DNA of 64,000 nt from assembly GCA_950097015.1 (NCBI GenBank), contig CATNEN010000039.1, positions 15,996,001-16,060,000 of the forward strand, given 5' to 3'. Each line of letters starts with the position of its first letter. The first letter of the stretch is position 1. The stretch is from Macrostomum hystrix (taxonomy: Eukaryota; Animalia; Platyhelminthes). The notes beneath the pieces were generated by a model. It made no database searches, had not been told where the DNA came from, and saw only the letters and a program-made list of their open reading frames with translations. Both the position numbers and the translations under genes were made by a program. Positions 1 through 64,000 of the stretch are shown piece after piece.

Positions 1-3000
1 ACGGCGAACTTGAGACAGCGTACCAGACTCTTCAGCAGGTGAATCGACGACTGCAAAACGAACTGGACGAACTGACGGAGAAGCTGAATAACAAGTCTCG
101 GACAATTGATCAGCTGGAGAGTGACAAGGGCAGGCAGCACAAACTTCTGACCCAGATGAATTCATTGTTGAACTCACCTTCATTGGATAGTACCGACTCT
201 GTTGTGAAGTTTGAGATGCAGCGTATTTTGGCGGAGAATCTGGTGAGTGAAATGCTACAATATCTAAAATAATTTGCTTCTAGAGACGAAAGCCTGATAG
301 ATAAAAATGAAAACCGGTTAGATAATAACGAAAACCTGTTAGATAAAGTCGAAAACCTGATAGATAAAAACGAAAACCTGTTAGATGGAGACAAAAACCT
401 GTTCGATAATAACGAAAACCTGTTAGATAATGACGAATACCTGTTACATAAAAACGAAAACCTGTTAGATAGAGAAAAAAACCTGTTAGATAATGACGAA
501 GACCTGTTAGATAATGACGAAAACCTGTTAGATAAAGATGAAGACCTGATAGATAAAGACGAAAATCTGTTAGTTGGAGACGTCGACCCAAACTTTGCAA
601 AACTGCAGGAATTGCGAGCCGAGAATGAACGATTCGAATCGGAATACAAGAGACTGCAGCGGCACAACAACAATCTGGCCTTGAACGAGACCGACCACCA
701 GGCCCTGATCCCGGTGCCCAGTCAGGAGAAGGCCGCCGAGCTTGCCCGCTCCGTACTGAAACTGGAAGAGCCGAACAATGCTGCCTATCTGATCTTCTGC
801 GCTATCCGCTGGTGCGACATTAATAAACAGGATAAAATAGTTGAGCACCTGCTCAGCCAGACGGCGGCCGCCTGGCGCGATTATTGCAAGGTGAATTTAA
901 TTTATTTCTGTCTTCTTGAAACCTATGGAAATTCCCCATAGCAACAAGTTTCAAAGTGGGTTGTAGCCTAGTAGTTAGAGCGTTGGAATCACGACTTGAA
1001 GATCGGGGGTTCGATTCCCAAATCCACTGAAATAATTTGTGTACATTAGCAAGGAACTGTCGGCTGCACATCTTGCCCAATGGGGCAAGTGTTATAAATT
1101 ATGTTTAAAAAAAGCCGTTCCCTTCCGTTGGTTGTCAGCAATCCTCGGACATCAATGGCCAGCTGCTAGTCCTGTCAAACTGTCATCGCCTGATAAACCT
1201 GCTCCGTCAATACGGCGGCATTGGACAGTACTCGGCCGAAAACACCGAAGACGAGCGTGAGCTTCAACTGCGCCGATTCGATCTGGAAGAATTTCAAACG
1301 ACATTTCACGAGCTGAGCCTGTGGTGCTATCAGCAGATTTGCATGGCCATGCAGCGCAGTCTGCCAGCTCCGACTCTGGTGCTGGGCTTGTTGGAGTACG
1401 ACGCTATTCCCGGCCTGCCAACGGTGCTGAAGAAGCGCCCGGATCAAGCCAAGTGTCACGCCGCTTTCGATGCCATCAGCTCGCGTTGCTGCGAGTTGGT
1501 GCGCTGCGCTAGACAGGTGAGTTCAGTTGAGCCTTTGTTTGTCTGGATGGTCTGATTGGTCTAGATTCTGATTGGTCTAGATTCTGATTGGTCTAGATTC
1601 TGATTGGTCTAGATTCTGATTGGTCTAGATTCTGAATGGTCTAGACTCTGATTGGTCTAGATTCTGATTGGTCTAGATTCTGATTGGTCTAGATTCTGAT
1701 TGGTCTAGGTTCTGATTGCTCTAGTTTCTGATGGGTCTAGATTCTGATTGGTCTAGATTCTGATTGGTCTAGATTCTGATTGGTCTAGATTCTGATTGGT
1801 CTAGATTCTGATTGTTCTAGGTTCTGATTTGTCTAGGTTCTGATTGCTCTAGTTTCTGATGGGTCTAGATTCTCTTCAGTCTAGATTTTTATTGTTATGG
1901 TATCTGACCGGTTTTGGTTTTGTTTGAAAAAGCGTCTGATTGGTCTAGTTTCTGGTTAGTCTGTCAGTTATCATGGTGGTACAGTTGGACTATAATAATG
2001 GAATAATTTTTTTGTGAGAATTCAGTCGAGAATTTTCACTACATGCTCGTAAAAGTAGTAACTAAGCATTTTTGGAAAAGTTGATTTACTATAGTTTGTG
2101 ATGTAAAAATACATGCCTTCCTTCGCAGGCCTGCCTACCGGACGAGGCCCTTGCTCAACTGGTTGAGCAGACTCTGCGGTGGCTGAGTGGCCACTGCTTC
2201 AATCAACTGATGCTGCGTCGAGATCTGTGCCACTGGTCGAGGGGCATGCAGCTGCGCTACTGCCTGTCACAGCTGGAGTCAGCGCTGAGGGAACTAGACG
2301 CCTCTGCGGCTCTGACAGCTTTGGAACCGCTGGTTCAGGTTAGGCGCTCAGTATAATTAGTCGGGAGTGATTCAATTCTAGCTATGTACGAAGCTTCCGA
2401 ATATGCGTCTTTTCGGGTGTCATTAGAATTAATAATAGCTATTTTTAGCTTTCTCTTCCCGGCCAATCGGGATAAGACTTTTAGTGCGCTATTTTTAGCC
2501 TCCTCGTCGCGACCAATAGAAAACGTCTTCGAGCAAGAGCTTTCTAGCTTTTCTTGTCTTAGCCAATTGGAAAAATACTTGCTCTAAGTGCGTTGGTATT
2601 TATGCCAAAAAAAATTCTCGCGCTAAAACGGAAAAATTTCCGCCACTGACTGCAGGCTTGTCAGCTGCTACAGGCCAACAAGCACAAGGAAGAGGACGCT
2701 GTTACAATAGCAGCCACAACCAACCTACTGGCTCCCAGCCAAGTGAAAAAGCTGCTAGAGATGTACACATCACACGATGAATTCGATCAGAAAGTCAGTC
2801 CGGAATTCATCTCTCGGGTGGAGGCGAAACTAGTTGAGGCCCAGCAACATCAGCGCGATCCCAAAGCGTTATTTATCGACGTGAAACAGATGCAGCCAAT
2901 CAGGTTGGCCTTTCAGAGGGACGCAACCGTACTGAAATCGGTGCCAATACCAATGAGATTTCTGGAGGATGTCGAGGGTGGCTTAGGCAACGGCGAAACC

Positions 3001-3009
3001 GATGCCTGA
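1..3009 (+). CDS. MYO5: Myosin V (class V unconventional myosin), 3' part: distal coiled coil and globular tail (Dilute) domain. Exons <1-242, 609-890, 1139-1516, 2129-2338, 2656-3009
   Basis: Phase-0 GT..AG joins give ...LSNCHRLINLLRQYGG...FDLEEFQTTFHELSLWCYQQI...FNQLMLRRDLCHWSRGMQLRYCLSQLE...LEPLVQ/ACQLLQ...QVKKLLEMYTSHDEFDQKVSPEFI. This follows the myosin Va tail motifs ([67 protein letters not shown]). Stop TGA at 3007-3009. Confidence 0.93.
286..575. repeat. 21-bp degenerate minisatellite (aaaacctgttagataatgacg) in myosin V intron
   Basis: Visible tandem units; these produce the spurious ORFs 110-673 and 280-600. Confidence 0.9.
957..1095 (+). mobile_element. tRNA-derived SINE (group A, CORE-like), degenerate
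   Basis: A-box-like tagcctagtagttagagcg and B-box ggttcgattccc, followed by gtgtacattagcaagg. Homologous heads occur elsewhere in the window. Confidence 0.7.
1551..1900. repeat. 16-bp minisatellite (tctgattggtctagat) in myosin V intron
   Basis: About 20 tandem units. Confidence 0.95.
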
Positions 3010-3240
3010 TTAAACTTGTGACGTTAAAGTTTTTTGTTAAAATTAGGAAAAGTAGTCAAACAAAAGGTGTTGCGCAACAATGCGTTCCCGGGACAACGCT
3101 TTCAAAAGTACATTTATGATTTTCCTCTTTTTAAGAATCATTGATATGCACTCCTAGTTCGTACTGTGTTTGATTTTACCAATGAAGTGATCTGGTTTAG
3201 ATTTGATTTTGTTTATACGCTTTGATAGTTGCTGTTTGCC

Positions 3241-3246
3241 AATAAA
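3241..3246 (+). promoter_or_regulatory. Probable polyadenylation signal of the myosin V gene
   Basis: AATAAA ~230 nt after the stop, followed by T/GT-rich sequence. Confidence 0.5.
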
Positions 3247-5090
3247 AAAACGATAGCTCGCGCTTGTTCCTTTTGCTATCTTTCATTTCCAACATCTCAT
3301 TACAATGCCTTCCAATGGCCAAGTATTTGTTTTAACCTGTTTTATTTTGTCAGTTAACTTACCGAGTTAGAAGTTTTTAGACATTCGTATTTAAAAGATG
3401 GCTGTGCTAAAACTATAATGTACTTTCGCTTTAAATGAAGCACATTTTTTAATTGATGAAGTTCTTTGATATTCTTAAATAATCAGGTTCAAATTTAAAC
3501 GCACAAACTATTTTATTGCTTGAGTAAGTATTTATACAAGTTTTATTCCATTTTTAGTGTCAGACTTTTAGAACGTGCTGGACGCGACATACAGAATATT
3601 ATTTGAACAGACAAGTTTGTCATTAATGACACCTAAATTATATTCAGGATTTACAATATATGGAGTCAATTTTTAATCGGAATATGTGAATGCATATATG
3701 AACACGCACGGCATAATAATGTGCAATTTATTATTTAAACGAAGTCTTTGTCTAACGACAGTTTTTGCTTTTCTTCCGGTTGGTGCATTGATTTTTCATT
3801 TCATACTCCCTCAAGTGGATAAGATAGTAATTTTAATATCACGCAGTCATTTCGTGGCTCAGCTCAGTCGTGACCTTGAGATGTGTATTCGTCAGCCAAT
3901 CGGAGTGAAGCTAGGCCATTAGGTCTAGCTTTTAATCAAATGCAATAGCAAATATGGCAAAAAACTTAAAAATTCAAATGTAGAGCTAATTTTTGTTAAA
4001 TTAGTATGGTCTAGCATAAAATTTGTTTTAACGGTTGAAACCAGCTACGGAATAAACTTTGCACAATATGAAAAATAGTGTAAAATCACTGTGTTAGGAT
4101 AATTTTCCTCAGAGCAGTTCAATTCCATTCCGTCGATGTTTAGTCGACAAAATGTTTTTTTTTCATAAACGTGGCATTCCATTCTTTTTCAAGTTTTCGT
4201 TACTTTTTAAACGTTTTTTATATATTTTTGTGTGCGAATGTTTTTATCCTTAATCGAGCTGGTGATTTTGCTAAATTAATGAGGCCCCGAGGGTCTCTTA
4301 TCGATTGTTTAGATCTGCTCATAAATTAATTGTTCATAATTTTTCCTAACCGTTCTATATATAGTTTCTTATGCTGCGATTGCTACTAAAACACCGTTTG
4401 TTGATACGATAGTAACAGCGCCTCATGCACACACTGTGAAGGCGAGGATCTGCAGATACAATTTTCTATTTCATAATTATCCCGCATCCTCGTCTTCAGG
4501 CACAGCAGATTTTTCAACACAAGAAATTGAAATAAAACTTGAAAAAAGGATCATATTAAATGAGAAAAAATTAATGCTTTTAAATATTATTTCACTCACT
4601 AATTGTTTAGTTTACTGGTTTATTAGTACAGATTAAAGCTCAATAAAATATGTCACGTGATTTATTAAATCAAGCACCGATACTGATGATTTCAGACAAA
4701 AGACAAGGCAGCAGTAGATACCAGTACACAAGCCAATTAGCGAGTAATTCATACTTATTAGGGCCGTTTTAGCAAAATTATGGTCACTGTGTGTATTGTT
4801 TCAAAATGCATGCAACAGTACTGTTAGTAGAGCGACGTGATGATCGTGTTTTGCTAAACAAATGTTATTTTACATATCTGAAGCCTTCAAATACAGATTC
4901 GAAGAGAATCAGAGTGATTGCACACTTAACACTGATCAACCTTTATGATTTGGCTTCGACTCGATAATGTACTCAGGCAGTGTGACCTTAAAAGGGCCGT
5001 TTTAAAAATGTATTCAATCTTCAATAGCGGAAAAATTCAACGACAAATGGTACGCGATCTCAATACAATACAAGTTTAACAAATCTTGAA

Positions 5091-8006
5091 TCAGGCGCCA
5101 CCTCTAACGTCGCTCTTGTCTCTAAGTAAGCCACGCTTAGCAGGAATGATGACCACCTGACTGCAGGATCCGAGCACCTCCCCGGCTGGCAGCCACACAA
5201 ATTCTTGAGCCTCGTTACAGGTGAGACCGATAGCTGCCTCTAGTGGCAGATTAGACGCATCGTCCTGGTCCTCCGCTGGCCAATCAGCGGACGCCAACCG
5301 ACTGACCGAAACGCATCGTTGGCCAATCGGCTTCGAGCAGTCGAATTCTAGACGCAAATCGAATTGCCAATCAGCTACGCAAATCTCCATGGCTTTTTTT
5401 GAGTCTGCCGTTTTGCAGAGATTTAGTACACTAAACTTGAGAGAGCTAGATGAAATCACTTGACTTTGATGCCGCTGCTGCTGCTGCTGCTGCTGCTGAG
5501 CAAGTTCGTGAAGCTGGCGAGGTGACAGAGGAGTTGCCACCAGCCAGATTCGGAAGCTCTGCCGGCGAATAATCTCGGTGAGGCTGAAAAGGTAGAAAGA
5601 TGGGGTAGGAAATGGGATAGGAAGATGGGATGGGAAGATGGGATAAGAAGATGGGATAGGAAGATGGGATAGGAAGATGGGATAGGAAGATGGGATAGGA
5701 AGATGGGATAAGAAGATGGGATGGGAAGATGGGATGGGAAGATGGGATAAGAAGATGGGGTAGGAAGATGGGGTAGGAAGATGGGGTAGGAAGATGGCAT
5801 AAGAAGATGGGATGGGAAGATGGGATGGGAAGATGGGATAAGAAGATGGGGTAGGAAGATGGGGTAGGAAGATGGCATAAGAATATGGGATAGGCAGATG
5901 GTAGAGAAACATGGGGTGAGAAGATGGTATGGGAAGATGGGATGGGAAGATGGGATAAGAAGATGGGGTAGGAAGATGGCATAAGAATATGGGATAGGCA
6001 GATGGTAGAGAAACATGGGGTGAGAAGATGGTATGGGAAGATGGGATGGGAAGATGGGATGGGAAGACGTGGTGGGAAGATGGGATAAGAAGATGGGATG
6101 GGAAGATGGGATAGGAAGATGGGATAAGAAGATGGGATAAGATGATGGGATAAGAAGATGGGATAAGAAGATGTAAGAAGATGGGATGGGAAGATGGGAT
6201 AAGAAAATGTGATAGGAAGATGGGGTAGGAAGATAAGATGGGAAGATGGGATAAGAAGATGGGATAAGAAGATGGGATGGGAAGATGGGATAAGAAGATG
6301 GGATAAGAAGATGGGATAGGAAGATGGGATAAGAAGATGGGATAGGAAGATGGGGTAGGAAGATGGGATAAGAAGATGGGATAAGAAGATGGGATAAGAA
6401 GATGGGATAAGAAGATGGGATGGGAAGATGGGATAGGAAGATGGGATAGGAAGATGGTATGGGAAGATGGGATAAGAAGATGGGATGGGAAGATGGGATA
6501 GGAAGATGGGATGGGAAGATGGGATGGGAAGATGGGGTAGGAAGATGGGATGGGAAGATGGGATAGGAAGATGGGATAGGAAGATGGTATGGGAAGATGG
6601 GATAAGAAGATGGGATGGGAAGATGAGATAGGAAGATGGGATAAGAAGATGGGATGGGAAGATGGGGTAGGAAGATGGGGCAGGAAGATGGCATAAGAAT
6701 ATGGGATAGGCAGATGTATAGAAACATGGGGTGAGAAGATGGTATGGGAAGATGGGATGGGAAGACGTGGTGGGAAAATAGGTGTCGTATACACGGCATA
6801 AAATTAAGAACTAGTGTGACGTAGGAGGCACGGTGGCAATCTGTAGCGCACCTGTCTCCAGCGCAGGTGAGTCTCCAGCTAATCGTGGGATGAAACGAGT
6901 CCATCAGGCTGAGTCCGATTCTCTGTCTGGGCAGCCGCTGACCTCGGGCCGCTCCGGCTAGAGAGAATTTGCCATAGAACGGGAAGTGATTGCCGTCACT
7001 GTCGCTCAGCCATTGTCTGGAGCCGTCAGCCAGACCTGGCAGCAACCAGTGCGCGCTGCCCGACCTGCCGTACCGATGCTCGATTAGCGACTGCCGACAG
7101 GCCTTCGCATTCGCCAGGTTGAGGGAGAGTCAAAGCAGTGTGATCGCGAGTTCGAATCTACGACTTAGCTTAGGGATCAGTTAGACAGGGGACAGGGGAG
7201 AGAGGAGACAGGGGAGAGATGAGACAGGGGAAGATGAGACAGGGGAGAGATGAGACAGGGGAGAGAGAGGAGACAGGGGAGAGATGAGACAGGGGAAGAT
7301 GAGACAGGGGAGAGATGAGACAGGGGAGAGAGAGGAGACAGGGGAGAGATGAGACAGGGGAGAGATGAGACAGGGGAGAGATGAGACAGGGGAGAGATGA
7401 GACAGGGGAGAGAGGAGACAGGGGAGAGAGGAGACAGGGGAGAGAGGAGACAGGGGAGAGAGGAGACAGGGAGGAGAGATGAGACAGGGGAGAGATGAGA
7501 CAGGGGAGAGAGGAGACAGGGAGGAGAGATGAGACAGGGGAGAGATGAGACAGGAGAGAGATGAGACAGGGGAGAGAGATGAGACAGGGGAGAGATGAGA
7601 CAGGAGAGAGATGAGACAGGGGAGAGATGAGACAGGAGAGAGATGAGACAGGAGAGAGAGTAGGTTGTGGAGGCCTAGTGGCAAACAGTCCAACTATTGG
7701 ACCAACCTGCACCAAGCCGAAAGTCCAGCCCGCCTCCTTCAGCTCTCTCAGGCCGCTGTCCAGCACCTCCATATTGGCTGTGCAATCGGCCGCTTCGCTG
7801 TGATAAACCAGAGAGTCGCGACTTTCAACAATTCGCAGGCTATCGGTCGCCTTTGTCTGCGACAGTTGAGATCGAAACTGATTAAGTCCCTTGCCATTCT
7901 GCTCGCTGATGTTGGCGGCTGTTGCGCAATGAAAATCTGTTACGCGAACAAGAGAGGCCAGCTCTGCAACAAGAGAAAAATTACTTTGGCTTTTGTAACT
8001 CAGCAT
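5091..8006 (-). CDS. FAM78: FAM78-family protein. Exons 8006 (or acceptor at 7963)-7707, 7102-6852, 5583-5091; N-terminus uncertain
   Basis: Spliced translation ...WTFGLVQ/ACRQSLIEHRYGRSGSAHWLLPGL...LSDSDGNHFPFYG...LMDSFHPTISW...LTEIIRRQSFRIWLVAT...PIGQR...TCNEAQEFVWLP...VVIIPAK parallels FAM78A/B (WVVGWIQAC; SSWELPDL; ISDSDGVNYPWYG; MNDNFYPSVTW; LTNIYRDQSFTTWLVA; PLGQR; NANDAQVLMWRP; VVIPPK). Intron phases 0 and 2 are consistent. Confidence 0.85.
5598..6775. repeat. 13-bp purine-rich minisatellite (gaagatgggatag) filling a FAM78 intron
   Basis: About 90 units with variants; source of the PSSYPIFLSHL-type ORFs. Confidence 0.95.
7183..7660. repeat. GA-rich ~16-bp minisatellite (gagacaggggagagat) in FAM78 intron
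   Basis: Tandem units visible. Confidence 0.95.
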
Positions 8007-8051
8007 TCGCTTATTTACTACTTAAAGGTACAATAAATTTTAAACTCTAAA

Positions 8052-8390
8052 ACACCACCTCACTCCCTGACCTTCAGAAACCCACCTCGCTCCCTGACCT
8101 TCAGACACCCACCTCACTCCCTGACCTTCAGACACCCACCTCACTCCCTGACCTTCAGACACCCACCTCGCTCCCTGACCTTTAGACACCCACCTCACTC
8201 CCTGACCTTCAGACACCCACCTCGCTCCCTGACCTTCAGACACCCACCTCGCTCCCTGACCTTTAGACACCCACCTCACTCCCTGACCTTCAGACACCCA
8301 CCTCGCTCCCTGACCTTCAGACACCCAACTTGCTCCTTGACTTTCAGACACCCGCCTCACTTCCTGACGTTTAAGACACGAGCTTCACTC
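8052..8390. repeat. 27-bp minisatellite (cacccacctcactccctgaccttcaga)
   Basis: About 12 units; degenerate copies continue at ~8530-8690. Confidence 0.9.
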
Positions 8391-9143
8391 CATGACATTG
8401 AATATCACGACGGTCTGATTAGTGGCGACTTGATTCTTGTTTCATATGATGCGCAACAAAAAAGGCCCGTCACGTTGTGCTTGCGTTGAGGAATTTCCCC
8501 CTCCTTGGTAGTTCTACTATTAATAACCCCTAAAACACTCCATGACCTAAAATGACATCTACCTCACTCCCTGAACTTAAATAACACCAACCTCACTCCG
8601 ACCTCAAATGACACCCAACTTACTCCTAGGCCTTAATGATGCCCATCTCACTTCCTGACTTTTAAAACATACCAACTTACTCCCTGAAGACTCAAGACTC
8701 ACGGACCATTTTTTAGCTCTCATGCTGCCAATGGATGATAGTAGCGGTTAGTAAAATGCAACACATAGGTTCATAAAAAAATTCGGTAGACAGTACCAAC
8801 CTTCATCAAGCTTGGGATTGTTCCATCCACTGGCTGTGGCGGATGCTAATTGGCGCCTGACGCCGCACAAAACTCCATAGCTGGCAGCCGAGTCTAGCAG
8901 CGGTGCCAATGGCAGCCTGATTGATATCGCATGCTGGAATCGTTGGTTACAGGGAATCGTTCGTTCATCTTGAAGTTGCTTGTATCATTTTTTATATTGG
9001 ACAAGCCACTTTTATATTCGCAAAGTCGGCGTTCAATCGGCGACCTGGCAAAGCCACGACCTTCTGATTACAAACTAAACTATGCGCTCCGGATGACAAT
9101 CACCACACGCAAGCACCCACTCCCAGCATCCCAGCACTGAACA

Positions 9144-9610
9144 GCACCCACCTCACTCCCAAACCCTGCTCGCACCAACCTCACTCTCTAACCCTGCCGG
9201 CACCCACCTCACTCCCAAACCCTGCCAGCAAGCACCTCACTCCCTAACCCTGCCGGCACCCACCTCACTCTCTAACCCTGCCGGCACCCACCTCACTCCC
9301 AAACCCTGCCAGCACCCACCTCACTCTCTAACCCTGCCGGCACCCACCTCACTCCCAAACCCTGCCAGCACCCACCTCACTCCCAAACCCTGCCAGCACC
9401 CACCTCACTCTCTAACCCTGCCGGCACCCACCTCACTCCCAAACCCTGCTCGCACCCACCTCACTCTCTAACCCAACCGGCACCCACCTCACTCACAAAC
9501 CCTGCCAGCACCCACCTCACACTTAAACCCTTCCAGCATTCACAGTAATCCAAGCTCGCCAGTGCCCACCCCACTAACTAACCCTGCCAGCACCCACCTC
9601 ACTCCACTGC
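9144..9610. repeat. ~28-bp minisatellite (gcacccacctcactcccaaaccctgcca)
   Basis: Tandem units; shares the cacccacctcactc core with the 8052 array. Confidence 0.9.
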
Positions 9611-10392
9611 AACTCTGACACCCGACCAGCCACACAACGCGATGCGTTTGACACCAATTTTTTTTGCACCCATCGCACCAAAACAGAAGCCACAAAATAC
9701 TAAAACTCTACATCCACCTCATTTTTGTGCATGAAACCAGCTCAGTTTTACAATACGGTTAAAAAATCAAGCAATTTAAAACAATTAAAAGAAAATTACA
9801 AAGTATACACGACAGAAAAAAATAGACTTCAACAATTTTTTTCGATTATTTTTATTCAGGCTTAGAAAGCTGCACAATTAATATTTTGATCGCAAAAATT
9901 TTAGAAAAAACTATTAGCTTTGTTATTGAAATGAGGACAAAAAACAGGAAAATAGTCAACCAGTTGAGAAAAATTTGGTTTTCAATAACAAAAATTACTT
10001 TCCTCCCAGAATATGCATATAGGCTTAGTCGCTATGAACTGCGGTACAAAAGACTAGCAGAAAAGAAAATGTAAAACACTGCAAAGTTGTACATTATGCA
10101 TCTTAGCATAGTTGAAAAAATATTAATAGAATATAATCACACTTTTAGTAAATGAGAGACTGCTCTGTGAAAAGATGCCAATTGAAGTAAAAAATTGAAA
10201 ACAATCAACTGCGCTTTTAAATTGTTTAGATAACAGCCAGCAAGCAAAGAATAAAGCTAAACTGATTGGTCCATTTAAGGCTGCAATTGAACTGAACGAC
10301 AACGGGTGAACGGAACAGAACAGATGGGAGAGAAAATTATTAAGAGCTTGACCACGGGAAAAAAAACGAGAACAGACTGACGGACTTCGTAA

Positions 10393-11180
10393 ACAGACTG
10401 ACACCAAAAACAGACTGACAGACACGCCAAAAACAGACTGACAGGCACGCCAAAAACAGACTGACAGACACCAAAAACAGACTGACAGACACCAAAGACA
10501 GACTTACAGACACACCAAAAGCAGACTGACAGACACCAAAGACAGACTTACAGACACACCAAAAGCAGACTGACAGACACCAAAGACAGACTGACAGGCA
10601 CGCCAAAAACAGACTGACAGACACCAAAGACAGACTGACAGACACACCAAAAGCAGACTGACAGACACCAAAGACAGACTTACAGGCACACCAAAAGCAG
10701 ACTGACAGACACCAAAGACAGACTGACAGGCACGCCAAAAACAGACTGACAGACACCAAAAGCAGACTGACAGACACACCAAAAGCAGACTGACAGACAC
10801 CAAAGACAGACTGACAGACACACCAAAAGCAGACTGACAGACACCAAAGACAGACTTACAGGCACACCAAAAGCAGACTGACAGACACCAAAGACAGACT
10901 TACAGACACACCAAAAGCAGACTGACAGACACCAAAGACAGACTGACAGGCACGCCAAAAACTGACTGACAGACACCAAAAGCAGACTGACAGACACCAA
11001 AGACAGACTTACAGACACCAAAGACAGCTAGACTTACAGAAAGACCAAAAACTGCCTGACAGACACCAAAAACAGACTGACAGACACCAAAGACAGACTT
11101 ACAGACACCAAAGACAGCTAGACTTACAGACAGACCAAAAACTGCCTGACAGACACCAAAAACAGACAGAACCAAACAGA
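10393..11180. repeat. ~21-23-bp minisatellite (cagactgacagacaccaaaga)
   Basis: Tandem units visible. Confidence 0.95.
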
Positions 11181-11671
11181 CGCATGTCAGTTGTTCTTTT
11201 CAGTGGCATTTCAGCCCCGAATTAAAGTAAATGAAAAGATGCATTAAAACAAAAAAGGTTGAATTCCGAAGTAATGACATTAAAATAGTTTTCTATCACA
11301 ACGTGAGTATAGTAGAAATAACTATTAATTAATAACAAAGAAGCTATTTTTGCTTTCAGAATCACGCAATAATATTAGTTAAACAAAGCATTAGGCTTCT
11401 ATTTGAAGAAACAGAAATGAAAACGCTTTTTTTCGTAATTCAAGTAGGTGAAGTAATTTCACGCTCTAGATTAAAAAAGAGGAAAAAACGCTTCGTTTCA
11501 TACTTGCAGTAGAAATATTTGCGTATGCCATTTTTTTACAATCGGATTTGTCCATTTACACAAGTCAAGATATCGATTAGATCAATAATTAACAAAATAC
11601 TAAATCAACGAGACAATTAGTCTCGCACATATTATCAGATTTTAGAAGGGAAAAAACAAAAATGTAAAGGT

Positions 11672-11677
11672 TTTATT
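11672..11677 (-). promoter_or_regulatory. Possible polyadenylation signal of RNF19
   Basis: AATAAA on the minus strand ~20 nt after the stop codon. Confidence 0.35.
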
Positions 11678-11695
11678 GTTAAAAAATTAAACCAG

Positions 11696-14600
11696 TTAAT
11701 GACTGTCCGTCTGATCTGAGCTCTTGACACAGTCCTGGCAGCTCGCAGTGTTGCAGACGATATCTCCATCATTGTGAATCAGATTGGTGTGAGCTTGCTG
11801 CTGCTGATGATGCTGCTGCTCAACAATAGGCTGACGATCTTCGCTAATAATACTGACACTTTTACCGTCAGGATCTCTGCAAACAACAAATAATTTCAAT
11901 TTGCTAGATTTAGTCTGTGGGTTTTAGTTAGAGCAGTTCTTTAATGGACAACTTTGAGCAAGACTGTGGAATCGAACCTCCGACCTTTAAGTTGCGAGTC
12001 CAACTCTCTAACCGGTAGGCTACAAACCTGTGTGAGTGTGTGCTCAAGAGCTAGCGAAACGATGTGCCCGCAACCCTCCGGCAATTATTTTTATTATCTG
12101 GACTACAACTCCCCATATTTATTATTCGTAGCAGACTCACCTGGCACCGGCAATGCTGCCTGTCAGACCAAGCATGCTGGCATCGTTGGTGTCAACAGTG
12201 TACACAGACAGAGAGCAGCTGCGCTTGTCGTCCAATGATTCAAAGCTGCCAATGCGACAACCGGCGGAAGCGGCTGCTCCAGCTGACTGCTGCTGATTGT
12301 GCTGGGTGAGAACCTCGGCTTGGACTGTTGTCTGATGCTGATGCTGGCTACGCACTGATGGATCCTGACTACGCTGACGACAGCCGTGACTGCCGACAAT
12401 TTTGAATGACACCACAGAATTGGAACTGTCAGACTGTTGATCTTGCAATAGAAACAAACTCTGCGACTCATCTTCGCATTGTTGCTGTTGCTGCTGCTTT
12501 TGCTTCTTCAACTGCAACGGGTAGATAATGAAAGATTGTTAAGATAATTAAACTCATTCCACGGCAATCTAATTGCATGCTTTTATACGCCCAATGCCAC
12601 TTTGTATTCTAATGTGATACGTAATAGCGACTTGAAGGTCGGTGGTTCGATTCCCGACTAGAACAATTTTTTGTCTTTTAGTAAGACAAAAACTCTGGAT
12701 TGCTGCAGTTCACCTAATGCTTAAATGGATTCCAGCATTAGCTGGGTGATTATGGTAGGTGTGGCGTCCCTCCTGTCCCCCAGGGATACAGGTGCTTCTA
12801 ACCAATGCGGTATGCAACAAACCATAACCGATATGTATCGAAAAAATAAACAAACGAATACTTTCTCTCTGTGGATTCAGATAAAAAGTGTGATGATAAC
12901 TGACAGTGAAAAAGTAGCACCTTAGTAACAGGATGATACTGATGATGCTGATGCTGCTGCAATGCAGCCGCCGCCGCCGATGCCGCCACGCCCGCCGCGG
13001 CTACTTTGGCCTCCCGACCGGAGGACACCAGCACCAGGCTGATGGACTCCTCCGTCTGCGAGTCATCGGCTGACGTGCCGCTGGCCAGGTCGTGCTCCAC
13101 CGATGCCACGGGAGCCACAGGCGCCGCGGAGGCAGCGGCTGATGCCGAGGAGCCGACCGTGACAGCATTAGCAGACGTTGAAGAGCCGGGCGTGAAGATG
13201 GCCGCTCGATAGTTTGCTAACTCGACAGCCGGTCGAGCTCCGCTGAATACCGCGGCGTCGTCACGGCGCGGTCCGCTCTCATCGTCGTAGTCGTCCTCGT
13301 CGGCGTCCTCGTCCTGGAGCAGGCCGCAGCCGTTGGAACGGCAGAGCGACACGGGCACGACGCCGTAGACATAGGCTAGAAGGATGGGGACAGAGACGCC
13401 CACGCCCAGGACGGCCACGACTGGCGATAGGAACATGCTGCCGCAGACAGCCAGGATCACCACGCAGTGCCGTCTGGCTCGACTGCGCTGCATAGCAGAT
13501 TAATGATTGGGTTGATGGATTAACGATAGGGATGATGGATTAATGACTGGGAAGACGGATTAACGATAGGGATGATGATGGATTAAAGATAGGGATGTGG
13601 ACGAACGGTAGGGATGATATATTAACGATAGGGATGATGGATTAACGAAAGAGATAATGAATTCCCAATAGGGATGATAATGGATTAACGATATGGACGA
13701 TAGATTAATGATATAGATTTAGTATTACCGATAGGAATGATGGATTTATGATTGGGATGATGGATTAACGATAGGGATGATGGATTAACGATAGGGATGA
13801 TGGATTAACGAAAGAGATAATGAATTCCCAATAGGGATGATAATGGATTAACGATATGGACGATAGATTAATGATATAGATTTAGTATTAACGATAGGAA
13901 TGATGGATTTATGATTGGGATGATGGATTAACGACAGGAACGATGGATTCACGATATGGATGACTTATTAACGATTGGGATGATGGATTAACGATAGGGA
14001 TGATGGATTAACGATAGGGATGATGGATTAACGATAGGGATGATGGATTAACGAAAGAGATAATGAATTCCCAATAGGGATGATAATGGATTAACGATAT
14101 GGACGATAGATTAATGATATAGATTTAGTATTAACGATAGGAATGATGGATTTATGATTGGGATGATGGATTAACGACAGGAACGATGGATTCACGATAT
14201 GGATGACTTATTAACGATTGGGATGATGGATTAACGATAGGGATGATGGATTAACGATAGGGATGATGGATTAACGATTGGGATGATGGATTAACGATAG
14301 GGATGATGGATTAACGATAGGGATGATGGATTAACGATAGGGATGATGGATTCACGATATGGATGACTTATTAACGATTGGGATGATGGATTAACGATAG
14401 GGATGACTTATTAACGATTGGGATGATGGATTAACGATACGGATGATGGATTAACGATAGGGATGACTTATTAACGATTGGGATGATGGATTCACGATAT
14501 GGATGACTTATTAACGATTGGGATGATGGATTAACGATAGGGATGATGGATTAACGATAGGGATGATGGATTAACGATTGGGATGATGGATTAACGATAG

Positions 14601-17600
14601 GGATGATGGATTAACGATAGGGATGATGGATTAACGATAGGGATGATGGATTCACGATATGGATGATATATTAACGATTGGGATGATGGATTAACGAAAG
14701 AGATAACGATAGGGATAATGAATTCCCAATAGGGATGATAATGGATTAACGATATGGACGATAGATTAATGATACAGATTTAGTATTACCGATAAGAATG
14801 ATGGATTTATGATTGGGATGATGGATTAACGATAGGGATGATGGATTAACGATAGGGATGATGGATTAACGAAAGAGATAATGAATTCCCAATAGGGATG
14901 ATAATGGATTAACGATATGGACGATAGATTAATGATATAGATTTAGTATTAACGATAGGAATGATGGATTTATGATTGGGATGATGGATTAACGACAGGA
15001 ACGATGGATTCACGATATGGATGACTTATTAACGATTGGGATGATGGATTAACGATAGGGATGATGGATTAACGATAGGGATGATGGATTAACGATTGGG
15101 ATGATGGATTAACGATAGGGATGATGGATTAACGATAGGGATGATGGATTAACGATAGGGATGATGGATTCACGATATGGATGACTTATTAACGATTGGG
15201 ATGATGGATTAACGATAGGGATGACTTATTAACGATTGGGATGATGGATTAACGATAGGGATGATGGATTAACGATAGGGATGACTTATTAACGATTGGG
15301 ATGATGGATTCACGATATGGATGACTTATTAACGATTGGGATGATGGATTAACGATAGGGATGACTTATTAACGATTGGGATGATGGATTACCGATAGGG
15401 ATGATGGATTAACGATTGGGATGATGGATTAACGACAGGAACGATGGATTCACGATATGGATGACTTATTAACGATTGGGATGATGGATTAACGATAGGG
15501 ATGATGGATTAACGATAGGGATGATGGATTAACGATTGGGATGATGGATTAACGACAGGAACGATGGATTCACGATATGGATGACTTATTAACGATTGGG
15601 ATGATGGATTAACGATAGGGATGACTTATTAACGATTGGGATGATGGATTAACGATAGGGATGATGGATTAACGATAGGGATGACTTATTAACGATTGGG
15701 ATGATGGATTAACGATAGGGATGATGGATTAACGATAGGGATGATGGATTAACGATTGGGATGATGGATTAACGATTGGGATGATGGATTAACGATAGGG
15801 ATGATGGATTAACGATAGGGATGATGGATTAACGATTGAGATGATGGATTAACGATTGGGATGATGGATTAACGATAGGGATGATGGATTAACGATTGGG
15901 ATGATGGATTAACGATTGAGATGATGGATTAACGATTGAGATGATGGATTAACGATAGGGATGATGGATTAACGATAGGGATGATGGATTAACGATTGAG
16001 ATGATGGATTAACGATAGGATGATGGATTAACGATAGGGATGATGGATTAACGATTGAGATGATGTATTAACGATAGGGATGATGGATTAACGATAGGGA
16101 TGATGGATTAACGATAGGGATGATGGATTAACGATAGGAATGATGGATTAACGATAGGGATGATGGATTAACGATAGGAATGATGGATTAACGATAGGGA
16201 TGATGGATTAACGATAGGGATGATGGATTAACAATAGGAATGATGGATTAACGAAAGAGATAATGAATTCACGATAGAGATGATTATGGATTAACAATAG
16301 GGGTGATTGATTAATTATATAGATTCAGGATTAACTATTGGGATTATTGGTTAAGCAATGGTTAATATATTATCTAGTTTGGATCTAAAAATATCTTTAT
16401 TAATCAATTAAATATTTAAAAAACTTACCTGCAGCACACCGCCGCCTCGTTTCAACCTGAGGCAGTGAGTAAATTAGGACTTTTTTCATTTTAAATTCCC
16501 GCCACTTTTCCTCACACTCTAGCTAAATATCGTAATCTCACGCAGTGCTCTTTGTTCGTAATATTCGCTCTCAAGTGGAAACATGCACCCACCCCAATTT
16601 CTTTGTATATATATATAGAGGAAAATATAAATGCGATCTTCAACCTGCTCCCTCGCTCCCCAGTCATACCAATAACACTGGTTAAACCTACTATACGTTC
16701 TCGACGAAATATAGGCGATTAAACTTCCTAACTCTTTTCCTGTTACGCTATTAAATTGACCGAGTTCCTTAGTTATTTTCCTAATAAGAGGAAAACAGTT
16801 TCTCTCCAATCCTTTCCCAAAGATCTCTCGTCGGCCTTCTTTACCAAAACCCACCCTATTATATGATCCCTTTGAAATCCCAATATACCGTCCTAAAATC
16901 CCGTCCAAAAGTCCACCTGAAGTCTATCTGAAGTCCACCTAAAGTTATCTATATACCCCCTGAAGTCCCAAACCTCCGCCTTTATCCCTCATGAGACTGT
17001 ACTAATCCCGGACCCCATAGAGGAAAGTAAGTGAGAGCGCGAAGGACGTTCACCAGGCAACTTCAATCCATCCTGATCCGCCCCACGGACTGTGTGCCCC
17101 AGATCAGTGACCTTAGCCCTCGTGCCAGCAGCAGTAAATTCCGCTCCCAGTGTTAGTAGCTAGTGTCTTGCCGCTCGGGCATTAGCGCCACCTTAGGTAT
17201 AACCCGAACAGCGTGGAAATTACCTATTCTCACCCTCATAACTTACGCTACCATCCCCCCAAATACTCAGCTCACCAATCCCAAATCCAACAAATAGAGA
17301 GAGAGAGAGAGCTGAGAGGTCTGCTACAAACCTATTATTGACCTGTTCGCCAACCCACACCGGCACACCGATGGTGATGGCTGGCACAGCCAAACCGGCC
17401 AATAAGGCTATGCCAAGTGGCGCGCCGACAAGGGTGCCGAGTTGCCATAGAATTTTCTTCTTCCTAGACCAGGGCTTCTTGCCCCAGAAGGTGCAGCCGC
17501 TGGGACTCAGATAGTGCAAATCTGTGATCTCCTTTCTGCACAGCCAGCAAAACTCGGCGCCGCACATTTTACAACGCATGTGATTACAACTGCCGTCATT

Positions 17601-20162
17601 CTCCTTGGTTATGTAGGTGGCGCAGCGGGGACATTGTTTGATCTCGGCGATCGACTCCGAGCGAGACGACAGCGACATTATGTCGGCTCCGGCGCGAGCG
17701 GCTGCCAGCACCTCGGCCGTCTGGCGCTGTATTCTAGCCTGCTCGCAGGTTGTATTCGGGTGCCATTCAGTCTTGCAGTGATAGCAGAATTCAATGCGGC
17801 ACACGGGGCAATCCAGCTTGGGGCAGCTTGCGCAGCCTGTTGCAATTACAGCGTACCTGAACAGCCCGATTGGGTCAATTAGGGATTTTAACAACTCAGT
17901 GGGATTTTTTATAATATCTACGAATTTTATTTCTTGTGCGGAGTTTTAAAATCGGGATTTCATTTGGTGAGAACAAAGAATCACATTGAGCATATATTCT
18001 TATATAGATTAAGAAATGGGACTTCTAATAGTGGATTGAAAAGTGGAATTTTAATGGATTACTTAAGAACGGAATTATAATTGATTATTTCAAAACGGGA
18101 TTATTACAAAAAAATTAATTTCTTTAAATGGGACTTGTGATGGAAGATTTAGAAGTAGGATTTCAAAATGAGGATTTAGAAGTGGGATTTCAAAAGGAGA
18201 ATTTAGAAGTGGGATTTCAAAAGGAGAATTTAGAAGTGGGATTTCAAAATGAGGATTTTAGAAGTAGGATTTTAAAAAGAGGATTTAGAAGTGGGATTTC
18301 AAAATGAGGATTTTAGAAGTAGGATTTTAAAAGGAGGTTTTAGAAGTGGGATTAAAAAGGAAGATTTAGAAGTGGGATTTGAAAAGGAGGTTTTAAAAGT
18401 GGATTTAAAAATGAGGATTTAGCAGTGGGATTTCGAAAGGTTTTAGAAGTGGGATTTCAAAATGAGGATTTTAGAAGTAGGATTTTAAAAGGAGGATTTA
18501 GAAGTGGGATTTCAAAAGGATTAGTAAAAAACTTGATTATAATAGAGGATTTAAAATGGGACTTATAAGGGAAGACTTAGAAGTATAATTTCTAAGAGGA
18601 TTCAGAAGTGGGACTTCTAAGTGTGATAATATAAATGAACATTGAAAAGAATAAATAAAGGACAATGAAGCATGCTCTCATCCAGCCAGTCACAACTCAC
18701 TTGCAGTCGGGCGCTGGGCACCATCGGCAGTCAGGATCGGCGGCCAGCACACGGCGCAGAGTGAATTGCTCGTATTTTAAGCGCAATCTTTCTTCGTCAA
18801 CAATGGCGTCGACATCTGCCGGATGGAGTCGATTATTGCAGGACAGGCAGGTAGAGGGCAAGCCCTCCGAGATGCTGAGCCGCAGGCTGGTTCGCAGGCA
18901 GGCGTGGCAGGCGAAATGCTCGCAGTCCAGCAGAACAGCCGGGAACTGGGCCAACGGTTGGCGTTCGGCGCACACCGGACACTCCACCTGGCCAGCGATG
19001 TCGGCGACTGCCGCGGCCGGATTGCGACGTCGCTAATGACGACAAAAGGTAAGCCGTTACTTCTTTTAGAAAATTCCATGGACTTAACTAGTTGTTGGCG
19101 GCCTCTCGCCCGGGGCACAGATACGAACCGCAAAGCTTCCGAATATGGCACCTCGTCCTTTCAAAGACCTGATCTTCTCTCCTGTCCTATCTCCGTGTCT
19201 CACCTCTACATTGTCTCATCTCTCCCCTGTCTCATCTCTCCCCTGCCTCCTCTCTCCCCTGCCTTATCTCTCCCCTGCCTTGTCTCTCCCCTGCCTTGTC
19301 TCTCCCCTGCCCTATCTCTCCCCTGCCTTGTCTCTCCCCTGCCTTGCCTCTCCCCTGCCCTATCTCTCCCCTGCCTTGTCTCTCCCCTGCCTTGCCTCTC
19401 CCCTGCCCTATCTCTCCCCTGTCTCCTCTCTGATGTGCCTCATCTGTACTGTTTTTCATCTCTGCCGGCTCATCTCTGTTGTGTCTCATCTGCCTTCTGC
19501 CTTATCTCTCCCTTGTCTTCTCTCTCCTTTGTCTCATCTCTTCTGTGTCTCATCTCTCCCCTGTCTCCTCTCTGCTGTGTCTCATCTCTCCCCTGTCTCC
19601 TCTCTGTTGTGTCTCATCTCCCTCCTGCCTTATCTCTCCCTTGTCTCATCTCTCCCTTGTCTTCTCTCTACCCTGTCTTCTCTCTACCGTCTCCTCTCTG
19701 CTGTCTCATGCCTACTGTGTCTCATCCCTACTGTGTCTCATCACTCCAGTGTCTAATCTCTTCCCTGTCTCCTCTCTCCCCGTCTCATATCACCCCTATT
19801 TGTTCGAAATTATAAGGCTAACCAATTAAATAATCGCTAGCAGGTAAGCAAGGTTCATGTTGATTTCTGACCTGTCCGTGTTGGCCATCATCTGCAGACG
19901 CAATCGATTCAATCGAGGCCGAGTTGGCAGCGGCGGATGTTGAAGGTCCAGCCGACAAACCCGACGGTCCGGCGGCCGATCCGGTTCCAACAGGATTCGA
20001 CTGCTTCCGTCTGCTTCCGCCGCCGCCGCCGCTACCAATCTGACGAAAGAAATCGCGCACCGAGAAAATAATTGAGCCTCTGCGGCGACCGCCATCGATG
20101 TTTGAACCCCCGGCTGGTCCGCCGACGCCTGCGGCTCGACTGCGTCGACAATTGCGCGACAT
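11696..20162 (-). CDS. RNF19: RBR E3 ubiquitin ligase, RNF19A/B (Dorfin) type, ~764 aa. Exons 20162-19872, 19032-18701, 17856-17332, 16456-16429, 13487-12921, 12511-12141, 11876-11696
   Basis: RING1 (CPVC...CEHFACHAC...CLSC), IBR ([25 protein letters not shown]...[15 protein letters not shown]), RING2 (CPRC...[20 protein letters not shown]), and RNF19-specific segments ([38 protein letters not shown]; [24 protein letters not shown]). All six introns are GT-AG with consistent phases, and the exon total is 2295 nt (divisible by 3). Confidence 0.95.
11925..12028 (-). mobile_element. tRNA-derived SINE head (group A)
   Basis: Reverse complement reads ggtttgtagcctaccggttagagagttggactcgcaacttaaaggtcggaggttcgattcc (A and B boxes). 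Confidence 0.7.
12627..12800 (+). mobile_element. 5'-truncated group A SINE with CORE-like body
   Basis: gcgacttgaaggtcggtggttcgattccc followed by ...taaatggattccagcattagctgg...gtgtggcgtccc, which is shared with the copies at 50743 and 63890. Confidence 0.65.
13497..16330. repeat. 20-bp minisatellite (ggattaacgatagggatgat), 2.8 kb, in RNF19 intron
   Basis: More than 130 units, with re-duplicated variant blocks. Confidence 0.97.
18140..18620. repeat. ~27-bp degenerate minisatellite (agaagtgggatttcaaaaggaggattt) in RNF19 intron
   Basis: Tandem units visible. Confidence 0.85.
19205..19790. repeat. CT-rich degenerate minisatellite in RNF19 intron
   Basis: tctctcccctgcct and tgtctcatctctccc units. 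Confidence 0.9.
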
Positions 20163-22956
20163 TATTGAGTCAGATCAGTGCCTGCATTGTGCAAACAATA
20201 TGATTCTAACAATAATAATAATAATAATAATAATTGATTGGGTCAGATGTCAAGGGTCAAGTGTACAAGTAGGATCCTAGGATTTCCAATAAACTAGATA
20301 TATAGAAAATAATAGATATTATGGTTTATTTTAGTTAGTTAGCTACTAATTAGTAGCTAATTAGGCCTCAATTAAGAGTTATTAACTACTGAAAACAATA
20401 TAAATATATAAAGAAGTTCAAGTAAATAAAAAATTATTTTTTATCAGAGCTAAAACTGATGATTTAAGTAAGCCTAGTAGGTGTATAGTAAAGCTACTCC
20501 TCATATTTAATTAACACAAAGTCACCAGCTGTTGACAGTTACAAGTGTCCTTGCTTATTTTAACAAGATTTTAATTAAGTTTTTTCTCTTATGTTTTTTT
20601 CTAAGTTTTTTTCTTGGTACTTATCTAACTATATTAAGCCAACAAAGTTATTTAAACTGTTTAAACAGACAGTTGTTTTTTTCTGCCAAAATTTTATGTA
20701 TTTACATTTTCTTCTTCTAGCACATGAAAACAAAAATTAGGGCCTACTTTAACTAAATTTGCACCAAAACACAATGGACTATTCTGAATTCACCCAAGAT
20801 TGACATGGCAATAAAATCAAATGCTTCAACAAATTATGTTATACATTGTCTGCTAAGTGCCCCTTCATGCTCACTTCATGGACCACAATGGACAACAGCA
20901 GACTACAACAAAAAATAAACTAAAATTCTTGACACTGAGATTATTAAAGTCCTAAAAGATTATTTTGATCTTCTATTCACATATTGGCATGTACACTGGC
21001 ATGATAGCAATTATTTCTAATATCAGTTCAGGCCAACTTGGCCATGAATTTCACCACTTTGGCCACTAGCCTACAAATAAGTCAACTTGTCTGTTGGCAG
21101 ATGAGATGACAGCAAACAAAAAGAGACAGGAGCCCTGCCAAAGTTGGGTTGTTTTTCTTTAGTTGCCCAAATTAAAAATGAAACTGCCCAAATTGTTATA
21201 TATGCCTACATACATGCGCAACACCCAGCCAACCCGGCCGAACCAGCCAGGTGAAACGAGGGCCAAGCAAGGTAAGTCGCAAAAACCAATCAACCAAGTG
21301 CAAAAAAATCAAAGGGGGGACCAAGGGACAAAAAAGGAAGGTGTGAAGAAAAGGAAAAAGGGGAGAGAAAAAAGAGCAAATGAGAGAAAACTAAGTCGTA
21401 AATCTCTCCCTTGTCTTAGAGCAAGGGAGAGATATAGAGCAATGAAATGAACTAAGTCGCAAATGAGAGCAAAAACTAAGTCGCACTGCCGGCTAAGATT
21501 TGGGAGGCTGCGCATGTATGTATGCCTACTTTTTTCTTTTAGAATATGATCATCAAAAAAAATCATGTATGCTATAAGTATAATTGAATAAAATGACTTT
21601 GCAAAACCTACACTGCAGTGAGTCTGAAATTGATGTTCTTGAGTTCATAATGATTTATAAATGACTATAGCGTAGACTATTATATAAATATTATATCTGT
21701 AAAATACACAACAAGCACACGGTGTAATTCATTTCGAATGAACTGTGTCCTTTAAATTATATAATAACATCATTAAATAGAAGGCTCTAAAGGACTAAGA
21801 CCTAGTACATTGACTTAAAAACATAAAATAAAAACTTGAAAAATAAAGCCAATAATATATTGAAAACTAAAGCAGTGCACGCCCAAAAATTTACTAGCAA
21901 CTCAACCAAACCATCGTTGTCATAACAAAGTTTTTTATACGTTTTTTGTTTTTTTTTCTAGAAAACATACACAAAGTTGAAAATGTGATAAAGGAGTATA
22001 ATCGTAATAACAAGTACTTTCTTATGTTTAAGTGTAAACTTTATGTTTAAAGTGTACTAAATACGACTAAATCCGATTCTTAATTTACTAACTGCAATTT
22101 AGAAAAATAGATTAAAAAGAGAAATTAAAATTACAAGCTTGAGAATATGAGATATGAGAATATGAGAATATTCTCGAATGCACCATTGGTTATCTTGTCA
22201 GTTTCCACTGAATTTAGCGACATATATTTCATTGATTTCAAAGGTCAAGCTTTGCAACCATTCTGAAGAAACTAGTTAATATCACAATATGTGATAAGAT
22301 TTCCGGACCAAAATTACTTATAAAAATTGATTTTTCTTGTGTCTCTAATTAATTAAGCAGACCCTACAGATGCAGATAAGAAGCAATTTTCTTTTATGAG
22401 GAATAATGCAAGTTCTCACCTCAAACCCTCAGCTCCAAAGTCTAGATACAAGTTTAAGCTAAGGTATTAAAATATATAGTAATGACGCATAAAAAAAGAT
22501 CTATACATGTACAGGAAATGGAAGCGAATATTGTACTATCGTCTGTGTTGTTCCATGATATCAATCCAAACCAATGTATCAGAAAAATTACCGAGAGCTA
22601 GTAGCTTTCTCTGGTGAACGGCATTCAATCCAAGCGTTTAACTAAGTTGAAGAATTGGTTACAATTTTAGCAAGCTAAAAAAGAGTGCCGATATCAATCA
22701 AAATCATGTCGCACATTGATTGATTGGAGATTTGCTGTAAAAATAGCAGTACTGCATGGTTAGTGCAGATCGAACAGCTGACTCTCTCCAATCTGTATTG
22801 GCCTATCTATCTTTAAAAGCTTATTCTACAATAACCAGTACATGCGCTCATCCTCGCTCAACCAAAGGGTAAATGTAATCGGCCCATAGCGAATGTCAAA
22901 CGTGTTGTGAAAATATACCCAGCTAGAATGACGCACGAAAACTATTACAAATTCCT

Positions 22957-25115
22957 TCTGCGATTCTGCATAGACCACTGGTTCCTCCTGCGATTCTAAA
23001 CCTCTGGTTCTTGCTGCGATTCTAGCACTCTGGTTCCTGCTGCGATTCCAGCTGCTCTCTTGCTCCTGCTACGATTCCATCTCTCTGGTTCCTGCTGCGA
23101 CTCCATCTCTCTTGTTCCTTCTGCGATTCCAGCACTCTGGTTCCTGCTACGATTCTAGCACTCTGGTTCCTGCTACGATTCTAACACTCTGGTTACTGCT
23201 GCGATTCCAGCACTCTGGTTCCTGCTACGATTCTAACACTCTGGTTACTGCTGCGATTCCAGCACTCTGGTTCCTGCTACGATTCTAGCACTCTGGTTAC
23301 TGCTGCGATTCCAGCACTCTGGTTCCTGTTACGATTCTAACACTCTGGTTACTGCTGCGATTCCAGCTGCTCTCTTGCTCCTGCTACGATTCTAACACTC
23401 TGGTTACTGCTGCGATTCCAGCACTCTGGTTCCTGCTACGATTCTAACACTCTGGTTACTGCTGCGATTCCAGCACTCTTGTTCCTGCTACGATTCTAAC
23501 ACTCTGGTTACTGCTGCGATTCCAGCACTCTGATTCCTGCTGCGATTTTATCTCTCTTGTTCCTGCTGCGATTCCATCTCTCTTGCTCGTGCTGCGATTC
23601 CATCTCTCTGGTTCCTGCTGCGATTCCAGCTCTCTTGCTCGTGCTGCGATTCCATCTCTCTTGTTCCTGCTGCGATTCCAGCTCTCTGGTCCTGCTGCGA
23701 TTCCAGCTCTCTGGTTCCTGCTGCGATTCTAACACTCTGGTTACTGCTGCGATTCCAGCTGCTCTCTTGCTCCTGCTACGATTCTAACACTCTGGTTACT
23801 GCTGCGATTCCAGCTGCTCTCTTGCTCCTGCTACGATTCTAACACTCTGGTTACTGCTGCGATTCCAGCACTCTGGTTCCTGCTACGATTCTAACACTCT
23901 GGTTACTGCTGCGATTCCAGCACTCTTGTTCCTGCTACGATTCTAACACTCTGGTTACTGCTGCGATTCCAGCACTCTTGTTCCTGCTACGATTCTAACA
24001 CTCTGGTTACTGCTGCGATTCCAGCACTCTGATTCCTGCTGCGATTTTATCTCTCTTGTTCCTGCTGCGATTCCAGCACTCTGATTCCTGCTGCGATTCC
24101 AGCTCTCTGGTTCCTGCTGCGATTCTAACACTCTGGTTACTGCTGCGATTCCAGCTGCTCTCTTGCTCCTGCTACGATTCTAACACTCTGGTTACTGCTG
24201 CGATTCCAGCTGCTCTCTTGCTCCTGCTACGATTCTAACACTCTGGTTACTGCTGCGATTCCAGCACTCTGGTTCCTGCTACGATTCTAACACTCTGGTT
24301 ACTGCTGCGATTCCAGCACTCTTGTTCCTGCTACGATTCTAACACTCTGGTTACTGCTGCGATTCCAGCACTCTTGTTCCTGCTACGATTCTAACACTCT
24401 GGTTACTGCTGCGATTCCAGCACTCTGATTCCTGCTGCGATTTTATCTCTCTTGTTCCTGCTGCGATTCCAGCACTCTGATTCCTGCTGCGATTCCAGCT
24501 CTCTGGTTCCTGCTGCGATTCTAACACTCTGGTTACTGCTGCGATTCCAGCTGCTCTCTTGCTCCTGCTACGATTCTAACACTCTGGTTACTGCTGCGAT
24601 TCCAGCTGCTCTCTTGCTCCTGCTACGATTCTAACACTCTGGTTACTGCTGCGATTCCAGCACTCTGGTTCCTGCTACGATTCTAACACTCTGGTTACTG
24701 CTGCGATTCCAGCACTCTTGTTCCTGCTACGATTCTAACACTCTGGTTACTGCTGCGATTCCAGCACTCTTGTTCCTGCTACGATTCTAACACTCTGGTT
24801 ACTGCTGCGATTCCAGCACTCTGATTCCTGCTGCGATTTTATCTCTCTTGTTCCTGCTGCGATTCTAACACTCTGGTTACTGCTGCGATTCCAGCACTCT
24901 GATTCCTGCTGCGATTCCATCTCTCTTGTTCCTGCTGCGATTCCAGCTCTCTTGGTCCTGCTGCGATTCCAGCACTCTGGTTCCTGCTGCGATTCCAGCT
25001 CTCTTGGTCCTGCTGCGATTCCAACTCTCTGGTTCCTGCTGCGATTCCAGCACTCTGGTTCCTGCTGCGATTCCAGCACTCTGGTTCCTGCTGCGATTCC
25101 AGCTATCTCGTTCCT
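22957..25115. repeat. ~26-bp minisatellite (ctgctgcgattccagcactctggttc) with a higher-order ~396-bp duplication
   Basis: Tandem units; identical ORF-track peptides start at 24056 and 24452. Confidence 0.95.
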
Positions 25116-26167
25116 AGTATAATACTAGCCAAACGTTATGAGAGACTGCTGCAAAACAGAATTAGTTTTTCTTGAAAAAAAAATGTAGCGACTAAAACAA
25201 AAAATGAGCCACGCGATTCCATAATTGTTTTCTAAATGCAAAATGCTCCATAAAGTGAAATTCCTAAGGCTTAGTTGCTTACAAATGAGTTGTCTATTTC
25301 CCCGAATTCGAATGATTTTAATTCAAAATGTTATTTTTTCGCGGCGATCGCGGCATGGCAATGGTTCGTGTTCCGAGAGGAGACTAGCAGAACGCAAGCA
25401 AAAAAGCTAATTTGGTATTTTTTACTGGTGCACTTTTCGGGCATGCAGTGACAATGAGACTGTTTGGCTGCCGCTTCATGTCGAGTAGCGTACAGAGTCA
25501 AAATAAACCCGTCAATAGCTTCATACATTTGATCACGTGATCAGAGCAGTTAAACAGCAGGGTTTAATAAATATTCCCTCTGGGGGGGTTAGATCAACAA
25601 AGCAAATCGATTGCAGTTGGGTTCGAAATCAAGTTTGCGGAGCATTTATTGGACAGAAAATCGAAATTCTTTATCGAAAATGGGACATTTTTGTTTATTT
25701 GCTGAAGTAACATGACTCAATTCGGGCATCAAAAAAGACTTGCTTTTACTGGATATCGTTACTTTTTTAATTCGTTTGTCAGCTTTCGTTAGATTTTTTC
25801 GTTTTTCTTTGATAAAAAAATAATATAATATTTGAATATTGAAATTCAAGGAAAGACAGAGAAAAGTGTAGAAAAATTGTTTAAGCACCTCTAGTTTGAG
25901 CACTCGAGCTAATTGCTTTGACTTCTGAAGCTAATATATAATTTAACATCAGTTTGAATCGCCCCCCCCCAACAACTTGTCATGCGAACAGATCATTTTA
26001 TAGCAGTCGAAAAAAGCTCTTTTGAAAATTGAATTGCATCATTTAAATTATATTGTCGGATTATTAATGCTGCAAAGTTGTTACTGAAGCAACTCATACG
26101 CCTTAATGTTCCCATTTTTTGTTTCATTTTCGATGAATAATCATGAATAATAAAAAGAAGTTTGCTA

Positions 26168-26500
26168 GGGGGTGAGTGGCAGAGCGGTTATCGCGTTTGC
26201 CTCTCGCACCACGGTCCCTAAGTTCGATTCCACGGCGAGGCCACATTTATTTGGGGCGCAGCCTCGGAGAGAAGGCTTGAGGGCTTGTCGTACAATTTAC
26301 GCCCTTGAGGGCCAACCTCCAAGGCACACTGCCTGACGATGAGAAAGTCAGGGCAGATGTACACACCTGTGTGAGTGTATGCCTGTGTACAGTATCTGTG
26401 TGCGTGTGTGCTCAGGAGTCTGCGAAATGGGCAGAATTGCCTCCTCGCTGGCTGCGGGTCTAGTGTCACTAAATGATGTGCCATTGCCCGCAGCTGGTGG
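26168..26500 (+). mobile_element. tRNA-derived SINE (group B)
   Basis: Head gggggtgagtggcagagcggttatcgcg...agttcgattcc; the body is clearly homologous to 63484-63723 (gggccaacctccaaggcac...cctgacgatgagaaagtcagggcagatgtacacacctgtgtgag...gctggctgcgggtctagtgtcac). Confidence 0.85.
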
Positions 26501-27232
26501 GATGGACTGGTGGGATGGACTGGTGGGATGGACTGGTGGGATGGACTGGTGGGATGGACTGGTGGGATGGACTGGTGGGATGGACTGGTGGGATGGACTG
26601 GTGGGACGGACTGGTGGGATGGACTGGTGGGATGGACTGGTGGGATGGACTGGTGGGATGGACTGGTGGGATGGACTGGTGGGATGGACTGGTGGGATGG
26701 ACTGGTGGGATGGACTGGTGGGATGGACTGGTGGGATGGACTGGTGGGATGGACTGGTGGGACGGACTGGTGGGATGGACTGGTGGGACGGACTGGTGGG
26801 ATGGACTGGTGGGACGGACTGGTGGGATGAACTGGTGGGATGGACTGGTGGGATGGACTGGTGGGATGGACTGGTGGGATGGACTGGTGGGATGGACTGG
26901 TGGGATGGACTGGTGGGATGGACTGGTGGGATGGACTGGTGGGACGGACTGGTGGGATGGACTGGTGGGATGGACTGGTGGGATGGACTGGTGGGATGGA
27001 CTGGTGGGATGGACTGGTGGGATGGACTGGTGGGATGGACTGGTGGGATGGACTGGTGGGATGGACTGGTGGGATGGACTGGTGGGATGGACTGGTGGGA
27101 TGGACTGGTGGGACGGACTGGTGGGATGGACTGGTGGGATGGACTGGTGGGATGGACTGGTGGGATGGACTGGTGGGATGGACTGGTGGGATGGACTGGT
27201 GGGATGGACTGGTGGGATGGACTGGTGGGATG
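26494..27232. repeat. 13-bp minisatellite (ctggtgggatgga), ~56 near-perfect copies
   Basis: Begins directly within the 3' end of the SINE. Confidence 0.97.
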
Positions 27233-27249
27233 CCAAACTAATATTGGCA

Positions 27250-27372
27250 CCAATTTAACTGCTGTGTGTCTAGCTAAGAAACAAATTGCACGGGTGGAGC
27301 CGAGAATCGAATCCCCGACCTTCAAACCGCGAGTCCGACGTTCCCGTTTAATATAGGTTTCTATAGCGACCA
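27250..27372 (-). mobile_element. Degenerate group A SINE head
   Basis: Reverse complement contains cggactcgcggtttgaaggtcggggattcgattctcggctcc. Confidence 0.55.
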
Positions 27373-28004
27373 TACAAAGTGTTACTTCATTAAACTGCGC
27401 ACTTTCTTTAAAGCATGCAAACTAGCTCGTATATAGAATTTTGGATCAAAAGAACACCAATTCTCCTTAACACATCCCGCAAATGGCCCCCCATTTTATC
27501 CTATTGAAGTCTCCCAAATAGTTCTTAGACAGCCAGACATGCAACTGGCTTTGGCGGCAAAAGGCAGTCATAAATTACTTGGATTACAACAGGCCTTGGC
27601 TTGGCGTTCAAGTTGACAGCGAGGTAAGATAATCTTTATAATAGAAGCTGGATAGATGAATATATACTCGTAGAAGACTTTGGAATCGAGAAACAAATAT
27701 GAGGATTTTTCTTCAAGTTCGGTATATGTTTCCCGTATATAGGATAAGACTGGGATCATGAATCAGCTTTTGCTCCTTGGTAGATGTTTCAGAAATATTT
27801 TCCATTTTCTAAAGACTACAACCTCTTTTCTCTTTAATTGCCTCCCGCCTCATCTCAGCTGGGCGTTTTTGCTAAGCAACTGTGAATCACATTGCCTTTT
27901 AGTGTCTAGCATAGTATTGTTTGAACTTTATAACTGGTTATTGCCAGCTAACTAACTAATTTTACTCTCACCCTCACAAATAATTCCTCCTCTGTCTCGC
28001 CATT

Positions 28005-28435
28005 ACCCCCTCCCTCGCCCTTATACTTACCCTCGCCCTTATCCTCACCCTCGCCTTCATCCTCACCCTCGCCCTTATCCCCTCCCTCGCCCTTATCCTC
28101 TCCCTCGCCCTTATCCTCTCCCTCGCCCTTATCCCCTCCCTCGCCCTTATCCTCTCCCTCGCCCTTATCCCCTCCATCGCCCTTATACTTACCCTCGCCC
28201 TTATCCCCTCCCTCGCCCTTATCCCCTCCCTCGCCCTTATCCCCTCCCTCGCCCTTATCCTCTCCCTCGCCCTTATCCCCTCCCTCGCCCTTATCCTCTC
28301 CCTCGCCCTTATCCCCTCCCTCGCCCTTATCCTCTCCCTCGTCCTTATCCCCTCCCTCGCCCTCATCCTCAACCCCGCCTTCATCCTCATCCTCGCCCTC
28401 ATCCTCAGCCTCACCCTTGTCTTCATCCTCATCCT
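28005..28435. repeat. 18-bp minisatellite (ctcgcccttatcccctcc)
   Basis: Tandem units visible. Confidence 0.95.
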
Positions 28436-28957
28436 TTATCTTTTCATTTGTCCGAAATATAAAAAAATGCTAAGGAATATTTTTTGAGTCTCCCCGATCC
28501 CCTCTCCAGATTCTTTTATCCCACGCCACTCGCACTTGGAATCTATCACCCGCTGTATCTCATTACCTGATATATCGATCGATTATCCACAGGGATAAGA
28601 TTAGAATACAGATCTCATCAAGTGGGAACATTTCCTGGATACTGTATTGGTCAGCACTTCTCATCCTTGCACTTCGCTTCTCAAAGTGGAATACAAGAAA
28701 AAATCTAAGTCTATTACCTTTCCGTTCTCTCTTCTTTTTCCTCTTTTAGCTAGTCTTTCTTACCTCAAAACTTCCCCTGATGAGAAAAATCAATACTTGG
28801 TAGCGCTAAACCTTATTTGTTAGTTCGCAATGCTAAAATTGTGAGTTCTTCTTTCAATATTCGAACTAAAGCCGTTTATCAGAATATACATCAGTTATTA
28901 TGTTTCTACGTAGTTAAAATTGTTACATTATCAAAATATTCTCATCTTTTTACTGTT

Positions 28958-29290
28958 TACTCTAGTCTCTCTACTCTAGTCTCTCTACTCTAGTCTCTCT
29001 ACTCTAGTCTCTCTACTCTAGTCTCTCTACTCTAGTCTCTCTACTCTAGTCTCTCTACTCTAGTCTCTCTACTCTAGTCTCTCTACTCTAGTCTCTCTAC
29101 TCTAGTCTCTCTACTCTAGTCTCTCTACTCTAGTCTCTCTACTCTAGTCTCTCTACTCTAGTCTCTCTACTCTAGTCTCTCTACTCTAGTCTCTCTACTC
29201 TAGTCTCTCTACTCTAGTCTCTCTACTCTAGTCTCTCTACTCTAGTCTCTCTACTCTAGTCTCTCTACTCTAGTCTCTCTACTCTAGTCT
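28958..29290. repeat. 14-bp perfect minisatellite (tctagtctctctac)
   Basis: About 23 identical units. Confidence 0.97.
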
Positions 29291-30169
29291 TTTAACCCTG
29301 TCCTTTATCTGGTCTAGTCGTTCTATTTCGTCATGTCTCAAAATCCGTCAGACAGAAGTGTTAGACGAAGTACGAGTACATCACGAAATAGCAGTCAGTC
29401 ACTGGCCAAGAAGGAAGTCAGTTGTCAGTATCCAAAATCCAGAATTCATCATGATAGACTGTCTGACATTCCAGTCCATTTATAGAAGAAGCACAAAGCT
29501 AAAGTGGGTAGTCAAGCGAGCCCTAGCTTTGGGCCGATATGTATCGATCGCTAATTTGACATATCGGCCACTTTATGTAGTCGATAGCTTAAAAGTGTGT
29601 CTCATTGCGCTTGGTTAGGTTAATTTCAGACTTTAAAGGAAAGGATAAAATCTATATAAAAAAGAAGACTAAATACGAGTATAAAATATACATGTGGGAT
29701 TATATTTCTGTAAATTTTGTCCTTCGACAAAATCTCCCGTCCCATAAATTTATGCACACAAGAGTTCATTTTTAAAGGATTTTTTTTGCTAAAAATCCTC
29801 TAAATACATTCCGTTTTTTAATCATGTTTTGAGGACTATTCCATGCCGGATTTCGGACAAGATTTTGGACTATTGCTAAAATTCAAGAAATGAATGTTTG
29901 TTTTCTATAAACGCAAGCCAGTTAAACAAATGGATCGCTTAGCTTTTCATGTTTTAGTGTAATATATGGGTTAAATAATTCTTGGCCCCGGCTATTATCT
30001 AGCTGTTTTGACATGGAAATGCCATATCACTCAGGGCTGACATGACCAGAGAATGAACCTCTTGGAGACCATTGTTTAGTGCCCACTATCAGCTGACCTG
30101 CCTGCGTTGCTCTACCTCAGGAAGACCCCGGATTGGCTGTCAGTCTGTCTTCTGCTGTTTGTTAGACTG

Positions 30170-30615
30170 TCATATTTCCGATTGACTGTTTGTCATTCCC
30201 GTTTGACTGTCTGTCATTTCTGTTTGACTGTTAGTCATTTCTGTTTGACTGTTTGTCATTTCTGTTAGACTGTTTGTCATTTCTGTTTGGCTGTTTGTCA
30301 TTTCTGTTTGACTGTTTGTCATTTCTGTTTGACTGTTTGTCATTTCTGTTTGGCTGTTAGTCATTTCTGTTAGACTGTTTGTCATTTCTGTTTGGCTGTT
30401 TGTCATTTCTGTTTGGCTGTTTGTCATTTCTGTTTGACTGTTTGTCATTTCTGTTTGGCTGTTAGTCATTTCTGTTTGACTGTTTGTCATTTCTGTTTGG
30501 CTGTTTGTCATTTCTGTTTGACTGTTTGTCATTTCTGTTTGGCTGTTAGTCATTTCTGTTTGACTGTTTGTCATTTCTGTTTGACTGTTTGTCATTTCTG
30601 TTTGGCTGTTTGTCC
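30170..30615. repeat. 21-bp minisatellite (tttgtcatttctgtttgactg)
   Basis: Tandem units; source of the TEMTNSQ ORF. Confidence 0.95.
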
Positions 30616-31124
30616 ATCTTTCATTTTTTATATCGTCAGTTTTTGCTGTCTTGTCTCTATATTTCTTTCTATTGTTGGAGGCTGTGAGAATTGTACTATT
30701 GTGTTCCAAGTCTGCTTTCTAACTACGGTTTCAATTTCAAGCCATTTTTTCTATCACGATCGACTGTCCTTTTGTCAACACCTTGTCAAAAGTGAAGCAG
30801 AGAGAAAATTGTATTTATAAAATGTTGCTCAAAGAGATTTAACAAAATTGGTGTCTTCATCTATTTATTCTAGTTGAAAGACATTGTGCTCAATATCATC
30901 TCAAAGTTTCATAGACTTGCGTGTCTGTCCAAGTGAAACAAATTAAAAGTAAACATTGCTATTTGAGTATAGTGAGTTAGTCCTCTAAGGCCAACGGTTT
31001 AGCAGAAAACTTTTACCGCCTACGGAAAACGGATTGCTTTTTTAAATTTACATATTATACAACAGGTTTAGAAATTTTGTCAGAATGCTCATTTTTATCG
31101 AAAGAAATGAAATCCTGAGTCATT

Positions 31125-31626
31125 TTGAGCTGGAATTCGGTGTCAATATGAGCTGGAATTCAGTGTCAATATGAGCTGGAATTCAGTGTCAATATGAGCT
31201 GGAATTCAGTGTCAATATGAGCTGGAATTCAGTGTCAATATGAGCTGGAATTCGGTGTCAATATGAGCTGGAATTCAATGTCAATATGAGCTGGAATTCA
31301 ATGTCAATATGAGCTGGAATTCAGTGTCAATATGAGCTACAATTCAGTGTCGTTTTGAGCTACAATTCAGTGTCGTTTTGAGCTAGATTTCAGTGTCGTT
31401 ATGAGCTAGAGTTCATTGTCGTTATGAGCTAGAGTTCAGTGTCATTATGAGCTAGAATTCGGTTTCATTATGAGCTAGAATTCGGTTTCATTATGAGCAA
31501 GAATTCGGTTTCATTATGAGCAAGAATTCGGTTTCATTATGAGCTAGAATTCGGTTTCATTATGAGCAAGAATTCGGTTTCATTATGAGCAAGAATTCGG
31601 TTTCATTATGAGCTAGAATTCGGTGT
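31125..31626. repeat. 23-bp minisatellite (atgagctggaattcagtgtcaat) with a gradual sequence gradient
   Basis: Units drift stepwise to atgagcaagaattcggtttcatt. Confidence 0.95.
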
Positions 31627-31964
31627 AATGTCTACGGCAAAAGTTTAAATTGCTGAGTGTGTCAGCAGTGCTGGCTATTGCGAATGCTACACACTCTAAC
31701 CAACACAGCCAATAGAAATGAACAACCAATCAGCGACTCTCGCTCTCCGTCTGTCTCCCTCTCTCCTCTGTGCACATCTTCCCCCAAATCCAGTTTTAGC
31801 TGACAGCGCTATTGGGAAATCTACTTAAATATAATCGCTACTTTGTTGCCAAAGAACTAGTTAAATAGACAGACAGACTGACTGAATGACTGACAGTACT
31901 TTTCTAGACTGAGATTTACAGCTCCGAGCACTTAACAGATTGTTGCTATGCACCGCCTAGCGGC

Positions 31965-34277
31965 ATGTTGAGCTCAAATGAGCGGCAGATGAGTACAATC
32001 CTCCTAATTCTGTTCCTGGTGAACGCAGAGACTACGGCCTTTGTTGGCGAGCTAGACGGCAGTAGGAGTGCCTACCTTGGCGTGACATCCTGGCAGCCAT
32101 GCTTCAACTCATCCATTCAGATGGACTTCAGCCTAGAAGGCAGCGGGCAGGCGGCGATGCTTCTCTACAGCGAGATGACCAGCCTAGCAACCGCGGACGA
32201 CTTCAAAAGCGCCGCTAATATTCGAAGCTCTCCGCTGTTTATCTACGCCTGGCTAGTTGATGGTCGGCTAAATCTTAGGCTTAACCTCTGCCGGCTTCCA
32301 AACGCGAGTTTGACCTCTCTGAGCTTGTCACTGAGCAAGCAGAATCCGACATCTAGAAATTATTTGCGACTGCAGCTCAATTTCGGTAAAGATTTCCTGC
32401 TGGCACGACTGGAGAGGCTGAATGATTGCGGACAGGGTAAATTTAGACTCATATCTCACATCTTGAAAATAGTTTGTTTTAAAACTTCATATCGATAATT
32501 GCGTTAACAACAATCAACTTCCTACCTACTCAATCGACGAATCTCCCCATCGTTGCCTTAAACTTTGATAATTAAATAAATACCTGAAAAAGCAGTCCTC
32601 TACCTTCCCAATCAATATTCTGCCTTCCCAATCAATATTCTATCTTCCCAATCAATATTCTATCTTCCCAATCAATATTCTATCTTCCCAATCAATATTC
32701 TATCTTCCCAATCAATATTCTATCTTCCCAATCAATATTCTCCCTTCCCAATCAATATTCTCCCTTCCCAATCCATATTCTACTTCCCAATCAACATTCT
32801 ACTTCCCAATCAATATTCTATCTTCCCAATCAATATTCTACTTCCCAATCAATATTCTACTTCCCAATCAATATTCTACCTTCCCAATCAATATTCTACC
32901 TTCCCAATCAATCCTCTACCTTCCAAATCAATATTCTACTTCCCAATCAATATTCTACCTTCCGAATCAATATTCTACCTTCCCAATCAATATTCTACTT
33001 CCCAATCAATATTCTACCTTCAAAATCAATATTCTACCTTCCCAATCAATATTCTACCTTCCCAATCAATATTCTTCCTTCACAATCAATCCTCTACCTT
33101 CAAAATCAATCCTCTACCTTCCCAATCAATCCTCTACCTTCCCAATCAATCCTCTACCTTCCAAATCAGTTTTTACCTTCTTAATCAATATTCTACCTTC
33201 CCAATCAATCCTCTACCTTCCAAATCAGTTTTTACCTTCTTAATCAATCTTCTACCTTCCCCATCAATATTCTACCTTCCCAATCAATCTTCTACCTTCC
33301 CCATCAATATTCTACCTTCCCAATCAATCCTCTACCTTCCCAATCAATCCTCTACCTTCCCAATCAATCCTCTACCTTCAAAATCAATCCTCTACCTTCC
33401 CAATCAATCCTCTACCTTCCCAATCAATCCTCTACCTTCCTAATCAATCCTCTACCTTCCAAATCAGTTTTTACCTTCCTAATCAATCATTCTACCTTCC
33501 CAATCAATATTCTACCTTCCCAATCAATATTCTACATTCCCAATGAATCTTCTCCCTTCCCAATCAATCCTCTACCTTCCAAATCAATCCTCTACCTTCT
33601 AAATCAATCCTCTACCTTCCAAATCAATCCTCTACCTTCCCAATCAATCTTCTACCTTCCAAATCAATCCTCTACCTTCTAAATCAATCCTCTACCTTCC
33701 AAATCAATCCTCTACTTTCCTAATCAATGATTATCTATCATCAGGATACCATAGCAACAGCAGTGGAAGATTTCCAGTTGTCTGCAGTGAAGTTCTGGAC
33801 AGTCAGAGAGTTCCACTGGTCGGCCAGGGTCGAGCTAGTCGTGTTTCTGACTCCGACCTGATGTTCATCGGCGGCCTACCGCCCAGGTTATCCGAGAACG
33901 CCCAATCCTTGGCATTTTATGGCGCCGGAGTCATGCCCAATTTCCGCGGCCGGGTTGGCAACCTGATCTACACGGACTGTTTCACTAGGTCAGTCTAGAT
34001 GGGATCCAGTTTTTCTGTTCGAAATGTACATCAGACCAAATTGAGTTAGGTGTTAAATCTATCTTATCTATCCATCTACCAATCTATTTCAGTGGACTAT
34101 TGGCGCCAAAACTGCTTGAAACCGGCGCTGGTGTTCAACTGGACGAAGGCGCAAAAGCGTCGACTTGTCGATCGACTTGCAGAAATGGCGGAGTCTGTCT
34201 GGTACATATTTCTACTAGAAGCAACCTTCCATATTGTCATTGCGCTGCTGGATTCAAGGGGCAGAACTGTGAGCAGG
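31965..34277 (+). CDS. Alpha-neurexin-like protein, N-terminal exons: signal peptide, laminin G (LNS1), EGF. Exons 31965-32436, 33745-33988, 34093-34277; gene continues downstream
   Basis: Signal-like MSTILLILFLVNAETTA; LNS1 pattern ELDGSRSAYLGVTSWQPCFNSSIQMDF...MLLYSE...FIYAWLVDGRLNLRLNL...LMFIGGLPPRLSENAQSLAFYGAGVMPNFRGRVGNLIY (compare neurexin FVGGLPPE...FKGWIRDV); EGF CRNGGVC...CHCAAGFKGQNCEQ. Phases 1, 2, 1 are consistent. Other LamG-EGF proteins are not fully excluded. Confidence 0.78.
32596..33728. repeat. 20-bp minisatellite (ttcccaatcaatattctacc) in neurexin intron 1
   Basis: About 55 units ending ~15 nt before the acceptor. Confidence 0.95.
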
Positions 34278-34319
34278 GTGAGTCATTCAGTCGTATTCAG
34301 TCATTAAAGGGTCGAGACT

Positions 34320-35076
34320 TCTAGAGTGAGTCTACTCACAGTTCTAGACTGAGTCTACTCACAGTTCTAGAGTGAGTCTACTCAAAGGTCTAGAGTGAGT
34401 CTACTCAGAGGTCTAGAGTGAGTCTACTCAGAGGTCTAGACTGAGTCTACTCACAGTTCTAGACTGAGTCTACTCACAGTTCTAGAGTGAGTCTACTCAG
34501 AGGTCTAGAGTGAGTCTACTCAGAGGTCTAGAGTGAGTCTACTCAGAGGTCTAGACTGAGTCTACTCACAGTTCTAGACTGAGTCTACTCAGAGGTCTAG
34601 ACTGAGTCTACTCACAGTTCTAGACTGAGTCTACTCACAGTTCTAGAGTGAGTCTACTCAGAGGTCTAGACTGAGTCTACTCACAGTTCTAGACTGAGTC
34701 TACTCAGAGGTCTAGACTGAGTCTACTCACAGTTCTAGACTGAGTCTACTCAGAGGTCTAGACTGAGTCTACTCACAGTTCTAGACTGAGTCTACTCACA
34801 GTTCTAGAGTGAGTCTACTCAGAGGTCTAGAGTGAGTCTACTCAGAGCTCTAGACTGAGTCTACTCACAGTTCTAGACTGAGTCTACTCGGAGGTATAGA
34901 GTGAGTCTACTCACAGTTCTAGACTGAGTCTACTCACAGTTCTAGACTGAGTCTACTCACAGTTCTAGACTGAGTCTACTCGGAGGTCTAGAGTGAGTCT
35001 ACTCACAGTTCTAGACTGAGTCTACTCGGAGGTCTAGAGTGAGTCTACTCAGAGGTCTAGAGTGAGTCTACTCAGA
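34320..35076. repeat. 23-bp minisatellite (tctagagtgagtctactcagagg)
   Basis: About 33 units, each with a TCTAGA palindrome and a tgagt-ct-actca inverted motif. Confidence 0.95.
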
Positions 35077-35630
35077 TTAAGCTTAAGACGATCGTCAGTG
35101 GTCCCTCTCTTCGCGAAAGTAAAAGTACAGAAAAAGCAAGAAATAATTTCCGAAAAAGCCACTCAATACACAACGTAACTCGCTGAGTGCATCAGCTCAG
35201 ATGTGCTGTTATTTAATCTAATTTCATAAATTCCTAACTCGCAAGCTCTCTCGTGTTTCGCCTCAAATGTTAAAAAAGTACAATAGCTTACATTGCAGCG
35301 AATTAGTCTATCGGCTATGGTGCTGCATTTATGTACTCACGAAGAGTCTGCTATGGTTAGCGATTTCGTCTGGAAAGTGCGAACTATTGCTAGCAAATCC
35401 CGACAGACTCATAAACATAGTTGCACAGGAACTGGCTTGAGTTCTCGATAACTAACCTGTCTACAGAGAAGTGCTGTGCTCAAACTTATGCTCAAAATTA
35501 TTTGTCAATATCAGCGATATTTCATGTGGTGTGAAAATTCTATTCCAGAGATAGTTGGGATATAAAAATTAATGGGACTTATTTACTAACGGGATTCGTG
35601 ACAGGCAAATAGGGTTTACAACTGCCTGAA

Positions 35631-37385
35631 GGGATTCCCAGCTCAATATCGGGATTCCCAACTCACTATCGGGATTCCCAACTCACTATCGGGATTCCCA
35701 ACTCACTATCGGGATTCCCAACTCACTATCGGGATTCCCAACTCACTATCGGGATTCCCAACTCACTATCGGGATTCCCAACTCACTATTGGGATTCCCA
35801 ACTCACTATCGGGATTCCCAACTCACTATCGGGATTCCCAACTCACTATCGGGATTCCCAACTCACTATCGGAATTCCCAACTCACTATCGGGATTCCCA
35901 ACTCACTATCGGGATTCCCAACTCACTATCGGGATTCCCAACTCACTATCGGGATTCCCAACTCACTATCGGGATTCCCAACTCACTATCGGGATTACCA
36001 ACTCACTATCGGGATTCCGAACTCAATATCGGGATTCCCAACTCAATATCGGGATTCCCAACTCACTATCGGGATTCCCAACTCACTATCGGGATTCCCA
36101 ACTCACTATCGGAATTCCCAACTCACTATCGGAATTCCCAACTCACTATCGGGATTCCCAACTCACTATCGGGATTCCCAACTCACTATCGGGATTCCCA
36201 ACTCACTATCGGGATTCCCAACTCACTATCGGGATTCCCAACTCAATATCGGGATTCCCAACTCACTATTGGGATTCCCAACTCACTATCGGGATTCCCA
36301 ACTCACTATCGGGATTCCCAACTCACTATCGGGATTCCCAACTCACTATCGGGATTCCAAACTCACTATCGGGATTCCCAACTCACTATCGGGATTCCCA
36401 ACTCACTATCGGGATTCCCAACTCACTATCGGGATTCCCAACTCACTATCGGGATTCCCAACTCACTATCGGGATTCCCAACTCACTATCGGAATTCCCA
36501 ACTCACTATCGGAATTCCCAACTCACTATCGGGATTCCCAACTCACTATCGGGATTCCCAACTCACTATCGGGATTCCCAACTCACTATCGGGATTCCCA
36601 ACTCACTATCGGGATTCCCAACTCAATATCGGGATTCCCAACTCACTATTGGGATTCCCAACTCACTATCGGGATTCCCAACTCACTATCGGGATTCCCA
36701 ACTCACTATCGGGATTCCCAACTCACTATCGGGATTCCCAACTCACTATTGGGATTCCCAACTCACTATCGGAATTCCCAACTCACTATCGGGATTCCCA
36801 ACTCACTATCGGGATTCCCAACTCACTATTGGGATTCCCAACTCACTATCGGGATTCCCAACTCACTATCGGGATTCCCAACTCACTATCGGGATTCCCA
36901 ACTCACTATCGGGATTCCCAACTCACTATCGGGATTCCCAACTCACTATCGGAATTCCCAACTCACTATCGGGATTCCCAACTCACTATCGGGATTCCCA
37001 ACTCACTATCGGGATTCCCAACTCAATATCGGGATTCCCAACTCACTATCGGGATTCCCAACTCACTATCGGGATTCCCAACTCACTATTGGGATTCCCA
37101 ACTCACTATCGGGATTCCCAACTCACTATCGGGATTCCCAACTCACTATCGGGATTCCCAACTCACTATCGGGATTCCCAACTCACTATCGGGATTCCCA
37201 ACTCACTATCGGGATTCCCAACTCACTATCGGGATTCCCAACTCACTATCGGGATTCCCAACTCACTATCGGAATTCCCAACTCACTATCGGAATTCCCA
37301 ACTCACTATCGGGATTCCCAACTCAATATCGGGATTCCCAACTCAATATCGGGATTCCCAACTCACTATCGGGATTCCCAACTCT
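35631..37385. repeat. 20-bp highly homogeneous minisatellite (gggattcccaactcactatc), ~87 copies
   Basis: Stays in perfect register for 1.75 kb. Confidence 0.98.
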
Positions 37386-37723
37386 CTAATTTAATTCCCA
37401 AAGAGCCAACGGGATTTCATTACCTCCTCGAGGAAGGCTTTCAATTTAATCTTGATTTCATAAACAGGAGCAGCAGAGGCAATATCTGGGGAAAAAATGG
37501 AAGCTTGATCTTGTATTTATGCACCCATCAACTCCACATCCGTGAGCTAGAAGGAAAAATAATGCGAGTAAGGAAAATTTCGATTCGCTCGCTGAAGCTT
37601 TGAAATCTTCTCTAAAGTGAAGGAGTGGACAGTTGTGGGATTTGAGGCTAGTCTCCTTTCTCCGAAAACTGCCCACCGAGATGCAGCCTGACGCCTCTAC
37701 GGACGCGTGGTTCTAAAGAAGAA

Positions 37724-37760
<37 letters not shown>

Positions 37761-38049
37761 ACACACACAGAGACATTCCGAGCTGTGCCTGCTGCTGCGC
37801 TGGTCAATAATCGATACCGTCACACATTTGGTTGGGCAAACTGGGAGTTTGAATGGGGACAGCGCTGGAGCGATTGGGTAAACACTTTGGACACTTTAGA
37901 GATGGAGGGACAGATGGAAATGGACTGTGCCGCCGAGGAAAGGATAGAATCTTTGGGATTTGGGAGTCGGGGATTTGAGGATTGGGATTTTAGAGCGGGA
38001 TTTTGAGAGATGAAATCGAATGATCAGAATTTTTACCGGTTTTTTAAGT

Positions 38050-39150
38050 TCGGGATTTGAGAGTAAAGGATTTGAGAGTGGAGGATTTAAGAGTGTAGGA
38101 TTTGAGGATTGTGATTTTAGAACGGGATTCGAGAATGAAGGATTTGAGAATGAAGGATTTGAGAGTAAAGGATTTGAGAATGAAGGATTTGAGAGTAAAG
38201 GATTCGAGAGTGAACGATTTGAGACTGAAGGATTTGAGAGTGAAGGATTTGAGGATTGTGATTTTAGAACGGGATTTGAGAGTAATGGATTTGGGAGTGA
38301 AGGATTTGAGAGTGAAGGATTTGAGAGTGATGGATTTAGGAGTGAAGGATTTGAGAGTGAAGGATTTGAGGATTGTGATTTTAGAACGGGATTTGAGAGT
38401 GATGGATTTGGGAGTGAAGGATTTGAGAGTGAAGGATTTGAGAGTGATGGATTTAGGAGTGAAGGATTTGAGAGTGAAGGATTTGAGGATTGTGATTTTA
38501 GAACGGGATCTGAGAGTGAAGGATTTGAGAGTGAAGGATTTGAAAATGAAGGATTTGAGGATTGTGATTTTAGAACGGGATCTGAGAGTGAAGGATTTGA
38601 GAGTGAAGGTTTTGAGAGTGAAGGATTTGAGAGTGAAGGATTTGAGAATGAAGGATTTGAGAATTAAGGATTTGAGAGTGAAGGATTTGAGGATTGTGAT
38701 TTTAGAACGGGATTTGAGAGTGACGGATTTGAGAGAGAAGGATTTAAGAGTGAAGGATTTGAGAGTGAAGGATTTGAGAATGAAGGATTTGAGAATGAAG
38801 GATTTGAGAGTGAAGGATTTGAGAATGAAGGATTTGAGAATGAAGGATTTAAGAGTGAAGGATTTGAGAATGAAGGATTTGAGAATGAAGGATTTGAGAG
38901 TGAAGGATTTGAGGATTGTGATTTTAGAACGGGATTTGAGAATGAAGGATTTGAGAGCGAAGGATTTGAGAGAGAAGGATTTGAGAGTGAAGGATTTGAG
39001 AGTGAAGGATTTGAGAATGAAGGATTTGAGAATGAAGGATTTGAGAATGAAGGATTTGAGAGTGAAGGATTTGAGAATGAAGGATTTGAGAGTGAAGGAT
39101 TTGAGAGTGAAGGATTTAGAAGTGAAGGATTTAAGAGCGGAATTTTAGAG
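38050..39150. repeat. 15-bp minisatellite (gagtgaaggatttga) with interspersed longer variant units
   Basis: Tandem units visible. Confidence 0.95.
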
Positions 39151-39474
39151 TTGGCGATTTGAGAATATGCATTTTTCAGCGGGATTTGAAAGAGGAGCGC
39201 AGAGCGAGGATAAACGCATTTCGTTCAAAAGTAAAATTTTTTACCTAAAAATTAGAATTGAGTATTTTAGTTACCCTATTTTTATGTAAGAATTTAAGAT
39301 AATTACATAATATATATTGCAGAAATCCTGATAGTTTAAACCTATGAATAGAATCGCAGTCTTACAATTAGCTTTAAGTGTTTTTAGCGATGCTAAAAAT
39401 TCCGGAGTTCGAATCCTGCAAGTCTTTGAAGGACGCGGATACAGCCTTGGTCCTGTATAATGTCCCCAAATATG

Positions 39475-39512
<38 letters not shown>

Positions 39513-40524
39513 TCAAGGTAATGGACCATAGTTGTCCACTATCTATAGATTCCTACATTCCGTCTCCACTTCTTGTATATGGGGGTCTTGTTTCGCCAAA
39601 TCCTATCCTTTCATCCTATCCTGCCCCGCTATATCCCGGCAGTGCTTTACTCGTGCATATGACTTGGTATAGGCGACCACACTGGTCACACTATAGGAGA
39701 ACGAGCGATGGACGATGAAAGAATATCTATTCATAGCCAAATAGCTGGGTGCTAAAGGTGTCAAGTATTATCAGTTGTACTATTACTCGATCGAGCTTCT
39801 ATCGATAAAACTTCGATGAACCATTACAAGGATTGGAATCTTTCAAAAATATTCGGATTATAATTCATCCCACATTTTTGCACCTCTTCTTTTACGAATT
39901 GCTCCTTTGCAATGTGATAAGAGCTTAGGGTACGGAGGAGCCAGAAAATGTTTACTGCACTTCAACTACAATTTCTTCTCTAGTTTGTGATTCTGGTCTC
40001 TCTGAAACTTTCTTCGTTAGCTAAGCTTGTCAAGGAGAGAGAAAATTAGCCGGCGCGGTAAATTAGCGAGCAGAATGGGAGCCCTGTCCATCACACGGGG
40101 ATTTTTTGGTTTCTGTTTTCCCATGACAAGTCCCGCTGTTTTGTTGGTAACATTTTGCACGTCTCGAAGACAGGCAGATAGGCAGACGGGGAGGACATGG
40201 CAGTGGAGTGTGGAGAGTGAGATGAACTATGAAAGCAATTAAGGATAACTTTTCAAGTTTTTCTTCAAAATACGGCACGAATAAGAGGACGGGTTGAAGC
40301 TGACTTCCATTGAGTGCCAAAATTTGCGAAGGGCACACTTTTTCATCTTCTACTGGTCTGTTTTTATTTTTGTAAACCAGGTCCGGCATTGAGAGATAAC
40401 AAAGCAGTGCACGACTGGGTCCTTAAGCAGGGGCTCTGCTTTTTCTAGTAGAGTATCTAAGTGAAAAGCAAGAGAAGCTAAAACAATAGCAAAAGCAGGT
40501 GCTGGCCGATGGAAAGCAAAAGTG

Positions 40525-41033
40525 ACAGCAGCAGCAGCAGCATTAGTAACAGCAGCAGCAGCAGCATTAGTAACAGCAGCAGTAACAGCAGCAGCAGCAG
40601 CATTAGTAACAGCAGCAGCAGCAGCATTAGTAACAGCAGCAGTAACAGCAGCAGCAGCAGCATTAGTAACAGCAGCAGTAACAGCATTAGTAACAGCAGT
40701 AGTAACAGCAGCAGCAGCAGCATTAGTAACAGCATTAGTAACAGCAGTAGTAACAGCAGCAGCAGCAGCATTAGTAACAGCATTAGTAACAGCAGCAGTA
40801 ACAGCATTAGTAACAGCAGCAGCAGCAGCATTAGTAACAGCAGCAGCAACAGCATTAGTAACAGCAGCAGCAGCAGCAGCAGCATTAGTAACAGCAGCAG
40901 CAACAGCATTAGTAACAGCAGCAGCAGCAGCAGCAGCATTAGTAACAGCAGCAGTAACAGCATTAGTAACAGCAGCAGCAGCAGCATTAGTAACAGCAGC
41001 AGCAACAGCATTAGTAACAGCAGCAGCAGCAGC
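40525..41033. repeat. Complex triplet array (agc)n-att-agt-aac, left of the retrotransposon
   Basis: The same array resumes at 45756. Confidence 0.95.
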
Positions 41034-41045
41034 CCGCCGGCCCAA

Positions 41046-41143
41046 CAGGGTCGGGTGGCCCCCGGACGGGGGCCGCGGTCACGAGCATCGCCTCTTCGTG
41101 GCGACCCGGATGGTCGGGGCAACCCGGCCGCACCAAGATGCTC
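41046..41143 (+). ncRNA. Predicted HDV-like self-cleaving ribozyme at the retrotransposon 5' end
   Basis: P1 gggtc(41048-52)/gaccc(41103-07), extendable to cagggtc/gacccgg; J1/2 hairpin gtggccccc-ggac-gggggccgc; P2 gagcatc(41083-89)/gatgctc(41137-43); P3 gcc/ggc; L3 tcttcgt; P1.1 gg; P4 tggtcggg-gcaa-cccggccg; J4/2 ...ccaa with a candidate catalytic C. Confidence 0.75.
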
Positions 41144-44100
41144 AACTTTAGGCAACCAACCTACCCGGCACGCGCCCCAGGCGCGGCCGCGGAGCGGGTT
41201 GGACGTCAGCGACTTCAGTCTCGTTTTTGTTCTTTCACTCTGCTCGTCTTCTGCCTGGCCACCCTCCTGTTGCGTGCGGGGGACGTGGAAGTCAACCCTG
41301 GCCCCCCACCGGAAGGTTGTTACGCCTGTGGTCGGTCATTCAGGAGCGACATCGTGCCTCTCAAGTGCGCGGTGGAAAATTGCGCGCACCAGTGCCATAA
41401 GCAGGAGTCGTGCAGTGGCCTTCGCCGGCACCAGGACCATGGCACCTGGCGCTGTCAAGATCACCTGGCAGCAGGGACTAGGGCGGACCGCCCGACGCCG
41501 GCCAACGCCGACAGAGAGCGACGGCCTGGGAACCCGGCGGTCTGCCGCACCTGTGCTAGGGCCATCCGCCAAGGCACGCTCCCCCTCAAATGCGACCAAG
41601 ATAATTGCGACGCCTGGTGTCATCGGACCACGGCGTGCAGTGGCATCCCGCGCTACAGGGGGTGCCCGCGCTGGCTGTGCCCCGAGCATGTGCCGGTGCC
41701 CACGGCAGCCTCCCTGGTCGGACGCCCCACTGGTGCCAACCAGCACGGCAATCGCCAAGGCTCCCCGGCCGTGCCACGCTGTTGTGGGGGATGCGGCCGT
41801 CGGGTGGCGACCAACATCAACCCGATTCACTGCAGCACGTGCCAGGCTGCGTATCACAAGTCCTGCTCTGGTCTCCCGCGCAAGGCCGCCGAGTTTGCGC
41901 TGGCCCGCCAAGCCTGGCAGTGCGGCAAGTGCGTTATGGGGCCTGGTCAAGACACTGAGCCTGCGCCGGACGAGATGGCGCCCTGTATCCGCCTCTCCAT
42001 CACTGACCGTATCAGCGCCCTCAACATTCTGCAGTGGAACGCTGACGGGCTCCTCGCCAAGGTACCGGAGCTGCTCGACCGCATCAACACATGCAGGGCT
42101 GATGTAGTGGCGATTCAGGAAACCAAGCTGCGCTCTCAAGATATTACGCCTCGTTTCCCGGGATATGCTGTTGTCCGGGCGGACCGTACCGAGGCGGATG
42201 GAGGTGGAGGCCTGCTCACGCTGGTGCACGAGCGCCTGGCCTTCAAGCAGGTCCCTTCCAAGCCTGCCAGCGCGATCGAGATGCTGCGGGTGCGCATTTA
42301 CCTGGGCCCCAAGAAGACTCTGGACCTGGACAATGTGTACGCCCCGCCAAACCGCAATGGTGGAGAGGATGTGGACGCTCTCTGGCAGACTATCCCGGCG
42401 GGGGCTGATGTCATCTGCGGCGACTTCAACGCTCATGCCCCCCTCTGGGACACTGAGCAGCCCACGGATGCTTGAGGGGACGCTCTCATGGACTGGGCCA
42501 CTGGCCGGGCGCTCGCGGTGCTCAACGACGGCGACCCGACCAGGGTCAATCGCGGTACCGGTGGCCTCAGCTCCCCCGATGTCACGCTGTGCCGTGCAGA
42601 CTGGCACGACAAGGCTGAATGGAGCGTGCAGGACGACCTTGGCTCGGATCACCTCCCTATCTTTGTCCGGCTTCGCTGCGCCGCAGCCACTATCGCCCGT
42701 GCGCCCAGACGCGCGTGGCGCAAGAATGGAGTCAACTGGCAAGCTTTCACGGAGGATGCCGAGAATCAGGTGGCTGACTTCAGGAGCTCGGGGGTCTCTC
42801 TGACACAGCGGGTGCAGCGCCTGACCAAGGCCATCATCGACGCCGCATATCGTCATGTCGGGAAAACGACCTACAAACGCACAGCGCGGCCCTGGCTGTC
42901 ACATCAGGCGCGTGCAGCCATCCGCCGCCGCAATCGCCTCCGCCGGTTGGTTGGCAGTCACCGGGAGGAATGGTTACAGGCGTCTGCCGAAGCAGCGCTC
43001 CTCATCAAAGAAGGCAAAGAACGTTGCTGGCAGGATTTCCTCGCGGATGCGGACTTGTGCCACGACGCCCCCAAGGCTTGGCGGCTCATCAGGAGCCTCA
43101 GCGGGACACCCGATGACAATCAAGCTAACGAAGCTCTGGTGCACCAGGGCAAGGTCTTCTGCGATAATCGTGCCAAGGCGGAGCTATTTGCTAAGCACTA
43201 CGCAGCGGTCAACCGGCTGACGTTCAGCAAGGCCGATCGTGAGCTCAACCGTAGTGCCAAGGAGGCCACGCGCAACTGTGGCGGCGACGATGACAGCTGC
43301 AGCGACATCACCATGGTGGAACTTGAGGCGGCCATTGAACACCAGCGGGCTAATGGAGCCTGCGGCCCGGACGACATCTCGCCACGCTTCTTCAAGGCCC
43401 TTGGACCTTTGGCAAGGCGCGAGCTGTTGGAAATCTTCAACCGTTCCTTCAAGACCGGGCAATGTGTGCAAGCCTGGAGGAGGGCGACCATCATCCCACT
43501 CCTCAAACGTGGCAAACCAGCGAGTGACATGGTATCCTTTCGCCCAGTCAGCTTGACCTCTTGCATGGTAAAGCTCTTGGAGCGCATCATCACAGCCCGG
43601 TTGTACTACATGGCCGAATCCCGGGGATGGCTGGCTCCGCAGCAGGCAGGCTTTCGGCGATTCCACAGTTGCGATGATCAGGTGCTCAACGTGGTGCAGG
43701 GCATCAGCGATGGATTCCAAAGCTCCCCAATGCTGCGCTCCGTCATGGCTTTCCTGGACTACAGCAAGGCCTATGATAAAGTCTGGCGTGAGAGGCTGCT
43801 GATCACTTTGATTGAGAAGGGCGTCCCAGGCACCTACGTCCGCTGGATTCACTCCTTCCTGCAGAATCGCGAGGCCAGGGTGTGCCTCCAAGGCGAGGTC
43901 AGTCGGTTCCACAGGCTGCGCCAGGGGCTGCCACAGGGCTCGGTGATCGCCCCCCTCCTCTTCATCCTGTTCCTCGATCCGGTCGTGCAGACCATCCCAC
44001 CAGAGGTTCGTGTCTCCTTGTACGCCGACGACATTGCCGTCCGCAGCCAGCACCACGCTAAAATCACGGCGGCGGCCCAGGTTCAGGAAGCCGTCACCCG

Positions 44101-45706
44101 CATTGCCGATTGGAGCGCCAGCCGCAAGATGGTGCTCAACCCCACTAAAAGCGAGTGCGCCTTCTTCTCCACGGACACGCACGAGGCTGCCTGGCAGCCC
44201 TCTATCACCCTGAACGGGGAGAACATGCCTTTCAACGACAGCCCGCGGTTTCTTGGAGTTCACCTTGATCGCTCTCTGGCCTTCCGGAAGCAGGTGGACG
44301 AGGTCTGCCGCGCGATCGGCAAACGGTGCCGTATCCTGGCGTGTCTGTCTGCGAGGGCGTGGGGCTGGCCTAAAGAGAGCCTCCTCCGGACCTTCAAGGC
44401 ACTCCAGATGAGCGTGCTCCACTACGCTGCTCCGGCCTGGCAACCCTGGTTGGCCGACTCCGCGGTTGCGCGGCTGCAACGTGCGCAGAACAACGCGCTC
44501 CGCATTGTCACCGGACAGCTGCGTTCCACGCCTACTGAGGCCCTTCACCTCGAGGCAGGAATTTGTACCGTTGCCACCACCAGGGACCAGCTTTGCCTTG
44601 CCGCATACGAGAAAGCTCTGCGTCTGCCAGCTGACCACCCGCGGCGTATGGCTGCCGTGCCTGTCGTCGCGCATCGCACTGCTAGGGGAAGCTGGCGTAA
44701 AAGGGCCGTTGAACTGCTAGCCAAGCTCCCAGACGATTTGGATCATCGCGAGATGCTACCCCACCTGCCCAGTTGCCCGTGGGTGCCTCGAGCTGCGGGC
44801 CTCAACGTGACCTGTGATCTCGTCGGGGCGGTAGATGTCGACACAAGCCAAGACGACATGTCGGGACGGCTCTGCGCTGAGGCGGCCATCCGCCGCTATG
44901 AGGCCGACCTGGTCATTTACACTGATGGGTCGGCCCTAGGCGGCTGCTCCGACGGTGGCGCCGCTGCCGTCGTCACCCGCGGTGACCCGGCCGCACCTGA
45001 GGTGCTGGACACCATCATGGCCAAGGGCAGTCGCATCACCTGCTCGTATGATGAAGAGTGCCGCGCGCTCAGTTTGGCTACCACCTGGATCCGACGGCAC
45101 GAAATTGCAGGACGTGTCGTCATCTGCAGCGACAGCAGATCTCTGCTGTCGGCCCTGGCTGGGAAAGCCCCAGCGCGCAGCGCCCTCCCGGATCTTCGCA
45201 CTCCAGCGGCCGCTCTCATGCTTCAGTGGGTTCCGGGGCACTGCGGGCTGGCTGGTAACGAGCTAGCCGATGAGGCGGCCAAGCAGGCGGCTGCTGCTCC
45301 TGCCGACAACTCCAGCGCGCCAATTTCGATGTGGAGTGCGCTGGCGGCCGCCCGACGTCACATTGCAGACCCGCCCATCAGACATGCCCGGACAGCTGCC
45401 GTCTACGGCGCCCTGGACCGCCAGCGGGACAGGGCTGAGATTCGCACCCGTCAGGACGCGGTGCTCCTGGCCAGGCTGCGTTCGGGCCACTGTAGCCTTC
45501 TGCGGGCCTATAGCAGCGTTATCAACCCGCACGCCGACCCCACCTGCCTCCGTTGCGGTATGGCCCCGGAAGACGTGGAACACTGGCTTCAATGCCCGGC
45601 CCTCCGCAGGGAGAGACTGGCTACTTTCGACAGTGATGACCTCAATCTTAATGTGCTGACGTCCGACCCCGCTAGGTCGGTGGCGCTGGCGAGACGGAGC
45701 TGGTAG
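41138..45706 (+). pseudogene. Retrotransposon polyprotein ORF (1522 codons) interrupted by one in-frame TGA at 42473-42475
   Basis: ORF-track entries 41138-42475 and 42488-45706 are in the same frame, joined by TGA GGG GAC GCT CTC. The stop falls inside the APE domain (PTDA*GDALMDW). Confidence 0.9.
41264..41305 (+). other. 2A-like ribosomal skipping (StopGo) peptide LLLRAGDVEVNPGP
   Basis: Exact match to the D(V/I)ExNPG/P consensus, with the typical upstream LLxxAG. Confidence 0.9.
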
Positions 45707-45755
45707 CTCACTCGGCGCCTCTTGCCCCAACAACAACAACAACAACAACAACAAC

Positions 45756-46231
45756 AGCAGCAGCAGCATTAGTAACAGCAGCAGCAGCAGCATTAGTAAC
45801 AGCAGCAGTAACAGCATTAGTAACAGCAGCAGCAGCAGCATTAGTAACAGCAGCAGCAGCAGCATTAGTAACAGCAGCAGTAACAGCATTAGTAACAGCA
45901 GCAGCAGCAGCATTAGTAACAGCAGCACCAGCAGCATTAGTAACAGCCGCATTAGTAACAACAGCAATAACAGCATTAGTAACAGCAGCAGCAGCATTAG
46001 TACCAGCAGCAGTAGCAGCATTAGTAACAGCAGCAGTAACAGCATTAGTAATAGCAGCAGCAGCAGCATTGATAACAGCAGTAGTTAAAGCAGCAGCAGC
46101 AGCAGCAGCATTAGTACCAGCAGCAGTAGCAGCATTAGTAACAGCAGCAGTAACAGCAGCAGCAGCAGCTTTAGTAACAGCAGCAGTAACAGCAGCAGCA
46201 GCATTGGTAACAGTAGCAGCAGCAGCAGCAT
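45756..46231. repeat. Complex triplet array (agc)n-att-agt-aac, right of the retrotransposon
   Basis: Continuation of 40525-41033. Confidence 0.95.
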
Positions 46232-48694
46232 CGTACGTACTGTCCTAAAATCAGTCTTTTTGTATATGTCCACTAAAATATTTTCAAGAAGAAGCAGGAC
46301 TTAGGGCCGCAGGAAATCCGATGGAAGAGGCTGCGCCTCATTAAGAAGATTTTCTCTGGCCTACCTCACTCAGAAACACACACACAAACACACAGTTTCC
46401 TTACCTATCGAGGTGTATAAGAGGAAACGCGGCAGATGAGTGTCTAGTAAGGAATGACGAGAAAGGTAAACTATTGATAGTATATTGGAGACGAAAACTA
46501 AAAGAAAAAAATTAATAATAGTTATTATTACTGTCGTTCTGCTTTGAAGCCAGTGATTTTCTGTTATAAATAAATTTTCTTTCAAGCCCGAATCTTTCAG
46601 ATTTGTTCGGGCAGCGAAAATAACTAATAACGATAATAATTAAGGAGAGCCTAGTTTATTAGCACAGGCCGCAGCACCTGCTGTGACATCCTGATCAGCA
46701 GAGAGGATTTTGCAGGGGCCGGGTGTTGGCCCTGCTTGGCAACCAGCTGCAACAGCAAGCTCGCACTATTTTTACAGGTTCGCCGAGGAGTTTTGAAAAA
46801 AAGTTAACGCATTAGAATATTGCCTACTAATGCTTGATTTCACAAGCTGTTTCCACCTGTTCAGAGGGTTTGACAAAGCTGTGCTGTACTAAAAAGTTAG
46901 GCTATGAAAATAAGACTCTCGTCAAGAGCTGAAAGGCAGGGTTGACAAAACAAAAAAAGAGAAAAAGCGGCATCGCCAGCAGCAGCACCAGTAACATAAG
47001 CAGTAAAAGCGCCTGTGATAGTAGAGGGGAATAAAAAAGGGGAAGAGACGGAGAGAGGCGAGAGGAGACGAGGGAGAGAGAAGAGAGATAAGAAGATATT
47101 AAGTAGGTCAGATATTGGCAATACTGTACTTGCTGTCAGTTGTAACAAAAAATTATTAGAGCAAGTGATCGCAGGTAGCAAACGTGTCAGTTAAAAAATT
47201 ATATAAAAGTAAAATTAGACAAAAAAATCCATAGCTGTCAATCATAATTTGACTAGTAGCCACACCTTGGTTTGTTTTACCAAGACTGCGCCACACAATA
47301 AGGGTTTGGGGAGTTAAGCAAACTCTGAGAACACCTTCAAGACATTGGGAAGAGAGGTATGGGAATTGAGATCTTGAACAGTTTCTGCCAATTGTAAGAA
47401 GGTGCTGCTGTTGAGTGCTGAGCCGGGTGACAATCCTGCACTGCTCAGGAAGACAGGACTCTAAACTTGAGCACGCTGTGAGCACAGCTGCCCTGAGATT
47501 AACCAGCCACCCCTTTCAAGTTGCCAAAGCCCTATTATAGAAGAAAGTGCCGTTCCTTATCTTCTCTTGGGAGTCTAGTCTCTTAGGGGCAGATTATTTT
47601 ATTTTCTTTATGAGCAATATTTAGATTTTATTGGATTATAAAACACTAAACTAAATCAGCAGGGTGTTTAAAGGAGGAAGCTCCACTTCACTCAAATTAA
47701 AATCAGAGTAAATCTTTTGCAAGCTACAACGATTCCTTAAAAAAACTATTACTGCTACTAGTTTGCCTTCATTTTTTGGACTTTTTCTGCTTTTGTACAA
47801 ACGCTAAAATGAGCAGCAGTTAGGAGAGACAGATAGACAGGCTAGCTATAAGATCGTGCGTGTGGAACTTAAAAAACCTACGAAAGAAGGAGTCCCCAAA
47901 TTAGCGCTCTTCAAAATAAAATTTGCTTTCATTAATGTGATTGGTCCATGTGATTGGTTGCTATTTTTAGAAAAGCTTTTTGGGGGAACCCCTCGATGCG
48001 TACACCTGACCAACGTTAAGCCAATAAAAATTGATTGGTCTATGAAGTTCGAGTTGTAGCTATTTTTAGAAAAGTCTTTTCTGCGAATCCCTGGGTAAAC
48101 TGAGCTAATTATCTCAGATATCCTTGATAAATGGATTTAAACACTGGTATTTCTGCTCAAAACTTTCTCAAAGCATTTTTTCTTGGGCGACGTGTAACTC
48201 AGACATTTGACAGATTAACTGAGATTTCTCTTTCAGATAGTATAAATGGTCATGACAAGCGGACACTGAGATTTTACAGTTAGTCCAGTTCTGCATATGC
48301 GTGTGTATAAGCGAGTTCTTGTCTGACCAATCCACTGAATGGCGGTAATGTGATATTTAAATGCTTGGCTGACTCGAGAATACAAGCTTGGAGTGTCTTA
48401 GCGAAACCAAAACGCAATGCGGGGATCTTTTTACTTCAAGACAGGAAAAGAAGAAAGACAGACAGAGGGCTTCATAATAAATTTCTGCATGTCAAATTGA
48501 AATATGAAGACTGTTTTAAATGGCATTGTCTATTATCGGATCATAAATATAGCTAGGCATTTTTTTCTTTCAACTGCAGTTTTTCATATTTTTTATGGGA
48601 GTATTGGCGGAGCAACATTGCGCGGGACATTGTGCACTTTTAATTGGGTTGAGTTGTCAAATGTAGATTAGTGATAAAAATTACCAAAGCACCT

Positions 48695-49051
48695 CAACTG
48701 CCAGCTGAGACAACTGCCAGCTGAGACAACTGCCAGCTGAGACAACTGCCAGCTGAGACAACTGCCAGCTGAGACAACTGCCAGCTGAGACAACTGCCAG
48801 CTGAGACAACTGCCAGCTGAGACAACTGCCAGCTGAGACAACTGCCAGCTGAGACAACTGCCAGCTGAGACAACTGCCAGCTGAGACAACTGCCAGCTGA
48901 GACAACTGCCAGCTGAGACAACTGCCAGCTGAGACAACTGCCAGCTGAGACAACTGCCAGCTGAGACAACTGCCAGCTGAGACAACTGCCAGCTGAGACA
49001 ACTGCCAGCTGAGACAACTGCCAGCTGAGACAACTGCCAGCTGAGACAACT
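48695..49051. repeat. 16-bp perfect minisatellite (caactgccagctgaga), ~22 copies
   Basis: Identical units. Confidence 0.98.
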
Positions 49052-49069
49052 CTCGACCTGTTTGAAGTC

Positions 49070-49663
49070 TCTATCTCTCTATCTATCTGCAGGGGGCCCG
49101 GGGCACTTGTCGCACAAGCGACGGAGCGGCACGCCCCTAGACCGGCGAACTAGGCGCTTTTGCGCCCATCGCGCCGCCTCCCCTGAGCAGGCACCACACA
49201 CAGCAGCACAGACCAGCCGGGGAGGGCAGGAGGCACCCAGAATATGCAGCAGTGCCCCCCACCCCCGCCCCACACGCACATTAGCAGACCAAGCCGGGGC
49301 GGAAGGCTGATAAGAAATCAGTCCTCAGGGGGGGCGGGTGATGAGTGTACACTTATCCAATCGCGCTGACGGAAGTCCAGAAAGCGCGCGGCGGTGTACA
49401 CCCGCCCTCCAGCCACCCCCCGCAAGGTCTCACGCCCCAGCGCCAACGCACACAACTCACACAACGCAGAACAGGCACACAGAAGGTAGGAGCGAAGCTA
49501 TTATTTCAAGCTTTGATTTCACGAAATATGGTGCACCTCCGCCGGTCGCTACTGTCCAAACCCCCCAACAAGTCCCGAAATTAATCGTGACTTGAAGGGT
49601 GAATCGAACTAGCGTCCTTTGGAGTGCGAGGCAGCGACGTTAGCCGCTGACCCACACGCCCCC
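49070..49663 (-). mobile_element. Full-length ~594-bp tRNA-derived SINE with 13-bp target-site duplication
   Basis: Minus strand begins gggggcgtgtgggtcagcggctaacgtcgctgcctcgcactccaaaggacgctagttcgattc (A/B boxes) and ends in an agat/ag-rich tail. Flanked by cctgtttgaagtc at 49057-49069 and 49664-49676. Confidence 0.9.
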
Positions 49664-50189
49664 CCTGTTTGAAGTCAGTAGATGTCATCAGTAAAAAACT
49701 ATAGGTAGATAGGTTTATTCTCTATCTATAGATAAGATTTGATCAGAACAGCTATTGTCTGTTCGATGATTGCTTGAATTCAAAAGACATCGGTTTTCGC
49801 CACACAGAACCAGCAATTCTGTAAAGCGGGGATGTGTAAAAACTGCATGACTATTTGCACCACTGCACCACGGCTTTGGCATATCTGACGTTAAATAATT
49901 TATTGAGCTCCCATGCCAGTAGTACGGGATAAGAGCTTGTGGGGAATTAAGGACGGGCTAAAAAACACGCAACTTATTTGGACAGTCACTCCTCTGCTAT
50001 CATACTATATTGGCGCATAAAGGCTTAATTAAGCAGCTTTGCACATTCATTCTATGCTGTACGTTTCTGGGATAAACTAGAGATTTATATGGAAATCATG
50101 CTGATGATACATATTGAGCCATGTATTTTAGTCTAGATGCAAAAATAACATCTTTCATATTTCAGTTCTTATTTTCTCATTTGGATTAC

Positions 50190-50642
50190 AGGTCCACTTT
50201 GGGATTTCATGTCCACTTTGGGATTTCATGTCCACTTTGGGATTTCATGTCCACTTTGGGATTTCATGTCCACTTTGGGATTTCATGTCCATTTAGGGAT
50301 TTCATGTCCGTTTTGGGATTTCATGTCCATTTTGGGATTTCATGTACATTTGGGATTTCATGTCCATTTTGGGATTTCATGTCCATTTTGGGATTTCAGG
50401 TCCATTTTAGGATTTCATGTACATTTGGGATTTCATGTCCATTTTGGGATTTCAGGTCCATTTTGGGATTTCAGGTCCATTTTGGGATTTCAGATCCATT
50501 TTGGGATGTCATGTACATTTGGGATTTCATGTCCATTTTGGGATTTCATGTACATTTTTGGATTTCAGGTTAATTTTGGGATTTCATGATTATTTTGGGA
50601 TTTCATGATTATTTTGGGATTTCAGGTCTATTTTGGGATTTC
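50190..50642. repeat. 19-bp minisatellite (gtccactttgggatttcat)
   Basis: Tandem units visible. Confidence 0.93.
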
Positions 50643-50742
50643 CAATAGATTTTAAGAATTTCGATAGCAAAAGAAATGGGAAAAAATGAACAAGTTTGGG
50701 ATTTCTATTTGGGATAGATTAACAAATCTATTTGCATTTACA

Positions 50743-50905
50743 GTGGGGGTTGTAGCCTAGTCCTTTAAGCAGACTCATGACTAATAGGTCGGGGGTTCGA
50801 TTCTTGACTCCGCTGGTACAAGTTGAGGGCAATTGAGGGTGGGTGTGGCGTCCCCCCAGTCCATGGACTGAACAGCCGTACGCAGCCTTCAGATGCAGGT
50901 GTAAT
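50743..50905 (+). mobile_element. Group A SINE, degenerate or internally deleted
   Basis: gtgggggttgtagcctagt...ggtcgggggttcgattc...gggtgtggcgtccc. Confidence 0.65.
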
Positions 50906-51309
50906 CAATTATTTGTTTTCTTCCGTGGATTTGAACTTAGGACGGAATTTCGGAACGACAGGAAGCTTCAGAGAAAAATGATTACATTTCCCGTCGTGAC
51001 ACGAATTGAATTGCAAATTTTTGTTTCTAGGAAAACTCCTAGCTTTCATCCTATTGGTGTGGACAAGCCATTGAAACAAAGCCATAAAGCCCAAAGGTAA
51101 AAATAAGATTATACATAAAGGTATAAATTTGTTTGTTGATTCATTTAGATTTGTCAAACGGGAATTAAAACAGAAAAAGTTTAAGATTGCAAGCGATACT
51201 TTTCGGTTTGTAAAGATTCTATACCTGCAGGGGATTTTCTCTTGACTTTATGACGATTGACATTTTGTAATTAATTAGAGATAATATGATAAGTTTTTTG
51301 TTTTATCTG

Positions 51310-52650
51310 CGATTTGGGATTTCATAATCGATTTGGGATTTCATGATTTAATTGGGATTTCATGATTGATTTGGGATTTCATACTCGATTTGGGATTTAA
51401 TGATTGATTTGGGATTTCATGATTGAATTGGGATTTCATGATTGATTTGGGATTTCATACTCGATTTGGGATTTCATGATTGATTTGGGATTTCATACTC
51501 GATTTGGGATTTCATGATTGATTTGGGATTTCATAATCGATTTGGGATTTAATGATTGATTTGGGATTTCAGAATTGATTTGGGATTTCATAATCGATTT
51601 GGGATTTCATGATTGATTTGGGATTTCATGATTGATTGGGATTTCATGATTGATTTGGGATTTCATAATCGATTTGGGATTTCATGATTGATTTGGGATT
51701 TCATGATTGATTGGGATTTCATGATTGATTTGGGATTTCATGATTGATTTGGGATTTCATAATCGATTTTGGAATTAATGATTGATTTGGGATTTCATAA
51801 TCGATTTGGGATTTCATGATTGATTTGGGATTTCATGATTGATTTGGGATTTCATGATTGATTTGGGATTTCATGATTGATTTGGGATTTCATGATTGAT
51901 TTGGGATTTCATGATTGATTGGGATTTCATGATTGATTTGGGATTTCATGATTGATTTGGGATTTCATAATCGATTTTGGAATTAATGATTGATTTGGGA
52001 TTTCATAATCGATTTGGGATTTCATGATTGATTTGGGATTTCATGATTGATTTGGGATTTCATGATTGATTTGGGATTTAATGATTGATTGGGATTTCAT
52101 AATCGATTTGGGATTTCATGATTGATTTGGGATTTCATGATTGATTTGGGATTTCATGATTGATTAGGGATTTAATGATTGATTGGGATTTAATGATTGA
52201 TTTGGGATTTCATAATCGATTTGGGGGATTTCATGATTGATTGGGATTTAATGATTGATTTGGGATTTCATGATTGATTTGGGATTTCATGATTGATTTG
52301 GGATTTCATACTCGATTTGGGATTTAATGATTGATTTGGGATTTCATGATTGAATTGGGATTTCATGATTGATTTGGGATTTCATACTCGATTTGGGATT
52401 TCATGATTGATTTGGGATTTCATGATTGATTAGGGATTTCATGATTGATTGGGATTTAATGATTGATTTGGGATTTCATGATTGATTTGGGATTTCATGA
52501 TTGATTTGGGATTTCATGATTGATTTGGGATTTCATGATTGATTTGGGATTTCATAATCGATTTGAGATTTCATGAATGATTTGGTATTTTGTGATCGAT
52601 TTGTGATTTCATGATCGATTTGGTATTTTGTGATCGATTTGAGATTCTAT
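51310..52650. repeat. 19-bp minisatellite (gatttgggatttcatgatt)
   Basis: About 70 units. Confidence 0.96.
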
Positions 52651-54587
52651 GATCGAGTTTGTGTTCCATTTAGGATTCAAAAAGTATTTTTTAGAATTTA
52701 CTAGTTAAATCTTCGATATCGATAGTAAACGATCGATATCGATATCGATATCGATGTCCATGATATTGCCAATTTCGTCTTAACCTTCAGTAATTCATAT
52801 GCAATCTAAATTTCATTGAGCAAATATATTAGAAATTCCTGATAGCAACGCTGGGATTTTATGACTGAAGAATCTGCGAAATCCCATCGGTCAAATCAAT
52901 GCCCTCCGCATTTATTTGATCAAACTATCGATGGTCTGTTGCATAGAATCTGCTGCTAAGTATGTGGTTTAACTAAGAATAACTTCGGATTAGATTTGAC
53001 CAAAGTCAAACTGATCGCGCAGCCAAGCAACAATCACTGGGCAGCAACTGGAGATGATCCGCTCTTTGCTCTTCATTGCACCCTTCTGCTTCTGCATAAC
53101 TAATATTGCACCCCCCTTTCCCCTCTCTCATCTCTACTCCCTCTCTCTCCACTCTCTACTCTCTCTCGTCTCACCCTCTCCCATTCTGTTTTTCAAAGCA
53201 GAACAGCACGAGACGAGGCCACAGCAGCCACCTAACGAAGTATACAAGGAGTTCCCACACACTGTATCAGCTAAGAAATTGTTCTCACTTTGCCACTTTA
53301 TCAATCTCTTTTCTCGTCTCTCCCGCCGTCTTCTTCTAACAGTCCAGTTGGTGAAGCTATTGATGAGGCCAAGCAGTCTCTACAAATTGGCGCTCGCAGA
53401 GAAGCAGCGAAACTGGTGCAGCAACCCCATCGCTGCCTGAATCTGATTGTATTGAGCACACCGGACCGTCAGATCAAACGATTTGCCGGCCGCATTGGCC
53501 AAACAAACCTCAATGCCTTCCCCGTTTCGCATCATCTTATCCTCTATAGCTTCTTCTAGATTCTTGGGCATTTAGGAGTCTGAGCAGTCAACGTTGTTGA
53601 GCCTGAAATCTCTAATCTCGCTGCACTTATACCCACAACCTCATCAGCCAATTCAAATGCCAGCTTACCCGTCAGCCGATTAGGGCCAAAGTCTTGTGAC
53701 CTACCGGCCTTAATAATACTGGTTAGGGATCAGGCAGAGCATTCTTATAATAATCCTAATTTCTAACCAACAAATCAAAATAGAAAAATACAGAATCTCA
53801 ATGCAGAATCTTTTTTGCTCTTTGCTTTGCTCCACATTTTTTCTCGAAAAGTTTAAATAACACGAAGAAGGGAATTTCGAAAAAAGAGAAAATGAACCAG
53901 AAAAAAGGCACAATAAGAATCTGCTAATGGCCAGTCGGATGTAGATGGGATCAGTTCCCAATTCATATATCAGACCTAGATAATGCTTCTTGTAGGGAAT
54001 AAGGATAAAACCCTTTCAGCAATTCATTCCATTATCGTCTACTGAGTGTGTGGGTGGAGTTGACGCTAGTTAAATTTAGAAAATGCGCATTTTTCTATTT
54101 AAAATTTTCTTTTTAATATGCGCGTGTAGAATACTACTGATAAAGCACATGTCAGTAGTAATATAGGGATGTGTGCTTTCTATCTTGAATGCTTGATAAA
54201 AGAAAGAAATCTGAATACAGTTACTGAAAAAACACGAATTAATATTTGAATGCATTTAAAATAGCCACAAGATATAATTTTCTATTTATTTCTAGTTTTC
54301 TATTATAAGATTCTTATATAAACCTTCTATGGCTTTAAATTTCTGTTTCTTAGAAACCGTTTTCAGTTTCTTCGGAGCCTTTTCGTTTTAAGTTTTAAGA
54401 AAGAAGAAAAGAAGAAACTTTGAAGTTTTTGTTTCTGGTTTCTCAAAAAATTCTTTTCAGAAAAAATTCTTTTTTATTTCTTTATAGAAATGTTTTTCAC
54501 AAACAGAAACAGATTTTCGATCCTCAGAAAAAAGTTTTCTTATTTTTTAAGTTTCTTAAAAAGATTTTCTGCTTCTTAGAAAAATAT

Positions 54588-54760
54588 CCAGTTTCTTAAA
54601 AAAATTTAATGTTTCTTAGAAAACTTTCCAGTTTCTTAGAAACATTTCCAGTTTCTTAGAAACATTTCCAGTTTCTTAGAAACATTTCCAGTTTCTTAGA
54701 AACATTTCCAGTTTCTTAGAAACATTTCTTGTTTCTTAGAAACATTTCCAGTTTATTAGA
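54588..54760. repeat. 20-bp minisatellite (gtttcttagaaacatttcca)
   Basis: Tandem units visible. Confidence 0.85.
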
Positions 54761-55729
54761 ATAGTTTTATTATCCTCAGAAACGTTTGTAGATCCCTAAA
54801 ATCTCAGGATCATCTATATCTGATTTGAAAAGTTAGCAATGATTGCATACGATTCATTTTCATCAAGACAGATCAGACAGACACACGTCAAACAAACTCC
54901 TTATTGCAATGATTTATTGTGGTAAGCACAGACAAAACTTTAAACAGAATGGAAGTCGCGTCTTCTTCATTGATTTGTTTAAATCAATCGATCTTTGATG
55001 GAACACGTATAATGAAATGGGATAAATATGGGATTTCGATGCTAACTGCCAGAGGATTTTATTTTCTGTGGAGTTTCGGATTGCCATGGAAACAGACAAC
55101 GCACTGGCTGCGGCTAACAAACCCTATGAATATTATTCCCCATTCAGACAATAATTCAGCCCAAATCCCTGTTCTGGGGGGATATTTTCATGCCTGATCC
55201 CGGTGCAGCTGTTCAATTTATATCTTTAATAATGCATATTAATTGCTGCACGAGGGGAAGTAAGCGGTGATGAAACTGGGTGGTGAACATCATCTTCTAT
55301 TGCACCTTTCGGTAAAAATGGGAGAAATTATACGCACCTATATATGTGGGCGTGAATAAATGGGGAACAGAAATTCGGCTGAAAGCCAAGAAGAAGAAAA
55401 AAACAAAAACTCGAACTTTGGCTATCTATGCAGTTCCTTCGCAGTTATTTTCTGTTAGTAATTCATGAATAAATTAATTGCACAGTGCATTATTGCAGCT
55501 GATTAGCACACTTTGCTGTATAAATGGATAGATTGAGTTTAAGTGGTTTCCAGATTTGGACGAAACCCAGCAATTGATGAGCGGCTGAATCGGTAGCTTC
55601 TACTAGATTATTGCAGGAAATGGTTTTTGTGGGGAAAAGAAAGTTGTCATGGGAGTTGTAAGATAGTTGAGTGAATGGGAGGGAATTAGAGTGAAATTAG
55701 ATAAGGAGAAGTGGAGGAGAGTGGACCGT

Positions 55730-56120
55730 TTTAGTTTTAGTTTCTTAGAATCATTTAGAGTTTCTTAGTCTTTTAGAATAGTTTCAGTTTGATAGAAACC
55801 GTTTTTTGCTTCTGTTTCTTAGACAAACAGGTTTAGTTTCAGTTTCTTAGAAGTAGTTTTAGTTTCTGTTTCTTAGAAACAGCTTTTGTTTCAGATTCTT
55901 AGAATCAGCTTTAGTTACAGTTTCTTAGAAACAGCTTTAGTTTCAGTTTCTTAGAAGTAGTTTTAGTTTCTGTTTCTTAGAAGTAGTTTTAGTTTCAGTT
56001 TCTTAGAAACAGCTTTAGTTTCAGATTCTTAGAATCAGCTTTAGTTACAGTTTCTTAGAAACAGCTTTAGTTTCAGTTTCTCAGAAACAGCTTTAGTTAC
56101 AGTTTCTTAGAATCAGTTTC
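55730..56120. repeat. 26-bp minisatellite (tttcttagaaacagctttagtttcag)
   Basis: Tandem units; shares the tttcttagaa core with the 54588 array. Confidence 0.85.
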
Positions 56121-57064
56121 GGCTTTAGCTCTTTTAAATAGTTTCAGATTCTGTTTAGTATTCTGAAGAAACGCGTGCATATGCTCAGAATTTTGGAACT
56201 ATTCAGTGAGTTTCTAAATGGGATAATTTTAAACATTTGTTATTATTCACCCACTCTAAAAATATACTATTTTAGCTTTACAACTAGCCTTTTTCCAAAA
56301 AATTATTTAAATTAAAGAGTTGGCAGCTGAACTTGTCAATTTATAAACGAAAGAGTCTAAATCAGTCTAAAAATATAATTGAAACTTTAATTCAAGATCC
56401 CATCCAGCCAACTGTCACAGAAACAGTTGGGGATCCACACTCCGACTTTGTCTTTGTTCTCATTGGCTGGGCGATAATTCAGCCAATCAGATTTGGTTTA
56501 GCACTCAAAGCTGGCGCATTTGGTGTATACATATACATAGAGTATACATAGAGTTTTTGTCTGCAGTCAAGTTCAAACAATAGGAAGGCTTTACAAAAAA
56601 TAACTACAACCCTCTGCCTAATGATTCCGCTTAGAAACCCGCGGACACCATAACTGTACAAAAAACAATAAGCTGTGCAGAGAACACACACACACCAGAG
56701 GAGAAGTATTATCGTCTGAATGAGTTAGTGCAAACAAAAGGACTGTCCAACAGTTTATTTGACTTGACTCTTTCATATATGCCCCGTATATGTGCTGCAA
56801 CTTGTTTATCTTCTAATCGCATTGTCGCACTGTATTAAGGGCCAAAGGAAAACTTATAATTGAGTTTCTTTGAATAAGGAGAAATTAGTTTTTTTAAGTT
56901 GAGTGCCGGTATGTCTGGACTACTCAACGGAGAGTATAGTGCTCAGATTCTATTCAATAATAACGATTGAGAAGTCGGCATTCTAAAACGTTTCGGGATG
57001 AAAGTGAAAAAATCACCGCGACGCCAAATATCCTCTAAGCTGAGATGGGATTTGATAATCACAG

Positions 57065-57121
57065 CAACCACTGTTGCCATGGTAACAGCCCTGACTGATG
57101 CAGTCTACGGATTGAGATTCG
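57065..57121 (+). CDS. Candidate 57-nt phase-1/phase-1 exon (ATTVAMVTALTDAVYGLRF), possibly the next neurexin exon
   Basis: cacag acceptor, strong G|GTGAGT donor, open frame compatible with the phase-1 end of the EGF exon. The polypyrimidine tract is weak and no domain is recognisable. Confidence 0.25.
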
Positions 57122-57146
57122 GTGAGTTTCATTTCGCGAATGCTTT

Positions 57147-57626
<480 letters not shown>

Positions 57627-58042
57627 GAGACGTGGAGAACAACAGAAAAGGCTGTGATCTATATTGATTTCACTGTAGAAGGTACACAGCTACGGTTTCG
57701 ACAAACAAAAAGAACAGCTAACGAAAATTTTATTTAATGTAGTCGGCATTATTAAGCAGTAATGTTCGTAAAGTTATATAGAGCTATATAGGAGCTATAA
57801 AGCTGTACATGTATATTTGCAAGGCTGAGTCACACCTGTGTGTGTGTTGGGTCGCTCCTGTTTGCAAGGTGTGACATTTGTCCCGTTTTAGGCACTGGAA
57901 TTTGCGGACTGTTTTTTGAAAACGAAATGAGGCATTTTCGGAAGATTACGAGTATAATAAAATTTAAACTGCTAACAAGCATAAGGAGCGCAGATGAGAT
58001 TAGATAAGAAGATAAAAGAATCTAATTGAAGACGACATGAAA

Positions 58043-58900
58043 GGACAGGAGAGGAGAAGACAGGACAGGAGAGCACAGGACAGGAGAGGAGAGGAGAGGA
58101 CAGGTGAGGAGAGGAGAGGAGAGGAGTGGAGAGGAGAAGAGAGGACAGGAGAGGACAGGAGAGGACAGGAGAGGACAGGAGAGGACAGGAGAGGACAGGA
58201 GAGGAGAAGAGAGGACAGGAGAGGACAGGTGAGGAGAGGAGTGCTTTCAAAGACAGGAGGGTGAGATTAGATGAAATTACTGGGTTAAGAGTAGATGAAA
58301 TCACTGAGGTGAGAGTAGATGAAATCACTGAGGAAAGTAGTGAGGACAGGAGAGGAGAGGACAGGAGAGGAGAAGAGAGGACAGGAAAGGACAGGTGAGG
58401 AGAAGAGAGGAGATGAGAGGACAGGTGAGGAGAGGAGAGGACAGGAGAGGAGAAGAGAGGACAGGAGAGGACAGGTGAGGAGAGGAGAGGACAGGAGAGG
58501 ACAGGAGAGGACAGGAGAGGAGAAGAGAGGACAGGAGAGGACAGGTGAGGAAAGGAGAGGAGAGGACAGGAGAGGAGAGGAGAGGACAGGTGAGGAGTGG
58601 AGAGGACAGGAGAGGAGAGGAGAGGAGAGGAGAGGAGAGGACAGGACAGGAGAGGACAGGAGAGGAGAGGACAGGTGAGGAGAGGACAGGAGAGGAGAGG
58701 AGAGGACAGGTGAGGAGAGGAGAGGACAGGTGAGGAGAGGAGAGGAGAGGAGAGGAGAGGAGAGGAGAGGAGAGGACAGAAGAGGAGAGGACAGGTGAGG
58801 AGAGGAGAGGAGAGGAGAGGAGAGGACAGAAGAGGAGAGAACAGGTGAGGAGAGGAGAGGAGAGGAGAGGAGAGAAGAGGACAGGAGAGGAGTGAGGACA
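58043..58900. repeat. GA-rich low-complexity repeat (aggag/aggac)
   Basis: Directly visible. Confidence 0.95.
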
Positions 58901-59450
58901 AATGACAGAAGAATAAGAAAGCGATTGATAATGAGTAGGTTAATTAAGAAACGATCAGGTAAAATGGAATCGATTTTACTCTCAGTCAGTCAGTCAGTCC
59001 GTCAGTAAAGCAGGCATGCACTCGAAAACTCGTGTTTGTTCATCTGCACCTGAAGTGGCAGAGGCAGAACACTATGTGGCAGTAATGCTTATAGCTTTGC
59101 GTAAGCCTTGCCCTATTGGGATTACTTAGACGAAGTAGCACATCTAAGCAGATCCCACAAAACATGGTTACGCCAGACAGCACTAGTAAGCTTTGGCACA
59201 GATCAATCAATCAACGCTGACACTTCAATTTGGCCAAGGAAGCGATGTCGCTTATCTCTCCAAGTTCGACCCAAAACCCTGTATCTCTGGCCCAAGGCTT
59301 GGACTTCTCCTAATAGGATAACTAGGATAACTGGGATGTGTTTCCGCTTTTCAAAGACGAAAGCTTACCTAGCCTAGATCAGAAATTACCGCAAGAGAGT
59401 GAGATTAGAATGGGAAAGATTTGTGAGCTTTGATTGGGAACAGTTATTAC

Positions 59451-61123
59451 GTGAGTGGACGAAATCACTGGTGTGAGAGTAGATGAAATCACTGGGGTGA
59501 GAGTAGATGAAATCACTCGGGTGAGAGTAGATGAAATCACTCGGGTGAGAGTAGATGAAATCACTGGGGTGAGAGTAGATGAAATCACTGGTGTGAGAGT
59601 AGATGAAATCACTGGGGTGAGAGTAGATGAAATCACTCGGGTGAGAGTAGATGAAATCACTCGGGTGAGAGTAGATGAAATCACTGGGGTGAGAGTAGAT
59701 GAAATCACTCGGGTGAGAGTAGATGAAATCACTCGGGTGAGAGTAGATGAAATCACTGGGGTGAGAGTAGATGAAATTACTGGGGTGAGAGTAGATGAAA
59801 TCACTGGGGTGAGAGTAGATGAAATTACTGGGGTGAGAGTAGATGAAATCACTCGGGTGAGAGTAGATGAAATCACTGGGGTGAGAGTAGATGAAATCAC
59901 TCGGGTGAGAGTAGATGAAATCACTGGGGTGAGAGTAGATGAAATCACTGGGGTGAGAGTAGATGAAATCACTCTGGTGAGAGTAGATGAAATCACTCGG
60001 GTGAGAGTAGATGAAATCACTGGGGTGAGAGTAGATGAAATCACTGGGGTGAGAGTAGATGAAATCACTGGGGTGAGAGTAGATGAAATTACTGGGGTGA
60101 GAGTAGATGAAATCACTCGGGTGAGAGTAGATGAAATCACTCGGATGAGAGTAGATGAAATCACTGGGGTGAGAGTAGATGAAATCACTCGGGTGAGAGT
60201 AGATGAAATCACTCGGGTGAGAGTAGATGAAATCACTGGGGTGAGAGTAGATGAAATTACTGGGGTGAGAGTAGATGAAATCACTGGGGTGAGAGTAGAT
60301 GAAATTACTGGGGTGAGAGTAGATGAAATCACTCGGGTGAGAGTAGTTGAAATCCCTGGGGTGAGAGTAGATGAAATCACTCGGGTGAGAGTAGATGAAA
60401 TCACTGGGGTGAGAGTAGATAAAATCACTCGGGTGAGAGTAGATGAAATCACTGGGGTGAGAGTAGATGAAAGCACTGGGGTGAGAGTAGATGAAATCAC
60501 TCGGGTGAGAGTAGATGAAATCACTGGGGTGAGAGTAGATGAAATCACTGGGGTGAGAGTAGATGAAATCACTGGGGTGAGAGTAGATGAAATCACTGGG
60601 GTGAGAGTAGATGAAATCACTCGGGTGAGAGTAGATGAAATCACTCGGGTGAGAGTAGATGAAATCCCTGGGGTGAGAGTAGATGAAATCACTCGGGTGA
60701 GAGTAGATGAAATCACTCGGGTGAGAGTAGATGAAATCACTGGGGTGAGAGTAGATGAAATCACCGAGGTGAGAGTAGAGGAAATCACTGGGGTGAGAGT
60801 AGATGAAATCACTCTGGTGAGAGTAGATGAAATCACTGGGGTGAGAGTAGATGAAATCACTGGGTTGAGAGTAGATGAAATCACTGGGGTGAGAGTAGAT
60901 GAAATCACTGGGGTGAGAGTAGATGAAATCACTCGGGTGAGAGTAGATGAAATCACTCGGGTGAGAGTAGATGAAATCACTCGGGTGAGAGTAGATGAAA
61001 TCACTGGGGTGAGAGTAGATGAAATCACCGAGGTGAGAGTAGATGAAATCACTGGGGTGAGAGTAGATGAAATCACTCGGGTGAGAGTAGATGAAATCAC
61101 CGAGGTGAGAGTAGATGAAATCA
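59451..61123. repeat. 24-bp minisatellite (gtgagagtagatgaaatcactggg), ~70 copies
   Basis: Directly visible; source of stop-free ORFs on both strands. Confidence 0.98.
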
Positions 61124-61549
61124 ACAGACTTCCCAAAACAGTATCCTCTGAATTATTAAAAGATGGCAATTTTTCGTCAAATAAATATATCTAGTATACA
61201 CAAAATCATAGATTTTTCTTTGACAGCAATGCTTAAGTTATGTATTTTATTTTGAGAATAAAACCTATGCACTATCTCCTAATCCAATCTCTACCCCTTA
61301 TCTTTCTGTCGGTGGTGTGTGAGCTGGGTATCCTATATACCATTTCCTACGTTTGTATCCATGCGGAAAATGATTGGGTTGCAGTTTGTGGTTAAGGAGG
61401 TTATCCCGGAATGTGCCATCCATCACGCCCTGTCTGTTGATATAAATTAATACCCAAACTACCATACATAATAAAAAATACGGCCTTTGAAGTAAGTCAT
61501 ATAATTAGTGTCCAAGACTTTTTAATCTATTTTCCGATTCAACCCCATC

Positions 61550-61980
61550 TTTCTACCCCATTTTTACCCCCACCTCTCTTTCTTCCCCTGACTCTCTTTC
61601 TACCCCGCCTCTCTTTCTACCCCGTCTCTGTTTCTACCCCGTCTCTCTTTCTACCCCGTCTCTCTTTCTACCCCGTCTCTCTTTCTACCCCGTCTCTCCT
61701 TCTACCCCGTATCTCTTTCTACCCCTGTCTTTCTTTCTACCCCTGTCTTACTTTCTACCCTATCTCTCTTTCTACCCCTGTCTCTCTTTCTACCCCTGAC
61801 TCTCTCTCTACCCCTGACTCTCTTTCTACCCCTGACTCTCTTTCTACCCCGTCTCTGTTTCTACCCCGTCTCTCTTTCTATCCCGTCTGTCTTTCTACCC
61901 CTATCTCTCTTTCTACCCCTGTTTCTCTTTCTACCCCCGCTTCTCTTTCTACTCCGTCTCTCCTTCTACCCCTGTCTCTC
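61550..61980. repeat. ~18-19-bp CT-rich minisatellite (tctctttctaccccgtc-type units)
   Basis: Tandem units visible. Confidence 0.9.
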
Positions 61981-62302
61981 TTTTTGCAGTTTTTTATCCG
62001 ATTGATGATGAAATTCATTAAGAAGTTCATTATATTACAATAAATGTAAAATGTATAAATTCTTTTTTTTGGGTCGTAAAATAATCAACAAACGCATGAT
62101 CAGCCTTCCTAAAATGCAGCGTATTATTCCCACACAAGGTTGAATCATAAATTATCTTTGTTTAAAAAAATTATCAACTAAAAGCAAATACAATCTGTAA
62201 AGGCACGCCATCCCAGTTTTGTTGTGCAATGGATCATCAAAAACAATTCCATTTTTTTCTTGGTTTAGAAGACGGATGCAGCTGACTCAATCTCAGCGAG
62301 GA

Positions 62303-62793
62303 ATGAGTGAGTTCTAGAGTGAGTTCATGAGTGAGTTCATGAGTGACTTAATGAGTGAGTTCATGAGTGAGTTTATGAGTGAGTTTATGAGTGAGTTTAT
62401 GAGTGAGTTCATGAGTGAGTTCATGAGTGAGTTCATGAGTGAGTTCATGAGTGAGTTCATGAGTGAGTTCATGAGTGAGTTTATGAGTGAGTTTATGAGT
62501 GAGTTCATGAGTGAGTTCATGAGTGAGTTCAAGAGTGAGTTCAAGAGTGAGTTCATGAGTGAGTTCATGAGTGAGTTCATGAGTGAGTTCTAGAGTGAGT
62601 TCATGAGTGAGTTCATGAGTGAGTTCATGAGTGAGTTCATGAGTGAGTTCATGAGTGAGTTCAAGAGTGAGTTCATGAGTGAGTTCATGAGTGAGTTCAT
62701 GAGTGAGTTCATGAGTGAGTTCATGAGTGAGTTCATGAGTGAGTTCATGAGTGAGTTCATGAGTGAGTTCATGAGTGAGTTCATGAGTGAGTT
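62303..62793. repeat. 12-bp minisatellite (atgagtgagttc), ~40 copies
   Basis: Directly visible. Confidence 0.97.
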
Positions 62794-63483
62794 GTTTACT
62801 TTCTGGGTGAGCTCATGACTATCTGAATTTCTCGAGTTAAAATAAAAAGTGAAAAGTGTTTATGTTTCACTTTTAAATATATCGGTGCCAGAGAAGCTCT
62901 AGGCAGAGGCTAAATACCTATCCAATTCAACCTCACGAAACGAAACCCACGCGAACCCCAACCGCTCTCCTTATCCACCTTATCAGGCGGGGTCACGCGC
63001 TGTGAATTAGATTTCTACCCTGCAGCAACCCCCACCCCTCGCCCAAACCGCAACAGCATTTCCCCCTCTCTCTCTCACTCTCACCCACCCCTTCCACTCC
63101 TCCTTAATTGTGGTTCCTAGATTTCGGCGCGAAGTGCCAAAAACCGGAGGTTGGGGTGGTTGGCGCCGGTCAAGTATTGGCGCGAACTAACTGTAACTTG
63201 TTCCAATGTCCTGGGCCAGCTAGCAATCCCCTTGAGGATTGTGAGAGAAAGCCAGAGAGAGAAGATGAGCGAGTATATTCGCACCGGACGGCTTGCACTT
63301 TGACAGACCGCTGTGCAAGATAATTTTTCGGACCCAAATTCCCAATATAGGCTTAGAAGTCCAGAAATTCAGTTCATTCATTATTCAATTGCAGGGATAA
63401 GATAGTGTGGGAAAATTTTCTAAAGTGCCATTTTTTCCAAAGACAACGTCAAATTACTGTTCAATTTAGAAGAAATAACTTCA

Positions 63484-63723
63484 GAGCGTGAGTGGCAGAG
63501 CGGTTAACGCGTTTGCCTCTCGCATAAATGTCCCAGAGCTCGATTTCGCGGCGAGGTCACATTCATTTGGGGCGCAATTTACGCCCTTTAGGGCCAACCT
63601 CCAAGGCACTGTGACAGTGTACACTGCCTGACGATGAGAAAGTCAGGGCAGATGTACACACCTGTGTGAGCGTGCGCCTGCGTACGGCTGGCTGCGGGTC
63701 TAGTGTCACCAAACGATGTGCCA
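63484..63723 (+). mobile_element. Group B SINE, internally deleted copy, followed by (TCTG)n at 63723-63798
   Basis: Colinear homology to 26168-26485. Confidence 0.85.
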
Positions 63724-63800
<77 letters not shown>

Positions 63801-63889
63801 TTTTCTGTTTGTCTGTTCTAACTGTTTTATGCATTTGTTTAATATGTTCAGTGCTGTCACATTGAATTATTGTATATACGACTAGTTGT

Positions 63890-64000
63890 GTTTTAACGGT
63901 TCGACTTGAAGGTCGTGGTTTCGATTCCGAACTCTCGCTGTAAAAGTTTGTGTCCTTTAGCAGTTAAGTGGGTACCAGCATCAGCTGGAGTAATTGAGGT
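63890..64000 (+). mobile_element. Group A SINE fragment running off the window end
   Basis: cgacttgaaggtcgtggtttcgattcc...gtgtccttt...taagtgggtaccagcatcagctgg. Confidence 0.6.

Follow-up and report, generated by a model that had tools for sequence, protein, structure and literature searches.

A CAG-repeat-associated LINE of Macrostomum hystrix with a 5' HDV-like fold, an N-terminal 2A motif and PHD-type fingers

Results

The element, its copies and its relatives

A 4.7-kb non-LTR retrotransposon (LINE) occupies positions 41034-45755 on the + strand of the window, i. e. the stretch of 64,000 nucleotides of M. hystrix DNA analysed here, and interrupts a CAG-rich minisatellite. Its limits (41034 and about 45755) are defined by the flanking minisatellite, as detected by TRF, and by copies elsewhere in the genome. 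From 5' to 3', the element comprises a structured end of 110 nt, a leader with a 2A motif, three Cys/His fingers, an APE-type endonuclease, a reverse transcriptase, an RNase H, a CCHC knuckle and a (CAA)n tail:

40521-41033, + strand: minisatellite, upstream half of the target; 24-nt unit with (CAG)3-5 (TRF and sequence)
41034-41143, + strand: putative HDV-like ribozyme fold, element nt 1-110 (covariation in P2, P3 and P4; MFE z-score -2.97)
41138-41305, + strand: leader, 55 residues plus the Pro after the predicted skip; hydrophobic run at residues 30-45
41279-41305, + strand: 2A motif GDVEVNPGP, residues 48-56 of the leader
41318-41464, + strand: finger 1, C4HC2H, PHD-like (ligand pattern; paralogous to finger 2; pLDDT 83-94)
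41543-41689, + strand: finger 2, C4HC2H, PHD-like (superposition of the AlphaFold model)
41783-41932, + strand: finger 3, canonical C4HC3 PHD (PF00628)
42029-42664, + strand: APE-type endonuclease, interrupted by a stop (PF03372, E 2e-11; PF14529)
42473-42475, + strand: in-frame TAG inside the APE domain, breaking the ORF of the window copy
43529-44263, + strand: reverse transcriptase with a YADD motif (PF00078, E 1.4e-32)
44906-45292, + strand: RNase H (PF00075, E 2.6e-10)
45545-45595, + strand: C-terminal CX2CX8HX4C zinc knuckle (sequence)
45704-45756, + strand: stop codon, 21-nt 3' UTR and (CAA)9-10 tail (sequence, TRF)
45750-46227, + strand: minisatellite, downstream half of the target; (CAG)4 directly after the element tail (TRF)

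An earlier note on this DNA had placed such an element at 41034-45755, and its parts were recovered there, including the APE, reverse transcriptase, RNase H, C-terminal zinc finger and repeat tail (Pfam, sequence). The frame of 1522 codons that it described is broken by the TAG, which leaves the window copy with two ORFs (445 and 1072 amino acids). The copy C7 is open across the position of the TAG, with 1519 open codons. The coding design is that of a single ORF (APE, reverse transcriptase and RNase H with an N-terminal 2A) lacking an ORF1, and no second ORF lies within the limits of the element. At the position of the zinc knuckle, the homologue P0003 gives a weak zf-RVT match.

The genome copy search revealed three full-length copies of the window family (98.6-100% identical), one further copy that is 95% identical and truncated at both ends, and at least five 5'-truncated tails; eight other copies share the 3' end and tail. 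No intact copy of this family was found in the assembly: the window copy carries the stop, C1 has indels, and C7 contains an insertion of 3.1 kb. Two sister families, B and C, are 62% and 53% identical to the window family at the protein level and share the GDVEVNPGP motif. Since the 5' block and the enzymes occur together in independent families, a one-off chimera, for which the earlier note had proposed co-occurrence as the test, is ruled out. The nearest named protein match is a hypothetical protein of M. lignano, and the family annotation in the Atlas is an RNase H-bearing, R1-like Pol and nothing finer.

The 5' end resembles an HDV-like ribozyme

The proposed fold of the first 110 nt consists of the following parts:

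41034-41036, + strand: P1a, CCG, proposed first three nt of the P1 5' strand; pairs with 41107-41109 (folding energy)
41037-41054, + strand: HP1, 7-bp hairpin inserted into the P1 5' strand (MFE)
41055-41076, + strand: HP2, 9-bp hairpin, second arm of the inserted pair (MFE)
41077-41080, + strand: P1b, GGUC, four nt that complete the P1 5' strand before J1/2 (AC); complementary to GACC at 41103-41106
41083-41089, + strand: P2 5' strand, GAGCAUC; 7 bp with 41137-41143
41090-41102, + strand: P3 (GCC/GGC) and the 7-nt L3, UCUUCGU (conserved core)
41103-41110, + strand: P1 3' strand, GACCCGG, and then A77, the proposed partner of L3 U62 in P1.1
41112-41129, + strand: P4, 7 bp, GCAA loop (6 of 7 pairs altered on both sides)
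41130-41136, + strand: J4/2, GCACCAA; candidate for the catalytic cytosine: the C of CCAA at 41133 or 41134
41137-41143, + strand: P2 3' strand, G-AUG-CUC, containing the start codon at 41138-41140 (MFE and covariation)

The ribozyme reading is supported by covariation and by sub-threshold HDV matches in a minimal relative. Among only about eight related 5' ends, all from one genome and in an alignment fitted to the model, P2, P3 and P4 are paired at 94.9% of cells as compared to 29-42% in slid controls, and 10 of the 17 pairs are altered on both sides, including 4 of 7 in P2; on this fitted alignment P2, P3 and P4 are nested with P2 abutting P3, as is required of an HDV fold. Changes that fit the fold are also present in P1.1, which is a single pair, U62:A77, replaced by G:C in L040 and L043, and in P1a, where family C has CCC/GGG in place of CCG/CGG. 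Comparison of the window family with family B shows two compensatory changes in HP1, and a hairpin of unrelated sequence takes the position of HP2 in family B, L040 and L043. The GGUC just 5' of P2 is invariant in all intact families, and CCAA or CUAA stands directly 5' of the P2 3' strand in all intact relatives, where it aligns to the C-N-A-A of HDV. The core of the fold occurs at only 13 loci of the genome, all of them 5' ends of LINEs or of riders.

In Rfam, no family reached its gathering score on the window fold; RF02682 gave 14.1 bits against a cut-off of 44. The minimal form in family C has a perfect contiguous P1 of 7 bp immediately after (CAG)n, and its P3/L3 aligns to P3/L3 of RF00094 and RF02682; these are also its best matches, both below the cut-off (RF02682: 23.4 bits, E 0.0099, top of 4227 families). 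The HDV-like fold claimed previously thus stays below the Rfam thresholds but has support from the covariation in P2, P4, P1.1 and P1. The start codon, the ATG at 41138, does lie inside the fold, within the P2 3' strand, as had been claimed.

In the window family, P1 attains 7 bp only if its 5' strand is split (nt 1-3 and 44-47); a contiguous strand (nt 13-19) pairs at 6 of 7 positions. The split P1 is more stable than this alternative by 10.6 kcal/mol in the window and by 20.6 kcal/mol in family B. However, the CCG of P1a does not vary among the families with a split P1, so the case for this assignment is drawn from folding energy, from inheritance of the 5' leader and from comparison with families C and L039. 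We found no precedent for a split P1 in the literature searched, and a P1 divided by two hairpins, which would place the proposed cleavage site 5' of 41034, at element nt 1, appears to be new.

It is conceivable that the 5' end is a standard HDV-like ribozyme with a contiguous P1 (nt 13-19, CAGGGUC), in which HP2 forms a J1/2 helix, HP1 is an upstream attenuator, and cleavage occurs 12 nt inside the element. In the window family, family B, L040 and L043, 6 of the 7 positions of such a P1 pair and the offset is conserved, structured J1/2 domains comparable to HP2 are documented (PMC4908430; compare the large mosquito ribozymes), and R2 ribozymes tolerate mismatches in P1 (PMC3774820). Nevertheless, we regard this arrangement as unlikely: the mismatch adjoins the cleavage site in the window family, the covarying HP1 would have to melt, at a cost of 6 to 16 kcal/mol relative to no P1, and the invariant GGUC before P2 would be left without a role. 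Moreover, the 12-nt leader is kept in 3/3 full-length copies and bounded by the target duplication in C7, so the transposed RNA carried it.

Equally improbable, in our judgement, is a conserved structure that no longer or never cleaved itself and that serves protein binding, translation initiation or as an internal promoter. Rfam scores under threshold and a P1.1 of one pair would agree with this, and second roles are known for HDV-like LINE elements, i. e. the first 77 nt of L1Tc and the 5' pseudoknot of R2 (PMC6765202, PMC3383444). However, a second role and self-cleavage are mutually compatible, and the features of the catalytic core (L3, CNAA in J4/2, P1 right after P3, P2 abutting P3) persist in families with 53-62% protein identity and in non-coding riders. 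A putative self-cleaving ribozyme with a split P1 remains the reading that we prefer.

The leader and the finger module

The hydrophobic leader ending in a 2A motif that had been described previously is present. The sequence LLLRAGDVEVNPGP at residues 43-56 fits the definition D(V/I)ExNPGP after a Leu-rich stretch, and its position agrees with that of other LINE 2As, which lie 40-80 residues from the N-terminus (PMC3708506). The sister families have GUG at the position of the window AUG, and AUG elsewhere. Across the putative ribozyme the reading frame contains no stop and keeps the phase of CAG, and this is new.

Finger 3 is a true PHD finger, with C4HC3 ligands and a Trp two residues ahead of the last pair: when scanned alone, it matches PF00628 with 26.9 bits against a cut-off of 24, and its model superposes on the Pygo PHD (Z 7.6, rmsd 1.8 Å, 60 residues). 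Fingers 1 and 2, for which Pfam gave no PHD match, retain W-x-C within their C4HC2H ligands, and the model of finger 2 resembles the PHD fingers of PHF23, ING2, ING1 and ING4 with middling scores (Z 4.8-5.9, rmsd 1.9-2.4 Å, 49-50 residues). Of the three PHD-type fingers claimed earlier, one is canonical, but the other two are variants that Pfam does not recognise.

The earlier note interpreted the fingers as a chromatin reader added by an animal Ingi-like family; on this reading, the module would guide the transposition protein to marked chromatin. The single ORF, the 2A, the order APE-RT-RNase H and the 5' HDV-like fold agree with L1Tc/Ingi as described, and finger 3 would suit such a reader. 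We consider this scenario doubtful, however. The order 2A-finger(s)-APE is clade-wide, occurring in M. lignano and metagenome homologues of 40-49% identity, and relatives differ in their number of fingers, from 0 to about 4; this points to a module that is old and plastic rather than recently added. A 2A is present in about 33 of the 120 nearest homologues, mostly with fingers after it. As the element has a strict DNA repeat for its target, the fingers may well bind the target or nucleic acid, which seems at least as likely as histone reading. The cap-independent translation and self-excision that the note also envisaged are inferences, as is chromatin reading. Of the proposed architecture, the single-ORF type of LINE, the HDV-like fold at the 5' end, the 2A at the N-terminus, the PHD-type fingers and the order APE-RT-RNase H are supported; a recent gain of the fingers is not.

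A strict CAG-repeat target

All junctions examined, i. e. those of full-length and truncated copies of the window family, of families B and C, and of the rider L040, are sense-strand (CAG)n, with the constant phase CAG-N-CCG; in the window, the upstream minisatellite ends with (CAG)5 C at the 5' junction. The insertions of all three families have one orientation only, 5'-truncated copies included, and the window family and families B and C show the single target and single orientation expected of microsatellite LINEs. C7 is flanked by the target duplication CAGCAGCAGG, and C1c sits in degenerate CAG/CAA. The background is low: there are about 36,700 overlapping (CAG)5 matches in 220 Mb, an estimated share of less than 0.1% of the bases. 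Both this target and the in-frame stop were overlooked in the earlier note.

The association might result from microhomology of the tail or from passive build-up in repeats instead of target specificity, given that the (CAA)n tail is similar to the target and that passive accumulation was the explanation given for Waldo-A and Waldo-B near CA repeats (PMC3812793). This is very unlikely: every junction examined, from three protein families and a rider, shows a CAG repeat with orientation and phase unchanged, upstream duplications are seen at insertions, and 5'-truncated copies follow the same rule. Moreover, annealing of the RNA tail to a nicked repeat would itself be a targeting mechanism. The insertion sites point to an endonuclease that is specific for the CAG repeat.

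Discussion

Our work identifies the element as a low-copy, recently active and here inactivated RNase H-bearing LINE of the I group that inserts one-way into (CAG)n, a reading to which, with the life cycle outlined below, we assign a probability of roughly 0.8. Each separate part of the element is already known, and the strict (CAG)n target looks new for a LINE. In architecture as described, it resembles L1Tc/ingi of trypanosomes (Ingi clade), which combine a single ORF, an N-terminal 2A, APE, RT, RNase H and a C-terminal nucleic-acid-binding motif with an HDV-like ribozyme at the extreme 5' end of the RNA (PMC3185411, PMC5814959, PMC3708506). In contrast to these, it has an animal host, three PHD-type fingers between 2A and APE, a strict (CAG)n target and two extra hairpins inside P1 of the putative ribozyme.

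An active 2A in an animal Ingi element (Ingi-1_AC) and a PHD between 2A and APE in Crack, CR1 and STR elements were published in 2013. Like the animal LINEs of Odon et al. 2013 (Ingi-1_AC; Crack-17_BF, CR1-1/17/26_BF, STR-24/25/34/35_SP), our element has an N-terminal 2A in a usually single ORF, and, as in several of these LINEs, a PHD domain is situated between its 2A and APE; the PHD-bearing elements named there are Crack, CR1 and STR rather than Ingi, the window element differs in having three fingers, two of the C4HC2H variant type, and the main text mentions neither a ribozyme nor target specificity (PMC3708506). Like R2 and Dong, the element has a repeated, probably transcribed target, which is the microsatellite (TAA)n for Dong, a 5' HDV-like ribozyme, putative here, by which the RNA is released from a co-transcript, zinc fingers at the N-terminus, and non-autonomous riders retaining the ribozyme and 3' end (PMC3774820, PMC3414825, PMC3812793). 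Those elements use a restriction-like endonuclease, whereas ours has an APE endonuclease together with RNase H and 2A, and (CAG)n as its target. Finally, Waldo, Mino, Kibi, Koshi and Togen are single-microsatellite elements with repeat-like tails, APE-type except for Togen; their listed targets are ACAY, AC, TC, TTC and TG, (CAG)n is absent from the lists, and neither ribozyme nor 2A is mentioned for them (PMC3812793, PMC4640811).

The following life cycle can be envisaged. No promoter could be shown, and transcription is most likely read-through from whatever transcribes the CAG repeat. The first 110 nt would then adopt an HDV-like double-pseudoknot fold and cleave the RNA at element nt 1 or very close to it, with the P1 5' strand (CCG ... 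GGUC) split by the two inserted hairpins, giving a four-way junction. Translation would begin in or near the fold, which contains the AUG within the 3' strand of P2. Whatever the initiation point, the 2A would discard the leader, and the mature protein would start at the Pro before the fingers and carry three PHD-type fingers, APE, RT, RNase H and the CCHC knuckle. This protein may nick the repeat and copy the RNA by target-primed reverse transcription, a process that would leave the (CAA)n tail beside (CAG)n and duplicate the repeat.

It is tempting to go further, tentative as this is, and to envisage an APE-LINE lineage dedicated to CAG repeats: a split-P1 ribozyme with a four-way junction, structurally new, would cut exactly at nt 1, the frame would be open in the CAG (Gln) phase, initiation could use the P2 AUG or a non-AUG codon, or ribosomes could read in from a polyglutamine ORF of the host, and any upstream product would be trimmed by the 2A. 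If this were true, the 2A would be a device that frees the N-terminus of the enzyme from the place of initiation.

In the literature searched, a ribozyme together with a 2A in one LINE has experimental documentation for trypanosome L1Tc only. Several families of an animal now show the putative pair again, combined with a strict repeat target, which suggests a coherent strategy for promoterless elements: land in a transcribed repeat, self-excise, and let the 2A set the start of the protein. The split-P1 fold, if confirmed, would broaden the search descriptors for HDV-like ribozymes, and a CAG/CTG-specific endonuclease-RT with PHD-type fingers would be of interest for targeted insertion tools. 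Some of the insertions sit within coding-like CAG tracts, and for this reason an element that targets CAG bears on the biology of polyglutamine-coding repeats.

Structure and copies of the element

The LINE at 41034-45755 (+) interrupts a minisatellite, and its 4.7 kb have a G+C content of ~61% (56-62%), compared with ~42% (38-48%) in the surroundings. Its parts are as follows.

Features of the element and of its insertion site (window positions; element on the plus strand)
40521-41033 and 45750-46227: interrupted minisatellite, ~1 kb in total, 24-nt unit with (CAG)3-5
From 41034, 104 nt: 5' stretch ahead of the ATG at 41138
Leader: 55 residues with a hydrophobic run and C-terminal GDVEVNPGP
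After the leader, before APE: three Cys/His fingers
Downstream of the fingers: APE endonuclease, then reverse transcriptase (YADD), then RNase H
C-terminal end: CX2CX8HX4C knuckle, stop at 45704, 3' UTR of 21 nt, tail (CAA)9-10

The hydrophobic leader with its 2A motif, the APE, reverse transcriptase and RNase H domains, the C-terminal zinc knuckle and the CAA/AAC-type tail that an earlier note had described were thus all located in the element. The same note had read them as one uninterrupted frame of 1522 codons; this was not borne out, as an in-frame TAG (42473-42475) within APE breaks the frame into 445 and 1072 codons. Full-length copies in the 220-Mb assembly number three. Besides the one in the window, these are C1:15645579, with 99.1% identity and four indels, and C7:11192462, with 98.6% identity; the latter is open over 1519 codons but is interrupted at element nt 124-129 by an insertion of 3.1 kb. 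In addition, there are one further copy of 95% identity, truncated at both ends, and at least five 5'-truncated tails (94.7-100%). None of the copies in the assembly is intact when the sequences are taken as read, without consensus or frame repair. By its copy profile, this is a young, low-copy LINE family.

At some loci, an ORF with a CCHC knuckle lies upstream; it was considered as the element's own ORF1 and rejected. It is absent from the window and C7 copies and is also excluded by the C7 copy's own target duplication; the flanks of the C1 copy belong to a different LINE. Indeed, the C1 copy (L011, C1:15644079-15651801; also C1:15650666-15653941) sits inside the (CAG)n tract of a LINE that belongs to another family and is 34% identical, with the host's CCHC-knuckle, polyQ-ending ORF1 on one side and its ORF2 on the other. 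A truncated tail copy on contig C35 has a flank homologous to that of this host LINE. The ~3.1-kb insertion in the C7 copy (L006/L012, C7:11197055-11200149) carries element nt 124-129 on each side.

Insertion into (CAG)n

Every junction examined is (CAG)n on the sense strand of the element. This holds for the window family (full-length copies in the window, C1 and C7; truncated copies C35, C25, C1b, C1c and C7:8648203), for its sister family B (C1:2.79M, C1:23.57M, C7:4.43M), for the second sister family C (5' junctions of C3 and C8; 3' ends of C2 and C8) and for the short element L040; at C1c, the site is a degenerate CAG/CAA tract. The 5' junction has the phase CAG-N-CCG, the elements end in (CAA)n, and the C7 copy is bounded by the target duplication CAGCAGCAGG. 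Genome-wide, (CAG)5 has ~36,700 overlapping matches as compared to 79 for the reversed control, and by our estimate it makes up <0.1% of the bases. Some of the targets, such as that of the C1 copy, are CAG tracts that belong to other elements. This is target specificity of the same kind as in Waldo, Mino, Kibi, Koshi, Dong and Togen. The targets listed for those elements are ACAY, AC, TC, TTC, TAA and TG (PMC3812793, PMC4640811), whereas (CAG)n is missing from the target lists of both papers. No paper on a CAG-specific LINE was found in the literature searched. In the window, the minisatellite unit contains both (CAG)3-5 and CATTAGTAA, and every unit has TAG and TAA stops in the CAG frame.

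The 2A motif and the finger block

The earlier note had counted three tandem PHD-type fingers. For finger 3 this can be said without reserve: scanned alone, it scores 26.9 bits against a Pfam cut-off of 24 and is a canonical PHD, and its AlphaFold model superimposes on the Pygo PHD (Z 7.6, rmsd 1.8 A, 60 residues). Fingers 1 and 2 are paralogues of a variant type with C4HC2H ligands, in which the Trp two residues ahead of the last pair is retained; the Pfam scan gave no PHD match for either of them. The AlphaFold confidence over these two fingers is good (pLDDT mostly 80-94), and the model of finger 2 superimposes on the PHD fingers of PHF23 and ING with a middling score (Z 4.8-5.9). Since finger 3 is canonical and fingers 1 and 2 are PHD-like variants, the label is fair, provided that the variant nature of the first two is stated.

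The finger block is not confined to this family. In family B (C1:2792755-2797450), with 62% protein identity, the order is 5' fold, leader ending in AGDLELNPGP, three fingers and APE. The 5' fold of family C (C3:4801396, C8:1696920; 53% identity) is shorter; it is followed by GDIHPNPGP and two fingers, and then the frame decays. Ribozyme fold, 2A and fingers therefore occur together and in the same order in both sister families, which rules out that the window copy is a one-off chimera. The closest named protein is a hypothetical protein of Macrostomum lignano (48% identity). Of the top 120 homologues in the database, which are 40-49% identical and come mostly from metagenome contigs, ~33 carry GD(V/I)ExNPGP at the N-terminal end; most of the 2A-bearing ones that were inspected have one to four fingers ahead of APE. 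In other LINE families of this genome, 2A is accompanied by a single finger or by none. Moreover, Crack, CR1 and STR elements were reported in 2013 to have a PHD domain that separates 2A from APE; the same paper describes 2A at the equivalent position in animal LINEs and reports that the 2A of Ingi-1_AC, an Ingi element of Aplysia, is active (Odon et al. 2013, PMC3708506). Because the finger module is common to sister families, distant homologues and published animal LINEs, we regard it as an old, variable trait of a wide clade rather than the added chromatin-reader module of the earlier note.

Among described systems, the element comes closest in architecture to L1Tc/ingi, which combines ribozyme, 2A and APE-RT-RNase H, to the animal LINEs of Odon et al., which have 2A, PHD and APE, and to R2 and Dong, with their site specificity, ribozyme, N-terminal fingers and riders. 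Named Ingi, Nimb or I references were not reached via cluster names or the ESM Atlas, and a search of viral contigs with a homologue gave no match. In the literature searched, we found no paper describing these flatworm families and none on ribozyme plus 2A in an animal LINE.

The closest relatives outside the genus are metagenome contigs of ~5 kb. Another LINE family of this genome (L168/L169, C1:25935300-25941450) combines the 2A GDVEPNPGP with only one PHD, of canonical type, and ends in (CAA)n; the same ~100-bp tandem repeat lies on both flanks, and the family may be specific for this satellite. Further families (L170-L175, L166-L167; C2:2241811, C14:268544, C25:7164767, C39:15263828) end in (CTAA)n, (GA)n or (GAA)n, and two of them have 2A (GDVETNPGP; GGIESNPGP) but no PHD fingers. 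2A leaders and repeat-like tails seem to be general to the RNase H-bearing LINEs of this genome.

The HDV-like fold at the 5' end

Rfam scans of the element and of its 5' end gave no family above threshold; nevertheless, covariation among related 5' ends supports the HDV-like fold proposed in the earlier note. The genome has nine occurrences of a 22-nt core, which comprises L3 and the 3' strands of P3 and P1. Covariance models derived from this core found 13 loci, all of them 5' ends of these LINEs or short riders. Across nine 5' ends, P2/P3/P4 are 94.9% paired, as compared to 29-42% with the partners slid, and 10 of the 17 pairs have both-sided changes, in an alignment that was fitted to the model and is drawn from one genome. 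P3/L3 (GCC-UCUUCGU-GGC) is near HDV's own, P2 adjoins P3 directly as in HDV, J4/2 ends in CCAA (CUAA in two relatives) immediately 5' of P2, and the base immediately 3' of P1 forms a pair with the third nucleotide of L3, at the place of P1.1 (U:A in the window copy, G:C in L040 and L043). The minimal form in family C has a perfect 7-bp P1 that starts directly 3' of (CAG)n; of 4227 Rfam families, it best matches those of the F. prausnitzii HDV ribozyme (23.4 bits, E 0.0099) and of the HDV ribozyme, both below threshold. When metagenomes were scanned for the pattern of the P3-L3-P1 core, the matches were all GC-rich and due to chance, with 18-23 bits for model R1 at 6 of 80 loci, and no outside ribozyme sequences were gained. 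We take the 5' end to be an HDV-like fold and a putative ribozyme.

A proposed split P1

The P1 3' strand, GACCCGG in the window family, family B and the riders, has no contiguous perfect partner. Of the contiguous candidates, nt 13-19 come closest, with 6/7 positions paired, and would put cleavage 12 nt inside the element. Each of the three full-length copies has the first 12 nt, and in C7 they lie directly 3' of the target duplication; the transposed RNA must therefore have carried them. Another contiguous candidate, CCG(C)GGUC at nt 40-47, is absent from family B, L040 and L043 and was rejected. We propose instead that the 5' strand is formed jointly by nt 1-3 (CCG, P1a) and nt 44-47 (GGUC), with a pair of hairpins, HP1 (nt 4-21) and HP2 (nt 22-43), in between. 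R4, Dong, Baggins and L1Tc are cleaved at the first element nucleotide (PMC3774820), and a split P1 would predict the same position, nt 1, for this element.

Several observations are in line with a split P1. In the minimum-free-energy folds, HP1, HP2, P2, P3 and P4 form while nt 1-3 and 44-49 are free, as is most of the P1 3' strand. The window family and family B have no unpaired linkers between the P1 parts and the hairpins, so the model gives a perfect four-way junction in both. HP1 has two compensatory changes between these families; HP2 is a hairpin in each family with unrelated sequence; and GGUC immediately ahead of J1/2 does not vary. In family C, CCC...GGUC faces GACC-GGG, so that P1a shows a compensatory change, and at locus L039 CUG(A)GGUC faces GACCCAG. 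In energy, the split P1 is favoured over the contiguous pairing, by 10.6 kcal/mol for the window copy and by 20.6 for family B. Insertions in HDV-like ribozymes are known in J1/2 and P4 (PMC4908430); no report of one inside P1 was found in the literature searched.

Start of translation

As the earlier note had stated, the start codon lies within the fold: in the window family, the first AUG is in the P2 3' strand (G-AUG-CUC, 41137-41143). In family B, it is four codons 3' of P2, with GUG at the homologous place, and in family C it is in J1/2. The LINE frame is stop-free from the junction through the whole ribozyme in the window and C1 copies, in family B and in both family C copies, in phase with CAG read as Gln. 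By our estimate, a GC-rich frame of 35 codons would be open by chance in one family with a probability of ~0.4; because chance suffices for one family and the families share ancestry, the open frame is a lead and not a result. With 2A downstream, the mature protein would begin at the same Pro wherever translation had started, and both the open frame and the shifting AUG fit the idea that 2A fixes the protein start. Cap-independent initiation has been proposed for the HDV-like ribozymes of LINEs (Ruminski et al. 2011, as cited in PMC6765202).

Short elements with the same putative ribozyme domain

Two short non-coding elements, L040 (C37:2992430-2993070, minus strand; ~470 bp) and L043 (C34:7247570-7248200), start with the CCG/HP1/HP2/GGUC ribozyme domain of the window family, with P4 enlarged to ~42 nt. 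L040 has a similar C-rich 3' end and a CAA-like tail, and lies within (CAG)n. Both are likely non-autonomous riders, by analogy with the R2 SIDEs (PMC3414825): like these, they have kept the ribozyme, and L040 also the 3' end.
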